Shown: positions 1-64,000 of the stretch, piece by piece | Numbering within the stretch: position 1 is the first letter of the stretch | How the letters are laid out: the number at the start of each line of letters is the position of its first letter | Assembly: GCA_965198945.1 (NCBI GenBank) | Contig: CBDAQI010000001.1 | Location: 1 to 64,000 of the forward strand | Source: Thermodesulfobacteriota bacterium | GTDB lineage: Bacteria; Desulfobacterota_D; UBA1144; Nemesobacterales; Mycalebacteriaceae | Direction of reading: 5' to 3' | DNA: 64,000 nt | Program-made: the position numbers and the translations under genes | The notes under the pieces: model-generated | Told to the model about the DNA's origin: nothing | What the model saw: only the letters and a program-made list of their open reading frames with translations | Database searches by the model: none

Positions 1-422
1 TCGGAATCAACCGGCAGAAGAGTCGCCACATCTTCACTTCCGGTGTTTGAAAGATCCACGCCCGCATTTGCCATTATCATTCCGCAACCGGTCTCCACTA
101 TCAGTCTTCCCCTGCCCGTGGATACCCTGCCTTTCCGCACAACTCTTTTTGTCTGTGAAAGTATGACTTCAACAAGACGCGGGTCTTTATCAACCTCGCG
201 GGCTATTTCCACCGCACGTGCCGAGGGATTTACGGAGCGAAGATTTACCGTACGACCTTCGGACTTGGAAATAACTTTCTGGGCGACAACCAGAACATCG
301 CCGCTTTCAAGGGAAATTCCGGACTTTTTGAGAGACAGGTAAATCTCCGAAGCCACGCACATACCGGACTTGATTTCCGGCATGCCTGCAAGCGCTGAAA
401 GGGTAACTTCTTCGGAAGACAA
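1..422 (-). CDS. cofE: Coenzyme F420-0:L-glutamate ligase (runs off the left edge of the window; not in the ORF track)
   Basis: Manual translation from TTG at 422: LSSEEVTLSALAGMPEIKSG...GDVLVVAQKVISKSEG...DKDPRLVEVIL...MANAGVDLSN...LLPVDS. Carries the characteristic CofE motifs (VVxxKxxSKxEG, ANAGxDxSN, LLPxD). Confidence 0.88.
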   Translation of the reverse strand, partial: MSSEEVTLSALAGMPEIKSGMCVASEIYLSLKKSGISLESGDVLVVAQKVISKSEGRTVNLRSVNPSARAVEIAREVDKDPRLVEVILSQTKRVVRKGRVSTGRGRLIVETGCGMIMANAGVDLSNTGSEDVATLLPVDS

Positions 423-440
423 TTCTACTGCGGCGCGTCT

Positions 441-854
441 TTAAGATTTCTGAAAATAGTATCTGTATGTTTTGACCATGGTTTCGGTATCTTCCTTTTT
501 CCTGCCCCAGACGACAAACTTGCGCGAAACATCTCCGTCCACTTCAAGCATCCTTACGGTATAAACATTGCCGGTGTCTTTGTTTGTCCAGTTTGCCTTC
601 TCTCCCGCACCAAGACTTCTTATGTTGCGCTTGAGAATCTCAATGTCCTTTTTATCCATCAGAATTCTCACAACATCGGCGCGAATGTCTTTTGTCGTTG
701 AAAGCCCGGACGAGGTGAGAGGAACAAATCCTTCAAACTCTGGAACTTCTTCTTCCCCGCCCACAAAAGGAATGAATTTCGGAACGCAGGAAACTAGAAG
801 GAAAAGAACCGAAAGAGCGGCGACCACGCTGGCAAAACCAGAAAATCTGCGCAT
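441..854 (-). CDS. Predicted lipoprotein, surface-antigen-like (RT0821/Lpp0805-like)
   Basis: Likely ATG at 854 (MRRFSG...), hydrophobic signal ending in lipobox LVSC; GEKANWTNKDTGNVYTV resembles 17-kDa surface antigen domains. Confidence 0.6.
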   Translation of the reverse strand: MRRFSGFASVVAALSVLFLLVSCVPKFIPFVGGEEEVPEFEGFVPLTSSGLSTTKDIRADVVRILMDKKDIEILKRNIRSLGAGEKANWTNKDTGNVYTVRMLEVDGDVSRKFVVWGRKKEDTETMVKTYRYYFQKS

Positions 855-925
855 GTAAGAAAACCTCCTGAAAAATCCTCCCCGAATGGTATAGGATTTT
901 GCACTGGAAAACAAAGAGAAAACTC

Positions 926-2065
926 ATGAAAAAAGGCGAGATATACCTTGACAATAACGCTTCTTCCCGGGTTTTGCCGGAAGTTCTGGAAAAAACCTTT
1001 GAAGTCCTGAAACTTGGAGGCAACCCCTCAAGCCCTCATTCATGCGGAAAAACAATCAGAGACATAGTTGAAAACTCAAGAAACCGCCTCGCTTTCTTTG
1101 TCGGGGCGGACCCGGACGAAATCGTGTTCACGAGTTCCGGCACCGAGGCAAACAACATGGCTCTCAGGTCTCTGCACCCGAAAGCCGGGCGGAGGAAAAT
1201 GAAAATTGTCACAACATCGGTTGAACATTCCTCGGTAAAAAAAACCTGCTCAAGTCTTAAGCTGGACGGAGCAGAAATTATCTGTGTAAGCGTTGACGGA
1301 GACGGGATTGCCGATATGGGGGCGATGGAAAAACACATAGAGGACGGAGCGGACCTTGTTTCCTTTCAGTGGGTCAACAATGAAACCGGAGTGATTCAGG
1401 ACATTGAAACCGTAGTTGAACTGTGTCGCCAAAACGGAGTGACGGTGCATACCGACGCGGCTCAGGCGCCGGGCAAACTGCCGGTTGACCTGGGCGCCCT
1501 CGGAGTTGACCTCGCAACCCTTACCGGACACAAATTCAACGCTCTCCAGGGTTGCGGCGCCATATTTGTCAAAGACAAAATGATTTTGAACCAGATGTTG
1601 TTCGGAGGCTTTCAGGAAGGCGGATTCAGGCCCGGAACGGAAAATATCGCCGGCATAAAAAGCATGGGAGAAGCGGCCGGGATCAGAGGCCGCGACATTG
1701 CCGGCGCCGCAAAACACCTTGCGGAAATGAGAGACTTTTTTGAAGGTGAAATCATCGGAAGCACACCCGGAAGCCGTATAAACGGAAGTCCGGAAAAAAG
1801 GGCCCCGAACACGGCAAATATAATGTTCAGGGGAATAGACGGCGCAAAAATGACCGCAGTTCTTGACTCTCTCGGAGTCAAATGCTCACAAAGCTCAGCC
1901 TGCACAACATCTGACCCCTCACCCTCATATGTTCTTACGGAAATGGGCCTTTCGGAGCAAGAGGCAGGCTCAAGCATCAGGTTCAGTTTCGGTGTGGACA
2001 ACACAATTGAGGAGGCCCGGAAAGCCGCAAACATTGTGAAAGAAGCGCACCGGAAATGCGCATGA
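926..2065 (+). CDS. iscS: Cysteine desulfurase (IscS/NifS group I, PLP-dependent)
   Basis: YLDNNAS, NNETG, HTDAAQ, TGHKF (PLP Lys), RPGTEN, SSACT catalytic Cys, IRFSFG. ATG at 926 preferred over the ORF-track start at 899. Confidence 0.85.
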   Translation: MKKGEIYLDNNASSRVLPEVLEKTFEVLKLGGNPSSPHSCGKTIRDIVENSRNRLAFFVGADPDEIVFTSSGTEANNMALRSLHPKAGRRKMKIVTTSVEHSSVKKTCSSLKLDGAEIICVSVDGDGIADMGAMEKHIEDGADLVSFQWVNNETGVIQDIETVVELCRQNGVTVHTDAAQAPGKLPVDLGALGVDLATLTGHKFNALQGCGAIFVKDKMILNQMLFGGFQEGGFRPGTENIAGIKSMGEAAGIRGRDIAGAAKHLAEMRDFFEGEIIGSTPGSRINGSPEKRAPNTANIMFRGIDGAKMTAVLDSLGVKCSQSSACTTSDPSPSYVLTEMGLSEQEAGSSIRFSFGVDNTIEEARKAANIVKEAHRKCA

Positions 2066-2068
2066 CAC

Positions 2069-5000
2069 TCAACGGCGGGAAGCAAGAGCGCGCAGCTTTT
2101 GCAACGCGAATTTCGGCAGTATGTTTGAGGAAATAAAAACTTTCACATCGTCCAGAATAATGTAAAACATCGGCACTATGAACAGAATTATTACGGTTCC
2201 GAAGAGAAGACCGAATCCGAGGGCGATCGCCATGGGAGCCAGAAAAGAAGTTTCTCCGCGTGTCTGATACATAAGCGAGGCGAGACCTCCGAAAGTTGTC
2301 AACGAGGTTATTATAATGGGCCTGAAACGGTATTTGGCCGCTACGGACACCGCAAAAATTCGCCCCATAGTGCGCCGCCTGCTGTTTATAAAATCCATCA
2401 GAACAAGGCTGTCGTTCACAATCACCCCCATAAGCGCAACCGTGCCTATAATGGCCGGAAGTGTGAAAGGCTCCACTCTGAGGAGAACCCCTATGAAAAC
2501 ACCCAACAGAGCGAAAGGCAGAACGCTCATAATTATGAAAGGCTGTGTGTAGGAGTTCAGAATGGAGGCGAGAATTATGTATATGAGCATAAATGCTATG
2601 AACGAAGCTCTGACTATATCGGCAAGCGCGTCGGCAAAATCCTCCTGCTCTCCGCCGAGTTCAAAGAAATATCCCGGATAATCCTCAAGAAAGCCCGAAA
2701 GGAATCCCCTAACTTCGGAGTTCACCATGTTTGAAGTTACGACCGCCTGATCGACTTCGGCGGAAACTGTCGCGGTTCTGTTGTAGTTGACCCTTCTTAT
2801 GTCAAGAAGCGCGGGACGCACACCGATGTCAACCAAGCTGCCGAGAGTGACCCAGCCCCCCGAATCGGATTTTATCTGATGAGTTTTCAAAAGAGAGGAT
2901 ACGTCCGCCGGAGGAACTCCGTATTTCAAACGTATATCGGTCTCCTCTTTGCCAACCCGCGTCAGCGCCACATCAAGGCCTTCCGCAAGAGCCCTGACCT
3001 CCCTGGACACCGTCACCGTGTTAAGACCCAAGTCAGACGCCTTTTTCTCATCAACATTCAGAGTCACTTCGTTTTTGCCGAAAATAAGGTCGCTGCTTAC
3101 CCCGAAAACCCCCGGAGTTTTGGAAAGAAAATCCTCCAGTGCTGTTGCTATTTCTCTCAAAGTGTCCGTATCTCTCCCCATTATCCGCACATTGACCGGC
3201 TTGCCCACGGGCGGGCCCGCATCAATTACAAAGTCCGTGAGTGATGGAGCAACCACGGCCCCCGAAACCTTGTCCCTGACAAAATTCATAATATCTTTGC
3301 CGTTTTCCGAGCGCTTTTCGTAGTCCTCATACTCAACGACAATGGTCGCCAGATGGTCTCCCGTTGTGGGCGCTCCGCCCGCCGAATCTATTCCCACAAC
3401 CGACAGAACGTTTTTCAGAACATGCGGGGGAATCTCGCGCTCCGCTATCTCTTCAATCTGCCTGACGGAATCTTCGGTGTATTGAAGACCTGACTGAGAC
3501 GGCATCCGGACGCGCACGAGAAACTCAACCGTGTCGCGCACATAAAACATAACAACGGGCATCCTTGAAGCCAGTGAAATGGACACAAACAGAAAAAACA
3601 TAGCAAAACCCATTGCCGCGTAACGTTTCCTCAAACAGAAAACAAGAGCCTTCATATAAAAGGCACGCAGAGCAATAACCCATTTGCGCGATTTGTTTCT
3701 GGCAACAGGTTTCAGATATTCGGCACAGTGGGAGGGCATTATGATAAAAGCCTCCAGCATTGAAACAATAAGCGCGAAAATGGCCACCTGAGGAATTATT
3801 GAAAGAAACTGTCCTATCAAACCGCTTGCGACAAGAAGCGGCAGGAATGCGGCGATGTTTGTCAGAACGGTTGCCATGACCGGAACAGCCACCTCTTTTG
3901 TTCCGACAAAAGCGGCTTTCGTGGCGTCCATTCCGGAAGTTACGTATCTCTGCACGTTTTCAACCACCACAACCGCATCATCAACAACTATGCCTATGAC
4001 CATAACCATCCCGAACATTGAGATAAGGTTCAGCGTTAAACCGGTCATTTTCATGATTATCAGAGCTCCAAAAAATGAAACCGGTATGCCCACCGCTGAG
4101 ATTGCGGCGGCGCGCGGATTGAGAAAAAGCCCGAGAACAACAAGCACAAGCACAAGCCCTATACTCCCGCTTTTGAGCATTGTGGAGAAACGTTTCTCCG
4201 CATAAACGGACTGGTCGCTCGTTATAAAAATCTCAATTCCCTCCGGAAATTCCGATTCAGCCTTTTCCACCTCTTTTCTAATCCTTTGAACGGTCTTAAC
4301 CGCATGAACGTCTTTCTGCTTGTTGATCAGCAGAGAGATTGCCGGTTTGCCGTTGATGCGCGAGCGTGTGGTCTCTTTTTCGGTTCCGAGACTCACCGAA
4401 GCAATCTGACCCATGAGCACCTGACCCGCGCCCGTTTTCACCGGAACGTCCAGGATTTCTTCCGCGGAGCGGAGCTTGCCCTTTGTTCTGACAAGATATT
4501 CAAATTCTCCCTGTCTGATTTTGCCTCCGGGAAAATCAAGACTTCTTCCCTGAATTGCGCCTTGTATATTCTGTATTGAAATATTGTGCTGACGCATCTT
4601 CAGAGGGTCCAGTTCCACCCAGAAAACAGGGTCGCTCAGCCCCGAAGTCGTCAAAGAACCGACACCTTCCAAAAGCCTTATTCTGTCTCTGAGTCTGAGC
4701 GCGTAAGACCTCAAAACCATGGGGTCAATGGAACCTCCCACCGACACGTTTATCAGCGGGAAATTCGGCTCAAGCTCTTCAACAACAGGCACCTCGCTGT
4801 CTTCGGGAAGCGTGGAGCGGATTCGTGAAATGTGTGAATCAATATACTGTGACGCCTTTGCCGGGTCTTCACCGGGACGCAGCTCAATAACAATGGAAGA
4901 CGAACCCTCTGAAGAAACGGAACTCACCCTTTTCATTCCGGGCAGGTCGCTTATTTCTTCTTCTATGGGAATGGTAACAAGACGTTCAACATCTTCGGGG

Positions 5001-5164
5001 GTCGCTCCGGGATAGGAAGTTTTGATAGTAACAGTTTCAATGGCCACCGAGGGAAAAGTTTCAAGCGGCAGTGAAAGATAGACAAGGAAGCCCACGGCAA
5101 TTATGCCAACCATAAGAAGATTGGCAAATACCGGATTCCTTATTGAAAAACTTATCAGATTCAT
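2069..5164 (-). CDS. RND efflux transporter permease subunit (AcrB/AcrD/AcrF family)
   Basis: 1031 aa; YPGA-PEDVE-VT-PIE, GIVVDDAVVVVEN (TM4 proton relay), RFRPIIITSLTT. Confidence 0.92.
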   Translation of the reverse strand: MNLISFSIRNPVFANLLMVGIIAVGFLVYLSLPLETFPSVAIETVTIKTSYPGATPEDVERLVTIPIEEEISDLPGMKRVSSVSSEGSSSIVIELRPGEDPAKASQYIDSHISRIRSTLPEDSEVPVVEELEPNFPLINVSVGGSIDPMVLRSYALRLRDRIRLLEGVGSLTTSGLSDPVFWVELDPLKMRQHNISIQNIQGAIQGRSLDFPGGKIRQGEFEYLVRTKGKLRSAEEILDVPVKTGAGQVLMGQIASVSLGTEKETTRSRINGKPAISLLINKQKDVHAVKTVQRIRKEVEKAESEFPEGIEIFITSDQSVYAEKRFSTMLKSGSIGLVLVLVVLGLFLNPRAAAISAVGIPVSFFGALIIMKMTGLTLNLISMFGMVMVIGIVVDDAVVVVENVQRYVTSGMDATKAAFVGTKEVAVPVMATVLTNIAAFLPLLVASGLIGQFLSIIPQVAIFALIVSMLEAFIIMPSHCAEYLKPVARNKSRKWVIALRAFYMKALVFCLRKRYAAMGFAMFFLFVSISLASRMPVVMFYVRDTVEFLVRVRMPSQSGLQYTEDSVRQIEEIAEREIPPHVLKNVLSVVGIDSAGGAPTTGDHLATIVVEYEDYEKRSENGKDIMNFVRDKVSGAVVAPSLTDFVIDAGPPVGKPVNVRIMGRDTDTLREIATALEDFLSKTPGVFGVSSDLIFGKNEVTLNVDEKKASDLGLNTVTVSREVRALAEGLDVALTRVGKEETDIRLKYGVPPADVSSLLKTHQIKSDSGGWVTLGSLVDIGVRPALLDIRRVNYNRTATVSAEVDQAVVTSNMVNSEVRGFLSGFLEDYPGYFFELGGEQEDFADALADIVRASFIAFMLIYIILASILNSYTQPFIIMSVLPFALLGVFIGVLLRVEPFTLPAIIGTVALMGVIVNDSLVLMDFINSRRRTMGRIFAVSVAAKYRFRPIIITSLTTFGGLASLMYQTRGETSFLAPMAIALGFGLLFGTVIILFIVPMFYIILDDVKVFISSNILPKFALQKLRALASRR

Positions 5165-5170
5165 AAACCA

Positions 5171-6307
5171 TTAAGAGGCTTTCAAAATCTCCACCGGCTG
5201 ACCCTCCTGAAGGCCGGAATTTCCTTCGTTGATTATCAATGCGCCTTGCGGAAAAATTGATACCGGAACAGCCACCGTTTCCGAATCAATCCATACCAAA
5301 TCGTCCGGAAGATTGACTTTGCGCGACTTGCCTTCCAGAGCCACAAAAACAAAAGGCTTTCCTCTTTCGTAAAGGAGTGAGAGTATCGGGACGCGCACAA
5401 CATCAAAAAGCTCTCCGGACTCAATTCTCAAATTGACGAACTCTCCCGACCAGAGCTCTTCATTGAGGTCTTCATCATCAACGGAAACCTCAATAGAATA
5501 GGTCGTAGAGCCGTCATCGTTTTCCCTGCTCACACCTTCCACCATTCCGGGCGCAAGCTGTTTTCCGCTTGAGGCCACATATTCAACAAAAACTTTCGCG
5601 CCCCGCTTGGTTCTTTTGGCGATTGATGAATCAACACCCGCCACAACTTTGTTTATCCGGTTGCCGGTGACTCTGGCAACCGTTTCCCCCTGAATAACCT
5701 CCTGTCCGATATCGGGCAGAATCTCAGTAACGGTCCCGGCAAGCGAAGAGCGGATTTTAAGCCGGTCGTAATACCACTTCGCCTTCCTGTAGGAAGCCTC
5801 AAAAGCCTCAAGTTGTGAAGACGCCCTGTCCAAAGCGCTTTTGGACGAATCAAGATCGTCTTTTGAAACCACACCTTTTTCAAAAAGTCTTTTGTATTGT
5901 TCGTATTTTCTGCCGGATTCCTCAAAATCGGACTGCGCGGAATAAAAAAGCCCCTCGGCCTGCCTGAGTTCATAAAGTGTTCCGCTGTCTTCAAGAACCA
6001 TTATGACTTCGCCTTCGGCGACTGCGTCTCCGAGTGATTTGCGCATATCAACCACAAAACCCGAAGCACCTGAAAGAACCTTTACGCTCTGCGCGCCCTC
6101 AACCTTCCCCAGAACCGTGTCATACATTTTCAAATCTTGTGGAACAACCGGAAAAGCCCTTACGGCCAAGGGTTTTTCTTGTATAACTTCGGAAGTCCTT
6201 GAGAGAACAAATCTGAAGTAAAGAAGCAGAACCAGGGCGAGGAAAAGACCTGTTATTAAGAAAAACTTTTTCCATTGAGAGGTAAAGTTTCTGTTTTTCC
6301 GTGTCAT
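5171..6307 (-). CDS. RND periplasmic adaptor (membrane fusion protein)
   Basis: N-terminal TM, lipoyl-like halves flanking a coiled-coil hairpin, C-terminal GLQEGQPV; directly upstream of the RND permease. ATG at 6307 likely. Confidence 0.85.
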   Translation of the reverse strand: MTRKNRNFTSQWKKFFLITGLFLALVLLLYFRFVLSRTSEVIQEKPLAVRAFPVVPQDLKMYDTVLGKVEGAQSVKVLSGASGFVVDMRKSLGDAVAEGEVIMVLEDSGTLYELRQAEGLFYSAQSDFEESGRKYEQYKRLFEKGVVSKDDLDSSKSALDRASSQLEAFEASYRKAKWYYDRLKIRSSLAGTVTEILPDIGQEVIQGETVARVTGNRINKVVAGVDSSIAKRTKRGAKVFVEYVASSGKQLAPGMVEGVSRENDDGSTTYSIEVSVDDEDLNEELWSGEFVNLRIESGELFDVVRVPILSLLYERGKPFVFVALEGKSRKVNLPDDLVWIDSETVAVPVSIFPQGALIINEGNSGLQEGQPVEILKAS

Positions 6308-6404
6308 ACAAACCTCAACCCGGGGCGGGAAAGCAAGTTTGTTCAACCTCCGGGACGCATAAAAGCATTTATTGGATTTTATTACTCTACACTATAAATT
6401 AGGG

Positions 6405-6433
6405 TTGAAATAAGGATTTGTTTTATTTACAAT
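6405..6433 (+). promoter_or_regulatory. Sigma-70-type promoter of the HU gene
   Basis: TTGAAA-17 nt-TACAAT, followed by the SD AGGAGG before the ATG at 6468. Confidence 0.6.
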
Positions 6434-6467
6434 CGCGGAAACATACATAGTTGACAGGAGGTTTCCT

Positions 6468-6743
6468 ATGACAAAGTCTGACATCGCATCGCATGTTGCC
6501 GGCAAGTTTGACATTTCCAAGAAGGTCGCGGCAGAGATTCTTGATGAACTCGTGAATATAACCTACAAGGAAACTAAGAAATCAAAAGATTTTACTTTTC
6601 CGGGTCTTGGCAAATTTGTAGTTGACAGACGCAAAGCGCGCACGGGTCGTAACCCCGCCACCGGCGAAACCATCAAAATTCCAGCTAAGAAAGTCGTCAA
6701 GTTCAAAGTGGCGAAAGCCTGCAAAGACGCAATAGTCGGTTAA
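6468..6743 (+). CDS. hup: HU family DNA-binding protein
   Basis: 91 aa; FPGLGKF, RKARTGRNPATGETIKIPAK. Confidence 0.92.
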   Translation: MTKSDIASHVAGKFDISKKVAAEILDELVNITYKETKKSKDFTFPGLGKFVVDRRKARTGRNPATGETIKIPAKKVVKFKVAKACKDAIVG

Positions 6744-6761
6744 ACCGTCTTTTAACAGCAG

Positions 6762-6806
6762 AAACGAAAAACCGGAATTTTTTTATTACATTCCGGTTTT
6801 TCGTTT
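6762..6806. terminator. Bidirectional intrinsic terminator
   Basis: 17-bp inverted repeat AAACGAAAAACCGGAAT/ATTCCGGTTTTTCGTTT between convergent genes. Confidence 0.8.
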
Positions 6807-6811
6807 TAGTT

Positions 6812-7582
6812 TTAATTGCCGGAACTTTCAGGGGATGCGGGAAACAGAAAGAAACTCATTTTTTCTTTCTCGCGCTTTCCAATCCGCTCTGACAACTGCC
6901 TGTTTGAATCAAACTTTTCGCCGTCAGCTCTGCTGAAGCGTATATCAAAGCTCAAACGGCCCTCGTGCGAAAAAGGCCACGGGTCAACCGAGTAAGAGTT
7001 CTCACAGACCGCTTTGAGTTTTATTGTTTTCTCCCCTCCGTTTTCAAGGGGAATGTCTTTTATTTCAAAACTCTCCCATCCGTGACAAAGCACGAGTGAA
7101 ACTGCGTCTCCAGTCTGGAGAAGTTTTAATTCTTTCCGAATACGGCCTGAAATAAGCTCCGTGCTTTCCACACCAAGAGTCTTTTTCACCAATTCCTCTA
7201 TCTCTGCTTTCAGGGCAAGAGACCAGTCGTTTTGTCCGCGGGACAGCACCCTGTCATTAAATTTTTTGAAATGAAGCGCGATCAGAGCGCTCGCATATGG
7301 GTGAGTGCCTATATGCCCGCCGAATGACTTTCTCCATATTTCAGTCTGTCGGGGCGGGGAGACTTCGGTAAAATCCTCCGGCTCGCCTCCGGGGTTGAGA
7401 GAGGGGCTGCCGTCGGTCTCCCGCCATCCCGAATCGTGCTCGGCAATGGCAAAAAGAAGTTCCGCGGCGGGATCGGGAAAAAAAAATCCGCCGCCCCAGA
7501 AACTCATTATCCGGGCGGAAAGTTTTGCATGGTCGTCCTGTGTGAACAAAAGCCATCCGCCGCCGGATTTTCTGCGAACCAT
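6812..7582 (-). CDS. DUF3891 family protein
   Basis: FTQDDHAKLS...FWG...AIAEHDSGW...PEDF...HPYASALIALH, the DUF3891 pattern. ATG at 7582 likely. Confidence 0.75.
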   Translation of the reverse strand: MVRRKSGGGWLLFTQDDHAKLSARIMSFWGGGFFFPDPAAELLFAIAEHDSGWRETDGSPSLNPGGEPEDFTEVSPPRQTEIWRKSFGGHIGTHPYASALIALHFKKFNDRVLSRGQNDWSLALKAEIEELVKKTLGVESTELISGRIRKELKLLQTGDAVSLVLCHGWESFEIKDIPLENGGEKTIKLKAVCENSYSVDPWPFSHEGRLSFDIRFSRADGEKFDSNRQLSERIGKREKEKMSFFLFPASPESSGN

Positions 7583-7794
7583 AGAAAGCAAGAATAACAC
7601 AACATTGGCAAAGTCCAGAGGCGAAAAGACTTTGCGTAAAAGCGCCCGGATGTTTGAAGGAGATATGAATGGATATTTTCTGAATTAAATGAAAAACGGG
7701 GCGATGGGCCGCTTACCGGAAAATTTGTAAATTCATTATGTAAAAGTCCCCGCAACCCGCCATCTTTTCTCCAGCAACAGGCATAATAGAGAAC

Positions 7795-8430
7795 GTGCCC
7801 GAAACCAAAACCGTAAAATCTTCAGACCCGGACGCCGCGGAAAAAGCCGCGCAAACCGTTCTTGCCGGCGGAATAATCATCTACCCGACCGAAACTCTTT
7901 ACGGAATCGGCGGACTCGCCTTAAACCGGCATGTCGCGCAAAGAGTGTCCGACATCAAGAAAAGACCGCCGGACAAACCGCTGCCTGTTCTTGTAAGAGA
8001 CGAGAAAATGCTCCGCCGCTACTTCATAATCACGGAAAAACAGAAGGAGGCCTATAAAAAAATACTGCCGCTGCCCGTTACACTTGTTCTGCGTTTGCGG
8101 GAAAAGGGCATATTCCCCCCGCAGGTGTCTGCGGACGGACTGACCGCGGTCAGAATATCGGGAGGAGATTTTGTCCGCCGTATTTTTGACCTGCTGGACG
8201 AGCCGCTTATATCCTCAAGCGCCAACCCAAGCGGGGAACCGAACCTGCGGACGGGTGCGGCGGCGGCGGAGATTTTCGGCGGCAGGGTTGAACTAATAGT
8301 TGATTCCGGTAACCTACGGCCTTCGGAGGGCTCCGCGATAGTGAGTCTCGCGGACAATACGCCGAAAATTCTGCGTCATGGCGATCTTAAACCGGAACAA
8401 ATGAGCGAGTTTGTGAAATGGCTGTCGTAA
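7795..8430 (+). CDS. tsaC: L-threonylcarbamoyladenylate synthase (YrdC/TsaC/Sua5)
   Basis: YPTETLYGIG, IKKRPPDKPL, AVRI, SSSANPSG. Confidence 0.9.
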   Translation: MPETKTVKSSDPDAAEKAAQTVLAGGIIIYPTETLYGIGGLALNRHVAQRVSDIKKRPPDKPLPVLVRDEKMLRRYFIITEKQKEAYKKILPLPVTLVLRLREKGIFPPQVSADGLTAVRISGGDFVRRIFDLLDEPLISSSANPSGEPNLRTGAAAAEIFGGRVELIVDSGNLRPSEGSAIVSLADNTPKILRHGDLKPEQMSEFVKWLS

Positions 8431-9629
8431 AAGGTTTCCGGGCAATACGTTATAACACCGAAAAAGCGGGTGATCTGTCCGAAATTGTCACACCGCCATA
8501 TGATGTGATTGATTCCGCAGGGCAGAAAGCCCTGTATGAAAAACACCCTTTGAATTTTATCAGACTGATTCTTTCAAAAGAACCGGGTGAAAAGCGTTAC
8601 CGGGATTCCGGAGACACATTTCAAAAATGGCTGGATGAAAAAATCCTTGAGAGAGATGAAAAACCGTCAATTTACCGCTATTTCCAGAATTTTGAGTTTG
8701 GCGGAAAACATTTCACAAGAAAGGGTTTTATAGCAAGGGTAAAGATAGAGGATTTTGAAAACGGAGTTGTTTTTCCGCATGAAAAAACCTTCAAAAAACA
8801 CAAAGATGACCGCCTCAGATTGACCGAAGCGTGCGGGGCGAACCTCAGTCAGGTTTTTTCAACTTATTCGGATCCCGAAGGGCTTGTTGAAAAAACAATG
8901 GAAGATTCCACCGACGAACCTTTTGCCCGCATAGATTTTGAAGGGGTGAGAAATACGATATGGAAACTGGACGATGAGGAAACACTGCTAAGAATTTCCG
9001 CCCTGATGGCGGACAAAAAACTTCTGATTGTGGACGGGCATCACCGTTATGAAACGGCCATAAACTACAGAAACATTTGCAGGCTGGACGGAAAAAATCG
9101 CGGCGAAGAACATGAATATGTGATGATGTTTCTCTGCGGAGCCGAAGGGGAGGGACTTCTGGTTGAGCCGACTCACAGGGGGATGAAAAATTTGTGCGGA
9201 ATTTCCGCGGAAAAAATCGCTTCGGAACTGAAAAAAGAGTTTCATTGCTCGGAAACAAACGCCGAGAAAACCGATGAGCTACGAAGGAATCAGGTGGTTT
9301 TTGTTTATGAAAAAGGCGAAAAAGCGCTGATTTTTTCCCCGAAAGATAAAGACGAAAATTACCGGACAATGGGCGTTTTTACTTTGCATAATATTGTCAT
9401 TGATAAAATAATCAATTGTAAAAACAAGGAAATTATTTTTACAAAATCTCGTGAAGAACTGGTGAATTTTGTAAAAAACGGAGAGTGTGAAGCGGGTTTT
9501 ATAATGCCAAAACCGCTGATAAAAGACGTTATGGACGCGGCGGAGAAAGGTGTCAGAATGCCTCAGAAAACCACTTATTTTTATCCGAAAATTCTTTCGG
9601 GCATTGTCATAAACCCCCTCTGGAACTAA
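8418..9629 (+). CDS. DUF1015 family protein
   Basis: PPYDVI, FPHEKT, IVDGHHRYETA, PTHR, MPQKTTYFYPK. Confidence 0.85.
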   Translation: MAVVKGFRAIRYNTEKAGDLSEIVTPPYDVIDSAGQKALYEKHPLNFIRLILSKEPGEKRYRDSGDTFQKWLDEKILERDEKPSIYRYFQNFEFGGKHFTRKGFIARVKIEDFENGVVFPHEKTFKKHKDDRLRLTEACGANLSQVFSTYSDPEGLVEKTMEDSTDEPFARIDFEGVRNTIWKLDDEETLLRISALMADKKLLIVDGHHRYETAINYRNICRLDGKNRGEEHEYVMMFLCGAEGEGLLVEPTHRGMKNLCGISAEKIASELKKEFHCSETNAEKTDELRRNQVVFVYEKGEKALIFSPKDKDENYRTMGVFTLHNIVIDKIINCKNKEIIFTKSREELVNFVKNGECEAGFIMPKPLIKDVMDAAEKGVRMPQKTTYFYPKILSGIVINPLWN

Positions 9630-9644
9630 AATACCGGAAGGCTG

Positions 9645-11438
9645 ATGAATACCCGAAACATACGCAACTTTTCAATAATAGCGCATGTGGATCATGGCAA
9701 ATCCACACTTGCCGACCGCATACTTGAGTTCACGGGCACTTTGAGCGAGCGCGAAAAAAAAGACCAGTTTCTTGACCAGATGGAACTTGAACGGGAACGC
9801 GGAATAACAATCAAGGCTCAGGCGGTAAGAATCAATTATAAGGCGGAAGACGGCAATACATACCAATTGAACCTTATAGATACACCGGGGCATGTTGATT
9901 TCAGTTATGAAGTCTCCAGAAGCCTGATGGCGTGTGAGGGCGCTCTCCTTGTGATTGACGCATCCCAGGGTGTTGAGGCTCAGACCGTGGCGCATACATA
10001 CCTCGCGGCGGATTCAGGTCTGGAAATCATTCCCGTAATAAACAAAATAGACCTGCCTTCGGCAGAACCCGAGAGGGTGGCGGAAGAAGTTGAGGAAGCG
10101 CTTGGAATTGACACAAGCGGCGCGATTCTCGCAAGCGCAAAGGAGGGAATAGGCATAAGGGAGATACTTGAAGCCGTCATCAAACTAATACCTCCTCCGT
10201 CCGGCAAAAGCGGCAATCCTTTGAAAGCGCTGATTTTTGACAGCTGGTTCAGCTCTTACGAGGGAGTGGCGATGCTCGTCAGGGTTTTTGAAGGAAAACT
10301 CAAGGTCGGCGAACAAATCAAACTGATGTCAACTGGCAAAAACTACACCGTAAAAAAATTGGGGGCATTCAGGCCGGGTCTGACCGAAATGGAGGAATTA
10401 AAAACGGGCGAAGTCGGGTTCGTCACTGCGGCGGTGAGGGAAATTAACGAAGTGCATGTCGGAGATACGATAACGGATGCGGCAAATCCGGTCGCAGAAC
10501 CCCTTGAGGGATTCAAGGTTATGAAACCCGTGGTTTTCTGCGGTCTTTACCCGACAAACACGGGCGACTACGGAAAACTGCGTGAGGCGCTCGAGAAGCT
10601 GATTTTGAACGACACATCCTTTGTCTACGAACCGGAAACCTCAGCCGCGCTCGGTTTCGGATTCCGGTGCGGCTTTCTCGGACTCCTCCATATGGAAATA
10701 ATAAAAGAAAGACTTGAAAGGGAGTTTGATCTTGAACTGATTACCACCGCGCCGACGGTAATTTACAAAACCGCGGACATTTCGGGCGAGGAAAAATTTA
10801 TAGACAATCCGGCCGATTTTCCCATGGGTGACAGAAAAATATCAGTTGAAGAGCCTTTTGTCATCGTCTCAATTCATACACCCTCAGAGGTGCTCGGACA
10901 AATAATAGAGTTGTGCGAGACAAGGCGCGGAGTCAAAAAAGACATAAAATATATAACGCCGGAACGTCTTGTTCTGGAATATAATCTGCCGCTTTCGGAA
11001 ATAGTTTTTGATTTTTACGACCGCCTGAAATCCGTTTCGCGCGGTTACGCCTCAATGGACTATGAGCCGTCGGGATACCGGTCTTCAAATCTTACGCGTC
11101 TTGATGTTCTGGTCAACGGTGATCCGGTTGACGCCCTCTCCCTGATAGTGCACAAAGACAAAGCATATGAAAGGGGACGTTATTTAATTGAAAAATTAAA
11201 GGAATTAATTCCGCATCAATTATACGAAGTGGCGATACAGGCGGCCATAGGCAGCCGCGTAATAGCGCGGGAAACCGTGAGAGCAATGAGAAAAGACGTA
11301 ACTTCAAAATGCTACGGAGGAGACGTTACGAGAAAGAGAAAACTTCTTGAAAGACAAAAGGAAGGGAAAAAGCGTCTTAAGCAGGTCGGCAGCGTGGAAA
11401 TACCTCAGGAAGCGTTTCTGGCGGTTTTGAAAACTTGA
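9645..11438 (+). CDS. lepA: Elongation factor 4 (LepA)
   Basis: [51 protein letters not shown]. Confidence 0.98.
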
Positions 11439-11527
11439 GTCTATTCGGGAAAAAATCCGCAAAATAAAAATCGGCGGAATTTTCGCCTCCCAATTAAAAC
11501 GGCCGCCCTCACCGGCGGGACGATCCG

Positions 11528-11818
11528 CTACGACACTATTTCCAGAAAATTTCTCCTGGGCTTATTTTCAAGAAAACCGCGAAGTTCGTACAGACTGCCG
11601 TTTTCCAAGCGCCATTGATGGTAATTCTCATAATCCTCTTTTGCTCTCCACCTTTCAACCAGAAACAGCAGGTTCGGGTCTTCTTTATCAATGAAAATTT
11701 TTATTTCCTCGCATCCTTCAAAATTCCTTGTGTCATCAAGGTTTTCGGCAAACCACCGCTTCAATCCCTCAACGGCGCCGGTTTTAATTCTCACTTCCAC
11801 TATTATTCCAATGCTCAT
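11528..11818 (-). CDS. Antibiotic biosynthesis monooxygenase (ABM) family protein
   Basis: 96 aa; TRNFEGC, LVERW..KEDYENY; SD GGAGG upstream. Confidence 0.8.
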   Translation of the reverse strand: MSIGIIVEVRIKTGAVEGLKRWFAENLDDTRNFEGCEEIKIFIDKEDPNLLFLVERWRAKEDYENYHQWRLENGSLYELRGFLENKPRRNFLEIVS

Positions 11819-12108
11819 TTTTTCCTCCCTTTATAGATTTTGTCGGAATGTCCGCTACCGGAAACAAAGGCATATTTGTAAATGCGACCGGGAAACCCGG
11901 CCTTAATTTTTAGGGTATGACTGCAAAACCGCACTGATATTATAAGCGGAAGCGTTAATCAAGTCCAAATAAAATTGTTAACCCGGAGACGGAAAAACCG
12001 CCAATATCGGGACCCGGCAAATCTGACAGTCCGGTTCGGTCAAGAAAAATTCTGAACGGTCCGCCGCACGGATTGACAAAATATGATAAGTGCAAGAAAA
12101 AAGGAGGG

Positions 12109-13818
12109 TCAGGTGTTTCCTTTCGGGGTTTTTTCCATCATTTTCCTCATCGGCTCGGTAATAAAATAAGTCGCCGGGCTTATGGCATCAGGGTCGGTTC
12201 GGACGTTCACAACATATGGGTTTTTTGAATTAAACGCATTTTTAAGAGCGCCCTCAAGTTCTCCTAATTTTGACACAAATTCACCCCCTCCTCCCATGGA
12301 TTCGGCAATTTTATGAAAGGGAACTTCTCCGAGAACAACTCCGTCAAGCGGCGCCTTTTCACCATATGTAATGCGGATTTGATTTCTTGTCATTCCCCAG
12401 GATGAGTCGTTACAAACGACAATCACAACAGGCAAATTATGCCTCACCGCGGTTTCAAACTCCATAAAATTCATGCCGAGCGCTCCGTCCCCCGTTATCA
12501 ATATCACCCTATTTTCCGGACGTGCCGCTTTAACGCCGAGCGCAAAAGGAAGCCCCACACCCATACAGCCGAGTGGCCCTCCCTTAATGTATCCGCCCGG
12601 AATTTCCACACGGCATGAAACGTCTGTCCAGGCCTGACAGTCCCCGCCGTCGGGAATAAAAATCGCCGACGGCGGAGCGGCTTTATTAACCGCCTCAACA
12701 AGTGAGACCGGATGAATGGCGCCTTTCTTTGAAGACGAGTTTTTTGTCCCAAAAAAAATACGAGAGTTTTTAGCGGAAACATTTTTTATCCGCTCCGTCC
12801 ATTTTTCAAAAACGGGCGGGGATTTTTTTATTTCACGATTTAATTTTTTCAAAGTCGCACGCACATCCGCGACAACGGGTATATCCGCATTCCTGTTTCT
12901 GCCTATTTCCCCCGGCTCTATGTCAATCTGGACTATTTTCGCTTTTTTATTGAATGTTTTTCCAAAACCCATAAAAACTCCCGCACGAACGCCCGCAAGC
13001 AAAATAAAATCCGCCTTTTCCGTCGCCTCGGAAAACCCGAAGGGTGAGGACGGACTCGCGGGACCGAAACAAAACGGGGAAGAATCGGGAATAATTCCCC
13101 TGCCGAGATGCAGTGTGAAAAAAGGAGCGCGGACTGTTTTTGAAAGAATTGACAGTTCACTCCCGGCTCCCGAATAAAACGCCCCGCTTCCGGCTATGAA
13201 AACCGGTTTTTTCGCGGAGCGGATATTTTCAGAAATTTTTCTTATTATTTCATCCGAGGGTTCGGGGTTTTGGATTTCAGAAAAATCAGGCTCTTCCGTT
13301 TCTCCGGGCGAGCAAAACGGATAAAGAACTTCGTAAGACATTCCGAGGTAAACCGGCCCGGGCCTTCCGGTTTTTGCGGCCCGCCATGCATCCGTCACAT
13401 AGCGCGGAATCCTGGCGGTTTCATAAACCGTTCTGACCCATTTTGCCACAGGTCGGGCAATTGCCTCCTGGTTAATTTCCTGCAGAGAAAGCCGGTCGTT
13501 TTCTTCTATTCCCGACCTGCCCGAAATTACAACAAGCGGTGAGTTGGCGAGAAATGAAACCGCCATACCCGTAACGGTGTTCGTAAATCCCGGCCCGGCT
13601 GTTACGAGACACACCGCGGGCTCCCCGGTTGAGCGCGCATATGCGTCGGCGGCCATTGCGGCTCCCTGCTCATTGCGGGTGTCCAAAAGGCGTATGCCAA
13701 GCTCAGAACAAGCCTTGTAAACCGGGTTGATATGTCCGCCGCCGAGAGTGAACACATTTCTCACACCCAGTTTAAAGAGAGTTTCCGCAAGCAAACGTCC
13801 TCCCTGTTTGTCTGTCAT
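12109..13818 (-). CDS. Thiamine pyrophosphate-dependent enzyme (acetolactate synthase-like / 2-hydroxyacyl-CoA lyase-like)
   Basis: RNEQGAAMAADAYAR, TAGPG, RPGPV, GCMGVG, TPP motif GDGALG...CND. Confidence 0.88.
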   Translation of the reverse strand: MTDKQGGRLLAETLFKLGVRNVFTLGGGHINPVYKACSELGIRLLDTRNEQGAAMAADAYARSTGEPAVCLVTAGPGFTNTVTGMAVSFLANSPLVVISGRSGIEENDRLSLQEINQEAIARPVAKWVRTVYETARIPRYVTDAWRAAKTGRPGPVYLGMSYEVLYPFCSPGETEEPDFSEIQNPEPSDEIIRKISENIRSAKKPVFIAGSGAFYSGAGSELSILSKTVRAPFFTLHLGRGIIPDSSPFCFGPASPSSPFGFSEATEKADFILLAGVRAGVFMGFGKTFNKKAKIVQIDIEPGEIGRNRNADIPVVADVRATLKKLNREIKKSPPVFEKWTERIKNVSAKNSRIFFGTKNSSSKKGAIHPVSLVEAVNKAAPPSAIFIPDGGDCQAWTDVSCRVEIPGGYIKGGPLGCMGVGLPFALGVKAARPENRVILITGDGALGMNFMEFETAVRHNLPVVIVVCNDSSWGMTRNQIRITYGEKAPLDGVVLGEVPFHKIAESMGGGGEFVSKLGELEGALKNAFNSKNPYVVNVRTDPDAISPATYFITEPMRKMMEKTPKGNT

Positions 13819-13872
13819 GACAACTATTCTACAGAAACAATCACCGAAAAACCGGAATGTTCAAAAAAGTCG

Positions 13873-13899
13873 TTGAAACAAGAGAAACCGTTCCTATAT
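13873..13899 (+). promoter_or_regulatory. Sigma-32 (RpoH)-like heat-shock promoter
   Basis: TTGAAA-14 nt-CCTATAT directly upstream of an Hsp20 gene. Confidence 0.55.
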
Positions 13900-13934
13900 T
13901 AAAGTTGCGATCAATAACAAAGGAGGTGAAAAAA

Positions 13935-14363
13935 ATGAGCGCATTAAGACTTTGGGAGCCATTCAACATGTTCAGAGATTTTGACGACGCGCTTGAAAAT
14001 TTCGGCGTGTTTCCCTCTGGCGCAGTTGAAAAGACTTTGAGTCCAAGGGCCGATGTCGCGGAAACGGACAAGGCATATGAAATAACTCTTGAAGTTTCGG
14101 GGGTGGAAGGGAAAGACCTGACCCTTGAAGTTATGGGAGATGTCCTTACCGTGGGCGGCGAAAAAAAGTTTGAGGAAAAGAAGGAAGGGAAAAACTACTT
14201 AACGGTTGAAAGACACTATGGAAAATTTTCCCGCAGATTCAATCTTCCAGAAAACACGGACACAAAAGGCATTAAAGCCGACAGCAAAAACGGCATACTG
14301 ACCATAACGGTTCCGAAAACTCAGGTTGAAGAGCAAAAACCTCTGAAAATTGAGGTGAACTAG
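13935..14363 (+). CDS. Hsp20/alpha-crystallin small heat-shock protein
   Basis: PRADVAET, ERHYGKFSRRFNLP, NGILTITVPK; SD AGGAGGTG before the ATG at 13935. Confidence 0.92.
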   Translation: MSALRLWEPFNMFRDFDDALENFGVFPSGAVEKTLSPRADVAETDKAYEITLEVSGVEGKDLTLEVMGDVLTVGGEKKFEEKKEGKNYLTVERHYGKFSRRFNLPENTDTKGIKADSKNGILTITVPKTQVEEQKPLKIEVN

Positions 14364-14378
14364 GGGTCAAAAAGGCAC

Positions 14379-14420
14379 GGGACGGGAAGCCCCCGTTAAA
14401 GGGGGCTCCGTCCCTTTTTG
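14379..14420 (+). terminator. Intrinsic terminator after hsp20
   Basis: GGGACGG..AGCCCCC-loop-GGGGGCT-CCGTCCC followed by TTTTT. Confidence 0.8.
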
Positions 14421-14553
14421 TCTTCCATGGCTCAATTCCTTTCTTTTTTCAAGCCGGGAAATTGAAACGTACCGGTTTGGAAAATCCGGGGATTTTTATC
14501 TGCAAATCGGCTTCAGAATAAGTCCCAAACGTAAACCGGAACTGCTCGATGTT

Positions 14554-15438
14554 TCAAGGCGCTATGCCCAACTGCCTTCTCATCTTCTCGTCGGGCGGAC
14601 TGTTTTTGTTCCAATAGTCGGAAATGATTGTCTTTTTCGCCTGCGCCCTGGTTTCAATTTTTTTCGCGGCGGGACCCCACCCACTTTTATAAATCTCGCG
14701 CCAGGAAACTATTTTATGCGGAAAAACGGTCTCAAAATCCATCTCAAAAACCCTTTCACTTTTTGGGAAAAAAAGCGAATAACGGGTGATTGTCTCAGAA
14801 GGATTTGAAATTTTCGCATCCGCCTCCTCAACCCCAAAGCCGGTGTGAAGGAATCTGGTTATCAAAAGACGCGGAAAAATTCTTATCCTTCCGGTCGGAA
14901 GTGATTCCGGATTCATACGGACAAGGGTCCATATTTCATCCTCAAGAAAAGCGTCCCTAACTTTGAAAGTTCCGTCTCCTTCGTCTTCAAAGTATGAAAA
15001 GAACTTCCCGTCGTAGCCGCGTCTTGAGCGGTTGAGCTGCATAAAAACGTTTCCGCACCACTCCTGGGATGAAAGAGTAACCTTCAGGGGGCGCCGGTCT
15101 TTGCCCGAAACCGGGGCGAAAACCGATGACATGGTTGAATATCTGTAAATACCGGTGTTGAACTTTTTAACAAAATTCAGTTTGAGAATTTTCACGGCAT
15201 CTTTTCCGGCACGCGAGGGGTTGTCCAGCTTTATGTGTTTTGAGCGCGAAAAGTCTTCGGTAACAAAAATAAGAACGGCGTATCCGGGATTTTCATTGCC
15301 GTAACGCGCCTGACTGAGCTCGTAGCTGGTAATCTCAGCCTTGCCGGAATACCAGTAGTCTGAAAACTGGTCCGCCGCGACAAAAGACGGCGCGGCAAGA
15401 ACAGAAAACAGAAAGATTGTAACAAAGAGCCCTCTCAC
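14554..15438 (-). CDS. Conserved exported hypothetical protein
   Basis: Signal peptide, then YWYSGKAEITSYELSQARYG...IFVTEDF...QEWCG; I recognise it as a conserved family of unknown function. Confidence 0.75.
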   Translation of the reverse strand: MRGLFVTIFLFSVLAAPSFVAADQFSDYWYSGKAEITSYELSQARYGNENPGYAVLIFVTEDFSRSKHIKLDNPSRAGKDAVKILKLNFVKKFNTGIYRYSTMSSVFAPVSGKDRRPLKVTLSSQEWCGNVFMQLNRSRRGYDGKFFSYFEDEGDGTFKVRDAFLEDEIWTLVRMNPESLPTGRIRIFPRLLITRFLHTGFGVEEADAKISNPSETITRYSLFFPKSERVFEMDFETVFPHKIVSWREIYKSGWGPAAKKIETRAQAKKTIISDYWNKNSPPDEKMRRQLGIAP

Positions 15439-15532
15439 GGCCTTTTATTATAACCCGCAAGCGAAATTTCTTGTAATCCGCATGCTTTTTTGTTACATTC
15501 TCGCTTCGCTACTTTTGAGGAAGGGTTGAAAA

Positions 15533-15694
15533 ATGGGAAAACAGGGAAATCGGCTTATGGTCAAAATTAAAAGCACCGAGAGCCACCACATCTACTACAC
15601 CGAAAAAAACAAAGTGAACACGGAAGGCCGTCTTGAAATCAAAAAATTTGATCCGGTCATAAGAAAGCATGTTCTCTACAAGGAGACAAAATAA
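15533..15694 (+). CDS. rpmG: 50S ribosomal protein L33, cysteine-free type (not in the ORF track)
   Basis: Manual translation [56 protein letters not shown] overlaps the rpmB ATG. Confidence 0.95.
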
Positions 15695-15936
15695 TGGCGC
15701 GCAGATGCTCAATCACGGGTAAAAAACCGCTTTCCGGAAACCATGTTTCGCACGCGAATAATAAGGTCAGAAAGCGCCAGTTGCCCAACCTTCAGGAGAA
15801 AAGAATTTATGTTCCCGAACTTGGCGGTTTTGTAAAAATCAAACTTTCCGCCCGCGCCCTGCGGACAGTTGACAAAAAAGGCCTTCTCCCTTTTCTCAAA
15901 AGCGAGGGGTTGTCACTCAAAGACGTTGTGAGATAG
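15694..15936 (+). CDS. rpmB: 50S ribosomal protein L28
   Basis: [34 protein letters not shown]. Confidence 0.96.
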   Translation: MARRCSITGKKPLSGNHVSHANNKVRKRQLPNLQEKRIYVPELGGFVKIKLSARALRTVDKKGLLPFLKSEGLSLKDVVR

Positions 15937-15955
15937 ACAATTTCTTAATGAGCCG

Positions 15956-16972
15956 TTGAATAAACAGCCCGGCCTCTTAAAAAACAAAATCTTTCCGAAA
16001 ACCGCAAAACTGACTGCGATCGTGGCATTTGCTCTTATTCTCACGGCCCGGGACCGGTTGTCGGCGGAGATGAAAACTGTTGAATATTTTGGAATGTGCG
16101 ACGCTTCGGCCGCGGTGGCAGTGGGAAACGATATGTTTCTTGCCGCAAATGACGAGGACAATATCCTCAGACTCTACCGCACGAACCAGGGCGGAAAACC
16201 GGTACAAAGCTTTAATCTCAACCGCTTTTTGAAAATCCCGAAGCGCCGGGAGGCGGACATTGAAGCCGCCGCGCAAGTCGGAAATATCGTTTATTGGATA
16301 ACATCGCACGGAACAAACAAAAACGGAAAACCCCGTCCCGGCAGGCGCAGACTGTTTGCAACCGGCATAAAACAGTCCGGCGGAGAGGTTGAAGTCAGGC
16401 CAATCGGCGTTCCGCATAAAAATCTTTTGGAAGCCCTGAAAAAATCCCCGCAACTGAAAAAGTTCGGTTTCGGCACGGCGGCAAAAATTCCACCCAAAAG
16501 AGAAGGAGGGCTGAACATTGAAGGACTTGCGCCCGCCGAAGGTGGAGGTTTGCTGATTGGTTTTCGCAACCCTGCGGCCGGCGAAGATGCTTTGATTGTT
16601 CCGCTTGAAAACCCGGAAGAGGTCATAAATGGAAAAGAAGCGAAACTCGGAGACGCAACCGTCTTGCCGCTCGGAGGCTTCGGAATAAGAGCGATTGAAT
16701 ACCTGTCCGGGCGGCGGGAGTATCTGATTGTCGCGGGAGCACGGGATGGAAGAGAGGTTTTTCAAATCTACAAATGGGCGGGTTACGGCAGACCCGAACC
16801 CGCCGCCAGAATTGACACCACCGGTCTGAATCCCGAAGCGGCGGTTTTTTATGCTGAAAAGGGCGGGATGCTCTTTTTGAGTGATGGCGGCTCAAAAAAT
16901 GTCGCGGGTGAAAAATGCAAAGACTCTCCGGCATCAAAAAGAAGTTTCCGCGGCATACTCGTTCCATACTGA
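15956..16972 (+). CDS. DUF3616 family exported protein (beta-propeller-like)
   Basis: CDASAAV, ANDEDN, DIEAAA, YWITSHG, LNIEGL, IGFRNP, NPEA; N-terminal hydrophobic stretch. Start uncertain. Confidence 0.7.
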   Translation: MNKQPGLLKNKIFPKTAKLTAIVAFALILTARDRLSAEMKTVEYFGMCDASAAVAVGNDMFLAANDEDNILRLYRTNQGGKPVQSFNLNRFLKIPKRREADIEAAAQVGNIVYWITSHGTNKNGKPRPGRRRLFATGIKQSGGEVEVRPIGVPHKNLLEALKKSPQLKKFGFGTAAKIPPKREGGLNIEGLAPAEGGGLLIGFRNPAAGEDALIVPLENPEEVINGKEAKLGDATVLPLGGFGIRAIEYLSGRREYLIVAGARDGREVFQIYKWAGYGRPEPAARIDTTGLNPEAAVFYAEKGGMLFLSDGGSKNVAGEKCKDSPASKRSFRGILVPY

Positions 16973-16977
16973 AAGCT

Positions 16978-17862
16978 TCACGCGGTCAAATATAAAACCA
17001 TGGTCGGCAGAACAAGGAATGAAATAACTGTTCCGACTGCAACCACCGAGGCGACTTTGTCCGGTTCGGTGCCATATTTTTCCGCAAAAACAAGACAGGT
17101 TACGGCCGTTGGCATTGCACACTGCAGAACCATGACTTTTGAAGCAAGCTCCGAAACGGCAAAAAAAGGAACAAGGACGAGCGCGCTGACAAATCCGAGA
17201 GCTATGCGGGAACACCCGAAAAGCGACGAAACCCAAAAGCCCGATACCGAAAGCTCCGAAAGCCGGTATCCCAGAATAAACATCATTCCCGGAACCGCTA
17301 TGTCTCCCAGAAGAGAGACCGACCTGCTGATAAAAAGCGGCAATTCATACCCTCCGAAGTTTATCCACATGCCCCCGACAGCCGAGTAGATCAGCGGCAA
17401 TTTGAAAATCTCGTAGATCGCGCCGCGAGGGCTCACAAGAGACACCCCGAGAGTGTAGTGAAGAAGGGCCATCGCCACCATGCAGACGACGGCAATCTGA
17501 AAGCCCTCTTGGCCGAAAGCGAACAGCATCAGCGGCAGCCCCATATTGCCGTTGTTGGCAAAAATCATCGTGGGAAGATAGACCGGACGCGGAAGTTTGA
17601 GAATCCTGGTCAGCAAAAGACCGAAAACGAGACACACTGCGGAAACACAGACAAAAAATCCGAAAATCCGCGCCACGAAATCAAAATTCATGGGCGGTGA
17701 GGAAAAAGAGGAAAAAATCAGACACGGAGCGGCCACATAAAGAACAAGGTCGTTAATCGGAGAAACCTCAACGCGCTTGATTTTTCCGAACAGAAAACCC
17801 GCCCCGACTATCAGAAAAACGGGAAGCACCACATTGGCAATACCCGTGTCGGCTATCGCCAC
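16978..17862 (-). CDS. AEC (auxin efflux carrier) family transporter
   Basis: About 10 TM segments; PCLIF, FANNGNMGLP, QCAMPTAV. Start uncertain (GTG at 17862 vs 17916 in the track). Confidence 0.85.
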   Translation of the reverse strand: MAIADTGIANVVLPVFLIVGAGFLFGKIKRVEVSPINDLVLYVAAPCLIFSSFSSPPMNFDFVARIFGFFVCVSAVCLVFGLLLTRILKLPRPVYLPTMIFANNGNMGLPLMLFAFGQEGFQIAVVCMVAMALLHYTLGVSLVSPRGAIYEIFKLPLIYSAVGGMWINFGGYELPLFISRSVSLLGDIAVPGMMFILGYRLSELSVSGFWVSSLFGCSRIALGFVSALVLVPFFAVSELASKVMVLQCAMPTAVTCLVFAEKYGTEPDKVASVVAVGTVISFLVLPTMVLYLTA

Positions 17863-17888
17863 GGTGAACGGGAAGTGAAAACCCGGCA

Positions 17889-18875
17889 CTACAACCTCAC
17901 CACGCAGGAGCCCCATGTAAAACCGGCCCCAAACGCAGTGAGAAGCAGTGTGCTCCCCTCCGAAACCGCGCCCTCCCGAAGCGCCTCGTGCAGAGCGATT
18001 GGAATGGAAGCCGAAGACGTGTTTCCGTATTTGTCAAGATTGACCAGCACTTTTTCGGAGGGAAAATTCATCTTTTTTCTTGTTGCCTCAATAATTCTGT
18101 AATTAGCCTGGTGCGGAATAAAAAGATCTATTTCCTCATGGGTGATTCCCGCAAGTCTCACGGCCTCTTCCGAAGCGGTTTCCATTGCTTTTACCGCCAC
18201 CTTGAAAACCTCGTTACCCTCCATTTTAAGAAAATGACTGCGGTCACGGACGCTCTGTTCGCTTGCGGGTATCCGTGAACCGCCCCCGGGCATATAAAGA
18301 AGTTTCCAGTTGTCACCATCGGAACCCATTTGAGAGGAGAGAATTCCCGGAGCATCGGATTTCTGCAGAACCGCCGCTCCGGCACCGTCTCCGAAAAGAA
18401 CGCAGGTTGCCCTGTCTTTATAGTCCACAACCTTTGAAAGGGACTCCACTCCGACGGCAAGAACCGTTTGGCAGCGACCCGAATCTATCATGTCTCTTGC
18501 CATGTGAAGAGCGTAGAGAAAACCCGAACAGCCCGCGAGAATGTCAAAGGAATAAGCATTTTCCGCTTTCAGCCTGCTTTGCAGAATGCATGCGGTTGAA
18601 GGAAAAAGGTAGTCGGGTGTGACTGTTGCCACCACAATGGCGTCAATTCTGTCCGAAGAAACACCCGCGGCTTCAAGAGCCTGACGCGCGGCTTCAAACC
18701 CCATGTCCGAAGACGCCTCATCATCCCTCGTTATTCTTCTCTGCCTTATGCCGGTTCTCGTAACTATCCACTCATCGCTTGTGTCAACAATTTTTTCAAT
18801 ATCGCTGTTGGTAAGGACCTTTTCGGGGGAATAGGACCCTATTCCGGTGATTTTTACAAAACCCATCTCCGCCAT
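17889..18875 (-). CDS. fabH: 3-oxoacyl-ACP synthase III
   Basis: DTSDEWIVTRTGI, AGCSGF (Cys), PHQAN (His), GNTSSAS (Asn), FGAGFTWG. Confidence 0.95.
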   Translation of the reverse strand: MAEMGFVKITGIGSYSPEKVLTNSDIEKIVDTSDEWIVTRTGIRQRRITRDDEASSDMGFEAARQALEAAGVSSDRIDAIVVATVTPDYLFPSTACILQSRLKAENAYSFDILAGCSGFLYALHMARDMIDSGRCQTVLAVGVESLSKVVDYKDRATCVLFGDGAGAAVLQKSDAPGILSSQMGSDGDNWKLLYMPGGGSRIPASEQSVRDRSHFLKMEGNEVFKVAVKAMETASEEAVRLAGITHEEIDLFIPHQANYRIIEATRKKMNFPSEKVLVNLDKYGNTSSASIPIALHEALREGAVSEGSTLLLTAFGAGFTWGSCVVRL

Positions 18876-18894
18876 TATTATTTCAAAAAAGGAG

Positions 18895-19362
18895 TTATGT
18901 CAAACTGAACCGCCCCGAACGGCGAAGGGCGCTCATTATACGGAGTCTTTCATTCTCATCAAACTGAACGGCAAACCCCGCAACAGGCTCATCACCTGAG
19001 GAGAAAAACCACATTTCAGTTTCTTGTGAAGAACTGAGAAATTTTAAACTCTCCAAATCAGTGCCGGAATCCAGCGAGAAAAAATACTCATGTCTTACGG
19101 AAAAACTTTTTTGGCCTTCAATAAAAATCACCGCACAAACGGCCGGAAACTCTTCTTTATCAATAAAATCAAAAGTAAAACGCACAGCCGGCTCAAAATC
19201 TCCGGTCAATAAAAGCGCAAGCGCGCCGTCCTTAACAGCAAAAACAACGCTGTTTTCACTCAAGAACGCAAAACACCCGGAATCCATGATGGAAAGGGCC
19301 ATCCGCTTCTCAGAGTCAATTTCAAGACCGGAAACAGTCCGTATTTTCACACTTCTTTTCAC
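18895..19362 (-). CDS. Hypothetical protein
   Basis: 155-aa ORF filling the gap, co-oriented with and 19 nt upstream of fabH; no recognised motif. Confidence 0.6.
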   Translation of the reverse strand: MKRSVKIRTVSGLEIDSEKRMALSIMDSGCFAFLSENSVVFAVKDGALALLLTGDFEPAVRFTFDFIDKEEFPAVCAVIFIEGQKSFSVRHEYFFSLDSGTDLESLKFLSSSQETEMWFFSSGDEPVAGFAVQFDENERLRIMSALRRSGRFSLT

Positions 19363-19535
19363 TATTTCTCAAAAAACCGTTTTAGAAGTTACCTTTTGGA
19401 AAGCTGTTGTAAAACCCTGGAAAATCATTTTTTATTTTCTCCTTCCGGCAATAAATAAGGATTTTGTTGAAGTTGAGGGAAAATAAGTAAAGTATTGACC
19501 CTTTCCCCAATATCATTGTAAGATAATCGTTACAG

Positions 19536-19706
19536 ATGTATAATTTAGTTTTAATAGCGGTGGTTGTCCTGATCATTGTTGCCGTTCTCTACATTGCAAA
19601 GGGCAAGGAAGGCGGAGGCGGAGATCAGACCGATGACAGCCCCAAGCCGCCCGAAAGCAAAAGCACGGGAAACGAACAGGACGCTTTTCGCGCCCCCAAA
19701 TCCTGA
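19536..19706 (+). CDS. Small single-pass membrane protein, 56 aa (not in the ORF track)
   Basis: MYNLVLIAVVVLIIVAVLYIAKGKEGGGGDQTDDSPKPPESKSTGNEQDAFRAPKS; preceded by TTGACC-18 nt-TAAGAT. Confidence 0.6.
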   Translation: MYNLVLIAVVVLIIVAVLYIAKGKEGGGGDQTDDSPKPPESKSTGNEQDAFRAPKS

Positions 19707-19741
19707 ACCGGACCGGCGCAGTGCCCGCACGGAGATCTAAT

Positions 19742-20662
19742 TCAGGACCGGCTTGTCAGTTTGAGGGCTTGGTGTGCGCTCCGGTTTTTACCGAAAAATT
19801 CCGGGTGGATGATTGCGGTGAGGACATCAATTCCTTCCGCTATGCGGGGCGAAGGCCTCGTAAAGTGTGAGTTTGAATCAACCGCATAGACTTCTCCTTT
19901 TTCAACCGCCGGAAGAGAGCTCCATTGCGGGATAGCGGAAAGCCGTGCGGATTCTTCAACCGTTTTCTGAATTCCGAAACCGCACGGCATCAAAACCACT
20001 TTTTCCGGAGCAAAGTCCGTGATTTCATCCCACGAAACCCTCCGTGATTTTTCTCCGGTTTTACCAAGACCATTCTTTCCGCCGGCCGTTTCAACCATTT
20101 CGGGAATCCAATGACCCGCCGTATAAGGGGGATCCAACCACTCCATGCAGAAAACGCGAGGAAGTTTTCCTTTTCTCTGAGAGACTTCTCTCACACTGTC
20201 AATTCTTTCACGGAGAATTTGAACCAGTTTGTCAGCGCGTGATGATGTCCCGGTCAAATCGCCGACCTGTTTTATAGTGTCAAAAACACCCTCAATATCG
20301 TGCGGGTCAAGAACCGCAACTTCGGGACTTGAGTTAACCGCATCGGCGATTTCAAAAACGGCATCGCCGTCCATGGCGCAGACACTGCAAATTCCCTGAG
20401 TCAGAATCAAGTCGGGCTTGAGCAAACGCAGTCTCTCAATATCAGCTTTGAAAACCGGCTCGCGCATCAGGGCGCTTTCCCGAATCCTAAATTCTATCTC
20501 GGCGCTTGAAAGTCCAGCGTCAATCAGGCTAAAAACAATTCGCGGTTTGCTCCTGACTTCGGCCGGATAGTCGCACCCGTCGGTCACTCCCACAAGTGAA
20601 TCCGCAAGGCCGAGGGCACAGACAATCTCCGTGGCGGACGGAAGAAACGAGCATATTCTCAT
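19742..20662 (-). CDS. BtuF-like (class III) substrate-binding protein without a signal peptide
   Basis: MRICSFLPSATEIV..LVGVTDGCDYP, LKPDLILTQ..CSVC, EWLDPP..GHWIPEMV, RPSPRI. Confidence 0.8.
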   Translation of the reverse strand: MRICSFLPSATEIVCALGLADSLVGVTDGCDYPAEVRSKPRIVFSLIDAGLSSAEIEFRIRESALMREPVFKADIERLRLLKPDLILTQGICSVCAMDGDAVFEIADAVNSSPEVAVLDPHDIEGVFDTIKQVGDLTGTSSRADKLVQILRERIDSVREVSQRKGKLPRVFCMEWLDPPYTAGHWIPEMVETAGGKNGLGKTGEKSRRVSWDEITDFAPEKVVLMPCGFGIQKTVEESARLSAIPQWSSLPAVEKGEVYAVDSNSHFTRPSPRIAEGIDVLTAIIHPEFFGKNRSAHQALKLTSRS

Positions 20663-20669
20663 AAATCAC

Positions 20670-21695
20670 CTACTTGAAAGAAGGTATGACCTCGGAGCCG
20701 AAAAGCTCAATGCAGCGCGAAGTCTCCTCCGGAGGAGCCTGGGGAAATATCATCCGGCAGGCTATGTTTTTGATGCCGGTCTCGCGGCGGTATTTCTCAA
20801 TTTCCGTCGCACAATGGTCCGGGGTTCCTATCATAAAGCGGTTCTCGGCCATATGTTCAAGCAGCGGGTCGTCCGGCCCTTTGACCTGTTCGCCCCTTAT
20901 GAAAATTTTGATTCCGAGAGTCATGTAGAACTTATACATATTGATTATGTATTTTTCGCCGCCCTCAAGCGCGCCTTTTTTGCCGCCGCTGACAAAAGTT
21001 TCTCTGAGAAGAACATGCTCAACGCGGGAAGGATCGTGTCCGGCTTCCTCCGCAGCCGCGTTATACCAGCCGAGTGTGTCGCGTATCATGTCCAGAGTGC
21101 GCCCGGGACCTATCAGGAGCGGGTATAGGAGACGCCCGGCTCTTTTAACTGCAGGTTCCTCAAAAGATCCGATGTAAAGGGGGATATGCGGCTTCTGGAC
21201 GGGTTTGGGCGTAACCTCAACGTTTTCGCAGTTAAATCTTTTGCCCTTGTATGAAAATTGTCCCTTTTCCCAGGACTTAAGCAGAATTTCCATACCTTCT
21301 TCAATAAGCGACGGGCGGTTTCTGATTGACAGACCGAAACCGTCAAACTCTTCTTTCCGGTATCCGATTGCAACGCCGAGATCAAATCTGCCGCCGGATA
21401 TGTTGTCAACCACGGCCGCGTCCTCGGCAATGCGCAGAGGATTGTGAAGCGGCAGAATCAGCGCGGCGGTTCCTATGCGTATGGTTTTTGTAACCGCAGC
21501 CATCGCAGCCGCCATTGAAAGAGGAGACGGGCAGTATCCGTCTTCAAGAAAATGGTGTTCCGAAAGCCAAACGGAATCAAACCCCGCCTTCTCGGCAAGC
21601 CGAGTCTGCTCAAGCGCAGACTCGTAGAGCCGCCGATGGTCGGCATCCACATCGGCATGGGTTTGCATACTGAAAAGTCCGACTCCGAATTTCAT
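20670..21695 (-). CDS. LLM-class flavin-dependent oxidoreductase
   Basis: AEKAGFDSVWLSEHH, PLHNPLRIAEDAAVVD..SGGR, PKPVQKPH. Confidence 0.9.
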   Translation of the reverse strand: MKFGVGLFSMQTHADVDADHRRLYESALEQTRLAEKAGFDSVWLSEHHFLEDGYCPSPLSMAAAMAAVTKTIRIGTAALILPLHNPLRIAEDAAVVDNISGGRFDLGVAIGYRKEEFDGFGLSIRNRPSLIEEGMEILLKSWEKGQFSYKGKRFNCENVEVTPKPVQKPHIPLYIGSFEEPAVKRAGRLLYPLLIGPGRTLDMIRDTLGWYNAAAEEAGHDPSRVEHVLLRETFVSGGKKGALEGGEKYIINMYKFYMTLGIKIFIRGEQVKGPDDPLLEHMAENRFMIGTPDHCATEIEKYRRETGIKNIACRMIFPQAPPEETSRCIELFGSEVIPSFK

Positions 21696-21758
21696 TTTTG
21701 ACGCCCTCCGGTTTTTGCTGATAATATGTTAACACAATAAGGTAACAGAGGTTCACCC

Positions 21759-22820
21759 ATGGCACAGACTATCAAATTCGGGCTTTCAGCACCCATGCCC
21801 GGAGCGGACGCCGCCGGACTCCTTGAATTTTCAAAAAAAGCGGACAAGCTCGGTTTTGACACTATCTGGTATCCGGACCACACGGTTTTTGTGGCTCCGG
21901 GAGCGACGGCGCCCGAGGCATGGACAATAGCTTCGGCGGCGGCGGGAATTACATCAAACATACAGCTCGGAACGGTTTCAGATCCTCACAAAATATATCC
22001 CTCAACATTCGCCCAGCGGCTTGCCACAATTGACCATCTTTCCAAAGGAAGGGTTACAATCGCAATGGGAGTGGGCGAATCAATGAACCTTGACGCCTAC
22101 GGCATTCCGTGGAACAAGCCTTTCACAAGAATGAAAGAAGCGGTTGAGGTTATGCAGTTGCTTTGGAAAAACGACGAGCACAGCCCTGTCAACTACAATG
22201 GCGAGTTCTTCAAGCTGCAGGACGCATTCTTGCAAATGCGGCCTTTTGAGCGCGACAGAATTCCCGTTTATTTCGCCACTCACACACCCAAGGGTCTTGC
22301 ACTCACCGGGAAGGTTGGAGACGGCTGGCTGCCTATTGATTTGAACCCGTCGCTTTACGAAAAATATCTGGGGGAAATACACTCGGCCGCAGACGGTGCC
22401 GGAAGAGACAGAGACGAGATTGACCCCGCCCTGTGGGTTTTCACCTCACTTGGAGAAAATGATGATGAAGCATACAAAGCGATTGAGCCGTTCAAGTATG
22501 TGCTGATTATGCAGGAACAGTTGGAGGCGGCGGGTTACGATGTGAAAATTCCCGATGAATACAAGGGGCTGAACTACTTCAACATAGTCCCTCAAGACAC
22601 TGAGGGCAGGGCAAAATTCCGCGAAATCGGGCGGTTTTTCCCGCGCGAGGCCATTATGGACTTCACAATCACCGGTTCAAAAGATGACTGCATAAAAAGG
22701 ATTGAAAATTTTATAGACAAGGGCGTGAGAAATTTTGTGCTTTTCTACCGTTTCAGCCCCGACCCCGAAAAAGCGCTTGAAACCTACGCGAAGGAGATAA
22801 TTCCTTATTTTAAAGGCTGA
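21759..22820 (+). CDS. LLM-class oxidoreductase, probably F420-dependent (Mer/Fgd-like)
   Basis: GFDTIWYPDH, FAQRLATIDHLSKGR..GVGE..N, GDGWLP. Confidence 0.85.
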   Translation: MAQTIKFGLSAPMPGADAAGLLEFSKKADKLGFDTIWYPDHTVFVAPGATAPEAWTIASAAAGITSNIQLGTVSDPHKIYPSTFAQRLATIDHLSKGRVTIAMGVGESMNLDAYGIPWNKPFTRMKEAVEVMQLLWKNDEHSPVNYNGEFFKLQDAFLQMRPFERDRIPVYFATHTPKGLALTGKVGDGWLPIDLNPSLYEKYLGEIHSAADGAGRDRDEIDPALWVFTSLGENDDEAYKAIEPFKYVLIMQEQLEAAGYDVKIPDEYKGLNYFNIVPQDTEGRAKFREIGRFFPREAIMDFTITGSKDDCIKRIENFIDKGVRNFVLFYRFSPDPEKALETYAKEIIPYFKG

Positions 22821-22825
22821 TTACC

Positions 22826-23126
22826 GTGAGAATGTGGTGATTCAATCCCGCCCTTTTGTGCAGAAAACACTTGCTCGGCGAGCATGTGGAGATGCATATG
22901 TTCGCCGGAACGATTAAAAAGGGAATAAGCACAAAAGGTTATGAAGAAACCGGACTTGTTGACCTGTCCAAAATCCGTATCCGACATGACAAAATAGCAA
23001 AAGAGATGCAGCGCAGGGGTATGAATCACAAATCGCCCGACCCTATAGGATCAGGCGGATGGATTGACATAAAAGCGAATATGCAAAGTGTGCGCCGAAC
23101 GGCAGAAGGATTTGCGTCAAGTTTGA
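22826..23126 (+). pseudogene. Pyrimidine-dimer DNA glycosylase (T4 endonuclease V/DenV-like) pseudogene
   Basis: GTG-AGA-ATG-TGG-TGA(22838-40)-FNPALLCRKHLLGEHVE...RHDKIAKEMQRRGMNHKSP; the C-terminal CKVCAER lies in a different frame, ending at TGA 23126. Confidence 0.75.
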
Positions 23127-23268
23127 CGGGAAAATACAATAAAAGGGTTTGTGTTTATTCTACTTTCAACAAAACAAACAAATAGATAGCAAAACACTTT
23201 TTACTATCTATCTCTCACTTGAATAGATACTAAATCGCCATTGTAGTATACATCTTGGAAATCAATAT

Positions 23269-24394
23269 ATAGCAATCGGAAAAACACTTCCCCAACCGGA
23301 GAGATATGGCGCATTTATACCAGAAAGCGCATGTGATATTGAGTTTCAGTTTACACCTGAAACTGTAAAAAAAGCGCATGATACTGCTCTTGCAGTTGGC
23401 AAATTGGATGGAATCAGTCGGTTGCTGCCCGACATAGATTTTTTCCTTTTGATGTATATCCGCAAGGACGCCACCTCTTCAAGCAATATTGAGGGAACCA
23501 AAGCAACGCTGATTGAAAGCATTGAGCAGGAAGCAAAGGTATCAAGTGAACTCCCCCGATGATGTTTCGGACATCACTTAGTATATAAAAGCGATGAACA
23601 AGGGTTTTGAAAACCTGGAGCAGATTCCAGTCAGCAATCGTTTCATACGGCTTCTACACAAGGAACTTATGGAGGGCGGAAGGGAGTCTCACTATTCGGA
23701 CCCCGGAAACTTCCGCACCTCGCAGAACTGGATAGGAGGCAAATCTCTGCGGGAGGCAAGTTTTGTGCCGCCGCCACCGTCCGAAGTGCTGAGAGCAATG
23801 GGAGATCTGGAGAAATTCATACACAGGCGGGACAACATTCTGCCAATAATCAAGGCGGGAATTATCCACTCTCACTTTGAGACGATACATCCCTTTCTTG
23901 ACGGAAACGGCAGAACGGGAAGGTTGCTGATAACCTTTTTCCTGAACAAGGAGGGTTTGCTGGAAAAACCCATTTTGTTTCTTTCCTCATTTTTTATAGA
24001 ACACCGCCAATATTATTACGACTGTTTAATATCGTATCATAATGGCGATTATACAAAGTGGATTGATTTCTTTTTGAACGGCGTTACCGAGACCGCAAAT
24101 AAGTCAATAAAAACCGCAAACAAAATCGTGGGAATACGCGAGCGGGATATGAAAAAGATTTCCGGCCTGTCAAAAAGAGCATCCCAAACGGCTTTGAAAA
24201 TATATCCAAATCTTTTTGCATTGCCGATTGTCAATACTACAAAAATAATGGAGTGGGGCGGTCTGACCCGCGCCGGAGCACAGAGTGTTGTGAACCGCTT
24301 CATTAAAATGGACATCCTAAAATCCAGAGACCCGGATAAAACCTACGGACGGTCTTATGTGTATGAGGAGTATTTGAGGGTTTTTGCGAATTGA
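23269..24394 (+). pseudogene. Fic family protein (N-terminal domain, Fic core, C-terminal wHTH) pseudogene
   Basis: N-terminal part (GAFIP...VGKLDG...LPD..F...SSSNIEGT) upstream of the track ORF; an extra C in the C-run near 23555 and an in-frame TAG near 23580 separate it from the core with the intact motif HPFLDGNGRTGR. No ATG at the expected start (ATA). Confidence 0.85.
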
Positions 24395-24522
24395 AATACA
24401 TTTATTGTGGGAAAGAAGAAAATGAAAGTAATTGAAGAAAATATATTGACTTGCAGAAGTTGCGGCTTAACCGACTGGCAAAGGCGTTTTATGGTAAAAT
24501 CATTTTTCAACACGGGGAATGT

Positions 24523-25265
24523 ATGGAAATGAATAAAGCATTAAGTCTTTTTCCAAACAGTTACAGGAGCAAAATAGAAATATCTCAAGGCAACTGTTTC
24601 TCTCTGATTCAAAAGATGGAAGACAACTGTGTTGACTTGATAGCAACAGACCCTCCTTATGAAATAAATTTTGAGGATAACTATTGGGACAAACCAAACA
24701 CTCTGAACTGGGACTATTTGGCAAAAGAATTTAAAAGAGTTTTAAAACCCAATGGGGCTTTAATAATTTTTCAGGGTTGGTCTCAAGTCTGTGAAACCAA
24801 AGCAGTGTTGGACAAACATTTTCTTTTAAAAACTGGATTATTTATGACAGAATTAAGGGGAGAGGGGCAAAAACAAACGTAGTCTCAACCCGGGAAGACA
24901 TCCTTTGGTATGTGGCAGATGAAAAAGACTACACTTTTCACAAAATAGACTCCGCCATTAAGAAAAAAACGGGCGGAATGGGAAGAAAAAACGGCAGCAT
25001 TTACAGAGCACTTTCAAACGTTTGGACTGACGTTCCTCCTTTAGTTCCGTGGGGAGAAGAAAAAGTTCCACACCCGACACAAAAACCCATTTTTATTATG
25101 AAACGAATAATAGAAATATTTTCCAACGAAAACGACCTTGTTTTAGACCCCTTCATAGGCAGTGGAACAACCGCTCTTGCATGCAAAGAAACAAACAGAA
25201 ACTGTGTGGGTTTTGAATTAGACGAAAACTATTACCGACTTTGCCAGAAAAGATTCAATGATTGA
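24523..25265 (+). pseudogene. Beta-class DNA methyltransferase (DPPY, probably m6A), frameshifted
   Basis: TDPPY in ORF 24451-24882; HPTQKP and DPFIGSGTT in ORF 24912-25265. Joined by a -1 shift at TTTTAAAAAC (24824-24833), giving LLKNWIIYDRIKGRG. Confidence 0.88.
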
Positions 25266-25436
25266 CAAGTTTAGAATAGGCATGACAAAATTACGAAAGA
25301 AATGTAGCGGCAGGGGGAATGAAAAACAAATCCGCCGTTGGATAACGCCAAAGGCCTCTGGATTCAAATAAAAGCCGACTTGAAAGAGTTAAAACGTAGA
25401 TCCAAGGATTGAGAGTTATAAAAACACGGATAAGTG

Positions 25437-25466
25437 TTGCATTGAAAGTTACTATACGGATATAAT
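25437..25466 (+). promoter_or_regulatory. Sigma-70-type promoter for the second methyltransferase and the endonuclease
   Basis: TTGCAT-18 nt-TATAAT. Confidence 0.5.
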
Positions 25467-25524
25467 ACAGAGTTGTTCAAGTCTTCTTAAGGAATTACCA
25501 TTCTGATTCGCAGAGTCAGGAAGA

Positions 25525-26663
25525 ATGTTCAAAGAAATAACACTTCCTGTAGAGTCACTCTCAAACGCAGATAAAAACCTCGTCCAGCAGTTCAATCAGT
25601 ACTTCAAAACTGATGACGTAAAGATTGTTCCTAACGGAAAATCCATTGAAGTCCAATTAAGGCAGGTTGACTTCTCTTTGATGGAGAAAGTTGTAGCCGA
25701 CTTGACAGAATCAGCAAAAGACAACAACCCGCTTACCATAACATTGGATGCCATAAGAAACATTAAAAGTTACAGTTTGAAGGGGAAAAAAAGGATTTAT
25801 GTCGGCTATAACAAAGAAAGAAAAGTAAAAAACCGTGCCGAGAAGGAAAAACAAAGAGGTAAATATTTCTACGCAAAAGGGCATTCTTTCAAGAAAACAA
25901 ACAACAAAGTGCCCAAGGAGTTTGTTGATAAAATTGTCTGCGGAGACAGTGAAAAAATTTTATCAGAAATTCCGGACAACTGCGTTGATATGGTATTGAC
26001 TTCACCACCTTACAATTTTGGACTTAACTACAACAACAATAAAAATGACGAACACGACTGGAGAGAATATTTTGAAAAACTTTTTAAAGTTTTTGACCAG
26101 TGCGTAAGGGTTCTAAAATATGGCGGAAGAATAATAGTTAATGTTCAACCGCTCTTTTCCGACTATATTCCAAGCCATCACATAATCAGTAAATACTTCA
26201 TGGATAAAAAACTGATATGGAAGGGGGAAGTCATGTGGGAAAAGAATAACTACAACTGTAAATATACCGCCTGGGGAAGCTGGAAAAGTCCAAGCAATCC
26301 CTACCTGAAATACACATGGGAGTTTATAGAGATATTTTGCAAAGGAGATATGAAAAAGTCGGGAAACTCAAAAAATATAGATATTAGCGCTGACGAATTC
26401 AAAAAATGGGTCGTAGGCAAATGGTCTGTCGCACCCGAACGTAAAATGAAGCAATATGGACATCCCGCCATGTTTCCCGAAGAAATAGCGAACCGCGCAA
26501 TAAAACTGTTCAGTTTTAAAGGTGATTTAATACTTGATCCGTTCAATGGCGCGGGAACTACCACAACAGTTGCAAAAAAACTAGTCGTTCCTATCTGGGC
26601 GTAGATATTTCAAAAGATTATTGTAAAACTGCAGAAAAAAGAGCAAGAGAGATTCTTTTATGA
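25525..26663 (+). pseudogene. Beta-class DNA methyltransferase (SPPY, probably m4C) with N-terminal extension, frameshifted near the 3' end
   Basis: TSPPY, HPAMFP, DPFNGAGTT. A -1 shift at or just after the A7 run (26574-80) restores SRSYLGVDISKDYCKTAEKR, ending at TGA 26663, which overlaps the next ATG (ATGA). Confidence 0.88.
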
Positions 26664-27379
26664 GTAAAGTGGGCTTCTCTCCTGAAGTTGAAAAAATCTT
26701 GGATGAAATCATAGAGGAATATGACCGCATTTTTCAAAATGTTCAGGGCAAAGCTCTGCAAGACTCAGAAAACAGGGCTTATGGTGGCGTAATCAGGTCT
26801 ACAGTAGGCGGTTTCGTAGAATGGATGACAAAACGCTTGGTTGTAGCTACATGGCTCACACTTGGCCAAAATCAAACTTCACTTAACTTCAAGAGCGGAA
26901 AATATAAACTCCCAATACTTCAACAATATGTTGACAATATAGAAATTCCAGAGGTTAAAAAACAAATCCAAGACAACATCGGCGACTACACCTACGGAAT
27001 AGGACAAGATGTCCATGTTTATGAAGAAGACGATTTTATTCTTTCAATTGAGTGCAAAGCGTATGCAGAAAACGCAATGCTAAAAAGAATCATTGTAGAT
27101 TGCTGGTTTCTTCAAAAATTATTTCCAACTTTGAAATTCGCTCTTATCCAACTGGAAAGCCAATTAACGGGAGATTATCACGAGTTAAATGAAATAACTT
27201 TTGGAAGCAAATCATCTCATACAATAATGTCTTATTTCGATGTTGATTTAAAGATAATAACACTGCTCAAGGGAGCGCGAAAAGTGAAAGAGCCAATACA
27301 CAAATCAAGATTTTATAAAACCTTATAAAAGGATAGTTTGAAAAATGCAGTCAGGCAATTAACAGAATTAATTGAGTAG
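26660..27379 (+). pseudogene. PD-(D/E)xK restriction endonuclease, probably C-terminally truncated
   Basis: Coupled to the methyltransferase; QDVHV...SIECKAY catalytic pattern. TAA at 27326-28 is followed in frame by a helix-like KDSLKNAVRQLTELIE up to TAG 27379. Confidence 0.65.
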
Positions 27380-27415
27380 ATTATTAATGTAAAACAATTT
27401 CTAACCGCTGATTGC

Positions 27416-27907
27416 TCACTCCCCTTCCAGCACAACAAGCACCGCGCCGCCTTCAACCGCGTCGCCTTCTTTTACTTTAATTTCTTTGATTTTTCCGGCC
27501 ACGGACGCTTTTAATTCGCTTTCCATTTTCATCGCTTCAACAACAATCACACCCTCGTCGGTTTTGACCGAATCGCCTTCTTTTTTGAGTATTTTCACAA
27601 CCCTGCTCGGCATCGGAGAGGAAATCTGCAAACCGCCGCCCTCTCCACCCGCAGACGATTCCCTTCCGGTGATTGATTCAAACTCATACAGTGTCCCTTC
27701 ACAGAACACCTGAATTTTTTTGCCTTTTTTCACCACCCCGGCCGTAAAAGAGCCGTTCTTTTCGCAAACTATTGAAACAAGAGCGGGGTCAAGTCTTGCA
27801 AAGTCAACCTCTGAGGAAAAATCGTCCGTCTCAACAACGGCGCGGCCGTCCTTATCTTCAATATTGACGCGAAACCTTTCATCACCGAGTTTAAGAATGT
27901 ATTTCAC
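27416..27907 (-). CDS. Biotin carboxyl carrier protein
   Basis: SPMP, EAMKME biotinylation motif; GTG at 27907 overlaps the stop of the upstream gene. Confidence 0.9.
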   Translation of the reverse strand: MKYILKLGDERFRVNIEDKDGRAVVETDDFSSEVDFARLDPALVSIVCEKNGSFTAGVVKKGKKIQVFCEGTLYEFESITGRESSAGGEGGGLQISSPMPSRVVKILKKEGDSVKTDEGVIVVEAMKMESELKASVAGKIKEIKVKEGDAVEGGAVLVVLEGE

Positions 27908-29418
27908 TAGCCGCCACCCTCGTATCCGCCCCTTAAAACGCCCGCTCTGCGGGAAAAACTCTTCCAACCGGAAGCCGCCTTCAGTTTGCCGGTTTCCTGT
28001 TTCTCAACGGAACCCCCAAAATGAAGCGCAAGAGCGGCGGCAACAGCCGCTTTTTGGCTGCCTTCCCGTCCGGCACTGAGGAGCTCCGGATGCCTGTCTA
28101 TAAATCCCGTGTCTATTTCGGCTTTCATAAACTCCTCATTGCGCATAACGCGAATAAGGAAACCGATATTGGTTTTTGTGCCAAGAACCATGTATTCGCC
28201 AAGTGCGGCGGCCATTTTGTTTATCGCCTGTTCGCGCGTCTCAGCCCATACGGCAAGCTTTGAAAGCATCGGGTCATAAAACGATGTAACTTCGCAACCG
28301 CTGAAAATAGCCGAATCATCCCTGATACCGGGGCCGTCGGGCGTCTTCACATAATAAATCGGTCCGGGAGCCGGAAGAAAATTCATCTCCGGATCCTCGG
28401 CGTATATTCTGCATTCAACTGCATGACCGTTCAATTTTAGGTCTGACTGCTTGAACGGAAGTTTTTCACCGGCCGCTATCCTTATCATCCATTTTACGAT
28501 GTCAAAACCCGTTACCATCTCAGTTACCGGATGCTCAACCTGTATGCGCGTGTTCATCTCAAGAAAATAGAAGTCCTGCTCCGCATCCATTATGAACTCA
28601 ACGGTTCCGGCGCCCTTGTATGAAACCGCTTTGGATATGTTCACGGCCACCTCGCCCATTTTTTTGCGCGTTGAGGCCGAAATAAATCCCGAAGGCGCCT
28701 CTTCTATAACCTTCTGGTGCCTGCGCTGAATTGAACATTCGCGCTCAAAAAGATGCAAAACATTGCCGTGTCCGTCCGCGATGATCTGAATTTCAATATG
28801 GCGAGGCTTTTGAACGAAACGCTCTATGAAAACCGAATCGTCTCCAAAAGCCGAAAGCGCCTCGCTTTTTGCCATCCTGAGCGAGCTTTCAAACTCCGCC
28901 GGGTCGTGAACAAGGCGCATTCCCTTTCCACCGCCGCCCGCAGACGCTTTTATCATAAGCGGATAGCCAATCTCTCCCGCCACATTCTTGGCCTCACTGT
29001 CGCTCACGGCCCCTTTGGAGCCCGGAACAAGCGGAACTTTGGCTTTTACGGCTATGTTTCTCGCGGTGATTTTGTCTCCCATCTGACTGATGGTTTCAGC
29101 CGAAGGCCCTATGAAAACTATTCCCGCCTTCTCACACGCACGGGCAAAATCCTCTTTTTCGGAGAGAAAACCGAAACCGGGATGAACGGCTTCAGCGCCC
29201 GTTTTTTTACAGACGTCTATTATTTTTTCAATAACAAGGTAGCTTTCAGCCGGTTTTGAGCCGCCTATATGAACGGCTTCATCGGCAAGAGCAACGTGCA
29301 TTGCCCCTCTGTCGGCATCCGAGTAGACGGCAACCGTGGCGATTTTCATCTCACGGCAGGCTCTTATTATCCTTACCGCTATCTCACCTCTGTTTGCTAC
29401 CAGTATTTTGCCGAACAT
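27907..29418 (-). CDS. accC: Acyl-CoA carboxylase, biotin carboxylase subunit
   Basis: ANRGEIA, KASAGGGGKG, ECSIQRRHQK, EMNTRIQVEH. Confidence 0.92.
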   Translation of the reverse strand: MFGKILVANRGEIAVRIIRACREMKIATVAVYSDADRGAMHVALADEAVHIGGSKPAESYLVIEKIIDVCKKTGAEAVHPGFGFLSEKEDFARACEKAGIVFIGPSAETISQMGDKITARNIAVKAKVPLVPGSKGAVSDSEAKNVAGEIGYPLMIKASAGGGGKGMRLVHDPAEFESSLRMAKSEALSAFGDDSVFIERFVQKPRHIEIQIIADGHGNVLHLFERECSIQRRHQKVIEEAPSGFISASTRKKMGEVAVNISKAVSYKGAGTVEFIMDAEQDFYFLEMNTRIQVEHPVTEMVTGFDIVKWMIRIAAGEKLPFKQSDLKLNGHAVECRIYAEDPEMNFLPAPGPIYYVKTPDGPGIRDDSAIFSGCEVTSFYDPMLSKLAVWAETREQAINKMAAALGEYMVLGTKTNIGFLIRVMRNEEFMKAEIDTGFIDRHPELLSAGREGSQKAAVAAALALHFGGSVEKQETGKLKAASGWKSFSRRAGVLRGGYEGGG

Positions 29419-29439
29419 CTGTCGCCGCCTGCTTTAGAA

Positions 29440-31008
29440 TTAAAGAGGAATGTTTCCATGCTTTCTCGGCGGGTTTGATTTCCTCTTCCCCTCAAGCACT
29501 TTGAAAGCAGAAACAACGCTTTTCCTCGTATCTTCGGGCATTATTATACGGTCAATAAACCCCAGCTCCGCCGCACGGTAGGGGTTGGCGAAGTTCTGTT
29601 TGTATTCTTCAGTCAGTTTCGCCCTTTCAGCATCAGGGTCTTTTGCTTCGGCAATCTGAGAGCGGGAAATTATGTTCACAGCTCCCTCCGAACCCATAAC
29701 GGCAATTTCCGCGCCGGGATATGAAAGGTTTATGTCTCCCCTGATGTGTTTGGAAGACATAACATCATATGCTCCGCCATATGCTTTTCTGGTTATAACC
29801 GTTACTCTCGGCACCGTTGCCTCGCAGTAGGCATAAAGAAGTTTGGCGCCGTGCCTTATGATTCCGCCCCACTCCTGATTTGTTCCGGGAAGAAAACCGG
29901 GAACATCAACAAGCGTGAGAAGCGGTATGTTGAAGCAGTCGCAAAATCTCACAAATCTCGCCGCTTTCACAGACGCATCTATGTCAAGACAGCCCGCGAG
30001 AACCATGGGCTGGTTGCCCACAACACCGACAACCTTGCCGTCCACCCGCGCAAAACCGACAACCATGTTTTTGCCGTAATGTTCATGGACTTCAAACAAG
30101 TATGAATCGTCAACAATCCTCTTTACCACTTCTTTCATGTCATATGGTTTGTTCGGATTTTCGGGAATGATGTCCGCAATTTCCCCGGTCGGGCGGTCTG
30201 TGGGGTCATCGTTTTCAGCTTCGGGCGGATCATCCATATTGTTTGAAGGCAGAAATGAGAGGAGTTCCTTTATTATTTCAATTGAATCTTCATCATCTGC
30301 AGCGGCAAAGTGCGCGACTCCGCTCTGCGAATTGTGAACCATTGCGCCACCAAGGCCTTCGGAGCTGACTTCTTCGTGCGTTACGGCTTTTATGACATCC
30401 GGCCCCGTTATGAACATGTAGCTTGTGTCTTTTGACATGAGGATAAAGTCTGTCATCGCTGGTGAATAGACCGCCCCTCCGGCGCAGGGGCCCATAATGG
30501 CGGAGATTTGCGGAACAACGCCCGAGGCGAGCGCGTTCCTCTGGAAAATCTCCCCGTATCCCGCGAGAGACTCCACGCCCTCCTGTATTCTCGCTCCGCC
30601 CGAATCGTTAAGGCCTATTACCGGGGCTCCGGTTTCAACCGCCATATCCATAATTTTGCAGATCTTTCTGCCATGAACCATTCCGAGCGAGCCGCCGAAG
30701 ACGGTAAAATCCTGCGCGAAAACAAAAATCTTTCTTCCGTTCACGGTTCCGTATCCTGTAACCACTCCGTCTCCGAGAAATTTTTTGTCTTCCATTCCGA
30801 AGTCTTTGCATCTGTGGACTACAAACTTGTCCACTTCTTCAAAGCTCCCTTTGTCAAGAAGAAGGTCTATGCGTTCGCGGGCGGTCAGTTTTCCGTTTTC
30901 ATGCTGCCGCTTGATTCGCGCCTTGCCGCCGCCAAGTTCGGCTTCGCTTTCTTTCTGCTGAAGTATTTTGACGGTTTCTTTGATATCTTTTGAGTCTTTT
31001 TCGCTCAT
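29440..31008 (-). CDS. pccB: Propionyl-/acyl-CoA carboxylase carboxyltransferase (beta) subunit
   Basis: [46 protein letters not shown]. Confidence 0.92.
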
Positions 31009-31083
31009 TGATTCAATGTCCGATGGAGAAAATACGGAAATTGACTATACCAAAACCGGCGGGCGGGCGCAAGCCGGATGGGG

Positions 31084-31293
31084 TTATGACCAGACGAGCG
31101 AGAGGTCTCGTTGCGAAGACACGCAATCTTTCAGATACAGATTGATAAGACTTTGGTAGGGGATGCCCTTTTCTTCCGCAAGTTTCTTAAAATAGGCGAC
31201 TGTATCCTCATCCAGACGGATTGTAATTTGTTTCTTTAGCCGTTTGGCGTAATGGTTCTTTCTGGACTTTGAGAAATCGTAGTTTTTACGCAT
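31084..31293 (-). CDS. BrnA-type (CopG/RHH) antitoxin
   Basis: MRKNYDFSK...KKQITIRLD..TVAYFK..GIPYQSLINLYL; overlaps the toxin 3' end. Confidence 0.88.
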   Translation of the reverse strand: MRKNYDFSKSRKNHYAKRLKKQITIRLDEDTVAYFKKLAEEKGIPYQSLINLYLKDCVSSQRDLSLVWS

Positions 31294-31582
31294 TGATATA
31301 CTCCTCATACTGCTTTTTCTCCCGTGAGTTCGCCTTGCGGGCTGAAATAATGCGGATGGTGTTTCCGTTACTCTCGCAGTGACAAACCACGAGCAGACGC
31401 AATCTGTCACTCACTCCTATCATAACAAAACTCTCCTCTCCTTTTTCAGAGTGGTCGGGGTCTCTGATGATTCGCGCAAACTCGTCATTAAAAACCGAGC
31501 GGGTTTTTTCAAAAGAAACACGGTGTTTTTTCCTATTTGACACATTTTTCTTCGCATCCCACTCAAAGCTAATGCCTTGCAT
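31286..31582 (-). CDS. BrnT family ribonuclease toxin
   Basis: FEWDAKKNVSNRKKHRVSFE...DPDHS...LLVVCH...IRIISARKA. Confidence 0.9.
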   Translation of the reverse strand: MQGISFEWDAKKNVSNRKKHRVSFEKTRSVFNDEFARIIRDPDHSEKGEESFVMIGVSDRLRLLVVCHCESNGNTIRIISARKANSREKKQYEEYINA

Positions 31583-31588
31583 TGTTAT

Positions 31589-31617
31589 TTTGTAATTACA
31601 ATGTAAAGATTTGTCAA
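31589..31617 (-). promoter_or_regulatory. brnTA promoter with overlapping palindromic operator
   Basis: TTGACA-17 nt-TACAAA, 6 nt before the ATG; perfect palindrome TTGTAATTACAA at 31590-31601 over the -10. Confidence 0.7.
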
Positions 31618-31682
31618 GAGCAATGCAAAGGCTTTATGAACGGAAGGTTTAAGCGGAGAGACGAGTTGACCGGCGCAAGCGG

Positions 31683-32411
31683 TCAGGGATTATTGGTTTG
31701 CATCAGTCGGGGCTTTTGCTCCCGAAACCAGTTGTAAAAGCGTTCCGCATCCGAAAACAGCGGCGGATTTGCGCTCCGTTGAAGATAACCATTTTTGACA
31801 CGAAGTCCGCCCCATTTCTCCAAAAGCGGTTTTGTGACGCGGTAGGAGTGTTTTCTGAATTCGCCGATTGGTATGTATTTGGCGAGGCGGCCGGACTTTT
31901 CCCGCTTACCCCTTACAACAATGTCTGTCGGCTCCGGCGGAGAGTTGCGTGTGTGGGCGTTTTCATCCCATCTTGACTGCGGAATATTATCCGCACGAAC
32001 AATTTCTTTCACAGTCAGCAAACCGATGAGTGCGTAGACGAGTTTGTCGTCCGTTACGGATTTAAGTCCCGCAAAGAAAACTACCATATCGTTTTCTTCA
32101 AAAGTCTGAAGATATTTGCCTCTTTTTTCCGTGTCGCCGTAGGTAAGGTTTTCAAAATCGGGATCAAGGTGCATACACTCGTCGGCCAGATTTCCGGGAA
32201 GGAAAACTTCGCAACCGTTGCGCTCTGAAAAACCCGCGAGCGCGGGAACTATCGTATCAGCGTAGCATTTTTCCATTCCGGCAACATTGGCGACCTTTGT
32301 CTGCTTTATAGGCACATAGACGAAGTCGCCCGTCTCAGGATTGCACGGAGCGTTCCAGTTGCCCGAACTTGCGGTTTGGTCAATTCCGACACGGATCAGT
32401 ATTGCTTTCAT
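31683..32411 (-). CDS. Nucleotide modification-associated domain 3 (Nmad3)-like protein
   Basis: ILIRVGID...G...AP...GDFVYVPI...HLDPDFENLTYGD...VVFFAGL...ENAH, recognised from memory of the Nmad3 family. Confidence 0.7.
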   Translation of the reverse strand: MKAILIRVGIDQTASSGNWNAPCNPETGDFVYVPIKQTKVANVAGMEKCYADTIVPALAGFSERNGCEVFLPGNLADECMHLDPDFENLTYGDTEKRGKYLQTFEENDMVVFFAGLKSVTDDKLVYALIGLLTVKEIVRADNIPQSRWDENAHTRNSPPEPTDIVVRGKREKSGRLAKYIPIGEFRKHSYRVTKPLLEKWGGLRVKNGYLQRSANPPLFSDAERFYNWFREQKPRLMQTNNP

Positions 32412-33046
32412 TCCGGCTGACACTGCATTACGGCATTGTCTTCCGCTTCGTTACACTTTTTGCTCTTTTCCAAATGAATTGGGTTGCCGTGCCTGCCGCA
32501 GCCGTATTCTTTCAATATGCACTCTATGTATTTTTTCAGTTTTTGATAATTCTCCGCCTTATTCTGATGTGAGCGTGTCAATTTTTCGTAAATATCCCCT
32601 ATTTTCTCTATTTGAGTTTTTTTATTGCTATCGCCAAAATACGCGAAGCAATTACTGACAAGACAAAATGCCCTGTTGTATTCTTCTGGTTCACCCAGAT
32701 CGGTTTCAAGTTTTTCTGCGGAATGATACTGAGCGTTATTTCTGAATTTATATTTTTTACCTGTCCATTCATAAATACAGTCAGGGCGATTCCAATACTC
32801 GCTTCCCGATGAATAGTAATCCTTTCCACTAATAACTTTCTCAACCCGCATAACATAAATCAAGCGGTCTTTTAATTCTGCTACGGACTTGCCGCCCACT
32901 CCAATAATCCAATTACCCTTTTCTGCTGTTGTGCGTATTTTGGGTTTGCAAATGCACAGCGAAATCAACCCATCTTCAACACAAGGCGCACCGCCGTTAT
33001 CGCAAGTCAATTTATAAATAAAAATTTTCGATTCTATCGTGTCCAT
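32408..33046 (-). CDS. Nucleotide modification-associated domain 2 (Nmad2)-like protein
   Basis: YKLTCDNGGAPC...SLCICKPKIR..AEKGNWIIG...LIYVMRV...RPDCIY...FAYFG, matching the Nmad2 pattern DxGxAP...LxxCKPxIR...GDW. Confidence 0.75.
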   Translation of the reverse strand: MDTIESKIFIYKLTCDNGGAPCVEDGLISLCICKPKIRTTAEKGNWIIGVGGKSVAELKDRLIYVMRVEKVISGKDYYSSGSEYWNRPDCIYEWTGKKYKFRNNAQYHSAEKLETDLGEPEEYNRAFCLVSNCFAYFGDSNKKTQIEKIGDIYEKLTRSHQNKAENYQKLKKYIECILKEYGCGRHGNPIHLEKSKKCNEAEDNAVMQCQPE

Positions 33047-33639
33047 TGTTCCCACAACTCCTCAACATTCTCTCTCAATTCTTCCAAGCCGCCCGAATTA
33101 TCAATCACAAAATCATAGTCAGGATTGCGTCCTTCCTGCGCTTTGAGACGTCTTTTCGCTTCCGCTCTGTCAAAATCGTCCCGCTTTGTCATTCTTTCAA
33201 TCTTTTTTTCATCACTTGCATCCACAAGAACAAGGTGGTCTATTACCTCGCCCAGCGCGCCTCCGCGAGAAAGAAGCGCAGCCTCTATCACAACCGCTTT
33301 CGCACCCTCCACAGAAGCCTTTTCCGCACGGGCGATTATCTCATCCCTTATTTCCGAGTGCGTTATGGCTTCAAGCGCCTTTCTTTTTTTCGCGTCCGAA
33401 AAAACCTCCACGCCCAGTTTTTCCCTGTCTATTTTCCCGTCCGCGCCAATAACTCCGGAGCCGAACTCCCGCAATATTCTTTCAAACGCGGGCTTTCCCG
33501 GTTTTGTAATAAAACGCGAAACCTCATCGGCGTCTATAACCTCGGCGCCAAGTTCTGAAAACATCCCCGCAACAGTGGATTTGCCTGAACACACATTTCC
33601 GCAGAGCCCCAAAATCACAGTCCGACCACCCGCACTCAC
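33034..33639 (-). CDS. coaE: Dephospho-CoA kinase
   Basis: GLCGNVCSGKSTV, IDAD, IDREKLG..VF, LEAITH, IDNSG. Confidence 0.93.
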   Translation of the reverse strand: MSAGGRTVILGLCGNVCSGKSTVAGMFSELGAEVIDADEVSRFITKPGKPAFERILREFGSGVIGADGKIDREKLGVEVFSDAKKRKALEAITHSEIRDEIIARAEKASVEGAKAVVIEAALLSRGGALGEVIDHLVLVDASDEKKIERMTKRDDFDRAEAKRRLKAQEGRNPDYDFVIDNSGGLEELRENVEELWEQWTR

Positions 33640-33642
33640 AGT

Positions 33643-35073
33643 TCAGTCTCCCGACTTTATAATGCGCACCGCGTTTTCAATACGGCAAACCGTCTTCTCC
33701 CTTCCGAGAGCGGCTATAACCTCATAAATACCAGGGCTTTCGGTCTTTCCCGTAAGCGCGACGCGCAGCGGCTGCGCCATCTGCTTCATTTTCAATCCGG
33801 TTTCTTCGGTAATAGCCGAAAAAGCGGGCTTGAGTCCCTCAGGGTCAAACCGGGTATCTTCGGCGGAAAGAGCGGGCAAAACCACCTCAAGAGCAGAAAG
33901 CGTCTCGCCGTTGATGAACTTTTCTTTCGCCTCTTTGTCAAATGCCACAACTTCACGGAACAAAAAAGCGCTTTTTTCCGCCATTTCAACAATCGTCTCA
34001 GCCCTTTGCCTGAGAAGTTCAAACGCTTTTTCCGCATCCCGCCCGGAAACATCAAATCCCATTTCGGAAAGAGCTTCCCGAAGCGGCGTAACCACTTCAC
34101 TTTTACACTCACGAATATGAATACCGCTTACCCAGCGCATCTTTTTCTCGTCAAAATTTGACGGCGAAATTCCGAGCCCCTTTGTGTCAAATTTTTCAAT
34201 CAGCTCTTCCATGGTGAAAATTTCCTCATCACCGTGCGACCACCCAAGCCGCGCAATATAATTTGCAAGAGCGGAAGGAAGAATCCCTTTCTTGCGGAAC
34301 GCCTCAACCGAAACCGCCCCGTGCCTTTTGCTGAGCTTTGAGCCGTCCGGAGCGAGAATTACCGGAAGGTGAACGAAAGAGGGAATGGAAAATCCGAGCG
34401 CTTTGAGGAGCAATATCTGCTTCGGTGTGTTCACGAGATGCTCATCTCCTCTTATTACATGGGTTATGCCCGAAAGCGCGTCATCTATGGCGGAGGCAAA
34501 ATTGTAAGTCGGCATACCGTCTGAGCGGAGAATGACAAAATCTTCTATGTCCTCCTCTGAAAACACCATTTCGCCGCGAAGCAGGTCGTTAAAAACAATC
34601 CCGTTTGAGAAATCCCCGGACTGGCCGCCGAAACCGTGAGGCACTGCAAATCTCACCGCAAAAGGGGCGCCGTCTCTTTTCCCGCGCTCTGCCCATTCTC
34701 TTCTGTAGCGGAAGCGGAAGTGGCCGCCGCCGTCTCGCACGGCTTCTCTCTCGCGCTCAATGTCTTCGGGAGTCATATAACACCTGAACGCTTTGCCGGA
34801 CGAAAGAAGTTTCTCCACATACTCTGAGTAAAGACCAAGGCGGGCGGATTGGCGAATGGGCTCTGCGTCCCAGTCAATCCCAAGCCATTTCAGGGAGTTT
34901 TTTATCTCTGAAAGAGACTCGTCGGTTGACCGCTCCGTGTCGGTGTCTTCTATGCGCAGAACAAATTCGCCTTTGTTGTGACGGGCGAAAAGCCAGTTAA
35001 AAAGGGCGGTTCTGGCTCCACCTATGTGCAGAGAGCCGGTCGGACTGGGGGCAAATCTGGTTTTTACGCTCAT
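33643..35073 (-). CDS. gltX: Glutamate--tRNA ligase
   Basis: RFAPSPTG.LHIGG, RIEDTD, KLSKR. Confidence 0.96.
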   Translation of the reverse strand: MSVKTRFAPSPTGSLHIGGARTALFNWLFARHNKGEFVLRIEDTDTERSTDESLSEIKNSLKWLGIDWDAEPIRQSARLGLYSEYVEKLLSSGKAFRCYMTPEDIEREREAVRDGGGHFRFRYRREWAERGKRDGAPFAVRFAVPHGFGGQSGDFSNGIVFNDLLRGEMVFSEEDIEDFVILRSDGMPTYNFASAIDDALSGITHVIRGDEHLVNTPKQILLLKALGFSIPSFVHLPVILAPDGSKLSKRHGAVSVEAFRKKGILPSALANYIARLGWSHGDEEIFTMEELIEKFDTKGLGISPSNFDEKKMRWVSGIHIRECKSEVVTPLREALSEMGFDVSGRDAEKAFELLRQRAETIVEMAEKSAFLFREVVAFDKEAKEKFINGETLSALEVVLPALSAEDTRFDPEGLKPAFSAITEETGLKMKQMAQPLRVALTGKTESPGIYEVIAALGREKTVCRIENAVRIIKSGD

Positions 35074-35312
35074 CAGGAACCATCAAGACCGCCTTGCCGG
35101 GCAAGTTCTTCCAATTCATTAAAACCGCCGATAAGTTCGCCGTCTTTGAGAATAATCGGAACGGTTCTCCATTTGTATTGTTCAGAGACTCTGATCCTCT
35201 CCTCGGGGCTTTGTGTAAGATCTATCTCCTCGTATTTGAGACCTTTGGAATTAAACAATTTTTTTGATGCGATGCAGTAGGGACATGTTCCGGTTGTGTA
35301 GATTGTAAACAT
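35073..35312 (-). CDS. grxC: Glutaredoxin
   Basis: CPYC, TVP, IGG. Confidence 0.88.
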   Translation of the reverse strand: MFTIYTTGTCPYCIASKKLFNSKGLKYEEIDLTQSPEERIRVSEQYKWRTVPIILKDGELIGGFNELEELARQGGLDGS

Positions 35313-35441
35313 TTTCGGTATTTCACCTCCGGGAAAGTATGAGAGAAAATATACTTGGCTTTCCGCAAGCGTGAAAGTATGTTGTTATCCGCCGCATCAG
35401 AATAAGAGAAAGCAAAACTCCGGCAAAATAAGGAATACAAA

Positions 35442-36566
35442 TTGACCCAGAAAAAGCTTACAAAACTTTCGCCGCCCGAGCGGATTCTGATGGGACCCGG
35501 TCCCAGCAATGTCAGCGGGGCTGTCTATGAAGCTCTTTCAACGCCGATTATCGGTCATCTTGACCCGGACTTTCTCGCCATGATGGATGAAACGGGAGAA
35601 ATGCTGCGAGCGGTTTTCCAAACCCGCAACCGGCTCACAATCCCGATGTCCGGCACGGGAAGTTCGGGAATGGAAACGGCTTTTGTCAACACTATTGACC
35701 CCGGAGACACCGTTTTAATAGGTGTGAACGGGGTTTTCGGGGAAAGAATGTGCGATGTCGCATCCCGCTGCGGAGCCAGAACCGTCCGAGTGGAGGCGGG
35801 GTGGGGAGACATCATAGAACCGGACGCCTTTATATCGGCGCTCAAACAAAACCCCGAAGCAAAGGTCGCCGCAATCGTTCACGCAGAAACCTCAACCGGC
35901 GTGCGCCAACCCCTTGAGGAGATTGGGAAATACACGGAACGGACAGACACGATTTTCCTTGTGGACGCGGTAACATCACTTGCCGGATGCGAGTTGAGGG
36001 TTGATGACTGGGGGGTGGACATCTGCTACAGCGGAACACAGAAGTGCCTGAGTGTTCCACCGGGAATATCGCCCTTAACCTTCAGCAAAAAAGCCGAAAG
36101 AGCTCTTTTCTCAAAGAAAGACAAGGTTCAGAGCTGGTATCTGGATCTCTCAATGATATGCAAATACTGGGGAGACGAAAGGGTTTATCACCACACCGCT
36201 CCGGTTTCAATGCTTTTCGCTTTAAGGGAAGGGCTCCGGATTGTCCTTGAGGAAGGACTGAAAGAACGTTTTGAAAGACACGAAAAATTCGGAAAACTGC
36301 TCTCCGGCAAACTCACGGAACTTGGATTCAAACCCTTCGCACGTGAGGGATACAGACTTCCGATGCTGGCCTCCGTTTTTCTGCCGAAAGGAATGCCGGA
36401 TGCGGAAACAAGGAAGACTCTGCTGAACAAACACAAAATGGAAGTGGGACCGGGGCTCGGGGAAACAAAAGGGAAAATCTGGAGAATAGGCCTCATGGGA
36501 GAGAGTTGCTCACTTGAAAATATTGACAGGCTTGCGGACGCTCTGATGGATGTGAAAAGAGTTTGA
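35442..36566 (+). CDS. Alanine--glyoxylate / serine--pyruvate aminotransferase (class V)
   Basis: LMGPGPS, HAETSTG, VDAVTS, SGTQKCL, YHHTAP, WRIGLMG. Confidence 0.92.
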   Translation: MTQKKLTKLSPPERILMGPGPSNVSGAVYEALSTPIIGHLDPDFLAMMDETGEMLRAVFQTRNRLTIPMSGTGSSGMETAFVNTIDPGDTVLIGVNGVFGERMCDVASRCGARTVRVEAGWGDIIEPDAFISALKQNPEAKVAAIVHAETSTGVRQPLEEIGKYTERTDTIFLVDAVTSLAGCELRVDDWGVDICYSGTQKCLSVPPGISPLTFSKKAERALFSKKDKVQSWYLDLSMICKYWGDERVYHHTAPVSMLFALREGLRIVLEEGLKERFERHEKFGKLLSGKLTELGFKPFAREGYRLPMLASVFLPKGMPDAETRKTLLNKHKMEVGPGLGETKGKIWRIGLMGESCSLENIDRLADALMDVKRV

Positions 36567-36628
36567 ACACAAGGTTGTGGTTTGACTTGCACCGGTGTTT
36601 CGTTATAATGGCAGGCCTGTGATTCGGC

Positions 36629-37057
36629 ATGAAAACCTACGTTGAAAAGGCGAATAAAAAAGACAGAGAGTGGCAAGTAGTTGACGCGCAAGGGAAAACG
36701 CTCGGGCGGCTTGCAACAAAACTCGCCACGATTCTGCGCGGCAAAAACAAACCCAACTTCACCCCCCATGCGGATACCGGGGACTTTATTGTCGTTGTCA
36801 ACGCCTCCAAAGTTCAAATGACCGGGAAAAAACTCACAGACAAAATGTATTACAGGCACAGTGGTTATCCGGGCGGGCTGAAATCCGTTTCGGCGCAGGA
36901 GTTGCAGTCCGGAAAACCGGAGGAAATACTGAGAAAAGCCGTGTGGGGAATGCTTCCGAAGAACAAATCACAGAATAAACTCATAAAAAGGCTTAAAGTT
37001 TACGCGGGAGAGTCTCACCCGCACTCCGCGCAAAACCCCAAACCTGCGGAATTCTAA
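36629..37057 (+). CDS. rplM: 50S ribosomal protein L13
   Basis: [30 protein letters not shown]. Confidence 0.98.
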
Positions 37058-37077
37058 TCCCGCTGAGGAAAAAGAAA

Positions 37078-37479
37078 ATGGCTGTCAGCGAAACAAACAT
37101 ATCCAACGGAACGGGAAGAAGAAAAAATTCAGTGGCCTCCGTATGGGTAAAGCCCGGCACGGGTAAAATCACCGTTAACAAAAGGGAGATGAAAGAATAC
37201 TTTCCGCGCCGGACATGGCAGATAAAAATCAATGAGCCTCTTGAGGTAACAAAATCCGAAGGTCTGTTTGACATCTCGGTCAACGTCAGAGGAGGCGGTC
37301 TGACGGGTCAGGCGGGCTCCATCTGCCACGGTCTTGCCAGAGCGCTTTTGAAGCACGATGAGACCTTGAGAAAAAAACTGAAATCCGCCGGACTTTTAAG
37401 GCGGGACTCGCGCATGGTGGAAAGCAAAAAATACGGCAGGAAGAAAGCGCGCCGCGGACAGCAGTTCTCAAAGAGGTAA
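37078..37479 (+). CDS. rpsI: 30S ribosomal protein S9
   Basis: [29 protein letters not shown]. Confidence 0.98.
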
Positions 37480-37484
37480 TCTAT

Positions 37485-38828
37485 TTGGCCTCAAAAAAGC
37501 CGGGCAAAGCCGAAAAAGCAAGACAAATCCCCCCTCCGGAAGGCAAACTGGGCGTTCTTCTTCCGGGCATCAGCGGTGCGGTAAGCACTACCTTCATAGT
37601 CGGCGTTGAGTCTTTCAAAAAAGGAGCCGGCGAGCCCATCGGGTCTCTTACACAGATGGGAACCATACGCCTCGGCAAAAGAACCGAGGGCAAAAGTCCC
37701 AAAATCAAAGATCTTTTTCCGCTAACCGATTTGGAAGATATGGTATTCGGCGGCTGGGATATTTCTCCGGAAACCTGCCACGAGGCCTCAATCCGGGCCG
37801 GTGTTCTGAATAAGGCGACACTTGATGAAGTAAAAGAGGAAACAAACTCCATCAAACCGATGAAAGCGGTTTTCAACAAAAAATATGTGAAAAATCTTTC
37901 CGGCACAAACGTAAAAAAAGGCAAAACAAAAATGGATCTTGCCGAGCAGCTGATTGACGACATTGCGGAATTCAAAAAGACAAACAACCTCAAACGGGCC
38001 GTGATGGTCTGGTGCGGAAGCACCGAAACCTACATAAAAGAATCAGAGGTTCACGGCTCCGTCGCAAACTTTGAGCGGGGGCTCAAAGAAAATCACCCTG
38101 GTATAGCACCGAGTATGATATACGCATATGCGGCGATAAAATCCGGTGTCCCATATGCCAACGGCGCTCCGAACCTGTCGGCCGATATTCCGGCCCTCGT
38201 CTCGCTTGCAAAAAAACATAAAGTTCCAATTTGCGGAAAAGATTTCAAAACGGGGCAGACACTGATGAAAACCATAATCGCTCCGGGCTTGAAAGCCAGA
38301 ATGCTGGGCCTTAACGGTTGGTTTTCAACCAACATACTCGGAAACAGAGACGGTGAGGTTCTTGATGACCCGGGCTCTTTCAAAACAAAGGAAGAAAGCA
38401 AACTGAGCGTGCTTGAATACATACTTCAGCCCCAACTGCATCCGGAACTCTACTCTGACTACTATCACAAGGTCAGAATAAACTATTATCCGCCGCGCGG
38501 AGATGAAAAAGAAGCATGGGACAACATAGACATATTCGGGTGGCTGGGCTACCCGATGCAGATAAAAATAAACTTCCTGTGCCGCGACAGTATACTCGCC
38601 GCTCCGGTTGTGCTTGATCTTGTCATTTTTCTTGACCTCGCACGGAGAGCCGGAATGAAAGGAATTCAGGAATGGCTTTCATTCTATTTCAAAAGCCCCA
38701 TGGTCGCCCCGGGGCTTTACCCCGAACACGATGTTTTCATACAGCTTACCAAACTGAAAAATACTCTCCGGCACATTGCCGGCGAAGAACAGATAACCCA
38801 TCTCGGACTTGAGTATTATGAGAAGTAA
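37485..38828 (+). CDS. ino1: Myo-inositol-1-phosphate synthase
   Basis: FGGWDI, GKDFKTGQT, NILGNRDG, CRDSILAAP, SFYFKSP. Confidence 0.93.
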   Translation: MASKKPGKAEKARQIPPPEGKLGVLLPGISGAVSTTFIVGVESFKKGAGEPIGSLTQMGTIRLGKRTEGKSPKIKDLFPLTDLEDMVFGGWDISPETCHEASIRAGVLNKATLDEVKEETNSIKPMKAVFNKKYVKNLSGTNVKKGKTKMDLAEQLIDDIAEFKKTNNLKRAVMVWCGSTETYIKESEVHGSVANFERGLKENHPGIAPSMIYAYAAIKSGVPYANGAPNLSADIPALVSLAKKHKVPICGKDFKTGQTLMKTIIAPGLKARMLGLNGWFSTNILGNRDGEVLDDPGSFKTKEESKLSVLEYILQPQLHPELYSDYYHKVRINYYPPRGDEKEAWDNIDIFGWLGYPMQIKINFLCRDSILAAPVVLDLVIFLDLARRAGMKGIQEWLSFYFKSPMVAPGLYPEHDVFIQLTKLKNTLRHIAGEEQITHLGLEYYEK

Positions 38829-38887
38829 GCTTGAAAGCCCGCGAAACTTCAGGAATCAGAAAACCGGATAAAGCTTCACGAACGGGG

Positions 38888-39523
38888 TCAAAAATTGTAT
38901 TCCAGTTTTGTCCCCACGCTTACACTGATAACACTGTCAAGATCACTTCTACTCTCCAAGATTGAGTAAGAAAGCTGTGATTGCACACCTATTCTGGCTT
39001 TTTCCGATACGGAGACAGCAAATCCCAATTTGCCAATCAAGGGTATGGTAGTGCTCCTGCCAATATCGTCCGCAACATCGTAAAGATTTATTCCTGTTCC
39101 CGCTCCGAAAGAGAACTCTGCAGATTGATTCCCGGTCTTTACAAGAGCTATTACAGGCAGAAGCAAATGGTGAAAAGTACCACCGTCAAATTTAAGCCCA
39201 AAGTTTTGACCCAACGTACTGGCTTTGAATTCCAGATCATAAAAGCCAATTGTCCATCTTGGCGCAAACTCCACGGCTAAAGAACTTTCTTCGAAAAAAA
39301 CCCCGAACTTGGGCTCTATAAAGAAACCGTTTTCTTTTATTTCGAGATTGCTGATAGTTACTCCTGAAACTGTTATCTGGCCTTTTATGTCGGCATTCTG
39401 GTAGGAATAACCGGAACTTAAACTAAATTAGCGTTTTGAGTCTGCTGTCTGCGCATTGGAAACGCTGAAAGGGAAACCCGCTAATAATATGACAAAAACA
39501 AAGAGAATTGAAAATCTTCTCAT
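38888..39523 (-). pseudogene. Outer-membrane beta-barrel protein with an in-frame stop at codon 32
   Basis: SD GGAGGT, ATG at 39523, signal peptide MRRFSILFVFVILLAGFPFSVSNA, TAA at 39428-30. The same frame continues with amphipathic strands to the OMP-type C-terminus TKLEYNF (212 codons in total). Confidence 0.8.
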
Positions 39524-39702
39524 CTTAAACCTCCGTTAATTTGGACTTGCCCGGGATTTAAGGTGCCAGGCCTTGTCCACACTAAACGAAGGTTTTAAGT
39601 GTTCCCGCTTATTTCCCAGCGGAAGAAATCAGTCTTCCACCATAGCCGGGTCTTTTATTTAGCAGGGGACCCGACAAGGGTCTCCTCCGTCTAACGTGGA
39701 CA
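39524..39702 (-). ncRNA. Structured 5' leader with mutually exclusive anti-SD pairings (candidate translational switch)
   Basis: Segment 39575-39592 pairs 18/18 (four G-U) with 39684-39701, or alternatively about 22 bp with the RBS segment 39524-39546. Confidence 0.65.
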
Positions 39703-39706
39703 CAAA

Positions 39707-39736
39707 AATATAAACCAGAAAATACTGACAAGTCAA
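39707..39736 (-). promoter_or_regulatory. Sigma-70-type promoter of the structured leader
   Basis: TTGACT-18 nt-TATATT, placing +1 near 39701, the base of the long stem. Confidence 0.6.
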
Positions 39737-39783
39737 CTCTTATTGGAATCAACCGGAAAGGCCTTTCCCGGGCACCGAGACGG

Positions 39784-41025
39784 TCAGTTTCTCATAAAAC
39801 TGTAAAGGTGCTCTCCGATTTCGGAGTTTTTCAGTTTGTTGAGGGAGTGTTTTTCAATCTGCCTTATGCGCTCGCGGGTCAGGTCAAACATCTTTCCGAT
39901 CTCGTCAAGAGTGAAAGTGCCGCTCTCGTCTATTCCGAAGCGAAGTTTGATTATCTTTTCCTCACGCTCGTTCAGATGCTGTTTGAGCGCCTCACGCAGT
40001 TTCTCGGAAAGTGCGTTTTTGGCAATGACGAAATCGGGGATTGAATCCTCCTGATCGGGAACCGAATCAAGCAGAGTCGCATTTTTGCCCTCAAGAATTG
40101 GAGTGTCCAGGCTGATCGCGTCATTTGTGGAGTTCAGAATCCTCTTTACAACCTCAATCGTTATGCCGGATTCAAGAGATATTTCCTCCGGTGTCGGTTT
40201 TCTGTCAGTGGTTTTGGAGAGTTTGGCAACTGTCTTATAGACCCGGTTCGCCTGCTCAAGAAGGTAAACGGGAACCTTAATGGTTCTGGTCTGGCCTTGA
40301 AGAGCCCTGAGTATCGCCTGGTGTATCCACCACGAAGCATATGTTGAAAACTTGTATCCTTTTGTGTGGTCAAACCTCTCAACCGCTCTCATCAGACCGA
40401 GATTTCCTTCCTGAATCAAATCGGGCAGGGAAAGACCCCTGTTCGTATACCTTCTTGATATTGTTATGACAAGCCTCAGGTTTGCCTTAACAAATTTCTG
40501 CTTCATCCTTTGGGCTTTTCTCTCCTGCGAAATCCGCGCCAGTTTCCTGAAAACCTCTATTCTGCTTTCATATGCGTCTTTCCTCTCACTGCTTCTGGCC
40601 AGTTTTCTCTTTTTTTCCAGCCGTTCAATTTTTGAAACCACACCATATGCTTTGTCCGGCTTTCTGTATTTTATGTCCGTATCTTCGGCGGCGGCCTCGT
40701 ATTTCTTTATCTTGGATGAAATCTCAACTTCCTGCTTCGCCGTAAACAAATCCTCCGAAGACATATCCTTGAAATAAACATAGAGAAGCCTCATGTTTTC
40801 ATCGGGATTAAAATCTCCCTTTTTCTTCTTGATATTTGATTCTTCGGCTAAAACCTGAGCCGGCGGCTCGGAAAACTCATCTTCACGAGAAACAAGCGCG
40901 GCTTCTTCGCCGGATGCCGCACCAAGCCCGAACTCCTTTTCGCCCTCGGGAACGGAATAATTATCGTTCTCAGTCCCTTCCTCTTTCAAAAAGTCAACAC
41001 TCAGTTTTTTCTCTTTTTTAGCCAT
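39784..41025 (-). CDS. RNA polymerase sigma-70 factor, RpoD/RpoS-like without a canonical region 1.1
   Basis: ANLRLVI, DLIQEGNLGLMRAVERFD..KGYKFSTYASWWI, TLDEIG..FDLTRERIRQIE. Confidence 0.92.
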   Translation of the reverse strand: MAKKEKKLSVDFLKEEGTENDNYSVPEGEKEFGLGAASGEEAALVSREDEFSEPPAQVLAEESNIKKKKGDFNPDENMRLLYVYFKDMSSEDLFTAKQEVEISSKIKKYEAAAEDTDIKYRKPDKAYGVVSKIERLEKKRKLARSSERKDAYESRIEVFRKLARISQERKAQRMKQKFVKANLRLVITISRRYTNRGLSLPDLIQEGNLGLMRAVERFDHTKGYKFSTYASWWIHQAILRALQGQTRTIKVPVYLLEQANRVYKTVAKLSKTTDRKPTPEEISLESGITIEVVKRILNSTNDAISLDTPILEGKNATLLDSVPDQEDSIPDFVIAKNALSEKLREALKQHLNEREEKIIKLRFGIDESGTFTLDEIGKMFDLTRERIRQIEKHSLNKLKNSEIGEHLYSFMRN

Positions 41026-41085
41026 AGAGCAACCTCTCAACGAAGATCTGATTTACAAGGTAAAACAAGTTTCAATAGCCGAATA

Positions 41086-41694
<609 letters not shown>

Positions 41695-41800
41695 CTGTTA
41701 AACCTCCCGGCAAAATTGTAAAAAGCCTACTCTTACCGAGATGGTAATCTACCACAAAGAATTCCAAGATTAAACAGGAAAAGTTGCGCCCGGCATTGCG

Positions 41801-43207
41801 CTAATCCTCCCGCAAATTTTGCAAAATGCCCGCCAACGGCTCTTCCAGTGTTATTCTGAGATTTTTCTCCCCTTTGACCGCCTTATGAAGATCGCTGAAC
41901 GCCACGCCGCCCGTCCATATTATTTCGCCCCCGCACACAAAAATTGGCAGCCGCTTTCTGAGAAAAGACGGTATTTTCCTGTCAGAAAAAATTGACTTGA
42001 TTTTCTTTGTTCCATCCATACCGAGAGGGATGGTTCTGTCTCCGGGTCTGAAATTTCTGACCTCAATCGGGAATTCGGTTTTTTCAAGAGAAAAATGTCC
42101 GACATGGCTCCTGCCCCAGAGCGATGTATCATAAGTTTTTTCAAAATGCGCGACAATTCCTCCCGGCAGAGAGAGGCTCTCTTCGCCTCGCACGGTCATG
42201 CTGTAGTCTTCCACCGGCACACCCGCACTCCTCAGACAGAAAACACCGTGACTTTTCTCCATGGTTATGCCGAACGGAAGACTCACGGCGCCGGAAGCTT
42301 TGCGCGACATCAAAAGCAAGTCCATTTCCTCAAGATGTGAGAACTCCAGCCTTTCAATACCGCCTTTAATCATTGCATATAAACGCCTCAAAAGCTCGGA
42401 GCGCACGGCTCTATGAAGATTCACGCATGCGGAAACCGAACCGGCAATAAAATCCCCGGACCGGTCTTGAAAAAAAATCCGTCCCAGAGCTTTTTCCGCC
42501 TTGAGAGAAATATACGAAGACTGACTGCCCGCAGTGTCGGCAAGCCTGTTAAGAGCTGACTTTATTTGAGGATTAAAAGTTTCAAGCACGGGCAGAACCT
42601 GCTTTCTGATTCTGTTTCTCGTAAAAACCGTCAGCTCGTTGCTGCTGTCCTCAACCCATTTTTCCCCTTTATTTTCAAGATACTCAATAATTTGCCGGCG
42701 GCGGACTGCTATAAAAGGCCTTATCAAACTGCCGGAGCGCGGATTTATTGAAGAGATGCCCGAAACTCCGCTTCCGCGCACTATCCTCATCAGAACAGTC
42801 TCCGCTCTGTCGTCCATTGTGTGAGCTGTGGCTATCCTTTCGGCGCCGGTTTTTTCGCAAATTTCACGGAAAAACCGGTATCTGAGTTCCCTCGCGCCGT
42901 GTTCTATTGAAAGCCCGTTTCTTTTTGAAAACTCTTCGGTGTCACAGGAACGGATCTCAAGCGGCAAACCGAGTCTTCCGCACAGTTCAGACACAAACCC
43001 GGCGTCCCGTTCGGACTCGCTTCCGCGCAAATTGTGATTGAAATGGCAGACAAAAATTTCAGGCGCAAATTCATCAAGCTCTTTGAGGGCATGAAGAAGT
43101 GCGACGGAGTCCGCGCCGCCCGAAACTCCGACAACAACCCTCATGCCCGAGCGCGGCAGCATGTCAAACTCTCTCAGAGCGCTTATCAGATTTTCTTGCA
43201 GACTCAA
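41801..43207 (-). CDS. tilS: tRNA(Ile)-lysidine synthetase
   Basis: SGGADS, HFNHNLR, ARELRY, TAHTMDD.AET, EDSSN, RNRIR. Confidence 0.95.
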   Translation of the reverse strand: MSLQENLISALREFDMLPRSGMRVVVGVSGGADSVALLHALKELDEFAPEIFVCHFNHNLRGSESERDAGFVSELCGRLGLPLEIRSCDTEEFSKRNGLSIEHGARELRYRFFREICEKTGAERIATAHTMDDRAETVLMRIVRGSGVSGISSINPRSGSLIRPFIAVRRRQIIEYLENKGEKWVEDSSNELTVFTRNRIRKQVLPVLETFNPQIKSALNRLADTAGSQSSYISLKAEKALGRIFFQDRSGDFIAGSVSACVNLHRAVRSELLRRLYAMIKGGIERLEFSHLEEMDLLLMSRKASGAVSLPFGITMEKSHGVFCLRSAGVPVEDYSMTVRGEESLSLPGGIVAHFEKTYDTSLWGRSHVGHFSLEKTEFPIEVRNFRPGDRTIPLGMDGTKKIKSIFSDRKIPSFLRKRLPIFVCGGEIIWTGGVAFSDLHKAVKGEKNLRITLEEPLAGILQNLRED

Positions 43208-43851
43208 ACCTTTGGCGAAGAAGAGGAAATTCCTCCGGAAATAATCACATTAAAAGCCTGCTCAACGGTGAGCGGAATTTCTATGACTTTGGACTCCGGA
43301 ACCATTAGATAAAAGCCGCTTGTGGGGTTTGGTGTCGTCGGCAGAAAAATATTCACAAGAGTTTCTTCAAGCACGTTATGCCCCTCGCCGGGTTTCATCT
43401 TTCCCATTACAAAACCTATTGAATAAATACCCTCCCTTGGATATTCAAAAATCACGACCCCGTTGCCCTGCCGAATACCGGAAGTGCCGAACAGGGTCCC
43501 CAGAATCTGTTTGGAGGCGTTGTAGGCCGTTCTGACAACGGGTATTGAGAGTATGATTGATTCGGCAAAGCTTACAAGACGGTTGCCGATTATGTTCCTC
43601 GCCACATACCCCGCGAGCACGACAAGAAAAACCGTACAGAAAATTCCTATCGAGAAAGAAATCAGTTGAAAAACCCATTCGGGAAAAGAGTAGTCGGTAA
43701 CCAGATATTCAAGCACTCTTGAAGGCACGGCAATTACAAGTGAGTAAATCCACAAAGAGATTGTATAAACAAAAAAAATGGCGAGGCCGAAAGGGACAAT
43801 TACCGCGAGCCCCGTTAAAAAACCTTTTCTGAGCCAGTTAAAAAAACGCAT
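43204..43851 (-). CDS. DUF502 family membrane protein
   Basis: FLTGL..IVP, IPVVRTAY..KQI, FEYPREG, FLPTTPNPTSG, IISGG. Confidence 0.9.
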   Translation of the reverse strand: MRFFNWLRKGFLTGLAVIVPFGLAIFFVYTISLWIYSLVIAVPSRVLEYLVTDYSFPEWVFQLISFSIGIFCTVFLVVLAGYVARNIIGNRLVSFAESIILSIPVVRTAYNASKQILGTLFGTSGIRQGNGVVIFEYPREGIYSIGFVMGKMKPGEGHNVLEETLVNIFLPTTPNPTSGFYLMVPESKVIEIPLTVEQAFNVIISGGISSSSPKV

Positions 43852-43853
43852 AA

Positions 43854-44144
43854 TCAGTCCTTTTTGTAATTTGTCTGTTCCCGCAAAGTTCTGCTGGGCT
43901 TGAAAACAACCTCATTTCTTGAGGGAATTTTTATAATTTCCCCGGTCGCCGGATTTCTGCCTTTTCTGGGTTTTCTTTTTTTTACATACAGGCTCCCGAA
44001 ACGATGCAACTTCACCCAATCACCCTTTTGAAGGGATTTTTTCAGGGTGTCAAAAAAATATTCCACAATGTCGGCGGACTCTCTTTTTGAAAACCCGAGT
44101 TTTTTGTGTATTAAATCAGCAATTTCTTTTTTTGTAACAGCCAC
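43854..44144 (-). CDS. ihfA: Integration host factor subunit alpha
   Basis: VTKKEIA, FGSL, RKGRNPATG, FKPS; located directly after pheT. Confidence 0.88.
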   Translation of the reverse strand: MAVTKKEIADLIHKKLGFSKRESADIVEYFFDTLKKSLQKGDWVKLHRFGSLYVKKRKPRKGRNPATGEIIKIPSRNEVVFKPSRTLREQTNYKKD

Positions 44145-44148
44145 TTTT

Positions 44149-46575
44149 TTATCTTATTTGAGCGCCGAAAGAATCACCGAGTGTTCGCACGGCTTTTTTC
44201 CAAACCGAGTTCGCCTCTTCATCGGTGAGAGTTTTCTCAGCGGAACGCAAAACAATTGAAATTCCGACACTCTTCATGTCATCCCCCATGGATTTATCCT
44301 CAAAAAGATCAAAAATCCACACATTTTCAATAAGTGGGCTAACACTTTTGACACCGGATATTATATTTCCGACTTCCAGATTTTTTTTCACAATAAAAGC
44401 CACATCGCGCCTGAGCGAAGGAAACCTGGGCAAAGCTGAAAAAACCGGTCCGCCCCCATCACGGCAGGAATAAAGTCTGCCCAAATTCAGCTCAAGAGCA
44501 ACCGGACGTTTAAGGTCAAACACCGTGGCGGCTTCCGGATGTATTTCACCGATGTATCCGAGTTTTATCCCGTCTCCGAAAATAATACTCGCACTTTTTC
44601 CGGGGTGAAAATAATTTTTTTCCGAACCGGGCTCAAAAACCACCGCAGAGCGGAAAGAATCATCACCCCCGGAAAAAATATTCAAAAATTTTTCAAACAA
44701 ACCCTTCATATCAAAAAAATCAAAACTTCCGCCGCTCCATAAATCCGGCAGACCGTCTCCCGCGGCAACGGCCGAAAAAACTTTTTCCTCAACGGGCAGC
44801 CGGCCTTTGCCTTTGGGGTAAAATACTCTGCCCGATTCAAAAATTCTCGCTGCGCCGCACTGTCTGGAAAGATTGAATTTCAAATTTCTCATCAACCCCG
44901 CAAGCAGAGTGCCTCTCATGACGGAAATATCCGCTGAAATTGGGTTGAGAATTTCAAGCATTTCTCCGGAATTAAAAACCCTGAGAAATTCCGGGTTGTC
45001 AAACCCGTAGTTGACGGCCTCTGAAAAACCGTTCAGAACAAAAACGCTTTTTATTAAATTCTCCCCGTCCGTGCGGCCGTTTATTTTCCGCTCAAGCATG
45101 CCGACGCTCGGTTCGGTTTTCGGTATGCTGTTGTATCCGATAAGCCGGGCAACTTCCTCAATCACATCGGCGGGGCGCGTAACATCCGCCCTAAAGGTGG
45201 GAATTTTCAGAGAAACGTCCCCATCACCCGGGTCCGACACCTCAAAGCCCAGAGAAGCCAGAAGCCTTAAGACCTCCTTTCTGTCGCGTGAAGTCCCGAG
45301 AGTTTTCCATATTTTTTCAAGCGATACCCTTAGCTCGCAAGGCTTTATTTCCGTCGGGTAAACATCCGCAACTCCACGCAACCGGGAGCCTCCGGCAACC
45401 GACTTTATCAGAGAAGCAGCCCTTGTCAGAGCAGGAATCGCGGCCGCAGGGTCAACCCCTCTTTCAAATCTGTATGAAGACTCGGACGAAAGTTTCAGAC
45501 GCTTGGAAGTTCTCCTTACGGATGAGGGACTGAAACACGCAGCCTCAAGCAGAATTTTTTCTGTCTTCACACTGACTGAGGAACTCTCCGCTCCCATCAC
45601 GCCGGCAATTGCCAGCACACCCTCAGAATCCGCTATCACAAGGTTTTCGGGGGTCAGGTCATAACTTTGAGAGTCAAGAGCCGTAACAGACTCGCCGGTA
45701 TTTGCGTTTCTTACCGCAAGGCCGTCACTGACAAGGTCTGAATCAAACGCGTGAAGAGGCTGACCGAATTCAAGAAGCACAAGGTTTGTAACGTCAACAA
45801 CGTTGTTTACGGGCCTGATTCCACAGGCTGAAAGACGCGCCCGCAACCACAGCGGCGACTCTGCCACACTGACACCGTCCACAATTCCGCAACAGTAGCG
45901 CAGACAGCCTTTTTCATTTTCCAAGCTAACCTTGACAGCGTCCCGTGCGGCTTGGGAGCTCGTATCATCAACGCCCGGCTTTTGAAGAAGAGGCGGAATT
46001 TTCAAAACCCCGCCGGTTGCGACTGCGATTTCCCGCGCTATTCCAATTACGCTAAGGCAGTCAGGTCTGTTGGGTGTAACGACCACTTCAATAACAACAT
46101 CTTCAAAATCCGGAATTTCGGTAAGCGGTGTTCCCGCCGCAATGAAATCCGGCAGTATCATAATTCCGTCGGACTTGGCGGAAAAAAGCCCGATTTCCTG
46201 TTCCGAGCAAAGCATTCCGCCGGATTCACATCCGCGTATTTTGGAGCGTTTGATAGTGATTCCGTCGGGGAAAACAGCCGTTTGAGGCAACTTTGCCCCC
46301 GGAAGCGCGAGAACGACCATATCGCCCGTTTTCATGTTTGTCGCTCCGCAGACAATTTCGTGTGTTTCTCCGCCGTCAGTAACGGAACACAGAGACAGAC
46401 GGTCTGCGTTTGGATGGGCCCTCACGCTCTCCACTTTTGCAGACACAATTTTATCGTGTGTAAGATGTGTGATTGATTCCACTTCAAGACCCGCCATCGT
46501 AAGCGTTTCTCCAAGCTCTTGTGGAGAAAGGTCAAAATCCACATACTCTTTAAGCCACTTTATGGTTACTTTCAT
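44149..46575 (-). CDS. pheT: Phenylalanine--tRNA ligase beta subunit
   Basis: HPNADRL, IVCGA, TPNRPD, GQPLHAFD, RFERGVD, EEVARLIGY, RFPSLRRD. Confidence 0.96.
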   Translation of the reverse strand: MKVTIKWLKEYVDFDLSPQELGETLTMAGLEVESITHLTHDKIVSAKVESVRAHPNADRLSLCSVTDGGETHEIVCGATNMKTGDMVVLALPGAKLPQTAVFPDGITIKRSKIRGCESGGMLCSEQEIGLFSAKSDGIMILPDFIAAGTPLTEIPDFEDVVIEVVVTPNRPDCLSVIGIAREIAVATGGVLKIPPLLQKPGVDDTSSQAARDAVKVSLENEKGCLRYCCGIVDGVSVAESPLWLRARLSACGIRPVNNVVDVTNLVLLEFGQPLHAFDSDLVSDGLAVRNANTGESVTALDSQSYDLTPENLVIADSEGVLAIAGVMGAESSSVSVKTEKILLEAACFSPSSVRRTSKRLKLSSESSYRFERGVDPAAAIPALTRAASLIKSVAGGSRLRGVADVYPTEIKPCELRVSLEKIWKTLGTSRDRKEVLRLLASLGFEVSDPGDGDVSLKIPTFRADVTRPADVIEEVARLIGYNSIPKTEPSVGMLERKINGRTDGENLIKSVFVLNGFSEAVNYGFDNPEFLRVFNSGEMLEILNPISADISVMRGTLLAGLMRNLKFNLSRQCGAARIFESGRVFYPKGKGRLPVEEKVFSAVAAGDGLPDLWSGGSFDFFDMKGLFEKFLNIFSGGDDSFRSAVVFEPGSEKNYFHPGKSASIIFGDGIKLGYIGEIHPEAATVFDLKRPVALELNLGRLYSCRDGGGPVFSALPRFPSLRRDVAFIVKKNLEVGNIISGVKSVSPLIENVWIFDLFEDKSMGDDMKSVGISIVLRSAEKTLTDEEANSVWKKAVRTLGDSFGAQIR

Positions 46576-46650
46576 ATCAAAATCTCTTCACCGGAACTGA
46601 TATGGTATTCTAAAGCAGCTTAAATAGAAATCAAATAATACCGGACACTT

Positions 46651-47793
46651 ATGACGAAACAGACCCCCCGAAACATGACGAACAATCTGTCGCGCCTGAT
46701 AGCGGAAGATGTAAAAAAACAGGGCGCCATCACTTTTGAAAGATTTATGGATATTGCCCTTTACCATGAGGAGCTCGGATACTACTCAAGCGGGCGGGCG
46801 CAAATAGGCAAAAAGGGTGATTTCTACACAAGCCCGGCAGTGGGCAGCTCCTTCGGAAAGACTCTTGCAAGGGTCGTTAGCCGCCTGAAAAAGCTGATGG
46901 AGAGGCAGAACTGTATAACCGTTCTGGAAGTGGGAGGCGGGCAAGGATGGCTCGCGTTTGATATTCTTTCCGAGCTTGCAAGAACTGACCCCGAAACTTA
47001 CGGCTTGGTTGAGTATATACTGCTTGACCGTTGCAACCCTCAACAATGCGCGGTTACGGGAAAGCATAAAAACTTCCGCAGAGTGAAAAATTTTGATGAG
47101 ATAGTGGCGCCGTTAACAGGAATTATTCTTTCAAATGAGTTATTTGACGCCATTCCTTTTCATCGGCTCATATTTAGAAACGGGGAAATAAGGGAGATTT
47201 TCGTTTCTTGCGGCGAGTATGGGTTCGTGGAAACCGAAGCCGCGCCTTCAAGCGGAAAACTGGCCGAATACTTTGACAGGTGCGGGGGGGTGGAGAAAAT
47301 GGGATTTGTTGAAGGACAGCAGTTTGAGGTCTGCCCCGGCGCCGCCAAACTGCTGAAACAGATGGCGGACGCCATGAAAAAAGGGATAATTCTGACAATA
47401 GACTACGGTTTGCGGACAGAAGAGCTTTTCAGTCCGGAGAGATACAACGGCACTTTCAAGTGTCTATCAGAACACAAAATCAGCGAATCTCCATATCAGA
47501 AAATCGGCGAACAGGACATAACAGCCCATGTTGACTTTGGAAATCTTGAAAGCACGGGAGAGGCGTCAGGTCTTGCAACTCTTAAATACACAACACAGGG
47601 TCAATTCCTGCTTGACTGGGGAATAATGAAAATTGCCGAAAGAAATCTACAGGAGATACCAGCCATCAAAAACCTGTTTATGCCCTCAATGATGGGAAAC
47701 AGATTCCGAGCTTTGATGCAGGTCAAAAACTCAGACGAACTGAAGGAGAGTTTTTATCCCGAAAGCCCGTTAAAAATTTCATTCGGTCTATAA
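46651..47793 (+). CDS. SAM-dependent methyltransferase, MidA/NDUFAF7 family
   Basis: FMDIALY...GYY, GDFYTSP, EVGGGQG, SNELFDA, IDYG, QDITAHVDF. Confidence 0.9.
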   Translation: MTKQTPRNMTNNLSRLIAEDVKKQGAITFERFMDIALYHEELGYYSSGRAQIGKKGDFYTSPAVGSSFGKTLARVVSRLKKLMERQNCITVLEVGGGQGWLAFDILSELARTDPETYGLVEYILLDRCNPQQCAVTGKHKNFRRVKNFDEIVAPLTGIILSNELFDAIPFHRLIFRNGEIREIFVSCGEYGFVETEAAPSSGKLAEYFDRCGGVEKMGFVEGQQFEVCPGAAKLLKQMADAMKKGIILTIDYGLRTEELFSPERYNGTFKCLSEHKISESPYQKIGEQDITAHVDFGNLESTGEASGLATLKYTTQGQFLLDWGIMKIAERNLQEIPAIKNLFMPSMMGNRFRALMQVKNSDELKESFYPESPLKISFGL

Positions 47794-47880
47794 GACAAGG
47801 TCAATACACCCGCTTCTTTACTTGACACACATACATCACCGCCGTTACAGTAAAAAATCTGAAACTCCGAGGTTAATCAA

Positions 47881-48564
47881 ATGACTGACTCTATATACAA
47901 AAACAACATCGGCCCTGAGATGGGCAAATTCAAAGAAACAAACCCCGAAATGCTTGAATCATGGATGGCTTATCACGACAGCGTATTTAATGACGGGGCT
48001 CTGTCCGTTAAGGAAAAGCAGCTTATAGCCGTTGCGGTCGCACATATAACATCCTGCCCTTACTGCATAAGGTCAAGAGTCAACGCTTCACTCAAAGCCG
48101 GAGCGACGGACAAAGAGATTGTTGAGGTTATTTATGTTGCAATGCGTCTTGCCATGGGCGCGCCCTACGCCTTCTCAAGCATAGCGTTTGAGGCATGGGA
48201 CCATCTTGAACAGAGTGTTCCGCTCTCTGAAGGACACTTTTTCAAAAAAGACATAGCTCACGAAATCAACTTCTTCAAAGAAGAAAGCGGGGACATAGCC
48301 GCGCCGTTTGGAAACTTCCACAAGAAAACTTTTGAAGACGGAGCTCTCACAAAGAAATTTAAACGCGGTATCGTGGCGCTTGCCTGTGCCCTGACTACAA
48401 AATGCCCCTACTGCATAAGATCCTGCGTCAAAGACGGGAAAGCGGACGGTGTAACATCAAAACAGATAGCCGAAGCCGTAAACGTTGCAATGGTTATGAC
48501 CGCCGGAGCCTGCTGGGCGCATTCTTCAATAGCAATGGAAACAATAGCAAAAGCGGAAAAATAA
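47881..48564 (+). CDS. Tandem two-domain carboxymuconolactone decarboxylase / AhpD-like protein
   Basis: Two internal repeats, each F.DGAL..K.K..(I/V)A.A.A....CPYCIRS. Confidence 0.85.
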   Translation: MTDSIYKNNIGPEMGKFKETNPEMLESWMAYHDSVFNDGALSVKEKQLIAVAVAHITSCPYCIRSRVNASLKAGATDKEIVEVIYVAMRLAMGAPYAFSSIAFEAWDHLEQSVPLSEGHFFKKDIAHEINFFKEESGDIAAPFGNFHKKTFEDGALTKKFKRGIVALACALTTKCPYCIRSCVKDGKADGVTSKQIAEAVNVAMVMTAGACWAHSSIAMETIAKAEK

Positions 48565-48576
48565 GTTCATCGCCTT

Positions 48577-49971
48577 TTGACAACGCCCTCATACACAGCG
48601 GCGGATGACACCATATCCGCAATTTCCACACCGCCCGGCAAGGGTGGAATCTGCGTAATACGCATAAGCGGAAAAAAATCTCTTTCAGTAATAAGACGAC
48701 TGTTTATGTTTCACGGGAAACATCGCGATTTTGAACCGCGAATAATGTATGCCGGGAACATAATTAACCCCGAAAACAAAACCGTTCTGGACAGCGCAAT
48801 GTGCGTTTTTATGAAGGCGCCCCATTCATATACCGGAGAGGATTCCGCTGAAATTCACTGCCACGGCGGCACCGCATGCTCCGGAAAAGTGATGGAGTTG
48901 ACTCTGAAACGAGGATGCAGACCCGCAAAACCCGGAGAGTTCACCCAGAGGGCTTTTATGAACGGGAAAATGGATCTTGCACAGGCACAGGCGGTTGCAG
49001 ACATAATCAACGCGCAAAGTGAACTTGGGCTCAAACAGGCGGGACTTCAACTGTCCGGCGGACTTTCCGACAGAATAAACGAAACAAAAAAGCAGTTGGT
49101 TGAAATTTTCGCGGAAATTGAAACGCGAATAGATTTTCCGGAAGAAGAAACAGGAGACATATCAACAAGTCTAATGAGACAAACCGCTGAAAACGTCCTC
49201 AGGGAACTGAAATCGCTGCTTTCCACATATACGTCGGGAAGTCTAATACGCGAAGGAGCGGGAGTCGCAATAGTAGGAAAGCCGAATGTGGGCAAATCAA
49301 GTCTTATGAACGCGATTCTCGGCAGAGAACGCGCCATAACAAGCAAAGAACCCGGAACGACAAGAGACTATATTGAGGAACAGATATCCATAGAAGGCAT
49401 CACTGTCAGGCTTACCGATACGGCCGGAATCAGAAACGCCCGGAATGAGGCCGAAAAAGCGGGAATTAAAATGGCAAAAGACAGAGCTCTTGGAGCTGAC
49501 ATGCAAATTCTGGTAATTGATGGAAGTATTCCGCTTTCCGAAGAAGAAGTTGGGATGGTTGAAAATTCGGAGAAAAACACCATCCTCGTCATAAACAAGT
49601 CAGATTTGGCCGGAAAAAACATAAAAAGCATACAAAACAGGTTTGAGATGCGCGAAACGGCTCTCACATCGGCGAAAACAGGTGAGGGGATTCAAATTTT
49701 GAAAGGGAAAATAGGAAAAACACTTATGGAAAACACCAAACCCATGGAAACCAACGAGGCGGCTTTGACCTGCCTCCGGCACAAAGAGGCGGTTGAAAAA
49801 GCTCTCCTGGACGTAAAAGAGTTTTTAAGCCTCCTGAACGGAAAAGAGTCGCCTGAAATACTGTCAATAAAGGCCAGAGAAGCAATCGATTCACTTGGCG
49901 AGATAACGGGCGAAACCACAACCGAAGAGATACTCGGTGTCATTTTCGGAAAGTTTTGCATAGGAAAATAG
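48577..49971 (+). CDS. mnmE: tRNA modification GTPase MnmE
   Basis: DTISAISTPPGKGG, PHSYTGED, GKPNVGKSS, GTTRD, DTAG, FCIGK. Confidence 0.97.
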   Translation: MTTPSYTAADDTISAISTPPGKGGICVIRISGKKSLSVIRRLFMFHGKHRDFEPRIMYAGNIINPENKTVLDSAMCVFMKAPHSYTGEDSAEIHCHGGTACSGKVMELTLKRGCRPAKPGEFTQRAFMNGKMDLAQAQAVADIINAQSELGLKQAGLQLSGGLSDRINETKKQLVEIFAEIETRIDFPEEETGDISTSLMRQTAENVLRELKSLLSTYTSGSLIREGAGVAIVGKPNVGKSSLMNAILGRERAITSKEPGTTRDYIEEQISIEGITVRLTDTAGIRNARNEAEKAGIKMAKDRALGADMQILVIDGSIPLSEEEVGMVENSEKNTILVINKSDLAGKNIKSIQNRFEMRETALTSAKTGEGIQILKGKIGKTLMENTKPMETNEAALTCLRHKEAVEKALLDVKEFLSLLNGKESPEILSIKAREAIDSLGEITGETTTEEILGVIFGKFCIGK

Positions 49972-50047
49972 GAGAATTACAAAGGAGAGCTGACAATAAT
50001 TCCCGTAATTTTTATAAAAATTGGGTCCGCCGAAGCAAAATGTTATT

Positions 50048-50125
50048 TTATACAGGGTTCCCGATAACGGTTTCCAATTTGTCCGTTAGTTTGGCTTGGA
50101 TCGTGCCAACGGGAACCCTTTATAA
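50048..50125 (+). ncRNA. Candidate small structured RNA: three-way junction with complementary loops
   Basis: P1 50048-63/50110-25 (15/16), P2 TAACGG/CCGTTA, P3 TTGGC/GCCAA; loops contain TCCAA and TTGGA; upstream TTGGGT-17 nt-(TG)TATTTT. Confidence 0.5.
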
Positions 50126-50132
50126 GCCCCTT

Positions 50133-50148
50133 TGTTTCATGTGAAACA
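50133..50148. promoter_or_regulatory. parS centromere-like site
   Basis: TGTTTCATGTGAAACA, 15/16 match to the consensus TGTTTCACGTGAAACA. Confidence 0.85.
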
Positions 50149-50169
50149 TAACGGCCAGTGCCAAATCAT

Positions 50170-50212
50170 TTTTCCACACTTATACACAAAGATGTGGAAT
50201 ATATGTTGACAA
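50170..50212. other. DnaA-box cluster, candidate replication origin
   Basis: TTTTCCACA (50170-78) and TTATACACA (50180-88) match TTWTNCACA; weaker reverse boxes TGTGGAATA (50193-201) and TGTTGACAA (50204-12); adjacent to parS and mnmE. Confidence 0.6.
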
Positions 50213-50231
50213 CGATAGGGTCAGGTCTTGT

Positions 50232-51080
50232 TTAATACCACATAAAAGCCTGATATAAAAGATTTTTCAAACAAAGATAGGAAGTGTGAACGGATGTGGA
50301 AAAATCAAGGGTCAAGTCTTGAAATTGAATGTTTTCAACAGGAACAATTCCTGAAACAGAGTTGGTGGCAAAAACAAATTCCATCCGCGCTATTTCCCGC
50401 TCCTGAAGGGAAAGTTCCGACACCGAAAAGCCGGCTTTTGATGCAATATCTATCAAGATTTCCCTTGTTATGCCGGGAAGTATGCCGCAATCTGGAGGGG
50501 GGGTGAAAATATCCGTGCCGTGCCCGAAGAAGATATTGCGGCATGTTGTCTCCACGGGGGCGGCGTCCGCATCGGGCAAAAGAGCGTCGTCAAAACCTCT
50601 TTTTTCCGCTTCCCTCATTGATAATATATTTTCAAGATAATTAAGGGATTTTATTCCGGAGAGAGGAGAATAACGTCTTGAATATCCGTTTTGCAGAAAA
50701 ATAATTTTCAAGGGTTTGACGGAAAAATTATCAGAAAATTCAGTGACGGAAATTATAATTTGAAAAGAATCGGGTTTTGCAAAAAAGGGCGCCGGGAGAC
50801 CTCCTGAAACAAGGCATATTTTCACGACACAGTCGGGAAAGCCCGAATTTTCGGCGGATTTAATTATCTCCCCGGTTATTTCTCCGCCGTCGGAAATGGG
50901 TATTTCCAGAACGGCCGCGCCATGTAAAATTCTTTTAATATGCTTTTCCAGAAAAACGGGTCTAAATCCCCTCCATCTCATTGTTTCAAAAACCCCGTCT
51001 CCGTAGAAAAATCCTCTCGGAAAAATTCCGTTAATGTCCGCGACTTTTTTCCCGCCGATATAGATGACCTGATTTTTCAC
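50232..51080 (-). CDS. pabC: Aminotransferase class IV / 4-amino-4-deoxychorismate lyase
   Basis: RGFFYGDGVFET, IKSLNY, NIFF, GILPGITR, TNSV; downstream of pabB. Confidence 0.82.
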   Translation of the reverse strand: MKNQVIYIGGKKVADINGIFPRGFFYGDGVFETMRWRGFRPVFLEKHIKRILHGAAVLEIPISDGGEITGEIIKSAENSGFPDCVVKICLVSGGLPAPFFAKPDSFQIIISVTEFSDNFSVKPLKIIFLQNGYSRRYSPLSGIKSLNYLENILSMREAEKRGFDDALLPDADAAPVETTCRNIFFGHGTDIFTPPPDCGILPGITREILIDIASKAGFSVSELSLQEREIARMEFVFATNSVSGIVPVENIQFQDLTLDFSTSVHTSYLCLKNLLYQAFMWY

Positions 51081-51089
51081 AAAAACGAA

Positions 51090-52346
51090 TTAGTTCCCCG
51101 CCGCAATGGCATTTTTGAGAGCTTCAAGTTTGAGAGCCGTTTCCCGGAATTCTTTTTCCGGATCCGAATTCCACACTATTCCCGCTCCGCTCCAACAGAC
51201 CGCATTTTCCCGACAGATACGCAGACATCTTATTGAAACACTGAGACGGAAATTTCCGTCCGGATAAAAAATTCCCGCCGCGCCGCAATAAGGGCCTCTT
51301 GAATGAGACTCAAGCGAATCAATAATTTCAAGAGCTTTTGTTTTCGGAGCTCCGGTTACGGAGCCGGGAGGAAAAGTTTTTTCCATTATTTCACAAAGTG
51401 AAATATTTTTTCTGAGAGTTCCGCATATTTCCGATTCCATGTGAAAAAGCGTTTTATATGATTTGACATTAAATATCTTCTTTGTTTTGACGCTTGAGGG
51501 GGAACATATTCTGCTCAAATCATTTCTCATTAGATCAGTTATCATAAGAATTTCCGCCCTCTCTTTCCGATTGGCCGACAGGGATTGTTTTATACGGGAA
51601 TCCTGCAGACTATTTATTCCGCGCTTCGCCGTTCCTTTTATAGGATGTGAAACTATCTCCTTTCCGGTTTTTTCAAGAAAAAGTTCCATTGACCCGCTTA
51701 TAAACTGAAATTCTCCGAAATCCATATAGGAGGCAAACGGAACCGGTTGGGAATTAAAAAGACGCAAAAATAAATTCAGAGGCTCGTCCGGATTCGGAAT
51801 TTTCCACGCCTCGGATATGTTAACCTGGTATACGTCACCTTTTTCTATGTGTGATTTTATTTTCCTCACATTTTCCAGAAATCTTTTTTCAGATGAGCTG
51901 AAATCGGCTGCAATATCAGGAGCCGGTTTTTCAAGGCGATTGCGGTTTCTTTCTGAAAAAGTTTTTTCCGCCGGAAATTTATTTGAAAAACTCACCGATT
52001 TTTCATCGTAGAAGTGAAAATTAAGAAACGTGGGCGAAAAACCCGCTTTTTTATTTTCACATATTTTTTTTTTCAGACTCCTTCCGTCATGGGTTTTTTG
52101 CAGATATTCATATGAAAAAAATCCCACGGCAAAATATCCTTCGGAAGTTTTTTTTTCTATTTCGCGGACCGGGTCGCCGCTTATTTTACGAGTTTTTTCA
52201 CCGTCGGAAATTACCGTGCCGTAAATACCGGATGAAAGTGTGAATCGGGGTTTTGAGAAAATTATACAACCGCCGGAGCTCTTTCCAAGCCAGCCGCCCC
52301 CGGAGTCAAGAAGAAGAGCGGACGGAAATTCATCTCCCGTTGTCAT
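51090..52346 (-). CDS. pabB: Aminodeoxychorismate synthase component I
   Basis: GDVYQVN, SMELFL, PIKGT, MITDLMRND, FPPGSVTGAPK, RGPYCG, GAGIV. Confidence 0.88.
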   Translation of the reverse strand: MTTGDEFPSALLLDSGGGWLGKSSGGCIIFSKPRFTLSSGIYGTVISDGEKTRKISGDPVREIEKKTSEGYFAVGFFSYEYLQKTHDGRSLKKKICENKKAGFSPTFLNFHFYDEKSVSFSNKFPAEKTFSERNRNRLEKPAPDIAADFSSSEKRFLENVRKIKSHIEKGDVYQVNISEAWKIPNPDEPLNLFLRLFNSQPVPFASYMDFGEFQFISGSMELFLEKTGKEIVSHPIKGTAKRGINSLQDSRIKQSLSANRKERAEILMITDLMRNDLSRICSPSSVKTKKIFNVKSYKTLFHMESEICGTLRKNISLCEIMEKTFPPGSVTGAPKTKALEIIDSLESHSRGPYCGAAGIFYPDGNFRLSVSIRCLRICRENAVCWSGAGIVWNSDPEKEFRETALKLEALKNAIAAGN

Positions 52347-52360
52347 GGCCTGAAAACCGT

Positions 52361-54367
52361 CTACCGGGAATCTGTTTTATCAACCGAATCTCTGAGAATT
52401 TCCGCGACATCCTTTACCCGTATGTCATCTGATTTGCCCCTGAATTTTGCCGCATCCTCAAACATGGTATTACAAAAATAGCATGCGGTGGCAAGCGTGT
52501 CAGGCTTGAGCTGTTCGGCTTCTTCAAACCTGTTCCAGTTCACTCTCGGCGCCTCTTCCTCCATCCATATCTTTCCGCCGCCCGCGCCGCAGCAGAAACT
52601 GTTTCGCCCCGAACGTTTCATCTCAACAAGGTCTACGCCCGATATGGATTTGAGAATTTCCCTCGGTGAATCATAGATTTTGTTGTATCTGCCTATGTAG
52701 CAGGAGTCGTGGTATGTGATTTTCTCCGAAACCCCTCCGTTCGGTGTGAGTTTGCCCTGTTTTACAAGTTCCAGCAGAAAATCGGTGTGGTGAACCACTT
52801 CATACTCGCCGCCGAACTGCGGATACTCATTCTTTATCGTGTTGAAGCAGTGCGGACAGTTGGTGAGGATCTTCTTCACCTTCAAATCGTTCATTTTCTC
52901 CACATTTTGAGACGCAAGTTCCTGATAAAGAGCCTCCTCACCGAGGCGTCTGGCCGGGTCGCCGCTACAGGTCTCTGAAGGCCCCATGACGGCAAAGTCC
53001 ACTCCCGCCTTTGCAAGAAGCTCCACAACCGCCTTTGAAACCTCCTGGCCGCGCGGGTCAAAAGCGCCGAAACACCCCATCCAGTAAACCACATCAACGG
53101 GCTCCGCGTTTTCAAGATCTTTTCCGAGAACCCTCACCCCCTGGATGCCGGAGAGCCAGGAGGCTCTTTCCGAGTCATTAAATCCCCACGGGTTTCCGTG
53201 AGTCTGAAGTTTCTGCAAGGTGCGAGTCGCCGTCCCGGTCAGCTTGCCTTCAAGGGTCAGATACCTTCTCATTTCCACAATTTTGCCCATCTGGTCTATG
53301 AACAGCGGGCACTGTTCAACACAGGCGTTGCAAGTTGTGCAAGCCCAGAGCTCATCAGATGTTATCCATTCGGGCGAAGCAAGCTCCGCGCCCTCGCCCG
53401 CGGGAATTTTCCCGTCAGCGATTTCCTTGCCTTCGCTTGAAACATAGTGCCTGAGTTTGACAACAACATCGCGCGGAGAAAGCACCTTCTCGGTATTCCA
53501 TGCGGGGCAGTTGTCAGTACACCTGCCGCATTCGGTGCAGGTGTAGGAATCCATAAGGTCTTTCCAGCTGAAATCCTCTATTTTTGCCGCGCCGAAATGG
53601 TCAAGGTCTTCGGGAATATCCTCAAAATCTATCTTCGCAAGCGCGCCCCGGGGTTTCAGATTCTGAAAAAAAACATTGAGCGCGGCCGTGAAAACATGGC
53701 TGTGCTTTGAATAGGGAAGATAGTTGAGAAACCCGAGAAGTATCAGAACATGGAACCACCAGAAAAACTCGCGCCAAAAGACCTGACCCCCTTCGGACAT
53801 AGTGGCAAAAAGACCGGCAAACAGGCTTGAGACCGGGAGAAACTCTGCGGGAGCGCCGCCGAGCGCTATTTTCGCTCCGGTGTATAGAAACGCTGTCATA
53901 ACAAGGCCGAAAATAAGCCCGAGAACAACCACGGCGTCCGGGCCGTTTACTTCTCTTTTTTTGCCGAAAGTGAGTCGGTTGACAACTCCCATGCACAGCG
54001 CCAAAATAACAAGCGCCTGGGTTATGTCCAGCACATATTCGTAGTAATCATGTCCGACTCCGGGAATGAGTTTGAATTCCGTTTCGGGGAAAAAAAGACC
54101 GCCTACAAAAATTTCAAAAGTGCCTATGGAGATAATCAGAAATCCCCAGAAAATCATAAAATGCTCAATTCCCGCAAATGTGTAGTTCTGCCAAAGTCTC
54201 CGCTGTCCGAAAACATATATAAAAACACGTTTTACCCTCTCCCCGATTTGGTCAAGGCGGTTGTCCTCCTTTTTTCCCAGCCGCAGAAGGCGTATGAGGT
54301 TGTAGATGTTGTAAAAGAAAAAACCGAAAGAGGCCACTAGAAGAACAGTCATTATAAGCGGTTTCAT
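52361..54367 (-). CDS. Membrane-bound Fe-S oxidoreductase (HdrD/GlpC/FadF-like)
   Basis: N-terminal TM region, CTECGRCTDNCP and CTTCNACVEQCP ferredoxin motifs, CSG and CCG domains. Confidence 0.88.
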   Translation of the reverse strand: MKPLIMTVLLVASFGFFFYNIYNLIRLLRLGKKEDNRLDQIGERVKRVFIYVFGQRRLWQNYTFAGIEHFMIFWGFLIISIGTFEIFVGGLFFPETEFKLIPGVGHDYYEYVLDITQALVILALCMGVVNRLTFGKKREVNGPDAVVVLGLIFGLVMTAFLYTGAKIALGGAPAEFLPVSSLFAGLFATMSEGGQVFWREFFWWFHVLILLGFLNYLPYSKHSHVFTAALNVFFQNLKPRGALAKIDFEDIPEDLDHFGAAKIEDFSWKDLMDSYTCTECGRCTDNCPAWNTEKVLSPRDVVVKLRHYVSSEGKEIADGKIPAGEGAELASPEWITSDELWACTTCNACVEQCPLFIDQMGKIVEMRRYLTLEGKLTGTATRTLQKLQTHGNPWGFNDSERASWLSGIQGVRVLGKDLENAEPVDVVYWMGCFGAFDPRGQEVSKAVVELLAKAGVDFAVMGPSETCSGDPARRLGEEALYQELASQNVEKMNDLKVKKILTNCPHCFNTIKNEYPQFGGEYEVVHHTDFLLELVKQGKLTPNGGVSEKITYHDSCYIGRYNKIYDSPREILKSISGVDLVEMKRSGRNSFCCGAGGGKIWMEEEAPRVNWNRFEEAEQLKPDTLATACYFCNTMFEDAAKFRGKSDDIRVKDVAEILRDSVDKTDSR

Positions 54368-54522
54368 ATTTTCCTCCGGTGTTTATCGTATAAGGAGAAG
54401 AACTCCGTAACATTATACTAAATAGGCGCGGGGAAAGGTCAAGAATACAAAATGCAGTGTCTTTTCATCAGAATTAAAACAAGATGGCCGCTAAAACCCG
54501 AAACAATAAGGCCGAGGAAGTG

Positions 54523-56073
54523 TTAAACTCCGTCCCGGACACGTTCTTCTTTTCGGGTTCTGCGGAGCTTGAGGCGGTTAAGAGCATTTACAAACGCCTT
54601 CGCACTTGCGACTATTATGTCCGTGTCTGAGCCCCTGCCGCGTGAAAAAACTCCGGCTTTCTCATCCGTTATACGGACTGTAACCTCGCCCTGGGCGTCA
54701 GTGCCCCCGGTTATGGAGGAGATTCTGTATGTTTCAAGCCTCGGATACTCTCCGGTCGCCTTTTTAATCGCCTTGTAAGCCGCATCCACCGGACCGCCGC
54801 CCCGTTCGGAAGCGGAAATTTTCTTCCCGCCGGCAAGAAGGCGCACAGTCGCCCCCGGAACCACACACGAACCGCCCGTGAACTCTACATCAAGAAGTTC
54901 GTAGTAGTCGGATGAACCCATAAACTCTTCGCTTATAAGAGCCTCTATATCTTCGTCAAAAACATACTTTTTTTTGTCGGCGAGGTCTTTGAATTTTTTG
55001 AATGCCTCCTCAAACTGAGACTCGTCAAGATCATATCCGAACTCGTTGAGCCGGTCCCTGAACGCATGTCTGCCCGAATGCTTGCCGAGAACTATGGAGT
55101 TTGATGATATGCCCACATCTTCGGGCTTCATAATCTCATATGTAATTCTGTCATTCAAAACGCCCGCCTGATGTATTCCCGCCTCATGAGCAAAAGCGTT
55201 TGCGCCCACAACGGCTTTGTTCGGCTGAACGGCGACTCCCGTGGTCTGAGACACAACCCTGCTTGTGGAATATATCTGCTCAGTGCAAATCCCGGTTTTC
55301 CAGGGATTTTTGTCTCCCCTGACCCTTATCGCCATAACTATCTCTTCAAGAGAAGCGTTTCCGGCTCTCTCCCCGAGGCCGTTTATCGTGCATTCCACCT
55401 GACGCGCTCCGTTTGCAATCGCGGCGAGGGAATTGGCAACGGCAAGTCCCAGATCGTTATGGCAGTGAACGCTCAAAATAATTCCGTCCAGACCGTCAAC
55501 CCTTTGCCTCAGGGTTCTGATAATCTCTGAAAATTCTTCCGGAACCGTATAGCCGACCGTATCGGGAATGTTGATTGTTGAGGCGCCGGACTCTATTGCG
55601 AGAGAGACAACCCGGCAGAGATAGTCAATATCGGTGCGGGTGGCGTCTTCACAGGAAAACTCAACATTTGAAGTGAATCTGCTCGCATACTCAACAGACT
55701 CCGAGGCAATCCGCGCGACCTCTTCGCGCGATTTTCCCAGTTTGTGTTTAAGATGGATGTCCGAGGTTGCGATGAAGGTGTGTATGCGGGGATTTTCCGC
55801 GTTTTTTACGGCTTCCCATCCGCGGTCTATGTCATGTTTTGAAGCCCTGCAGAGAGCGGCAATCTCACAGCCTCTGATTTTTTCCGCTATTTCCCGCACC
55901 GAGATAAAATCCTCCCCGGAAGAAACCGGGAAACCCGCTTCTATGACATCAACCCCCAGGCGTTCAAGCTGATAGGCCACCCGCAGTTTCTGCGAAGCGG
56001 TCATTCCGCATCCGGGAGCCTGTTCTCCGTCTCTGAGTGTCGTGTCAAATATTTTCACATAGTCGGGCCGCAT
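54523..56073 (-). CDS. leuA: 2-isopropylmalate synthase
   Basis: FDTTLRDGEQ, HCHNDLG, GERAGN, HEAGIHQ, C-terminal regulatory domain GPVDA. Confidence 0.96.
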   Translation of the reverse strand: MRPDYVKIFDTTLRDGEQAPGCGMTASQKLRVAYQLERLGVDVIEAGFPVSSGEDFISVREIAEKIRGCEIAALCRASKHDIDRGWEAVKNAENPRIHTFIATSDIHLKHKLGKSREEVARIASESVEYASRFTSNVEFSCEDATRTDIDYLCRVVSLAIESGASTINIPDTVGYTVPEEFSEIIRTLRQRVDGLDGIILSVHCHNDLGLAVANSLAAIANGARQVECTINGLGERAGNASLEEIVMAIRVRGDKNPWKTGICTEQIYSTSRVVSQTTGVAVQPNKAVVGANAFAHEAGIHQAGVLNDRITYEIMKPEDVGISSNSIVLGKHSGRHAFRDRLNEFGYDLDESQFEEAFKKFKDLADKKKYVFDEDIEALISEEFMGSSDYYELLDVEFTGGSCVVPGATVRLLAGGKKISASERGGGPVDAAYKAIKKATGEYPRLETYRISSITGGTDAQGEVTVRITDEKAGVFSRGRGSDTDIIVASAKAFVNALNRLKLRRTRKEERVRDGV

Positions 56074-56095
56074 TTTGACTTTACACCGCGCCGAT

Positions 56096-56169
56096 TGGCT
56101 GGGGGACTGGGATTCGAACCCAGACTAACGGTTCCAGAGACCGCGGTACTGCCGTTATACTATCCCCCA
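56096..56169 (-). tRNA. tRNA-Gln (anticodon CTG), CCA encoded
   Basis: TGGGGGATAGTATAACGGCAGTACCGCGGTCTCTGGAACCGTTAGTCTGGGTTCGAATCCCAGTCCCCCAGCCA; cloverleaf with GTTCGAATC T-loop. Confidence 0.96.
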
Positions 56170-56256
56170 TTCGGCGGGGTTAATACTACATAAACCGCCG
56201 GCAATTTGAACAGTCTCACGGCAGGAAGTAAACTCCGGTGCTGAAACACCCGGAAA

Positions 56257-58230
56257 ATGCAAATGATTAAAACCGTTTTCTCCACAGCCGTTGCGACTCT
56301 CATTTTATGCGCCGTCCACACTGCCGCCTGCAAAGCGCAAAACACCGGAGACGGAAATTCTCTGAAAAAACTCAAGCTCGCCCGCAAAGAGACCTTACGC
56401 TCGGAAAACCCCGAAAAGGCTCTCTCTCTTCTCTACAATACGGAAAATGAGGTTCCCGAACTCAAAGAGTACGTTTTTTTCATCAGAGGCGAAGCGCTTG
56501 AAAAACTGTCAAACCCTCTTGCGGCTGACATGTACCGGATTGCGTCGGATTCGGAAGCGCTGAGAACCAAAGCGCTTGAAAAACAGGCGGAGTCTCTTGA
56601 AAAAAACGGGCTGTGGACTGAGGCGGGAAAGACATACAAAACCCTGCTTGATTATAAGGACGCCAAGCGCAAAAGCTTCTATTTGAAAAAAATGGCTGAA
56701 ATATCAGAGAAAAGAGGCAATACCGCAAAAGCGGCGGAGATTTGGGAATCACTCTGGGAAAATTATCCGGCAAGCGATTTTTCGGAAGAAGCGCCGGGAA
56801 AAATTACCGCGCTCACGGGAAAATTCTCCCCTTCGGAAAAGGTGCGGCGGCAAAGAGCGGAAAGGCTGTTTTCACTGGGAAAATGCGTAAGCGCACTCGC
56901 CGCATATAAAACACTGCCCGTAACTCCGCAAAGCAACATTGAACGGGCCGTATGTATGCGCAGAACGGGGAGAAAAAACCGTGAGACGCTCGAAAGGGCC
57001 CTGCTTTTACTGCAAAACTCACGGTCGGCCGAAGGGATATATGTAAAAGGAACCTTGCTTGAGTCAATGGCGAAAATTTCCGGTGACAAAAAAGAAAAAT
57101 CGGATCTGTTTCTGAAAGCCAGACGCGTTTTCAAGTCGGTTAACACATCTTTTCCGGGTTCTGAATGGGCTGGCAAGGCTCTTCTGAAAGAGCAGAAAAT
57201 CGCACTGAAGCTCGGCAAAACCGACAGGGCTGAGAGAGTATATACTCTGATAAAAAAATCCCACCCCGGAAAAAGAGCTGATACGGCTTGGAATCTGGGC
57301 TGGTTTTACTACAAAAATGGCGAATATGAAAAAGCGGGGCGGATATTTTCCGAAAACAGCAGACCTGTGAATTCAATGCTCGCCGGACAGTTCCCATACT
57401 GGAGAGCGAAAATTTTTGAAAAAGCCGGCAAAAACGGGGAGTCAACAAAACTGTTTCAAGAAACCGCCGAGCGAAAAAACTTCAGTTACTACTCCTTTCT
57501 CGCATCTGAAAAAACCGGTCATAAGAGAAGTTTCTCAAAGTCCGCAAAAACAAAACGGAACCCGGAGGAGAGCCCCGCAATAGCAAGGGCGCGGCTTTTG
57601 CTTGATGCGAGTTTTGACTCATGGGCGGAAAAGGAAGCCGAAATTGCGTCCAAATCACATCCGGTTGCGGCATGTGAAATACTCACCGCCACAAAAAACT
57701 TTCATTCATGCATAAAAATTGCCGGAAACTATCCTCCGCCCGAAGAAGCGCGTTTTGCATTTCCACAAGGATTTGAGAAACAAATCGGGGCGTCCTGTGC
57801 CGCAAACGGGCTGGATGAAAATCTTGTTTATTCTCTCATACGGGAGGAAAGCAGGTTCAAAACAGACGCCGTCTCGCCCGCGCCCGCTTTTGGTCTCATG
57901 CAACTCATCCTGCCGACCGCAAAAGAAGTCGCGGGGAAAACCGGTGAGAAAGAAATAACACGGAAGAAACTTTTTCTGCCGGAAGTAAACATCAAACTCG
58001 GCTGCCATTATCTGGCCTCAATGCTGAAAAGATTCAAAAACAACCCCGTGCTGGCGCTTTCGGCCTACAACGCGGGCCCGTCAAGAGCGAAAAGGTGGTC
58101 GGGAGAATTCAAAAACCTTGAGCGGGACGAATTCACCGAAGAAATTCCGTTCAGGGAAACCAGAAACTACGTCAGACGCATATTCAGAAGCTACGGAGCG
58201 TATAGGGCCGTCTACGGCTCCGACGGTTGA
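56257..58230 (+). CDS. slt: Soluble lytic transglycosylase (Slt70-like, TPR-like helical N-terminal region)
   Basis: IREESRF, AFGLMQL, AYNAGP, IPFRETRNYV. Confidence 0.88.
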   Translation: MQMIKTVFSTAVATLILCAVHTAACKAQNTGDGNSLKKLKLARKETLRSENPEKALSLLYNTENEVPELKEYVFFIRGEALEKLSNPLAADMYRIASDSEALRTKALEKQAESLEKNGLWTEAGKTYKTLLDYKDAKRKSFYLKKMAEISEKRGNTAKAAEIWESLWENYPASDFSEEAPGKITALTGKFSPSEKVRRQRAERLFSLGKCVSALAAYKTLPVTPQSNIERAVCMRRTGRKNRETLERALLLLQNSRSAEGIYVKGTLLESMAKISGDKKEKSDLFLKARRVFKSVNTSFPGSEWAGKALLKEQKIALKLGKTDRAERVYTLIKKSHPGKRADTAWNLGWFYYKNGEYEKAGRIFSENSRPVNSMLAGQFPYWRAKIFEKAGKNGESTKLFQETAERKNFSYYSFLASEKTGHKRSFSKSAKTKRNPEESPAIARARLLLDASFDSWAEKEAEIASKSHPVAACEILTATKNFHSCIKIAGNYPPPEEARFAFPQGFEKQIGASCAANGLDENLVYSLIREESRFKTDAVSPAPAFGLMQLILPTAKEVAGKTGEKEITRKKLFLPEVNIKLGCHYLASMLKRFKNNPVLALSAYNAGPSRAKRWSGEFKNLERDEFTEEIPFRETRNYVRRIFRSYGAYRAVYGSDG

Positions 58231-58856
58231 AATTCGGCGAAGTTTTTCAAAATTTTCAAGCCCGCACCGGAGCTCTTTTCGGGATGAAACTGGCAGGCAA
58301 AAACATTGTTTTTTGCCACCGCCGCGGCAAATCTCACCCCGTGCTCGGTTTCAGCGGCGATTATTGAATCGTCATCAGAGTCAACACGGAAAGAGTGCGC
58401 GAAGTAGAACCAGTTCTCATCACTAATTCCACTGAAAAGCGGAGAAGGCTTTTTCAAACAAACCCGGTTCCAGCCCATATGCGGAATTTTAAGCCCCGGC
58501 AAACCGGACGGAAACCTTCGCACCCGACCTCTGAAAATTCCAAGCCCCGGCTCGCCGGGGCTTTCATCACTGTGTTCAAAAAGAATCTGAAGTCCGAGAC
58601 ACATTCCAAGATACGGCCTGCCGCTGTCTATAAAATCCCGAATCGCTCCCGCGGCGCCGGTTTCTTTCAGAGACTGGGAACAGTCACCAAAAGCGGCGAC
58701 GCCGGGAAAAACAAGGCGTTCTGACCCCTCTATGCTTTTCGCATCTGAGATTGCTCTGACTTTGAAGCCGAGAAACCTGAAAGCGTTAAGGACACTTTGC
58801 TGGTTTCCCATTCCATAGTCAAAAACGGTTACTTCCCCGCCGCCGGGTGAGTTCAT
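58212..58856 (-). CDS. hisH: Imidazole glycerol phosphate synthase, glutaminase subunit
   Basis: DYGMGN, LGMCLGLQ, PHMGWN, QFHPEKS. Confidence 0.96.
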   Translation of the reverse strand: MNSPGGGEVTVFDYGMGNQQSVLNAFRFLGFKVRAISDAKSIEGSERLVFPGVAAFGDCSQSLKETGAAGAIRDFIDSGRPYLGMCLGLQILFEHSDESPGEPGLGIFRGRVRRFPSGLPGLKIPHMGWNRVCLKKPSPLFSGISDENWFYFAHSFRVDSDDDSIIAAETEHGVRFAAAVAKNNVFACQFHPEKSSGAGLKILKNFAEFQPSEP

Positions 58857-59446
58857 AACGCGCCCTTTGTCGAGGGAATATCGCCATAGCGATTGTCAAT
58901 GGCCGTTGCGAGGTCAAACGCGCGTCCGCATGATTTGAACATCGCCTCAATGTTGTGGTGCAGATTTTCTCCGCATTCAAGACGTATGTGCAGGTTGCAG
59001 CCCATGTTGTTTGAGAGTGATTTGAAAAACTCACGGGCAAGTTCCGAATCAAAATCTCCCACCTTGGATTTGGGCATATCGGCATTGAACACAAGGCAGG
59101 GTCTTCCGCTTATGTCAACCGCGGTGAAAACAAGCGTGTCTTCAAACGGAACATATGAGTGCGCAAAGCGGACTATGCTTTTTTTCTCTCCGAGCGCTTC
59201 TCTGAAAGCGTTTCCGAGCGCTATGCCGACATCTTCAACCGTGTGATGGAAATCAACCTCGGTGTCGCCGATGGCTTTTATTTTAAGGTCAAAACAGCCG
59301 TGACGCGCAAACTGACACAGCATATGATCAAAAAACGGTATCCCGGTCTTAATATCAAACACACCGGCGCCGTCAACGTTCAAATCAACGCTGACTTTAA
59401 CTTCATTGGTTTTTCTCTCAAAACTCGCTTTTCTTTCCGCAACCAT
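58853..59446 (-). CDS. hisB: Imidazoleglycerol-phosphate dehydratase
   Basis: TGIPFFDHML, DFHHTVED, DISGRP, NLHHNIEA, PSTKG. Confidence 0.97.
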   Translation of the reverse strand: MVAERKASFERKTNEVKVSVDLNVDGAGVFDIKTGIPFFDHMLCQFARHGCFDLKIKAIGDTEVDFHHTVEDVGIALGNAFREALGEKKSIVRFAHSYVPFEDTLVFTAVDISGRPCLVFNADMPKSKVGDFDSELAREFFKSLSNNMGCNLHIRLECGENLHHNIEAMFKSCGRAFDLATAIDNRYGDIPSTKGAL

Positions 59447-59549
59447 ATTGACCGCAATTAAATGAAAAATTCACACTTCCTGAACGTGAGGAAATTAGCT
59501 TAAGGTGAGACATTCAATTCTTACTCAATTTTAACACGGAGGCAGAAAA

Positions 59550-61283
59550 GTGAAACAGTTTTTGAAACTCTTGGGAGTATTTACGGTTTTAGTCCAGACT
59601 CTTGCGGCAACACAAAATTCATGGGCACAGGAACAGCCCGCAGTGGTAAGATGCGAACTGCCGGATTGTAAAGTTACGCCAATTTTTACCGTGGGAGAAA
59701 GCATAGGTCAAAGCAACTATATGCCTCCGGGCCGGCTTGACGGCACCGGCGCATATAAACTGAATAAAAACACCGTCCGCGTTTTTGTAAACCACGAGAT
59801 TTCCAGAAATGATTCCACCGGCTCCAACTATAAAAGGGGAGATAGAACGGGCGTCTTTGAACTTGAAGGGGCGCGTGTTTCCTATTTTGATTTCAACATG
59901 GAAACTCTCAAAGTCTTGGACTCGGGAGTCGCCTTTTCAACAATCTACAACGCATCGGGCAATCCTGTTTCCGATAACAGTTTTTTACCGGTCAACTCAC
60001 GAAATTACGGCTTTGACAAATTTTGTTCGGCGAACTTGTTTGAGCCATTCCGGTTCGGACGGGGGCGGGGGTTTGTGGACCGCATCTTTATGACAAACGA
60101 AGAATCTTCATTGGGTCCCGGAGGAGCTTTCTGGGCTCTTAATCCGGAAGACCGCAGTCTGTGGCACGTATCAGCACTGGGACGCGGGAAATGGGAAAGC
60201 AGCACGCAGCTGGACACCGGATCACCCGATAAGGTGGCTCTGATACTTTCAGATGATGAGTCTCCGTATGATGTGGACAGTGACGGGATAAGGGAATTGG
60301 CGCCCCTATACCTCTATGTGGGCATAAAAGATAAAAGCCCCGACGCCGACTTTCTTGCAAGAAACGGCCTGAGAAATGGAAAAATCTATGTCTGGGTCGC
60401 AGACAACAAATCAAAAAATCCGTCTGATTTCAGAGGCAAAGGGTCGCTGAGCGGCCGTTGGATGGAACTGGATACATCCGGAGGAACACCATCTGAAAAC
60501 GGCGGTTCAGGTTTTGACGAATATGGCAATCCGGGCCAGGTAAAACTCTGAAAAAGAGCCGAAGAAATCGGAGCGTTCGGCTTTTCACGACCCGAAGATG
60601 TGGCGACAAATCCCGAAAACGGAAGGGAAGCCGTGCTTGCCTCAACCGGCAGTTCAAAACTCGGCAGCAACGCCGACAGAGTGGGCACCCTATACACAAT
60701 TAAAACCGACTTTAGAAAAATGACCGGCACATTAAAAATAGTCTACGACGGTGACATGGATCCAAGCAGAAGACTGCGCAGCCCCGACAATCTTGACTGG
60801 ACTGACGACGGATGGATTTATGTGCAGGAAGACATGGCCGCGGACACGGACGATGACGGCAGACCCATTTTCGGCGCCGGTGCGGCAAATCCTTATGAGG
60901 CAAGCATTGTGCGGATAAATCCGGAAAACGGGGAAATTCAGCGCGTAGCGGAGATTGACCGAACTGCGGTATTGGACCCGAGCACCTTTGGAACCGCTTT
61001 TGACCGGTATGATGGGAAGGCGGGCAAATGGGAGACCTCCGGCATTTTGGATGTTTCAACCCTGTTCGGCAGGAAAAAAGGAACACTGTTCATTTTAGAT
61101 GTGCGTGCCCACGGCATTAAAAACCAGAATGATCTCAATGGCGATTCCGAAATAGACGATGAAGGTCTTGTTGAGGGGGGTCAGTTGCTGTTCCTCGACC
61201 TTTCTGCCGACCGCAGCGCAGGCCGGGGTTCTGCCGGAAAACTCACAAACCTTCCCGGAAGCCGTGGACAACGCCTGCCGTAA
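59550..61283 (+). pseudogene. PhoX/DUF839-like exported phosphatase with one in-frame TGA
   Basis: Signal peptide, DG.GA, FVNHE, FCSA, GRGKWE; TGA at 60549-51; the same frame continues FSRPEDVATNP, SPDNLDW, VQED, WETSG, EGGQLL. Confidence 0.82.
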
Positions 61284-61711
61284 CTTGAAACATAGAAGGC
61301 GCAGCGCAACTCTTTGAACGACACGGAAACCGCTGAAAATACTGCCGCCATGCTCACAAAATGACGAAATCAGCGGAGAGGCGCAAAAAACTTCACAATG
61401 AAAAGGGGTGAGCTCTTTGGGGCGGTCGGAGCAGAAATATGGTTTTCAAATATACTGAAATCGGAGACCTGACATAATTGGATAGAAACCACTGTCGTAT
61501 TGGGCAAAGGCGGCTTTGAACCTCCGCATCACATATGAAGCAGAGGTTAAAGAGCTACTGAGCTCATACTCAATGACCGCAAAATTTGGTATTAATCTGT
61601 GAAAGCGTCTTTTTAAGAAACCGTGTAGACAGACCGAGCAATGAGGTTTCAAAGCATGACGCGCCGCAACCGGCCTTACAACAGGCCGTTTTCAACAAAG
61701 CTGTAGTGGCC

Positions 61712-61826
61712 ATGCCGATATCTTCAACGGTGTGATGGAAATCAACCTCGGCGTCGCCGTCAACGTTCAAATCAACGCTGACTTTAACTTCATTGGTTTT
61801 TCTCTCAAAACTCGCTTTTCTTTCCG
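61712..61826 (-). repeat. Partial direct duplicate of the hisB 5' region with an internal 102-nt deletion
   Basis: 61755-61826 is identical to 59368-59439 (72 nt); 61712-61759 matches 59223-59270 at 45/48; joined at the CGCCG microhomology; no start codon. Confidence 0.92.
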
Positions 61827-62224
61827 GAGGTATTGCCAGAAAACTTAACGGAATTGTGGGGATAGGGCAATAACGCTGGAACCTCTAAAACCTATTTTCT
61901 GTAATTCCGTATTTGACATACAGACTCGCTCCTTATTACCGTTTTAGGGTGGAACCGAGTTGCCAAATCTCTGTGAATGCAAAAATCCACGGAAAATAAA
62001 AGGAGGTTTAGATAAACAACAATGGCTTCATACTATGGCGTTTTTTATTTGTATATCAGTTATGACAGTTTCACTTATTGGAATATATTCACTTCTGTTT
62101 AGGGTTCATCAATGGATAATAAACTGTTTCAAATGCTTTAAGGATATTTTGAACCTAAGAATATTAATAGTTCTGTACGTTGCTAATTTATACGAATTTC
62201 TAAAACAAAAAAGCTACAAGGTCT

Positions 62225-63595
62225 TCACATTTTATAAATTAGCATGAAACCATTGAATTGAACTGCTTCAGATACTGACTCATTTACTTCCGTATCTTTA
62301 TCATAGTAGTTAAACTGATGGTATGGTGATTCCAAATCAGTTTTCATCCAATGAAGTTTTTTGTTGTCAGTTCCAATTTTTTCAAAGTAATTTTTGGCAT
62401 ATTGCGGAAGAACGGCGCCATCAGAGTGGATCATCAATGTTGGTTTTTTGAGGTCTGCGGCCGTTGACATAGGATCCGCCGTTAACCAATCTTCCCAGGA
62501 GATTACGGCAAATTCTTTATTACTCCACTCCGGTACTGCACCACGATCAGAGTTGAGATAATAGTCATAAGGACCGTACATTGCGGCAGAGGGATCTTCG
62601 GTAGAAATAGTCGGGATATATTGAACTAGACCGTTTTCAGCATAATCTCTTTTTGCTTTTTTGGCCGCACTCAATTTTTCATTTACTCCTTCTTCTCCGC
62701 CGTAAAAGAGTTTAACGGCTTCGGCGTCATGAAGCCAAGCGGCAACTGTAACAACCGATTGGATTCTATTATCTTCTGCGGTTGCCATAAGAGTATACAT
62801 CCCACCTGCGCAAACCCCGAAGGCTCCAATCCTTGAATCATCTACCTCAGATACGGTTTCTAAGAAAGAAACGGCATTTTTAATGTCTTCCTTTTTAAGA
62901 CTCGGACTCTCATAATATCTCGGTTCTCCTTCACTTTCCCCATAATTCCTGAAGTCGAAAGCTAGCGTAATGAAGCCTTCGTTGGCAAGTTTTTCTGCAT
63001 ATAAACCCGCCATTTGTTCTTTTACCGTAGTCCAACTGCCCGACACTACAATAGCGGGATATTTTCTTGACTTGTCAAAGTTAGGGGGAAAAAACATATT
63101 GCCTACAAGATTAGCGCCTTCGCTATTAAAATTGATTTTCTTCATTTGTATATGTTTATCCTCCATTTTTATTTTATTCAGCAAACCAAAACCACGTGCA
63201 GCCACTATGGGATTGAATATTTCAACATACTCGGTAATCAAACCCTGATCATTGAATTTGAAAGTTGAATAGTATTGATTCTCATATAGTCGTGCGCTAT
63301 TCTTTAACCTGATTTTACCTTTATATTTAACGTAAACAATATTAGGATCTTCCATGGCATAAATTTCTTCAATTGGGAACTCCATTCCATCAAAATTGGA
63401 AAAGACGGGCGCCCAATAATTTCGTATTTCCTCTCTGCCAACTGCGCCGCCGGAAAATATCCCCGATGCGTAAGGATTGATTTGTTCAGCATTATGGGCG
63501 AATAGAGATGCCAAAACCTCCACATTTTCACTTTCCAACGCCTTGAAAAACTTTTTGGCCGTTTCTTTATTTTTAATCGATTTGTCTTTATTCAT
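62225..63595 (-). CDS. SnoaL/NTF2-like domain fused to an alpha/beta hydrolase
   Basis: N-terminal SnoaL-like domain (..YENQY...EYVEIFNP); C-terminal VKEQMAGLYA, FDFRNYGESEG, GVCAGG (Cys nucleophile elbow). AT-rich. Confidence 0.8.
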   Translation of the reverse strand: MNKDKSIKNKETAKKFFKALESENVEVLASLFAHNAEQINPYASGIFSGGAVGREEIRNYWAPVFSNFDGMEFPIEEIYAMEDPNIVYVKYKGKIRLKNSARLYENQYYSTFKFNDQGLITEYVEIFNPIVAARGFGLLNKIKMEDKHIQMKKINFNSEGANLVGNMFFPPNFDKSRKYPAIVVSGSWTTVKEQMAGLYAEKLANEGFITLAFDFRNYGESEGEPRYYESPSLKKEDIKNAVSFLETVSEVDDSRIGAFGVCAGGMYTLMATAEDNRIQSVVTVAAWLHDAEAVKLFYGGEEGVNEKLSAAKKAKRDYAENGLVQYIPTISTEDPSAAMYGPYDYYLNSDRGAVPEWSNKEFAVISWEDWLTADPMSTAADLKKPTLMIHSDGAVLPQYAKNYFEKIGTDNKKLHWMKTDLESPYHQFNYYDKDTEVNESVSEAVQFNGFMLIYKM

Positions 63596-63637
63596 ATGGA
63601 TTTCTATTTTAAAATTTTCTGATTCTTTTTGTCGCCT

Positions 63638-64000
63638 CTATTCTGAGTTGAGCAATCTCTTTATTGCCTTCTCCGATAGTAATGTATTTCCATGCTGATA
63701 TTTGAAATTAAATTTCATTGATGAAATTTTCCAATTATCCGAACCATCTTTTATCAAATCAAAGTCGTAAGTTCCGACCACTACCCATAGGCTGGCTTCA
63801 TTATCTTTTAAATGGTGACTTGCCGTTCCATAACACGACAAATATGCAGCATCCCCTCGGTAGGAGACCTGGAAATTACCTAATTGGTGGTGGGTGGCAT
63901 CAAAACCGGGAAGAATACCCTTCCATGAGGCGATAATTTGTTTGGCTGACATTTTAGCTGCTGGTCTACCATTCATGGATGAATAGTCTAAACTAACTTT
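63638..64000 (-). CDS. SnoaL/NTF2-like protein (5' end beyond the window)
   Basis: Open to the window edge; WKGILPGFDATHHQLGN...ASHHL...WVVVGTY...WKISSM. Confidence 0.8.
   Translation of the reverse strand, partial: KVSLDYSSMNGRPAAKMSAKQIIASWKGILPGFDATHHQLGNFQVSYRGDAAYLSCYGTASHHLKDNEASLWVVVGTYDFDLIKDGSDNWKISSMKFNFKYQHGNTLLSEKAIKRLLNSE

Follow-up and report, generated by a model that had tools for sequence, protein, structure and literature searches.

A stand-alone Nmad2-Nmad3 gene pair with predicted PUA-like folds behind the grx-gltX-coaE operon of a Thermodesulfobacteriota bacterium

The window analysed here, a 64,000-nucleotide stretch of DNA from a Thermodesulfobacteriota bacterium, carries an intact Nmad2 gene and an intact Nmad3 gene directly behind a grx-gltX-coaE operon. 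Because 80 Nmad3 loci from many phyla contain neither a linked nucleotide-modifying enzyme nor a conserved third gene, the stand-alone pair is, judged by these sequence comparisons, the normal state for this Nmad3 clade and not a reduced form. The same comparisons indicate that Nmad3 is the constant, slowly evolving component and that its neighbour is exchangeable (Nmad2-A, Nmad2-B or one of two unannotated families, X and Y) and sometimes fused to it. Both window proteins are confidently modelled, and thus predicted, as PUA-like (EVE/ASCH/YTH-type) folds. As the best reading of these observations we tentatively propose that a self-contained mobile cassette encodes two proteins which work obligately together, either reading a modified base or nucleotide or acting on it as an enzyme.

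An earlier sequence-only reading of the window had noted that partners of the nucleotide-modifying kind are missing here. No nucleotide-modifying gene is indeed adjacent to the pair, but this is no sign of a loss, since such enzymes are linked to Nmad3 in none of the 80 loci. The outcome which that reading had named as fatal to its proposal, a larger operon whose other genes were lost in this genome, was looked for in the same loci and found no support in a conserved third gene.

Layout of the locus and family assignment

On the minus strand the genes follow one another in the order grx-gltX-coaE, Nmad2, Nmad3 and brnTA (Table 1). The Nmad2 ATG at 33046 produces a 13-nt overlap with coaE (ATGGACACGATAG); an in-frame GTG at 33055 is a possible alternative start, but it lies just 2 nt past GAGGAG. 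The Nmad2 stop codon (32410-32408) and the Nmad3 ATG at 32411 form an ATGA overlap, and Nmad3 ends with the stop codon at 31685-31683. Frames and junctions are therefore as the earlier reading had described them, and its idea of expression from the housekeeping operon fits the gene overlaps with grx-gltX-coaE. The lower GC content that it had ascribed to Nmad2 is likewise real (0.397 vs. 0.495 for Nmad3 and 0.502 for coaE). Nmad2 and Nmad3 each occur in one copy in the 1.39-Mb genome. Among the operon genes, the glutaredoxin-like gene is 73% identical to its orthologue in the sister species G004, coaE is found in all five other genomes of the genus, and the gltX orthologue in genome G001 is a 679-aa open reading frame that is fused with coaE and matches tRNA-synt_1c.

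Table 1. Features of the Nmad2-Nmad3 locus, with positions in the window
Feature	Position	Strand	Basis and remarks
Glutaredoxin-like gene (grx)	35073..35312	-	ORF; first in the host operon; named from gene order and the earlier reading
gltX (glutamyl-tRNA synthetase)	33643..35073	-	ORF; 69% identity with G004
coaE (dephospho-CoA kinase)	33034..33639	-	Pfam CoaE, 141.6 bits; last housekeeping gene of the operon; stop codon TAG
Nmad2, divergent "B" subfamily	32408..33046	-	212 aa; AT-richer, exchangeable partner gene
Nmad3	31683..32411	-	242 aa; conserved core of the cassette
Spacer	31583..31682	-	100 nt directly before the brnT ATG; putative promoter-like hexamers, read by eye
brnT toxin gene	31286..31582	-	PF04365, 86.1 bits; neighbouring toxin-antitoxin module
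brnA antitoxin gene	31084..31293	-	PF14384, 39.8 bits, scored on the longer ORF 31410-31084

According to profile searches both proteins belong to the families first assigned to them, far above the Pfam cut-offs. Nmad2 matches PF18753 with 105.5 bits (cut-off 26.1, E 3.4e-30, model positions 2-198 of 200) and Nmad3 matches PF18754 with 75.7 bits (cut-off 27, E 5.8e-21, model positions 1-188 of 247), a partial coverage that is common to every Nmad3 relative scanned. In two other genomes from this order (G018 and G022) Nmad2 stands alongside TIR, MazG and UDG-like genes, and these TIR-linked proteins reach 237-238 bits with the Pfam model, compared to 105 bits for that of the window. In hhalign the Nmad2-B and the canonical, TIR-linked Nmad2-A families align with a probability of 99.8% over 177 columns, yet with a pairwise identity of just 27%. 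The Nmad2 of the window is, on these scores, a divergent subfamily distinct from the TIR-linked one.

The toxin-antitoxin module that had been noticed behind the pair is brnTA by Pfam: both families of this type II system match adjacent, overlapping genes directly 3' of Nmad3. The brnA start, an ATG at 31293 chosen from the sequence, gives a protein of 69 aa and an 8-nt overlap with brnT. BrnTA is preceded by its own spacer, in which a TTGACA (31617-31612) and, 17 nt on, a TACAAA (31594-31589) could serve as promoter; the pair of hexamers was missed by the consensus scan because the second lacks the final T. That scan performed at chance level (5 promoter-like sites vs. 4.1 expected, and 6 terminator-like sites vs. 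6.4). Since the cassette of the sister species G004 comes without brnTA, the link is not conserved, and brnTA is an adjoining, separate module and no conserved part of the cassette.

Nmad3 and its partners across loci

How regular is the pairing? In 67 of the 80 loci one recognised, tightly linked partner stands beside Nmad3, namely Nmad2-B (20), Nmad2-A (3), both of these (1), Y (32) or X (11), which amounts to 24 loci with Nmad2 and 43 with the unannotated families. The partner is on the same strand in 61 loci; the other six are X genes on the opposite strand, convergent with Nmad3 and overlapping it by 20 nt (6 of the 11 X-type loci). Both arrangements of Nmad3 and partner occur, and the order Nmad2-B to Nmad3, as here, is seen in five proteobacterial loci (L033-L037). 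No recognised partner is present in 13 loci, two of which end at a contig edge. Moreover, 92 of 104 longer Nmad3 proteins are fusions with a partner (85 Nmad3-Y, 4 Nmad2-A-Nmad3, 2 Nmad2-B-Nmad3 and 1 Nmad3-Nmad2-B). Linkage and fusions bear out the earlier suggestion that the pair is a unit. The type of partner tracks the Nmad3 tree, with 12 changes compared to 31.9 for shuffled labels, a value as low as 12 being reached in 0 of 200 shuffles.

The two-gene layout of Nmad2-B and Nmad3, with nothing further conserved, recurs in 20 other loci. With its ATGA overlap and linked partner the window's pair is a cassette of this kind, and it shares with the other, computationally defined Nmad3 cassettes (PF18754 with PF18753) the families, the sizes of about 210 and 245 aa, the tight coupling and the lack of any further conserved gene. 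On the other hand, it differs from them in being joined to a housekeeping operon by the 13-nt overlap and in the replacement of its Nmad2 relative to the sister species. Nmad3 with its partners constitutes a widespread family of about 1,850 protein clusters. That all partners form one superfamily by sequence is not supported by hhalign, which gives probabilities below 1% for family Y against Nmad2, X and Nmad3, just 8-21% for Nmad3 against Nmad2, and 78% over 48 N-terminal columns for Nmad2-B against X.

Nmad3 is much the more conserved member of the pair. Its alignment has 41 columns that are invariant in 84 sequences. Arg, His and Asp are prominent among them (HLDPD, YGD, NAHxR, SGR and RS), a composition that would suit a site for either a nucleotide with its phosphate or a base in a nucleic acid. 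Of 190 pairs with Nmad2-B, 98% show the partner to be the less conserved protein, as do 97% of 276 pairs with Y. Identity of Nmad3 across phyla is 46-76% among the matches listed. So much conservation is unusual in an immune protein and would suit an enzyme whose small-molecule substrate does not change.

In the phylum Nmad3 is rare (3 of 120 genomes, 2 of 32 genera), and it is found in two of the six genomes of the genus, in both at the identical site, the gap between coaE and pccB. In sister species this gap holds other cargo, including a ParE-like toxin. Nmad3 is 72% identical between the window genome (G000) and G004, with flanks at 69-89%, and from this identity and its host-like GC content it looks vertically inherited between the two species. 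The Nmad2 genes at the site, however, share just 27% identity and are the AT-richer ones in both genomes, and in G004 a third gene, X, sits between Nmad2 and Nmad3. By this comparison Nmad2 is swapped in place, with Nmad3 kept while the AT-richer partner was replaced. That this took place at one site within one genus argues that the partner sets the specificity.

Predicted folds, known systems and defence context

Structure prediction, which had been suggested as a check, gave PUA-like models for both proteins (pLDDT 95.9 for Nmad3 and 89.6 for Nmad2), and these superpose on solved PUA-like pseudo-barrels over most of the domain. Nmad3 is modelled as a decorated PUA-like fold and Nmad2 as a PUA-like fold that ends in a disordered C-terminal tail containing Cys; a tail with Cys is present in three of the partner types Nmad2-A, Nmad2-B, X and Y. 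Foldseek returned no match to the PDB at E<=1e-3 for either model, with YqfB among the weak structural matches, and only unnamed clusters, all below 0.9, were found in the ESM Atlas. In other proteins the PUA-like (EVE/ASCH/YTH) barrel holds a flipped-out modified base, so the predicted fold fits the earlier proposal that the pair senses or processes modified nucleic acid. Some ASCH-type proteins are catalytic: YqfB is an N4-acetylcytidine amidohydrolase and ZmASCH a ribonuclease. EOLA1, another ASCH enzyme, is reported to act on N4-acetylcytidine.

In comparison to known systems, the pair stands apart in several respects. DS-4 of E. coli is a validated anti-phage system with genes for a thymidylate-synthase-like protein, a dNMP kinase, a 5-hmdU DNA kinase, a TIR/NDT-like protein and, in last place, Nmad2 (PF18753) (DeWeirdt, Mahoney, Laub, Science 2026, PMC13092281). 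An Nmad2 protein is what DS-4 and the window have in common. However, the window's Nmad2 has coaE upstream and no TIR/NDT-like gene, no pyrimidine-modification enzyme is adjacent to it, and DS-4 has no Nmad3. As far as this source and the family scores go, the association with pyrimidine modification is that of the other, TIR-paired Nmad2 subfamily, to which DS-4 belongs, and not of the window's. The PUA-like domain of PUA-Cal-HAD senses m6-dAMP (bioRxiv 10.64898/2026.01.15.699771), and BapA, an ASCH-like enzyme (GenBank PX942695), strips glucose from glucosyl-5hmC in phage DNA (PMC13160076). An enzyme of the BapA kind would be expected to have counterparts of its residues Asp101 and Gln252. 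EVE-HNH VcaM4I, the McrB N-terminal domain, PD-T4-3 and PUA-Cal-HAD each join a reader to a recognisable effector (HNH, AAA+ GTPase, GIY-YIG or calcineurin/HAD), whereas here two predicted PUA-like proteins stand alone, and an effector domain of the HNH, AAA+, GIY-YIG or calcineurin/HAD kind was found in 0 of the 104 longer Nmad3 forms. The partner of BapA is a UDG-superfamily glycosylase, that of the window's Nmad3 being a second predicted PUA-like protein. When profiles of the window proteins were run against the sequences in the PDB, no solved chain was hit (0 hits), a further point of difference from the catalytic ASCH-type proteins.

Does the context point to immunity? PADLOC, one of the checks proposed at the outset, turned out negative: PADLOC-DB v2.0.0 (2023 library) gave 0 families at E<=0.01 for Nmad2, Nmad3, BrnT and BrnA. 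PF18754 does not appear in any of the ten supplementary tables of the DefensePredictor paper that were covered, and in PHROGs Nmad3 weakly matches phrog_34025, an entry with no assigned function, and nothing else. Enrichment in defence islands, also proposed, did not reach significance in the first 42 of the 80 loci (PADLOC E<=1e-8, near meaning within two genes), neither by locus (14/42 near vs. 4/33 far flanks, p 0.055) nor by protein (16/145 near vs. 6/88 far, p 0.36; 11/145 vs. 5/88 without repeat-type and partial hits). A Pfam-based count with a hand-made family list finds defence families in 23 of the 145 near proteins, or 25 with ambiguous families included. RM, TA or retron genes adjoin about a third of the Nmad3 loci, and many loci are placed among ordinary metabolic genes; the TA genes are brnTA here and MazE, PIN, FitA-like, ParE-like and Fic elsewhere. 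The nearby RM island had been thought to decay, which is true of one N6_N4 methylase, cut to a 143-aa fragment (24451-24882), and not of the 359-aa methylase (25525-26604) and the 222-aa ORF that follows it (26660-27328), both of which are open. HMUDK_hel and MazG_C had 0 hits in this 95% complete genome, and control genomes were also silent for both. Three ThsB-type TIR genes are present in the genome, all on another contig. Literature searches yielded no direct assay or experimental characterisation of the Nmad2-Nmad3 pair or the Nmad3 family, and a defence role for the pair is hypothetical.

Proposed function and alternatives

For the two-protein reader or enzyme that we tentatively prefer, we hypothesize that the two-gene cassette is horizontally mobile, was inserted in the variable coaE-pccB gap and has its translation coupled to that of the grx-gltX-coaE operon. 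The fusions are what suggests that Nmad2 and Nmad3 act as an obligate heteromer. In this complex Nmad3 would be the ligand-binding or catalytic core, and the Nmad2-type partner may contribute another site for reading bases, by which specificity or regulation is set. The pair would recognise, and probably hydrolyse or trim, a modified base in foreign hypermodified DNA or in nucleotides freed during infection, an accessory defence-type function for which no classical nuclease or NADase effector would be needed. A bolder version, which we consider unlikely, is that the pair belongs to a class of anti-phage or anti-foreign-DNA systems which is new and has no effector, and in which the PUA-like heteromer excises or cleaves a flipped hypermodified base and the fast-swapping partner sets the target modification.

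Alternatively, the pair could be a nucleotide house-cleaning or salvage enzyme for a free modified nucleoside or nucleotide (cf. YqfB and EOLA1) and thus belong to accessory metabolism, not immunity. Several points speak for this somewhat unlikely reading: the predicted PUA-like, ASCH-type fold of both proteins with YqfB among the weak structural matches, the strongly conserved, Arg/His/Asp-rich Nmad3, the coupling to a housekeeping operon in a 1.39-Mb genome, the many loci among metabolic genes, and a tblastn search with no match in 50,697 phage records and a single one, at 30% identity, in 72,556 plasmids. The spread in the phylum is very patchy, however, and the partner has been replaced by unrelated families in at least 12 switches, two features that one would sooner expect of conflict systems than of salvage enzymes; the third of the loci beside RM, TA or retron genes also stands against it. 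Less probable still is a reader or eraser of the host's own DNA, tRNA or rRNA, directed at a lesion or an epigenetic or epitranscriptomic mark. The PUA-like fold is common to YTH, EVE and ASCH readers and to RNA-modification enzymes, co-transcription with gltX would tie the pair to tRNA biology, and single Nmad3 loci have an SRAP or an EVE gene as neighbour. Yet the position after gltX-coaE is conserved in just two species, with differing contexts in all other loci, and since 117 of the 120 genomes in the phylum lack the pair, any mark that it serves is not a general housekeeping one.

A selfish addiction module made up of a harmful protein and its antidote would account for genes that are closely linked, sometimes fused and mobile. 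The pair is indeed small, overlapping, mobile and often beside TA genes, and the 20-nt convergent overlap at X-type loci also speaks for such a module. We nevertheless deem it very improbable, as covalent fusions, which are so common among the longer forms, are unusual for TA pairs, Pfam and PADLOC place neither protein in a TA family, and Nmad3 occurs without a recognised partner in 13 of the 80 loci. Hardly tenable, and largely refuted already, is the view that a larger nucleotide-modification or DS-4-like operon decayed here and left the pair behind without a function. Nmad2 does accompany TIR, MazG and UDG-like genes in G018 and G022 and thymidylate-synthase-like and kinase genes in DS-4, and X separates the two genes in G004. 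Against this, both frames are intact with precise overlaps, Nmad3 is conserved like its housekeeping flanks between G000 and G004, the same bare Nmad2-B and Nmad3 layout exists in the 20 other loci, and the TIR-linked Nmad2 genes are of a different subfamily.

As far as annotating this genome goes, the gain is modest: the cassette is accessory and ordinary for its family. Could it be of use beyond that? Should the pair turn out to sense modified bases or to act on them as an enzyme, it would provide a compact tool of two proteins with which modifications of DNA or RNA could be read or erased, and possibly also a new immune strategy. The locus itself is a natural experiment, with Nmad3 retained and its partner exchanged at a single chromosomal site in one genus.

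Genomic setting of the Nmad2-Nmad3 pair

The sequence-only reading described an intact Nmad2-Nmad3 pair behind grx-gltX-coaE, and we confirm this observation as a whole; its interpretation is partly supported. Both Pfam scores exceed the family cut-offs, and the toxin-antitoxin module after the pair is identified by Pfam as BrnT and BrnA. The ORF coordinates reproduce the claimed 13-nt overlap of Nmad2 with the 3' end of coaE, the sequence shared by Nmad3 and Nmad2 reads ATGA, and Nmad2 is indeed AT-richer, with a GC content of 0.397 compared to 0.495 in Nmad3 and 0.502 in coaE. The 100-nt spacer between Nmad3 and brnT contains promoter-like hexamers when read by eye; they are not among the sites of a consensus promoter scan, which overall performed at chance level. 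The genome (1.39 Mb in 14 contigs, 95% complete) carries one copy each of Nmad2 and Nmad3, and the closest named homologues of Nmad3 among the matches listed are annotated as Candidatus Dadabacteria / Mycalebacterium.

Coordinates of the pair, its neighbours and the low-GC stretch in the window
Feature	Coordinates	Strand	Basis or remark
grx	35312-35073	minus	ORF
gltX	35073-33643	minus	ORF
coaE	33639-33034	minus	ORF
Nmad2, 212 aa	33046 (ATG) to 32408	minus	Pfam PF18753, 105.5 bits (cut-off 26.1)
Nmad3, 242 aa	32411 (ATG) to 31683	minus	Pfam PF18754, 75.7 bits (cut-off 27)
BrnT and BrnA genes	two genes downstream of Nmad3	minus	Pfam
Fic gene	23594-24394		
N6_N4 methylase fragment, 143 aa	24451-24882		
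117-aa ORF	24912-25265		after the methylase fragment
N6_N4 methylase, 359 aa	25525-26604		intact-looking
222-aa ORF	26660-27328		no Pfam match

The region from 23594 to 27328 is low in GC (0.31-0.41 around 26000-27400). The suggestion of a decaying restriction-modification island holds for one methylase, which looks broken, and not for the longer one. The 222-aa ORF may be an endonuclease.

All five other genomes of the genus possess coaE, and only one of them, the sister species G004, has Nmad genes; these occupy the same site, flanked by coaE and pccB, a carboxyltransferase gene. There, the order is coaE, Nmad2 (235 aa, 207.7 bits; subfamily Nmad2-A), an unannotated Cys-rich gene of 158 aa (family X), Nmad3 and pccB, and brnTA is absent. 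In the window, the gap (31084-33034) holds a member of the second subfamily, Nmad2-B, followed by Nmad3 and brnTA. Two unknown ORFs accompany a ParE-like toxin in G005, single unknown ORFs occupy the gap in G001 and G002, and in G003 it is empty and pccB directly follows coaE. Because its content differs among these genomes, the coaE-pccB gap is a variable spot, a cargo hotspot of the genus. In G001, gltX and coaE share a single open frame of 679 aa (L021:5750-7789; domains tRNA-synt_1c, Anticodon_2 and CoaE), which could be a genuine fusion or reflect a lost stop codon.

The Nmad3 proteins of the window and G004 are 72% identical, which is within the range covered by the genes around them (grx 73%, gltX 69%, coaE 75%, BCCP 80%, biotin carboxylase 84% and pccB 89%). 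The two Nmad2 proteins share only 27% identity, and each gene is AT-richer than its surroundings; the window's Nmad2 is 53% identical to the second Nmad2 of G014, another member of the order. According to a profile comparison, Nmad2-A and Nmad2-B are homologous subfamilies (probability 99.8%). We read these identities as vertical inheritance of Nmad3 with probable replacement of its partner in place, which may have occurred in either direction.

Partners of Nmad3 across bacteria

Homologues of Nmad3 with a similar length fall into 1848 clusters, and identity is 46-76% among the matches listed. We classified the neighbours at 80 Nmad3 loci from named genomes (Acidobacteriota, Planctomycetota, Verrucomicrobiota, Proteobacteria, Myxococcota, Poribacteria and others) with HMMs built from our own alignments. 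Nmad2-B alone adjoins Nmad3 at 20 loci and Nmad2-A alone at three, while one locus combines an Nmad2-A-Nmad3 fusion with Nmad2-B. The most frequent partner, at 32 loci, is an unannotated family Y of about 205-245 aa, fused to Nmad3 in six cases; family X (about 150-220 aa) occurs at 11, and no partner was recognised at 13, two of which lie at a contig end. Neither X nor Y has a Pfam match. Fusions make up most of 104 longer Nmad3 proteins: 85 are Nmad3-Y, four Nmad2-A-Nmad3, two Nmad2-B-Nmad3 and one Nmad3-Nmad2-B, and in 12 the extra part is unrecognised; the precomputed Pfam list contains no nuclease, TIR or similar effector domain for any of them. Nmad3 and its partner travel together, often fused.

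When mapped onto an Nmad3 tree (82 sequences), partner type requires 12 changes compared to 31.9 with shuffled labels, and none of 200 shuffles gave as few; this result indicates clustering only, because related sequences are not independent. At least 12 partner switches are seen on this tree, where the window and G004 are sisters (SH-aLRT 98) and nevertheless have different partners. Within loci of the same partner type, Nmad2-B is less conserved than its Nmad3 in 98% of 190 pairs (mean identity 0.41 vs. 0.52), as is Y in 97% of 276 pairs.

At six of the 11 X loci (L046, L052, L055, L060, L072 and L079; about 8719-9260 in locus coordinates) X is convergent with Nmad3, and the two 3' ends overlap by 20 nt in five loci and by 14 nt in L046. 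Since the genes lie on opposite strands, co-transcription is impossible there, and the arrangement is conserved nonetheless. The nearest Nmad3 relatives outside the phylum among the matches listed are from Poribacteria (60-64% identity; L026, L029 and L031), next to ankyrin-repeat/CotH, PhyH and beta-lactamase-family genes; an rve integrase adjoins L029, and L031 has lost its X partner. These findings hint at a possible exchange among bacteria sharing a habitat.

We rejected the possibility that the pair is the remnant of a larger system, because no nucleotide-modifying enzyme or other conserved gene is linked to Nmad3 at the 80 loci. The association with nucleotide modification, mentioned in the sequence-only reading, applies to a TIR-linked Nmad2 subfamily and not to the Nmad3-linked one. 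Such an Nmad2 (237-238 bits) occurs in G018 and G022, both of the same order, with a ThsB-type TIR gene before it and MazG/MazG_C and UDG-like genes after it, an arrangement that matches the TIR-Nmad2 layout of DS-4. DS-4, an E. coli system whose anti-phage activity has been validated, has five genes, which encode a thymidylate-synthase-like protein, a dNMP kinase, a 5-hmdU DNA kinase, a TIR/NDT-like protein and Nmad2 (PMC13092281). Of the supplementary tables of this study that could be read, none lists PF18754. Three ThsB-type TIR genes in a row on contig 4 of the window's genome (125454-127447; 26, 86 and 99.6 bits) form a Thoeris-like locus, unlinked to the Nmad pair.

The Pfam Nmad families reportedly stem from computational work by Aravind and colleagues. 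A full-text literature search on the Nmad2 and Nmad3 names and the domain name retrieved no work that characterises Nmad3 or the pair, and for Nmad2 only DS-4 was relevant. The feature belongs to an already known, uncharacterised family, for which this locus provides a clean test case.

Predicted folds and conserved residues

The Nmad3 model, from an 84-sequence alignment, has a pLDDT of 95.9 and a pTM of 0.93, and the Nmad2-B model (62 sequences) 89.6 and 0.86, with residues 201-212 forming a disordered tail. Foldseek returned nothing at E<=1e-3 for either model; its best sub-threshold rows were the McrB N-terminal domain, EVE proteins, THYN1, ASCH and YTH domains. When the models were aligned exhaustively against some 48,000 representative chains, the best 22 rows for each all belonged to the PUA-like superfamily. 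Both proteins are therefore predicted to adopt this base-reader fold, and neither profile matches any PDB sequence.

Nmad3 has 41 invariant columns over 84 sequences, among others D11, W19, H81-L-D-P-D85, Y91-G-D93, N151-A-H153, R155, S173-G-R175, R186, Y190-R191, W200 and R212-S213. In Nmad2-B, Y11, G18, A20-P21, L30, C33, R38, G49, Y77, R87, D89, Y92 and D116 are invariant, and C22 and K34-P35 nearly so.

A polar or basic low-complexity C-terminal tail containing cysteine (32408-32443 in the window's Nmad2) is common to Nmad2-B, X and Y, which have no detectable relationship except a weak one between Nmad2-B and X over 48 N-terminal columns. Cysteine occurs in the last 15 residues of 61/62 Nmad2-B, 19/20 Y and 12/12 X proteins, compared to 1/6 Nmad2-A and 4/84 Nmad3 proteins. 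Where the partner is a tail-less Nmad2-A (G004 and one G014 locus), the locus additionally contains a Cys-tailed X or Nmad2-B gene.

Possible functions

Could the pair serve in defence? We consider such a function quite possible, if short of probable. An accessory, conflict-type role is favoured by the rarity of Nmad3 in its phylum (3 of 120 genomes, 2 of 32 genera), by partner turnover and the variable site, and by some of the neighbours, which include type I restriction subunits, a type VI retron, an McrBC fragment and PD-T4-3/PDC-S11-like, PIN, Fic, MazE, Schlafen-AlbA and EVE genes. PADLOC has no match for Nmad2 or Nmad3 themselves. Its matches (E<=1e-8) comprise 16 of 145 genes no more than two positions from the cassette (14 of 42 loci) and 6 of 88 genes at >=5 kb (4 of 33 loci), no significant enrichment across the 42 loci (Fisher p 0.36 by gene, 0.055 by locus); excluding ankyrin, ABC-F and partial matches leaves 11/145 vs. 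5/88, and Pfam matches classified by hand (about 25/145 vs. 9/88) are likewise not significant. Ordinary genes surround many Nmad3 loci, the phage collection contains no member of the family, and plasmids are almost devoid of it. The high conservation of Nmad3 would also fit a salvage or house-cleaning enzyme, which we regard as unlikely; a reader or eraser of host nucleic acids appears improbable, and all other readings more so.

We propose that Nmad2 and Nmad3 probably form a heteromer. Nmad3, which is under strong constraint and rich in Arg, His and Asp, would bind and perhaps also hydrolyse a nucleotide or flipped base, and the exchangeable partner may tune specificity or control. A recent preprint describes PUA-like domains as modified-base sensors joined to varied effectors, one of which triggers immunity upon m6-dAMP binding (bioRxiv 10.64898/2026.01.15.699771). 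The ASCH-like enzyme BapA, from a two-gene defence operon, removes glucose from glucosyl-5hmC of phage DNA (PMC13160076).

Of the loci examined, L045, from a Spartobacteria MAG, has the context that most clearly resembles a defence island. The gene right after its Nmad3-X pair (L045:9286-10134) has matches to PDC-S11 and to the GIY-YIG part of PD-T4-3, and the title of PDB entry 9u75 calls PD-T4-3 a 5hmC-specific restriction endonuclease. Upstream there is an SRAP gene, with SIR2 and WYL genes at a distance of 6-7 kb.

Follow-up and report, generated by a model that had tools for sequence, protein, structure and literature searches.

sRNA-Xcc1 (RF02221) entered Rfam in 2012, and it is a routine annotation in genomes and phages without a known function. 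Chen et al. reportedly called it trans-acting in the title of a 2011 paper. The family is also known from integron cassettes, Xylella and phages. In Xanthomonas campestris, it is a discrete, stable RNA of 88 nt (PMC2996969). The literature that we searched handles it as the gene of a small RNA rather than as a leader that can switch.

Translational ON riboswitches, such as the add adenine riboswitch, are built on a three-strand platform, and the ompA leader is a 5'-terminal stem-loop that stabilises its mRNA. In the c4 layout, an antisense RNA shares its transcript with target words that are copied both ahead of it (a1 b1) and at the downstream ribosome site (a2 b2). The c4 precursor is reportedly an RNase P substrate, as the title of a 1995 paper by Hartmann et al. 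has it. Genes that follow c4 have their translation blocked by it (PMC8198154).

Here we describe a locus that has features in common with these systems. The window, a 64,000-nt stretch of a Thermodesulfobacteriota contig, carries at 39524..39736 a real, conserved, folded RNA leader on its minus strand (Table 1). On rechecking the sequence, every structural element named in a preliminary description was found where it had been placed. The promoter-like site puts the candidate +1, as proposed there, at G39701, six bases past the -10 element and at the foot of a long helix. Because shuffled sequence gives 0.8 sites of equal quality per region, the site is weak evidence alone; in the leaders of relatives, -10-like words lie equally far from the helix.

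Table 1. Features of the leader and flanking genes, in window coordinates.
Feature	Position	Strand	Remarks
Sigma-70-type promoter-like site	39707..39736	minus	TTGACT-18-TATATT; 10/12 matches
Strand A	39684..39701	minus	5'-terminal strand of long helix; contains SD-like GGAGG; start-region mimic
preB (AGACCC)	39678..39683	minus	local partner of strand B (hairpin P2); present in all predicted folds
Strand B (GUCGGGUCC)	39667..39675	minus	5' strand of sRNA-Xcc1 closing helix
Hairpin H1	39604..39666	minus	consensus structure with compensatory changes
Linker (AACACUUAAAA)	39593..39603	minus	unpaired when A:A' forms
Strand A'	39575..39592	minus	anti-SD/anti-start strand; three competing partners: A, linker, start region
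Strand B' with tail	39562..39572	minus	3' strand of closing helix (GGCCUGGC, 39572-39565), then ACC tail (39564-39562)
B'' (CCGGGC)	39549..39554	minus	alternative partner of B'
Start region	39521..39546	minus	SD GGAGG 39534-39530, AUG 39523-39521; resembles A; can pair with linker and A'
Downstream ORF	38888..39523	minus	signal peptide and putative small beta-barrel; in-frame TAA 39430-39428
Upstream gene, sigma-70 family factor	39784..41040	minus	outside the element; 5' limit of intergenic region

The leader had been described as new and as matching no consensus. This part of the description is only partly right: judged by sequence comparison, the core of about 90 nt is a divergent relative of RF02221. 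By its own terms, the description would have been refuted by a match to a known Rfam family. No Rfam family reaches its gathering threshold in the window, and the match to RF02221 itself scores 17.7 bits (E 2.2) against a gathering cut-off of 53 bits, so that the case for homology is made through intermediates. More specifically, a second copy in the same genome (contig C6) scores 27.8 bits, 12 matches among 20 lineage loci score 28.5-35.8 bits, and intermediates from other phyla reach 58-78 bits. When loci from other phyla were fetched by the core pattern, 17 of 20 matched RF02221 at E<0.1, four of them above the cut-off. The window fits this pattern with the H1 loop words AAUAnAAnACC / GGRAAUARRC. 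Because scores fall below 53 bits, we file the leader as a divergent relative and not as a curated member of RF02221. The first of the 87 positions in the RF02221 model corresponds to the initial base of strand B, so the mapped 5' end of the Xanthomonas RNA would lie there. A plus-strand match to ROSE_2 (15.6 bits versus a cut-off of 65) was set aside as chance.

The long helix is formed by strand A (GUCCACGUUAGACGGAGG) and strand A' (CCUUCGUUUAGUGUGGAC). As originally described, it is uninterrupted, with 18 pairs, four of them G-U, and no mismatch; the two arms are also listed as an inverted repeat. Pairs were counted by script, with the 3' end of A' as the anchor. Related genomes (which are not independent samples) supplied 18 distinct leaders, and 14 of these have all 14 of 14 ungapped A:A' pairs, with arm sequences that are unrelated, while non-cognate combinations of 5' and 3' arms give a mean of 10.0 pairs and a maximum of 13 (2/306). 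An ungapped helix scoring at least 11 occurs in 22 of 23 leaders. The helix is 14-23 bp long, and the 5' end of the mRNA is paired from its first nucleotide in nearly all relatives. By hand count from the pair table, the helix cells hold 35 G-U/U-G pairs against 2 A-C, which indicates that selection acts on the minus-strand RNA, as the preliminary description had read from the G-U pairs of the window. A run of G-U pairs at positions 9-11 weakens A:A' exactly where the small hairpin H2 competes. A whole-leader MAFFT alignment placed strand A out of register and was used solely for B:B', P3 and P4. Over all phyla, the contrast between cognate and non-cognate A:A' energies is blurred by GC-rich genomes, and these energies split the family into a long-helix form and a short form. 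BLAST in 41 relatives gave four real matches, all within the same genus; the matches at E 0.01-1, of 16-30 nt each, are chance.

Within the core, GUCGGGUC (39675-39668) pairs with the B' strand to form the closing helix of the known family, a pairing that the preliminary description had overlooked. B:B' is 100% paired in 14 of 14 lineage leaders, two pairs being changed on both sides. Across phyla, positions b7, b8 and b9 pair in 92, 96 and 99 of 104 members with four to six pair types each, and b10 in just 12 of 104. Because the closing helix crosses the long helix, at least three states compete; the RNA is thus not the two-state element first proposed, since B:B' and H2 also compete with the long helix. 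By geometry, A:A' and B:B' may be either mutually exclusive or pseudoknotted.

The remaining parts of the core differ in how far they are conserved. Of the two GACCC partners suggested for GGGUC, the one in preB stands: family-wide, cognate preB:B combinations reach at least seven of eight pairs in 46% of cases versus 16% of non-cognates. The second, inside H1, was rejected, as the partner words do not covary outside the genus. H1 consists of stem P3 (CCUGCU/AGCGGG), a conserved internal loop (AAAUAAAAGA / AAAUA) and stem P4. Its loop words are kept across phyla, and about 25 nt are conserved in the H1 loop and junction. The GGUGGAAGA/UCUUCCGCU hairpin noted earlier is real and forms the H1 tip (39641-39618), where it is a lineage-specific insertion. 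H2, a competitor of A:A', is a weak hairpin in the window (CUUAAA with UUUAG, one U-U) and stands out better in relatives, where four to seven pairs can be read from the sequences. The linker is the 5' arm of H2 and also lengthens the pairing with the start region, and B' doubles as the 5' arm of the GCCUGG/CCGGGC hairpin. Directly before B lies a U(-1)/G(+1) junction (U39676/G39675), with U present in 19 of 23 lineage leaders. The tail after B' reads R, C, C in 85, 84 and 78 of 106 members, respectively; because it falls in the loop of the B':B'' hairpin, this RCC may be conserved for other reasons.

The same A' strand, together with the linker, can instead pair with 39546-39524, burying the SD and the AUG. 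This alternative, already noticed in the preliminary description, is the minimum free energy (MFE) fold (-75 kcal/mol, z -4.14, 0/200 shuffles as good) and encloses the GCCUGG/CCGGGC hairpin. Calculated from +1, the free fold with the start buried has -72.5 kcal/mol, the fold with A:A' forced -70.2 and that with B:B' forced -58.0. The start-buried and A:A' folds are therefore predicted to be nearly isoenergetic, and the Xcc1 fold 12-14 kcal/mol worse than either, on nearest-neighbour energies that ignore tertiary contacts. The MFE structure of the nascent RNA is A:A' at 127, 137 and 162 nt and switches at 181 nt; until the start region is transcribed, A:A' is the predicted fold.

The match between A' and the start region is conserved beyond the window. 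In 60 long-helix leaders drawn from several phyla, the match of linker and A' to the leader's own start was ranked against GC-matched non-cognates: 32% of the leaders fall in the best 5% and 65% in the best 20% (KS p 1e-11), with about a third of the leaders no better than average. The corresponding shares for short-form leaders (n=19) are 37% and 58% (p 8e-4). Control segments, namely H1, strand A and upstream DNA, give uniform ranks. Strand A resembles its leader's own start region, ranking in the best 5% of non-cognates in 23% of the 60 leaders, and its earlier description as a mimic of the ribosome-binding segment agrees with this result. Covariation accompanies the conservation of A:A', of B:B' and of the match between A' and its own start; the middle strand has the mutually exclusive partners previously proposed for it, and this design is conserved.

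The position of the element relative to genes is also conserved. With start codons called by a simple rule, an SD and start codon follow B' on the same strand at 12-130 nt (median 40) in 99 of 119 family members. The genes behind them encode phage antirepressors, CI/XRE regulators, SymE, DNA methyltransferases, lipoproteins, outer-membrane proteins and pilins, short-form members sitting before Bro-N, CI-repressor and XRE genes. The motif occurs in 103 phage records, among them phage Aaphi23, where 47 nt separate it from ant downstream. Culturable carriers of a long-helix leader include Brevundimonas aveniformis DSM 17977, Brevundimonas lenta DSM 23960 and Aliamphritea spongicola JCM 16668. In the window, the downstream ORF has a TAA where the G002 orthologue has a Tyr codon, and the same TAA is found in contigs from two runs of one sample that are identical to the window. 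Because of this in-frame stop, the switch may control nothing in this genome. A Pfam search of the ORF protein returned no family, and a G005 paralogue matches OMP_b-brl at E 0.0058, below the cut-off, which points weakly to the outer-membrane protein that had been assigned to this ORF.

Taken together, the locus is probably an mRNA 5' leader with a divergent sRNA-Xcc1-type domain that acts as a self-contained antisense lock on translation, and its most likely function is that of a cis-acting translational switch. Transcription would start at G39701 and yield an A' strand that, with the linker, is complementary to the SD/AUG region and could adopt any of three partners. The first is strand A, which resembles a copy of the start region; it would hold A' in the long helix and leave the ribosome site free (ON). 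The linker would hold A' in H2 of the Xcc1 fold, closed by B:B', again giving the ON state. The start region itself would pair with A' and so bury the SD and AUG (OFF). Because the exclusive partners are conserved and two folds nearly isoenergetic, the ON/OFF translational switch of the preliminary description is a reasonable reading, its design being conserved; we infer that the RNA toggles in the cell. Since A:A' forms first and is very stable, however, the RNA might simply stay ON without a factor.

Within this explanation, we tentatively prefer, as a trigger, a cut at the U/G junction ahead of B that takes strand A off the RNA; 5' processing, one of several triggers considered earlier, is in this respect among the better candidates. 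The model for such cleavage would be the RNase P maturation of phage c4 RNA. Once released in this way, A' could close its own start region or, following 3' cleavage, act in trans. The U(-1)/G(+1) junction, the 9-bp closing helix, the RCC tail and the discrete 88-nt Xanthomonas RNA (PMC2996969) all hint at processing. Second in line as a trigger is a ligand or protein that binds the conserved H1 loop and the junction.

Could the leader be a metabolite- or ion-sensing ON riboswitch instead? A ligand bound at the junction and H1 loop would then stabilise the Xcc1 fold (B:B', H1 and H2) and keep A' off the start region. The roughly 25 nt conserved across phyla, the conserved three-strand expression platform, the near-isoenergetic folds and a family position about 40 nt before the start codon all fit such a device. 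We nevertheless consider it unlikely, given that the downstream genes (phage regulators, methyltransferases, lipoproteins, outer-membrane proteins, pilins) share no metabolic theme, that a helix of 14-23 bp far exceeds a ligand-gated P1 and that the ligand-competent fold is 12-14 kcal/mol worse here. The literature found by our search reports no ligand.

We are likewise doubtful of a constitutive leader, in which the 5' helix protects the mRNA end and insulates the ribosome site while the alternative pairing is never used. Pairing of the 5' end from the first nucleotide in nearly all relatives fits such a stabiliser, A:A' is the predicted co-transcriptional fold, and there is no known trigger. 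A stabiliser has no need, however, of a specific, conserved match between A' and its own start, for which the controls are uniform, nor of a conserved core, B:B' and the G-U run at positions 9-11 of the helix.

A trans-acting small RNA gene, as sRNA-Xcc1 is described in the literature, with only an incidental place before the ORF, appears improbable. The genome of the window has two orphan copies that lack an ORF and end in a terminator-like hairpin, and a stable 88-nt RNA was found in X. campestris (PMC2996969). Yet in 99 of 119 members an SD and a start codon follow on the same strand after a short, fixed interval, their complementarity is to the member's own start region and not to a common target, and in the window no terminator was found between B' and the ORF. 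Furthermore, the small RNA is compatible with the antisense lock, as the mRNA from which it was processed could be its target, as with c4. Finally, a MITE-like mobile repeat or a DNA-level inverted repeat, for which inverted-repeat arms, several copies per genome and members in phages and integron cassettes might speak, was rejected as very improbable: BLAST finds a single copy in the own genome, copies have only the core of about 60 nt in common and entirely different, unrelated arms, G-U pairs outnumber A-C by 35 to 2, and a separate promoter-like site and start region accompany every copy.

Returning to the antisense lock, the evidence points to the sRNA-Xcc1 family being a cis-acting leader with a conserved anti-start strand, to a long-helix form that precedes exported-protein genes in several phyla, and to a leader design that mirrors the classic c4 immunity RNA. 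An orphan annotation thereby becomes a testable mechanism. The window adds a further and rather divergent copy to the family, and the gene that follows it is broken in this genome. As a speculation, Xcc1-type leaders might be self-contained RNA switches spread across phyla, a c4-like phage antisense RNA domesticated as a chromosomal leader, whose long-clamp form has specialised for genes of exported proteins (lipoproteins, outer-membrane proteins, pilins). The trigger would be either the loss of the clamp strand through RNase P-type processing or an envelope-related ligand or protein on the core. If this were true, 'sRNA-Xcc1' would be misfiled as a small RNA gene, and the Xcc1-type leader would rank among the most widespread uncharacterised cis-regulators of bacteria and phages.

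Among the systems introduced above, the ompA leader likewise stands before the gene of an outer-membrane protein and has a 5' end in which even the first nucleotide is paired, whereas here the 3' strand of the terminal helix has a conserved match to the start region and the helix encloses a conserved, sensor-like core. In add-type riboswitches, too, the 3' strand of a helix pairs either with its 5' strand or with the SD/AUG, and the states are near in energy; the window differs in its clamp helix of 18 bp, and the family in genes that lack a common metabolic theme.

The c4 RNA (P1/P7 immI, RF01695, c4-a1b1 motif) offers a closer parallel, in that a1b1, c4 and a2b2 can be likened to A, A' and the start region. 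Here, too, the antisense strand is flanked by sense words in one transcript (A at 39701-39684 and the start region at 39546-39524), and, like c4, the short-form Xcc1 members are followed by antirepressor genes. The scaffolds differ, however. No sequence match to C4 was found in the window, the C4 covariance model gave no match at E up to 10 in 39400-39850 and none in 40 related loci, and the antisense of the window is one long strand (18-25 nt) where c4 has two short loops. The target of c4 is icd/ant, that of the window an exported-protein gene, and RNase P-type processing is only hinted at here.

With sRNA-Xcc1 itself, the leader has in common a closing helix of about 9 bp (GUCGGGnnn / nnnCCCGRC), an H1 with the internal-loop words AAUAnAAnACC and GGRAAUARRC, and a place directly upstream of a gene (symE, ORF6N or ant in known members). 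The second small hairpin, which precedes the 3' strand of the closing helix in the family, is weak in the window. The window differs in a 26-nt tip hairpin inserted into H1 and in an extra 26-nt 5' extension (A and preB) that pairs with the classical H2 segment and crosses the closing helix, and the element is chromosomal, with a candidate promoter of its own, before an exported-protein gene.

The leader under study can form two long pairings that share one strand. In the first, strand A at the 5' end and the downstream strand A' form a long helix in which every one of the four non-Watson-Crick pairs is G-U. In the second, A' and the linker before it (39603-39593) pair with the start region, hiding the Shine-Dalgarno sequence (SD, 39534-39530) as far as the AUG, with a GCCUGG/CCGGGC hairpin inside. 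The preliminary description of both pairings proved accurate, and a promoter-like site puts +1 at the helix foot, as it had proposed. In fold prediction the start-burying structure reaches -75 kcal/mol (z -4.14), and none of 200 shuffles was equally good. Folded from +1, the unconstrained RNA, with its start region hidden, has a predicted energy of -72.5 kcal/mol; forcing the long helix A:A' gives -70.2 and forcing the closing helix B:B' gives -58.0. A:A' is the predicted fold of the nascent RNA at 127, 137 and 162 nt, and the predicted minimum changes to the start-buried form only once the start region is included (181 nt). Because the linker is unpaired with A:A' formed, yet joins the start-region duplex, it could act as a toehold.

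Features of the leader, its surroundings and its further copies
Feature	Location	Strand	Description
Intergenic gap			260 nt, between sigma-70 family gene and small ORF with AUG 39523
Sigma-70 family gene	ORF 41040-39784	minus	Pfam Sigma70_r2/r3/r4
Promoter-like site	39736-39707	minus	TTGACT-18-TATATT; 10/12 matches; G39701 six bases past -10
Long helix A:A'	39701-39684 with 39592-39575	minus	GUCCACGUUAGACGGAGG with CCUUCGUUUAGUGUGGAC; 18 pairs
Alternative pairing	linker + A' with 39546-39524	minus	A' side with GUCCAAAUUAACGGAGGUUUAAG; predicted minimum fold
Closing helix B:B' (common anatomy)	39675-39668 with 39572-39565	minus	GUCGGGnnn / nnnCCCGRC
Hairpin H1 (common anatomy)			internal-loop words AAUAnAAnACC and GGRAAUARRC
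H2 (common anatomy)			small second hairpin
Own-genome copy	contig C6		ahead of 86-aa membrane protein
Own-genome orphan copy (L023/L042)	G000:C13:32124-32206	plus	A:A' and B' present
Own-genome orphan copy (L196)	G000:C10 about 63431-63560	minus	A:A' and B' present
Leader before methyltransferase gene	L022 (G002:C1:52591-54915) 987-1400; L024 (G003:C1:557569-558809) 487-899; also L034, L046, L100, L134		

The long helix is maintained among relatives. By BLAST, two other genomes of the genus have an orthologous leader, with 82% (G002) and 79% (G005) identity, and the similarity begins precisely at the helix foot; additional partial copies were found upstream of other genes. R1, a covariance model built on the core, matched 16 of 61 related genomes at E<=0.01, including all five other genomes of the genus, with at most five copies per genome. 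Of 23 distinct leaders from related genomes, 22 have their 5' end joined to the segment following the core by a helix whose ungapped score is at least 11. When pairs were counted with the 3' end of A' as anchor, after removal of near-duplicates (24 to 18 leaders), A:A' was complete in 14 of 18 leaders (14/14 pairs), the remaining four having 13, 11, 10 and 10; non-cognate 5'/3' combinations in their best register averaged 10.0 and reached 13 at most (2/306). Three to six pair types occur at every position of these 18 leaders, with 35 G-U cells against 2 A-C. G-U and U-G pairs cluster at helix positions 9-11 (window 39693-39691 with 39583-39585), which hold 19 of the 35 G-U cells in 3 of 14 positions, and exactly there A' can alternatively form H2 with the linker. 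In the relatives, -10-like words stand 6-10 nt ahead of the first paired base, which therefore places the RNA 5' end at the helix foot throughout.

The anti-start pairing was assessed in all members whose flanks were long enough and whose SD and start codon could be called. For each, the duplex energy of linker plus A' with its own start region was ranked among the energies obtained with start regions of matching GC content from the other members. Among long-helix leaders (n=60), the own start region fell in the best 5% for 32% and in the best 20% for 65% (KS p 1e-11; related genomes are not independent), and among short-form leaders, those without A:A' (n=19), for 37% and 58%, respectively (p 8e-4). 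The control segments (H1, strand A and upstream DNA) gave uniform ranks. The similarity of strand A to its own start region exceeds that to non-cognate ones (best 5% in 23% of 60). Mimicry is therefore a family trait; the proposal that the 5' end mimics the ribosome-binding segment holds to this extent, but the mimic is not universal. Both A:A' and the pairing of A' with the start region are conserved and covarying among homologues.

No Rfam family matched the leader at the gathering threshold, and a permissive scan returned one weak match, to sRNA-Xcc1 (RF02221; 17.7 bits, E 2.2, over 39675-39557), which is upheld by intermediates from other loci. A pattern of conserved core words matched at least 111 loci in contigs of one genome per species; the matches listed include Gamma- and Alphaproteobacteria, Xanthomonas, Stenotrophomonas, MAGs labelled Thermodesulfobacteriota, Poribacteria, Latescibacterota and Gemmatimonadota, and others, and 22 viral contigs were also matched. 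RF02221 was matched at E<0.1 by 17 of 20 pattern loci, four of them over the 53-bit cut-off (78, 75.1, 65.1 and 58.8 bits); relatives from the lineage of the window scored 28.5-35.8 bits (12 matches among 20 loci), and a second own-genome copy 27.8 bits. Within the common anatomy, B:B' is fully paired (100%) in 14 of 14 lineage leaders, and across phyla 92, 96 and 99 of 104 are paired at its variable positions, which show 4-6 pair types, compared with only 12 of 104 at the position next beyond. Unlike classical sRNA-Xcc1, the window carries a 26-nt inserted hairpin (GGUGGAAGA/UCUUCCGCU) in the H1 tip, and its H2 segment has turned into the long A' strand; these two changes account for its low score. 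The preliminary description had seen this hairpin correctly, but its view of the element as undescribed and without a known consensus is only partly right. The core is a divergent relative of sRNA-Xcc1 and not a member by the Rfam threshold, and the leader is a new, long-helix leader form of this known family.

Along the RNA, the strands follow in the order A, preB, B, H1, linker, A', B', B'' and start region, and A:A' crosses B:B'. B has a local alternative partner in preB (39683-39678), with at least 7 of 8 positions paired in 46% of 106 cognates versus 16% of non-cognates, while B' can pair with B'' (39554-39549), and the linker with the first half of A' can form H2, as seen by eye in the sequences of most relatives. 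Thus, three partners are available to A', and two each to B and to B'. A:A' and B:B' are either mutually exclusive or form a pseudoknot; the mid-helix G-U run where H2 competes hints at exclusion. The earlier observation of folded, mutually competing pairings is confirmed as a whole and its interpretation in part, since B:B', preB:B, B':B'' and H2 compete in more than the two states proposed.

An SD and start codon lie 12-130 nt past B' (median 40) in 99 of 119 members. The genes behind differ between the two forms: across loci L001-L165, long-helix leaders precede signal-peptide or lipoprotein-like proteins and short-form leaders precede phage regulators. By a crude rule, 36 of 65 downstream proteins have signal-peptide-like N-termini in the long-helix form versus 0 of 23 in the short form (Fisher p 6e-7; kin are not independent). 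The long-helix pattern occurs in MAGs labelled Thermodesulfobacteriota and in Alpha- and Gammaproteobacteria. Pfam matches among the proteins behind long-helix leaders include OMP_b-brl, a prepilin motif, ankyrin repeats after a signal peptide, and DUF2085. Short-form members lie upstream of HTH_3/XRE, phage CI repressor, Bro-N and S24 peptidase genes and a weak SymE match. With a Xanthomonas copy as BLAST query, 103 phage records were matched; phage Aaphi23 has the motif 47 nt ahead of ant, with q on its other side, and in Smp131 it falls under an 'anti-repressor' annotation.

These contexts can be set beside published accounts. As described, sRNA-Xcc1 was discovered in X. campestris 8004 as an RNA of 88 nt whose ends were mapped (PMC2996969). 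The most widespread integron cassette of Xanthomonas carries it ahead of symE, a position that, according to the authors, suggests a different regulatory mechanism (bioRxiv 10.1101/2025.06.18.660453). In APSE phages it precedes an ORF6N protein; seven copies are present in Xylella fastidiosa Temecula1, and one copy in X. fastidiosa De Donno adjoins C4 and IsrK RNAs. In the openly accessible literature searched, no description of sRNA-Xcc1/RF02221 as a switchable leader was found.

In this genus and in two gammaproteobacterial MAGs, the leader repeatedly stands before a gene for a DNA methyltransferase of the N4/N6 type (N-terminus ..TGDNLP.MRG..DLVYLDPPF). In G002, the frame of this gene is broken after LDPFP* and picked up again in another frame; in the related genome G003, the frame LLDPPFNS.. 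emerges directly from the A' strand and lacks the ~28 N-terminal residues; B' of this leader is degenerate. G005 (L167/L171, G005:C6:12916-14565) has two tandem small-barrel paralogues, with 46% identity to the G002 protein, and a leader between them, ahead of the second.

In the window, the ORF (39523-38888, minus strand) begins with MRRFSILFVFVILLAGFPFSVSNAQTADSKR and meets an in-frame TAA at codon 32 (..ADSKR*FSLSSGY..), past which another 179 codons remain in frame, up to the C-terminal ...KLEYNF. Because the G002 orthologue encodes Tyr here (..PKAYFGLSSGY..) and identical letters occur in contigs from two runs of one sample, the ORF is probably a recent pseudogene, disabled by a nonsense mutation behind an intact leader; the alternative reading would be readthrough of the TAA at 39430-39428. 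The own genome holds at least three further leader copies. Those on contigs C13 and C10 are followed by no real ORF (5-6 codons) and have in common a ~100-nt 3' module ending in a long hairpin and U tract, which contains the word CCUUCGUU, found in the window A' strand as well; they may be stand-alone small RNAs.

The leader is most likely a cis translational switch. The primary transcript would fold into A:A', which would hold the anti-start strand A' and leave translation ON; should strand A be lost, or should a factor favour another fold, A' would be free to close the start region and turn translation OFF. The ON/OFF switch proposed in the preliminary description is a reasonable inference from the alternative folds and covarying pairings; the step from folding to switching is inferred, and more than two states are predicted.

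The leader can be compared with c4 of phage P1, where the immI operon is laid out as a1 b1 - c4 - a2 b2 - icd/ant. The c4 precursor is said to be cut by RNase P, reportedly a finding of Hartmann et al. from 1995. C4 antisense RNA has been described as blocking expression of the genes downstream of it (PMC8198154), the motif name c4-a1b1 is listed in a published table (PMC2864571), and RCCA-dependent cleavage is described for non-tRNA substrates (PMC12710915). In the sRNA-Xcc1 family, the closing helix begins with G, preceded by U in 19 of 23 lineage leaders, and the tail after the helix reads R/C/C in 85, 84 and 78 of 106; this U/G junction, the 9-bp closing helix and the R/C/C tail are features like those of RNase P substrates. 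The window differs from c4 in that the permissive Rfam scan gave no C4 covariance-model match at the leader. Like immI, its transcript would comprise a sense copy, a structured RNA with an antisense strand, and a sense copy at the ribosome site, and its short-form relatives share the antirepressor context. The three-site logic of c4 is found in the window leader, which, by analogy, most likely works like a c4 lock.
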